A stretch of DNA of 5,926 nt from contig RQSC01001174.1 in the NCBI GenBank assembly GCA_013416795.1, positions 1-5,926 of the forward strand, in the 5' to 3' direction. Position numbers and translations under genes: made by a program. Every line of letters starts with the position of its first letter. The stretch's first letter is position 1. Shown here one piece after another: positions 1 through 5,926 of the stretch. Below the pieces are notes generated by a model. It saw only the letters and a program-made list of their open reading frames with translations, was not told the DNA's origin and did not search any database. The stretch comes from Prasinococcaceae sp. CCMP 1430 (lineage: Eukaryota > Plantae > Prasinodermophyta).

Positions 1-46
1 CGCGCCGGTCGGTGCGCATCGCAGACCGCGCGCGCGCGGCCGCGCG

Positions 47-149
47 CCCTGACCCCGGTCTCGCCGCAAAATGCCGCTTGATGACCCTGATCGTCCTCGC
101 GCATCCCAGGAATATCCCCGGTCATGCCGCGATCAGACCGGGGTCAGGG
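47..149. repeat. Perfect 15-bp inverted repeat with 73-bp spacer
   Basis: CCCTGACCCCGGTCT (47-61) is the exact reverse complement of AGACCGGGGTCAGGG (135-149). The spacer has further complementary pieces: ATGACC 81-86 / GGTCAT 120-125 and CTGATCG 87-93 / CGATCAG 130-136. Function unknown. Confidence 0.85.
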
Positions 150-543
150 GGTCTGCCCCGCGCGGCGCGTCTTTTTCGGCACCGGCGCGGGGGGGGGGCG
201 GGAATTTATTTTTAGATTTATGAGTTTTTTTGGTCTTTTCCATAGAGTAAATGACGCAGCGGGCGGAAGCGCGATCGGCGCGCGCGCGCGCCCCGTTGCG
301 GACATCAAAACGCACTCACTTTTTTCTTGTCTTTTTTTTTCTCTGCGGGTCTGCGGGCGGGCGTGGGCACACCGCGCGCGCTCGGCGCGGGCGCGCCCTG
401 CTCCTCCCCTCCCTCCCCTCCCCCCTCCGGAGGCGCCCCCCCCGCTCGGCGGGAGCGCCCGGAGCGGCGTCGGCGATGCCGCGGCGCCCGGGAGCCACCG
501 TCGCGCAACAAGCACGGCATCGAAGCAACCTTCCTCACGCGCG

Positions 544-1278
544 ATGACCGCCGCATCGTTCGTGGCAAGCGTGGCCAGCTGTGTGTGGCTGCTTGTGTCA
601 CACGGCCGCGCGCGGCGCGCGAAACGCGCGGCAGCATCGGCACGGGCACGTGCCGCCGAGGCCACGCGCGCACTTGAGGAAGCGCGCGCCACGCTGGCGG
701 CGCGGGAGGCCGATGTGGCTGCGCTTCGTGCGCAGGCTCGTGAGATGCGCGCGCGCGCACAGGCTAACGAAGACGCCGTGCGCCGCGCGCAGGCACGCTC
801 CTCCGACATGGAATCCTGGCGCAAGGAGCTTGAAACTCTACGCAAGGAGGCCGAGCGCATGCAGGGCACCATCCAACGCGTGCGCTCGCGCTCGCCGATG
901 GGCCGCACACGCGCTGCTCGCGCCACTGGCAGCACCAACAAGGAGAACTCGATGCCGGCGGCGCACACACTCGACGCCCGCGCTCCGCGCTTCGACCCGC
1001 TGAGCGAGAGCAGCAACACTGCAGCCCCCGCTCGCACAAGCGGCATCGGGCGTGGTGCGCGCGGCAGCACGAAGAGGAGCCCCGCCAAGAAGCGCACGAC
1101 GCCCCAGAGCTCCTCTCGAAGTGACGGACAGTCGCAGCAACAGCTGTATGCAGTCGGTAGCCCCTCTTCGCTGCAGTCCTCTGGCACACCTGCGCCCATG
1201 GTCACGCCCCCGACGTCGGAAGCGCGCGTAGATGCGGGCACGCCGGTCGCGACCCCACCAGTGCCAAACGTGCACTAG
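544..1278 (+). CDS. Hypothetical protein (244 aa): N-terminal hydrophobic segment, coiled coil, Ser/Pro/Thr-rich disordered tail with a KEN box
   Basis: ATG at 544 (gcgATGacc) to TAG at 1276-1278 within the 124..1278 ORF. MTAASFVASVASCVWLLVSHG is hydrophobic, followed by a helical A/E/R-rich coiled coil (AEATRALEEARATLAAREADVAALRAQAREMR...WRKELETLRKEAERMQ). The upstream part of the long ORF crosses poly-T/poly-C tracts and looks non-coding. No family recognised; start uncertain. Confidence 0.6.
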   Translation: MTAASFVASVASCVWLLVSHGRARRAKRAAASARARAAEATRALEEARATLAAREADVAALRAQAREMRARAQANEDAVRRAQARSSDMESWRKELETLRKEAERMQGTIQRVRSRSPMGRTRAARATGSTNKENSMPAAHTLDARAPRFDPLSESSNTAAPARTSGIGRGARGSTKRSPAKKRTTPQSSSRSDGQSQQQLYAVGSPSSLQSSGTPAPMVTPPTSEARVDAGTPVATPPVPNVH

Positions 1279-1539
1279 ACGGGGACAATGGACCCGTCGT
1301 TCAGGAGATGGGCTAGTATATATTTGCGCCTGCAGAGTACGAACGAACAACAATCGCACCTGGGCGGCGGAGTAGCACGGTGATGTGGTGTGCCTCGACC
1401 GCAATGTCAGGGGTGGCGGACGGATAGGCGATTCTGGATGGGGCAGAGCAAGGGCGCGCGCTCTGAGGCGCGTCAGGGGAGAGGGGAGCACACGTAAGAG
1501 TGGTGTGAGCGGTCTGTCTTATACCGATCAGCTTGGCGA

Positions 1540-1561
1540 GTGTGTGTGTGCGCGCGCGCGC
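1540..1561. repeat. Compound (GT)5-(GC)6 alternating purine-pyrimidine tract
   Basis: GTGTGTGTGTGCGCGCGCGCGC read directly; 22 nt of perfect R/Y alternation. Confidence 0.85.
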
Positions 1562-1636
1562 CCCGCGTGTCCCTCTCTGTGTGCGTACACGCTCGCTCGA
1601 AGTCATTCGTGTGCATGGACTCGAGTGCGGCCGGCT

Positions 1637-1749
1637 TACAGTACAGTAGACTAGCTAGCTAGCTAGCTCTAGCTAGAGAGAGACTAGCTAGTCCTGCTGT
1701 AGCCTAGCTAGAGTACAGTGCCATCATAGTACTACTGGACTGTACTGTA
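1637..1749. mobile_element. Putative Tc1/mariner/pogo-type MITE or its relic, filled with CTAG microsatellite
   Basis: TACAGTACAGT (1637-1647) and ACTGTACTGTA (1739-1749) are perfect 11-bp inverted repeats, parsable as TA|CAGTACAGT...ACTGTACTG|TA. The interior holds 10 CTAG copies (1651-1711). The sequence is low-complexity, so a chance match is possible. Confidence 0.35.
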
Positions 1750-1910
1750 CATGTTAGGGTTATCGAGATTAAGATATGTGAGTACCAGGGTTTACTAATA
1801 GCAAATTCAATATTCACGTCTCATTCGCCCTCCTTCGCACGCTCGTGTCGAAACGCAGGCGGCACGCGGCGCTGCGGCCGCCGAGGCGGCGGCAGCGCCC
1901 GCCGCCGCGG

Positions 1911-1911
1911 N
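1911..1911. other. Single N, probable assembly gap or contig join
   Basis: This is the only ambiguous base in the window. TM9SF similarity begins immediately after it; the sequence before it in the same frame is Ala-rich and unrelated to TM9SF. Confidence 0.75.
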
Positions 1912-1912
1912 G

Positions 1913-2422
1913 GCGCCGGCGTCGGAGGACCCCGTGCGCACCAAGATGATCCCTCGCCTCATCCCCGAGCAGGCCTGGTACATGCACCCGGCGCTCTCCG
2001 TCCTGATCGGCGGCGTGCTGCCCTTCGGCGCCGTCTTCATCGAGCTCTTCTTCATCCTCACGTCGATCTGGCTCCACCAGTTCTTCTACGCGTTCGGCTT
2101 CGTCCTCCTGGTGGGCATCATCCTCGCCATCACGTGCGCGGAGATCTCGGTGGTGCTGTGCTACTTCCAGCTGTGCGCGGAGGACTACAACTGGTGGTGG
2201 AGGAGCTTCTTCACGAGCGGCTCCTCGGCGCTCTACCTGTTCCTGTACTCCATCTTCTACTACTACACCAAGCTGGACATCTCGAAGACGCCCAGCGGCA
2301 TCCTGTACTTCGGCTACATGGGCGTGGTGAGCATCCTGTTCTTCGTGGTGACGGGCACCATCGGCTTCTACGCGTGCTACGCCTTCGTGCGCCGCATCTA
2401 CGGCGCCCTCAAGATCGACTAG
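1913..2422 (+). CDS. TM9SF4: Transmembrane 9 superfamily protein (nonaspanin/EMP70/TMN, TM9SF2/4 group), 3' part only
   Basis: The frame extends upstream of the GTG at 1934 (APASEDPVRTKMIPRLIPEQAWYMHP). It contains the family motifs GGVLPFGAVFIELFFILTSIW, YFQLCAEDYNWWWRSF and GTIGFYA, and ends in the C-terminal KID* (KxD/E COPI/Golgi-retention motif). Codon usage is strongly GC3. The luminal domain and first TM helices are missing. Confidence 0.96.
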   Translation, partial: APASEDPVRTKMIPRLIPEQAWYMHPALSVLIGGVLPFGAVFIELFFILTSIWLHQFFYAFGFVLLVGIILAITCAEISVVLCYFQLCAEDYNWWWRSFFTSGSSALYLFLYSIFYYYTKLDISKTPSGILYFGYMGVVSILFFVVTGTIGFYACYAFVRRIYGALKID

Positions 2423-2468
2423 CGAGGCGCTCCAGCGAGCGAGGCCGCCGCCCGGCAGCTCGCGCCAT

Positions 2469-2473
2469 TGTAA
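2469..2473 (+). terminator. TGTAA green-algal polyadenylation signal of the TM9SF gene
   Basis: TGTAA lies about 47 nt after the TAG at 2420-2422. UGUAA is the established near-upstream poly(A) element of chlorophytes. Confidence 0.6.
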
Positions 2474-2654
2474 TCAGCCCCCCGACGGCACGGACCTCGA
2501 CCGATGGCGCGCGCGCGCGTCGCTCGCGAGCGCGCCCCCGCCTTCGCCGCGGGCGCGGCGGGCGAGGAGCGCGCGCCACTTGCTCGTGGGGTGTTTTAGC
2601 AAAAATGTGTCTTTCCTCCTAAGTTTACTGGTACACGCCCGCGCCGCCGGCCCG

Positions 2655-4364
2655 TCAGAACGCCACGATGTCGCCGGTCTTGTCGGCCTGCGCGCTGCCG
2701 AAGGCGTCGTCGAAGGCGCTGAAGGCGTCGGACGCCGCCGCCTGCTGCTGCGCGCCCCCGCCCGCAGGCGCGGGCGGAGGCGGGGCGTCGATGGCGCCGA
2801 AGGCGTCGTCGTCGAGGGGCGCGCCCGGGTCGCCGAACGACGAGGAGACTGCCAGCGGCCTGCCAGCGCCGAAGGACGCGGGGCCGGACGACGTGGGGGG
2901 CGCATCGGCGGAGGAGGCGTTCGAGGGCGGCGGCTGCTCGCCGCCGTCTCCCGAGGAGGCGCCCGAGCTCCACGGCGCCCCCGCGCTCGTCGGCGGCGCG
3001 GCGCCGAGCCTCCCGAACGAATCGCCCAACGACAGGGACGCGAAGGCGTCGACGTCGACGCCATGTGGGGGGGAGGGGTTGGGGGGCGCGGCACCCAGCT
3101 CGGCGCCGGCAGCCGGGGGCGCCGCCGCGGGGGGCCGGGCGCCCGCGCTTGGTGCCGCGCCGGCCCCCGCTGCCGAGAGCTTCAGCGAGAAGGCCGGGCT
3201 GTCGAACAGGGGGTGCTGCGGGCGCGGCACCTGGGCGAGCCTGCCCAGGCCGAGCATGTTGTGCAGCTCGTCCAGCTGGGCGGCGAGCGCCCGGATGCGC
3301 GCGCCGACCGCCTCGGCGCCCCCTCCTCCGTTCGCGGCGGCGGCTGCGCCCTTGGCGTCCGCCCTGAGCGCCTCGAGCTCCCTCTCCGCCGCCGCGACGC
3401 CGGCGTCTCCCGCGGCGACGGCGGCCGCCGAGGAAGGGGGAGGCGCGTCGTTTTGGGGGGCGAGGTCGGTCGTCGGGGCGTCGGTGAAGGCGTCGGCGGG
3501 CGCCGGCGGGCGCGCCTGCCGCTCTTGCTCTTGCTCTTGCTCTTGCTCTTGCTGCTGCTGCTTTGGCGCCTCGCCGCCTCCGAAGTCCGCCCCGAACGTC
3601 GCCGGGGGTGGGCTGGAAGAGGGGGCGCCGAAGCCGACGCCGTCGCCCGAGAGTGTCGTCGTCGTCTCTTTTCTGGAGTGCGGGTCGAACGCGGCGTCGC
3701 GGGCCGCCTCCTGGCCGAACGCGAAGCCCCCCGAAGGTCGCGGCGGCCGCGGGGCCGCACCCCCCTGCGGCGCCCCGGCGGCCGCGGCGGCGGCGGCGCC
3801 GGGCTCCGCGAGCGACGCGGGCAGCGACGCGGGGAGCTCGCGGCCTCGCTTGGCGCCCTCGAGCAAGCACAGAGCGACGCACACCCCGTGCTCGTCGAGG
3901 TATCCGTCCGCATCGCCGTCGGCGAGGTCCCAGACCTGGCGGTTGACGGTCTGCGGGAGGCCCCAGCGGGTCATGATCGGCACCATCTCCGCGCCGCTCA
4001 CCCTCCCGTCGCCGTCGTCGTCGAGGCTGGCGAAGAGCGCGGAGTACTGCTCCATCTGCTCCGCGCGCAGCGCCCATTCGGTCTCGGAGCGCAGCGGCGG
4101 CACCTCCACGCCCTCGAGCGTCGGCGCGGGGGCCTCCACCGACTCCGCAATGACGGGGCGGGCCATCGGCGCGGTGAGCGCCACCCCCTTCAGGCTCTGC
4201 GCCAGCCCGATCAGCCGCAGCGCGGCGTAGAACTGCCGGGGCGTGAGGAAGCCCACCTCGTCCTCGTCCGCGAACGTCCACACCGACGCGAGCGCCTGCT
4301 GGGACAGGCCGCTGCGGCGCAGGAACGCCACCGCCTCGCCGCCGCTCACCCTGCCGTCGCCATC
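2655..4364 (-). CDS. EH-domain endocytic adaptor (AtEH/Pan1-, Eps15/Ede1-like), exon 2; full CDS complement(join(2655..4364,4556..4606)), 586 aa
   Basis: The exon starts after a ...CCGTAG acceptor with DGDGRVSGGEAVAFLRRSGLSQQALASVWTFAD...FYAALRLIGLAQ (EH1). EH2 follows: YSALFASLDDDGDGRVSGAEMVPIMTRWGLPQTVNRQVWDLADGDADGYL...CVALCLLE...GRELPASLP. Then a short coiled coil and a disordered tail with DAF/FxDxF motifs; TGA at 2655-2657. Both domains resemble the EH domains of Arabidopsis AtEH1/AtEH2 as I recall them. Confidence 0.9.
   Translation of the reverse strand, partial: DGDGRVSGGEAVAFLRRSGLSQQALASVWTFADEDEVGFLTPRQFYAALRLIGLAQSLKGVALTAPMARPVIAESVEAPAPTLEGVEVPPLRSETEWALRAEQMEQYSALFASLDDDGDGRVSGAEMVPIMTRWGLPQTVNRQVWDLADGDADGYLDEHGVCVALCLLEGAKRGRELPASLPASLAEPGAAAAAAAGAPQGGAAPRPPRPSGGFAFGQEAARDAAFDPHSRKETTTTLSGDGVGFGAPSSSPPPATFGADFGGGEAPKQQQQEQEQEQEQERQARPPAPADAFTDAPTTDLAPQNDAPPPSSAAAVAAGDAGVAAAERELEALRADAKGAAAAANGGGGAEAVGARIRALAAQLDELHNMLGLGRLAQVPRPQHPLFDSPAFSLKLSAAGAGAAPSAGARPPAAAPPAAGAELGAAPPNPSPPHGVDVDAFASLSLGDSFGRLGAAPPTSAGAPWSSGASSGDGGEQPPPSNASSADAPPTSSGPASFGAGRPLAVSSSFGDPGAPLDDDAFGAIDAPPPPAPAGGGAQQQAAASDAFSAFDDAFGSAQADKTGDIVAF
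3521..3560 (-). repeat. (GCTCTT)5 plus (GCT)n coding microsatellite encoding QQQQEQEQEQEQE
   Basis: Five exact GCTCTT units at 3521-3550 followed by GCT units, in frame in the EH gene. Confidence 0.9.
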
Positions 4365-4555
4365 CTACGGCAGATCGGAGGCGGTGCGTGCGTTGTTGTT
4401 GTTGGTTGTTGTTGTTGTTGGGGGAGGGGGGGTCAGCGCGGCGGCAAAAGAGGAGCGGCCGCGCGCGGCGCTGCCGCACACCCGCCGCACGATGCGAGAG
4501 GGGAGCGAAAAAGGCGGGGGGGGGGTGGGGGGGGCGCGCCCGCGCGCGCGCGCAC
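4365..4555 (-). other. 191-nt phase-0 GT-AG spliceosomal intron of the EH gene
   Basis: Donor GCG|GTGCGC at 4555, branch-like GCTGAC at 4437-4432, acceptor CCGTAG| at 4365, and no AG between branch and acceptor. Removal fuses FRLADA to DGDGRVSG and restores the EF-hand loop; if retained, exon 2 is preceded by an in-frame TAG. Confidence 0.9.
4392..4420. repeat. (GTT)n / (CAA)n microsatellite inside the EH intron
   Basis: gttgttgttgttggttgttgttgttgttg read directly, with one interruption. Confidence 0.9.
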
Positions 4556-4606
4556 CGCGTCCGCCAGCCGGAAGAGGCCCTCCCAGGGGTGCGAAGACGA
4601 CGCCAT
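4556..4606 (-). CDS. EH-domain protein exon 1 (MASSSHPWEGLFRLADA)
   Basis: ATG at 4606-4604 in gcgATGg context; 17 codons ending at a GT donor. Supplies the first EH helix (FxxAD). Confidence 0.88.
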
Positions 4607-5017
4607 CGCCCTTGACGCCGCAACCCCCGCGCGCGCCCCCGCGCCCGCGCGCGCAAAGGCGCGCAGCGCAACACCCGCAGGGGGGCGGCACGCGCGCCCG
4701 CGCGCAGTCTGGCGCCCGCCGCGCGAAGAGCAAAGTTGCCCCTGCTGCAGCTGGGTGTGGCTGCACTGCCCCCTATCGGACTCTCGGTGAACCCTGTTCG
4801 TCCGCCGGTCATATCCGGGAGATGCGCGGACAGACCCGGGTATGCGCGCGGTGCGAGCCCTCCGAAGCTTGGCGTGATGACCGTGCCGCCCGCCGCGGAT
4901 TGACTTACGGTAGAATGGAGGGTTCGGCGGAAAGATTCCATGCATTTTGACGTAATGAGTGGGTATGAACATATGCTCAAGAGTTTCGCAACCGTAACCC
5001 TACGGCACTCGTTCGAA

Positions 5018-5029
5018 TAGTCTAGTCGG
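5018..5029 (+). promoter_or_regulatory. Pol III internal A-box
   Basis: TAGTCTAGTCGG matches TRGYNNANNNGG and lies wholly in exon 1. Confidence 0.8.
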
Positions 5030-5033
5030 TTAT

Positions 5034-5071
5034 TCGGTTGCCTCCTGCTAAACGGGGGGAACTGCGGCCAC
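5034..5071 (+). other. Non-canonical tRNA intron at position 22/23 with a BHB-like splice motif
   Basis: TCGGTTGCCTCCTGCTAAACGGGGGGAACTGCGGCCAC folds into a hairpin (CGGTT 5035-5039 / AACTG 5060-5064; CCTCCTG 5041-5047 / CGGGGGG 5053-5059). A 4-bp helix GGTT 5028-5031 / GGCC 5066-5069 lies exactly 2 nt 5' of each inferred cut. Confidence 0.82.
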
Positions 5072-5081
5072 GACGTCAGTT

Positions 5082-5086
5082 TTACA
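5082..5086 (-). terminator. Candidate TGTAA poly(A) signal of CWC27, overlapping the tRNA anticodon loop
   Basis: TTACA on + (TGTAA on -) about 74 nt past the CWC27 stop. It is the only such pentamer between the CWC27 stop and the EH start codon. Confidence 0.45.
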
Positions 5087-5101
5087 CACTGAAGGCCCCG
5101 G

Positions 5102-5110
5102 GATCGAGAC
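5102..5110 (+). promoter_or_regulatory. Pol III internal B-box (A54 variant)
   Basis: GATCGAGAC matches GWTCRANNC. Confidence 0.75.
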
Positions 5111-5122
5111 CCGGTTCGAACA

Positions 5123-5137
5123 TTTTCATTTTTTTTT
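5123..5137 (+). terminator. RNA polymerase III oligo-T terminator
   Basis: T4 (5123-5126) directly after the discriminator, then T9 (5129-5137). Confidence 0.85.
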
Positions 5138-5159
5138 ACGCGCGCATTTCGGGGTCCTG

Positions 5160-5926
5160 TTAGCTCGCGCCGCCGCCGTGACCGCCGCCGCCCCTCCCCC
5201 ATCCTCCGCCCCCCTTGCGCCGCTGCTTGTCCATGAACTTCTGCTTGCCCTTCTCAACGAGCGGGTCCACCACCACGTAGTCGTCCGCGCTCTCGTGGCG
5301 TGCCATCGCGTCCAGCGGATTGGGGCCGGATTCGACCTCCAGCCTGTGGCTGCGCCAGCCGTCGCCGTCGTCGCCGCCCCCGGCCCCCCCGCCGTTGCCG
5401 CCGCCGCCGCCGTCCGCCGCGCCGGCCATGGCCGCCCTGAAGCGCTGCATGCGCGCCAGCGTATCGCTCTCGTCGCCTCCGCGGCGCTTGGCGACGCCGC
5501 CCCTGCCCTTGAGCCCCTTGAGCGCTAGCTTCCCCCCGCGCACCTTGACTCCGCCGATGGTCGCCGGCAGCGGCGCGGCGCGCGCCGTCTGCCGCCGGAC
5601 TGCATCGGCTGCGGGCTGCTGGCTGGCCGCGGGCGCGGGCGCCTGCAGCTGCTGGTCGCGCTGCCTCCGCTCCCCGTGGTCCTCGCCTCCCGCACCAGCG
5701 GCCGCGGCTGCGGCCGCAGCCGCCAGCCTCTGCTTCTGTTCGAGCACTTTCTTCATCATGCGACGGTTGAAGGCGTCGTCATCGTCTTCGTCGTCGTCGT
5801 TGCCATCCCCCTTGCCATCCCCCTTGCCATCCCCCCCGCCATTCCCGCCGCCGGCGCGCCCGCCCGCCGCTGCCCCCGGCGGGCCCATCGACGCCCCATC
5901 AGCAGCGGCGCCCGCGCCCGTCGCCG
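5160..5926 (-). CDS. CWC27: CWC27/CYP57-type spliceosomal cyclophilin, C-terminal part (5' end, with the PPIase domain, outside the window)
   Basis: The frame is open from the window edge (5924) to TAA at 5160-5162. It carries the CWC27-like C-terminal motifs DDDDAFNRRMMKKVLEQKQRL, DTLARMQRFR, WRSHRL and DDYVVVDPLVEKGKQKF. The last matches the plant CYP57 tail DYVVHDPLLEKGKEKF, recalled from memory and not searched. Confidence 0.85.
   Translation of the reverse strand, partial: ATGAGAAADGASMGPPGAAAGGRAGGGNGGGDGKGDGKGDGNDDDEDDDDAFNRRMMKKVLEQKQRLAAAAAAAAAGAGGEDHGERRQRDQQLQAPAPAASQQPAADAVRRQTARAAPLPATIGGVKVRGGKLALKGLKGRGGVAKRRGGDESDTLARMQRFRAAMAGAADGGGGGNGGGAGGGDDGDGWRSHRLEVESGPNPLDAMARHESADDYVVVDPLVEKGKQKFMDKQRRKGGGGWGRGGGGHGGGAS
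5800..5835 (-). repeat. Three perfect 12-bp tandem repeats encoding (GDGK/N)3 in CWC27
   Basis: TTGCCATCCCCC at 5800-5811, 5812-5823 and 5824-5835. Confidence 0.9.

Follow-up and report, generated by a model that had tools for sequence, protein, structure and literature searches.

A candidate nuclear tRNA-Val(UAC) gene with a predicted ectopic D-stem intron in the green-lineage alga Prasinoderma coloniale

Disrupted tRNA genes in Archaea and algae

The canonical intron of eukaryotic tRNA genes lies between tRNA positions 37 and 38. Its central helix is formed by positions 32-35 and the cut falls after position 37 (PMC4090602). Ectopic tRNA introns with bulge-helix-bulge (BHB)-like motifs are established in Archaea, in Cyanidioschyzon merolae (PMC3728597), in Chondrus crispus (bioRxiv 10.1101/2021.12.21.473619) and in the Guillardia nucleomorph (PMC13578239; PMC4090602). 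The first-pass annotation of the locus described here had listed Cyanidioschyzon, some prasinophytes and a nucleomorph as the eukaryotic cases of ectopic or permuted tRNA introns. That background was slightly off, and Chondrus crispus has to be added to it (bioRxiv 10.1101/2021.12.21.473619).

Nuclear tRNA introns of C. merolae are found outside 37/38, including in the D stem and the D-loop, and range in size from 11 to 69 nt (PMC3728597). In this alga the definition of the motif called for 3-nt bulges, a central helix (H) of 4 bp and outer helices longer than two pairs. Strict and relaxed motifs (hBHBh', hBH and HBh') occur at the junctions, and splicing was demonstrated by RT-PCR and Northern blot (PMC3728597). 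The candidate gene described here is likewise a nuclear eukaryotic tRNA gene with an intron outside 37/38 and a relaxed motif. Unlike the genes of C. merolae, a red alga, it belongs to a green-lineage host (Prasinodermophyta), has a single intron and is unpermuted, and its splicing is predicted. The introns of Chondrus crispus are located at D-loop position 20/21 and T-loop position 58/59 and were confirmed by experiment (PlantRNA 2.0, bioRxiv 10.1101/2021.12.21.473619). Essential tRNA genes of Chondrus were labelled as pseudogenes by tRNAscan-SE and were rescued by manual inspection (bioRxiv 10.1101/2021.12.21.473619). A D-region intron is common to Chondrus and the present gene. The Chondrus introns always occupy the same two positions, whereas the site here is 22/23, inside the D stem.

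Archaeal non-canonical introns, as cited from Marck and Grosjean (2003) in PMC4090602, have a BHB motif or a relaxed HBh' or hBH form and are free in position, the D and T regions included. The relaxed forms are described there as accepted by broad-specificity endonucleases (PMC4090602). To the extent covered by that source, the likeness to the present locus is that the positions of the two cuts are dictated by a central helix of 4 bp, each cut lying 2 nt beyond the 3' end of one strand; the difference is that this is a eukaryotic nuclear gene with RNA polymerase III (Pol III) signals. In the green algae Ostreococcus and Micromonas, circularly permuted nuclear tRNA genes with BHB-like junctions were reported (Maruyama et al. 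2010, as cited in PMC3978253). As far as that citation describes them, they share with the present gene a disrupted nuclear tRNA gene, a green-lineage host and a BHB-like motif. Those genes are permuted, whereas the gene here is colinear with an ectopic intron.

A 2014 review described green algae as having almost no ectopic tRNA introns (PMC3978253). A 2026 review of photosynthetic organisms placed introns at non-canonical positions only in Cyanidioschyzon, Chondrus and the Guillardia nucleomorph and did not mention Prasinoderma (PMC13578239). In the literature searched there was no report of ectopic BHB-like tRNA introns in green plants; permuted genes were what was reported for green algae. 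The P. coloniale genome paper and its supplements contained nothing on nuclear tRNA genes (PMC7455551). The kind of gene is thus already known; what is new is the host lineage, Prasinodermophyta, the sister group of all other green plants.

The locus and the boundaries of the insert

The window, which is the whole stretch of DNA analysed, is 5,926 nt long. Its G+C content of about 70% fits the 69.8% of the published P. coloniale genome (PMC7455551). An ORF at 5160-5888 on the minus strand ends 38 nt from the tRNA gene and has 99% identity over 178 residues to PRCOL_00003377 of Prasinoderma coloniale (EukProt EP00793). PRCOL_00003377 is a CWC27-like protein of 481 residues with an N-terminal cyclophilin domain. 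A second minus-strand gene, at 2655-4349, encodes an EH-domain protein. By sequence the host is the eukaryotic alga Prasinoderma coloniale, and the CWC27-like cyclophilin and EH-domain neighbours, together with the G+C content, place the locus in the nuclear genome. The phylum to which Prasinoderma belongs branched off before Chlorophyta and Streptophyta.

The tRNA gene (5011-5122, plus strand) sits between the two minus-strand genes. It forms a local dip in G+C content (0.59), the surrounding DNA being about 60-80% G+C. The features of the gene and of the predicted precursor fold are listed in Table 1.

Table 1. Features of the candidate tRNA-Val(UAC) gene and of its predicted precursor fold, in window coordinates.
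Feature	Position	Strand	Description
Exon 1	5011-5033	+	23 nt: acceptor 5' strand, U8 A9, D-stem 5' strand, D-loop, U22
A-box region (tRNA positions 8-19)	5018-5029	+	Whole in exon 1 and left intact by the intron; read from the sequence
Helix H, 5' strand GGUU	5028-5031	+	G18 G19 U20 U20a of the D-loop; minimum-energy fold
Bulge AUU, 3 nt	5032-5034	+	Predicted 5' cut 5033/5034, after the second base; unpaired probability 0.83-0.98
Predicted ectopic intron	5034-5071	+	38 nt, between positions 22 and 23 (U22/G23), D-stem 3' strand
Intron hairpin	5035-5064	+	h' 5035-5039/5060-5064, continued by 5041-5047/5053-5059
Helix H, 3' strand GGCC	5066-5069	+	Minimum-energy fold; unpaired C 5065 just upstream
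A-C, 3' side of 5x2 internal loop	5070-5071	+	Predicted 3' cut after 5071; relaxed (loop) side of the motif
Exon 2	5072-5122	+	51 nt: D-stem 3' strand, anticodon arm, variable loop, T arm, acceptor 3' strand, discriminator A
Anticodon TAC	5083-5085	+	Inside exon 2
B-box region (positions 52-62)	5101-5111	+	A54 and A60 replace the usual U and pyrimidine
Pol III terminator-like run	5123-5137	+	T4 (5123-5126), CA, T9 (5129-5137), straight after the discriminator base

No tRNA was called by ARAGORN in the raw window and no match was found in it by Rfam at E up to 1, in line with the expectation of the first-pass annotation that standard finders would miss such a gene. That annotation had proposed a hidden tRNA-Val(UAC) with a 38-nt insert between U22 and G23 and had suggested deleting the insert in silico. 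Deletion of 5034-5071 produced a 74-nt tRNA-Val(tac) in ARAGORN, which recovered the predicted isoacceptor and confirmed the coordinates. The anticodon loop is uninterrupted, so the insert is not at the 37/38 location of the canonical eukaryotic tRNA intron; its position, 22/23, is an ectopic one. Exon 1 holds a perfect 7-nt complement of 5115-5121. The A-box region has all six of U8, G10, A14, G15, G18 and G19. The start of the insert, TCGGTT (5034-5039), repeats the D-loop bases just upstream (5026-5031). The T9 run is striking within DNA this rich in G+C.

In the spliced form the acceptor stem has 7/7 Watson-Crick pairs, the anticodon stem 5/5 pairs and the T stem 5/5 G-C pairs. The D stem has three pairs plus U13/U22, a layout common to intronless eukaryotic Val(UAC) genes. 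In all, 20/20 stem pairs are intact. Of the conserved or identity positions checked, 22/24 fit, including U8, A14, G18, G19, A21, U33, A35, C36, G53, U55, C56, A58, C61 and A73. The valine identity bases A35, C36 and A73 are all present. The two misfits, A54 and A60, lie in the T-loop, are unusual for an elongator tRNA and weaken the B-box match. The claim that the stems, A box, B box and terminator were all intact therefore held for the stems, the A box and the T runs, and failed in part for the B box, which is not fully consensus. The cloverleaf of the spliced RNA had an energy of -20.4 kcal/mol compared to a minimum of -21.9 kcal/mol. Folding energy was unexceptional for the spliced RNA (z = -1.4) and for the precursor (z = -1.6).

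Kinship with Val(UAC) genes was examined using a covariance model of 17 intronless Val(UAC) genes from metagenome contigs. The contigs had been fetched with the anticodon arm of this gene as the search pattern, so the contribution of the anticodon arm to the score is circular; the T arm and acceptor strand are the independent part of the match. The model matched 5055-5122 with 39.8 bits (E = 3.6e-12), the runner-up in the window having E = 0.28. It was unable to span the 38-nt insert and aligned exon 2 with a spurious 5' strand taken from the intron; the match therefore does not place the intron. A search with nhmmer matched 5073-5116 (E = 2e-9), which is in exon 2 only. The metagenome scan with the anticodon arm yielded 69 loci, all of them either intronless Val(UAC) genes of eukaryotes or bacteria, or decayed copies with low G+C content, with no relative of the alga among them. 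A metagenome scan for Val(UAC) with an insert of 20-50 nt after GGTTAT gave 0 matches.

The chance level of the deletion result was measured on six dinucleotide-shuffled windows, in which one free deletion of 10-60 nt was allowed before ARAGORN was run. At the default threshold each shuffled window gave 1-4 spurious loci. At the 105% threshold there was one match across the six shuffles, compared to 155 deletion variants at the real locus. At the 110% threshold there were zero matches in the six shuffles, compared to 43 deletion variants at the real locus. The appearance of a tRNA when a piece is deleted is thus a weak test on its own. In the real window two further clusters of such calls, at 3631-3704 and 4234-4275, were rejected as noise. 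Both were inside coding DNA and were gone at the 105% threshold.

The boundaries of the insert were located in three mutually independent ways. First, among 3570 trial deletions around the locus only 5034-5071 and 5033-5071 reached the top ARAGORN threshold, 113% of default. Second, the junction GGTTAT/GACG (splice site marked by a slash) lines up with GGTTAT-CACG, the sequence in eukaryotic Val(UAC) genes that have no intron. The D arm here reads GTCT-AGTCGGTTA-T/GAC-G, and the consensus of the intronless eukaryotic genes is GTGT-AGTGGTTA-TCAC-G. The 12:23 pair is swapped from G-C to C-G relative to those genes and pairing is kept. The spliced junction restores the D-arm architecture of eukaryotic Val(UAC) genes, including the U13/U22 mismatch. 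Third, the cuts that restore the cloverleaf, at 5033/5034 and 5071/5072, are each 2 nt 3' of one strand of a 4-bp helix, which is the spacing of the canonical motif (PMC4090602). ARAGORN score, alignment to intronless genes and helix geometry agree on the same boundaries. The boundaries are unambiguous because the product changes when both cuts are moved by one base.

Precursor fold and the splice motif

The unconstrained minimum-energy fold of the 112-nt precursor had an energy of -40.2 kcal/mol and kept the acceptor, anticodon and T arms. The first-pass annotation had described the insert as a hairpin and had placed a 4-bp GGUU/GGCC helix, with two G-U pairs, between the D-loop and the 3' end of the intron. 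Both elements appeared in the minimum-energy fold, in which helix H consists of two G-C and two G-U pairs. Pair probability was about 0.5 for helix H, 0.93-0.95 for h' and 0.54-0.61 for the distal helix of the intron. The exon sequence CGGUU (5027-5031) is duplicated at the start of the intron (5035-5039) and both copies can pair with AACUG (5060-5064). Helix H is weakened because this duplication permits competing pairing.

The predicted cuts come after A-U on the 5' side and after A-C on the 3' side, which bears out the earlier description of two cuts 2 nt 3' of the helix strands, each following an unpaired segment that begins with A. The 4-bp central helix of the strict hBHBh' motif is present in the fold. 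Two clean 3-nt bulges with outer helices were not found; C5065 lies opposite the 5' bulge, and the 3' site is in a 5x2 internal loop with no helix h in register. These departures are of the relaxed, BHL-like kind that had been noted from the sequence. The fold does contain the relaxed HBh'/BHL arrangement, in which H is followed by a single 3-nt bulge that h' adjoins, the second cut lies within a loop, and both cuts are 2 nt 3' of H. As predicted by folding, the motif is a relaxed HBh'/BHL motif and not a strict bulge-helix-bulge.

The geometry was compared to that of shuffled introns in 200,000 trials in which the cloverleaf dictated the cut sites. H arose in 6.7% of trials and H together with h' in 0.9%. 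In the real precursor 10/2952 pairs of cut sites had H and an outer helix, and the pair that restores the cloverleaf is one of the 10. On this modelling the motif geometry is unlikely to be accidental, at roughly the 1% level, a figure that is not overwhelming alone. Group I and II introns have a ribozyme core of hundreds of nucleotides which is recognisable in Rfam. The insert is not of this self-splicing type, being 38 nt long in a window where Rfam found no match at E up to 1.

Processing model and alternative readings

The best explanation of the locus is that it is a functional, spliced nuclear gene for cytosolic tRNA-Val(UAC) with a 38-nt D-stem intron at 22/23, and this is probably correct. 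The core of the first-pass reading, a BHB-like intron that splits the 3' strand of the D stem at an ectopic site, is supported by the deletion scan, the alignment to intronless genes and the predicted fold. We infer that the gene is transcribed, that its transcript is cleaved by the tRNA splicing endonuclease and ligated, and that the product functions in translation. Under the proposed mechanism transcription by RNA polymerase III would be driven by the A box (exon 1) and the B box (exon 2) and would stop at the T runs, giving a precursor in which about 112 nt are flanked by a leader and a trailer. The intron lengthens the spacing between the A box and the B box by 38 nt. Extra spacing of this size is within the tolerance of TFIIIC. 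In the precursor, G18 G19 U20 U20a would pair with GGCC, close to where the intron ends, and a hairpin would form from the remaining intron sequence, producing the relaxed HBh'/BHL motif. The tRNA splicing endonuclease, which would be a Sen2/Sen34-type complex, would recognise the motif whatever its location and cut at 5033/5034 and 5071/5072. The two exons would be joined by a tRNA ligase into the 74-nt tRNA, to which CCA would then be added.

The endonucleases of yeast and human act in a ruler mode, in which the cut sites are measured from the mature domain and Sen54 contacts the D arm (PMC4090602). This mode would be unable to work here because the D arm itself is split. Recognition would therefore have to depend on the motif, as was argued for Cyanidioschyzon (PMC3728597).

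The alternative that survives best, which is nonetheless improbable, is that a Val(UAC) gene once stood here, that it became a pseudogene when 38 nt were inserted into its D arm, and that it is now untranscribed or unprocessed. The departure of A54 and A60 from the elongator and B-box consensus is consistent with decay, and the repetition of 5026-5031 by TCGGTT at 5034-5039 is what a local duplication or slippage would leave. Helix H is populated only about 50% of the time, and no insert-bearing orthologue was among the matches of the metagenome scans. Against inactivation, all 20 stem pairs and 22 of the 24 conserved bases checked are intact, as is the terminator, and the insert fits a cut-site geometry that only 0.9% of shuffled inserts reach.

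A second alternative is that the insert is transcribed and handled in some other way, either removed by a different nuclease or kept as part of a tRNA-like RNA whose D arm is enlarged and whose role lies outside translation. This is very unlikely. A relaxed motif with its 3' site in a loop is consistent with such a route, and most ectopic introns of the Guillardia nucleomorph form no BHB motif, their route of removal being unknown (PMC3728597; PMC4090602). The cuts that restore the cloverleaf nevertheless match the 2-nt rule exactly on both strands of the 4-bp helix. G18 and G19 are needed for the contact between the D-loop and the T-loop of a normal tRNA. A retained 38-nt hairpin that ties up both bases would block this contact.

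The remaining alternative, a chance resemblance or a different gene, tRNA-Arg(CCU) with an 18-nt intron, draws on the report of Arg(cct) over the same 112 nt by the intron mode of ARAGORN and on the 1-4 spurious calls per shuffled window with one free deletion at the default threshold, but it is dismissed as extremely improbable, since exon 2 matches Val(UAC) with E = 3.6e-12, zero shuffled windows pass the 110% threshold, and the Arg(CCU) model, which the covariance match, the shuffles and the deletion scan all speak against, is structurally poor, in that its D stem is two pairs long, its anticodon stem contains a mismatch, its intron falls at 38/39 and its odd extra arm, about 25 nt long, turns out to be the anticodon arm of the Val model.

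If the tRNA-Val(UAC) gene is spliced as predicted, ectopic BHB-guided introns would extend from red algae and a red-derived nucleomorph to a lineage of green plants. The endonuclease of the alga should then act in an archaeal-like, motif-driven manner, and the alga would provide a tractable second eukaryotic lineage for the evolution of endonuclease specificity. Standard annotation would undercount its tRNA genes, and a needed isoacceptor could look missing because ARAGORN and Rfam miss this gene. A broader proposal is that P. coloniale keeps a largely fragmented set of nuclear tRNA genes and that its endonuclease finds BHB-like motifs anywhere, as in Crenarchaeota and Cyanidioschyzon; we regard the chances for and against this as evenly balanced. 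If true, it would be the first position-independent BHB-type tRNA splicing system in green plants. It would also suggest that position-independent recognition of tRNA introns dates back at least to the ancestor of Archaeplastida, with the restriction to 37/38 coming later, as opposed to being an invention of red algae.

Relatives of the window were sought through its protein-coding genes. A word-index search with the ORF at 5160-5888 gave no usable matches and an exact look-up of the EH-domain ORF of the window gave no match. In a more distant relative (Logan SRR30000419 and SRR30000420; 67% protein identity) no tRNA was found in the 530-930 nt upstream of its gene. Five TARA Oceans contigs were reached via the EH-domain protein. 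All five end in a tract of (GTT)n and a G-run at about 4400-4450, about 560 nt short of the tRNA gene. They are 97-99% identical to positions 1912-4448 of the window and, judged by this identity, place the alga or a close relative among the organisms sampled in ocean metagenomes.

T-loop and intron repeat of tRNA-Val(UAC)

The T-loop of the predicted tRNA-Val(UAC) is AUCGAGA and lies inside the B-box region. It carries A54 and A60, a pattern otherwise typical of eukaryotic initiator tRNAs and not of elongators. The B-box match is weaker due to these two bases, and the usual methylation of U54 would be ruled out as position 54 is an A. Two copies of TCGGTT separated by 2 nt span the start of the putative intron, so the D-loop bases just upstream recur at the intron 5' end. 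This duplication gives AACUG, the 3' strand of intron helix h' in the precursor fold, two alternative pairing partners. The repeat may be a vestige of the origin of the intron or else a processing switch.

Positions of features in the window
Feature	Position (nt)	Strand
CTAG-rich stretch	1640-1720	
Lone N	1911	
TM9SF/EMP70 C-terminal coding region	1913-2419	
EH-domain gene	2655-4349	-
(GTT)n microsatellite and G-run tract	4390-4450	
TCGGTT, first copy	5026-5031	
TCGGTT, second copy	5034-5039	
AACUG	5060-5064	
B-box region	5101-5111	
T-loop	5103-5109	
tRNA gene end to cyclophilin stop codon	5122-5160	

Neighboring genes and related contigs

A convergent gene for a CWC27-like cyclophilin, PRCOL_00003377, has its stop codon 38 nt from the end of the tRNA gene. 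The tRNA gene is probably antisense inside the 3' UTR of the cyclophilin gene, in which case a Pol III gene would be nested in a Pol II transcription unit. Every TARA Oceans contig obtained for the locus (L070, L073, L074, and L075) stops in one (GTT)n microsatellite and G-run tract immediately upstream of the EH-domain gene. A break in the assembly most likely accounts for this common end. Logan contigs L071 and L072 (SRR30000419 and SRR30000420) have a G+C content of 70% and encode an EH-domain protein with 67% identity to that of the window; their source is probably a more distant relative in the same algal group. No tRNA was found upstream of their EH-domain gene in the 530-930 nt of upstream sequence covered.

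TM9SF/EMP70 gene and CTAG-rich spacer

The window contains a lone N. The window also encodes the C-terminal 169 residues of a TM9SF/EMP70 protein with 100% identity to the TARA contig protein, while the N-terminal 346 residues are missing. In L073 the counterparts of window positions 492 and 1912 are separated by 1906 nt containing the remainder of the gene, compared to 1420 nt of unrelated sequence in the window. This discrepancy looks like a gap or misjoin in the reference assembly, or a genuine rearrangement. A weak match to the tRNA model, built from 17 intronless Val(UAC) genes, in the CTAG-rich stretch (E = 0.28) was judged meaningless. This stretch is of low complexity and partly palindromic (CTAGCTAGCTAG...), within a spacer richer in A+T.
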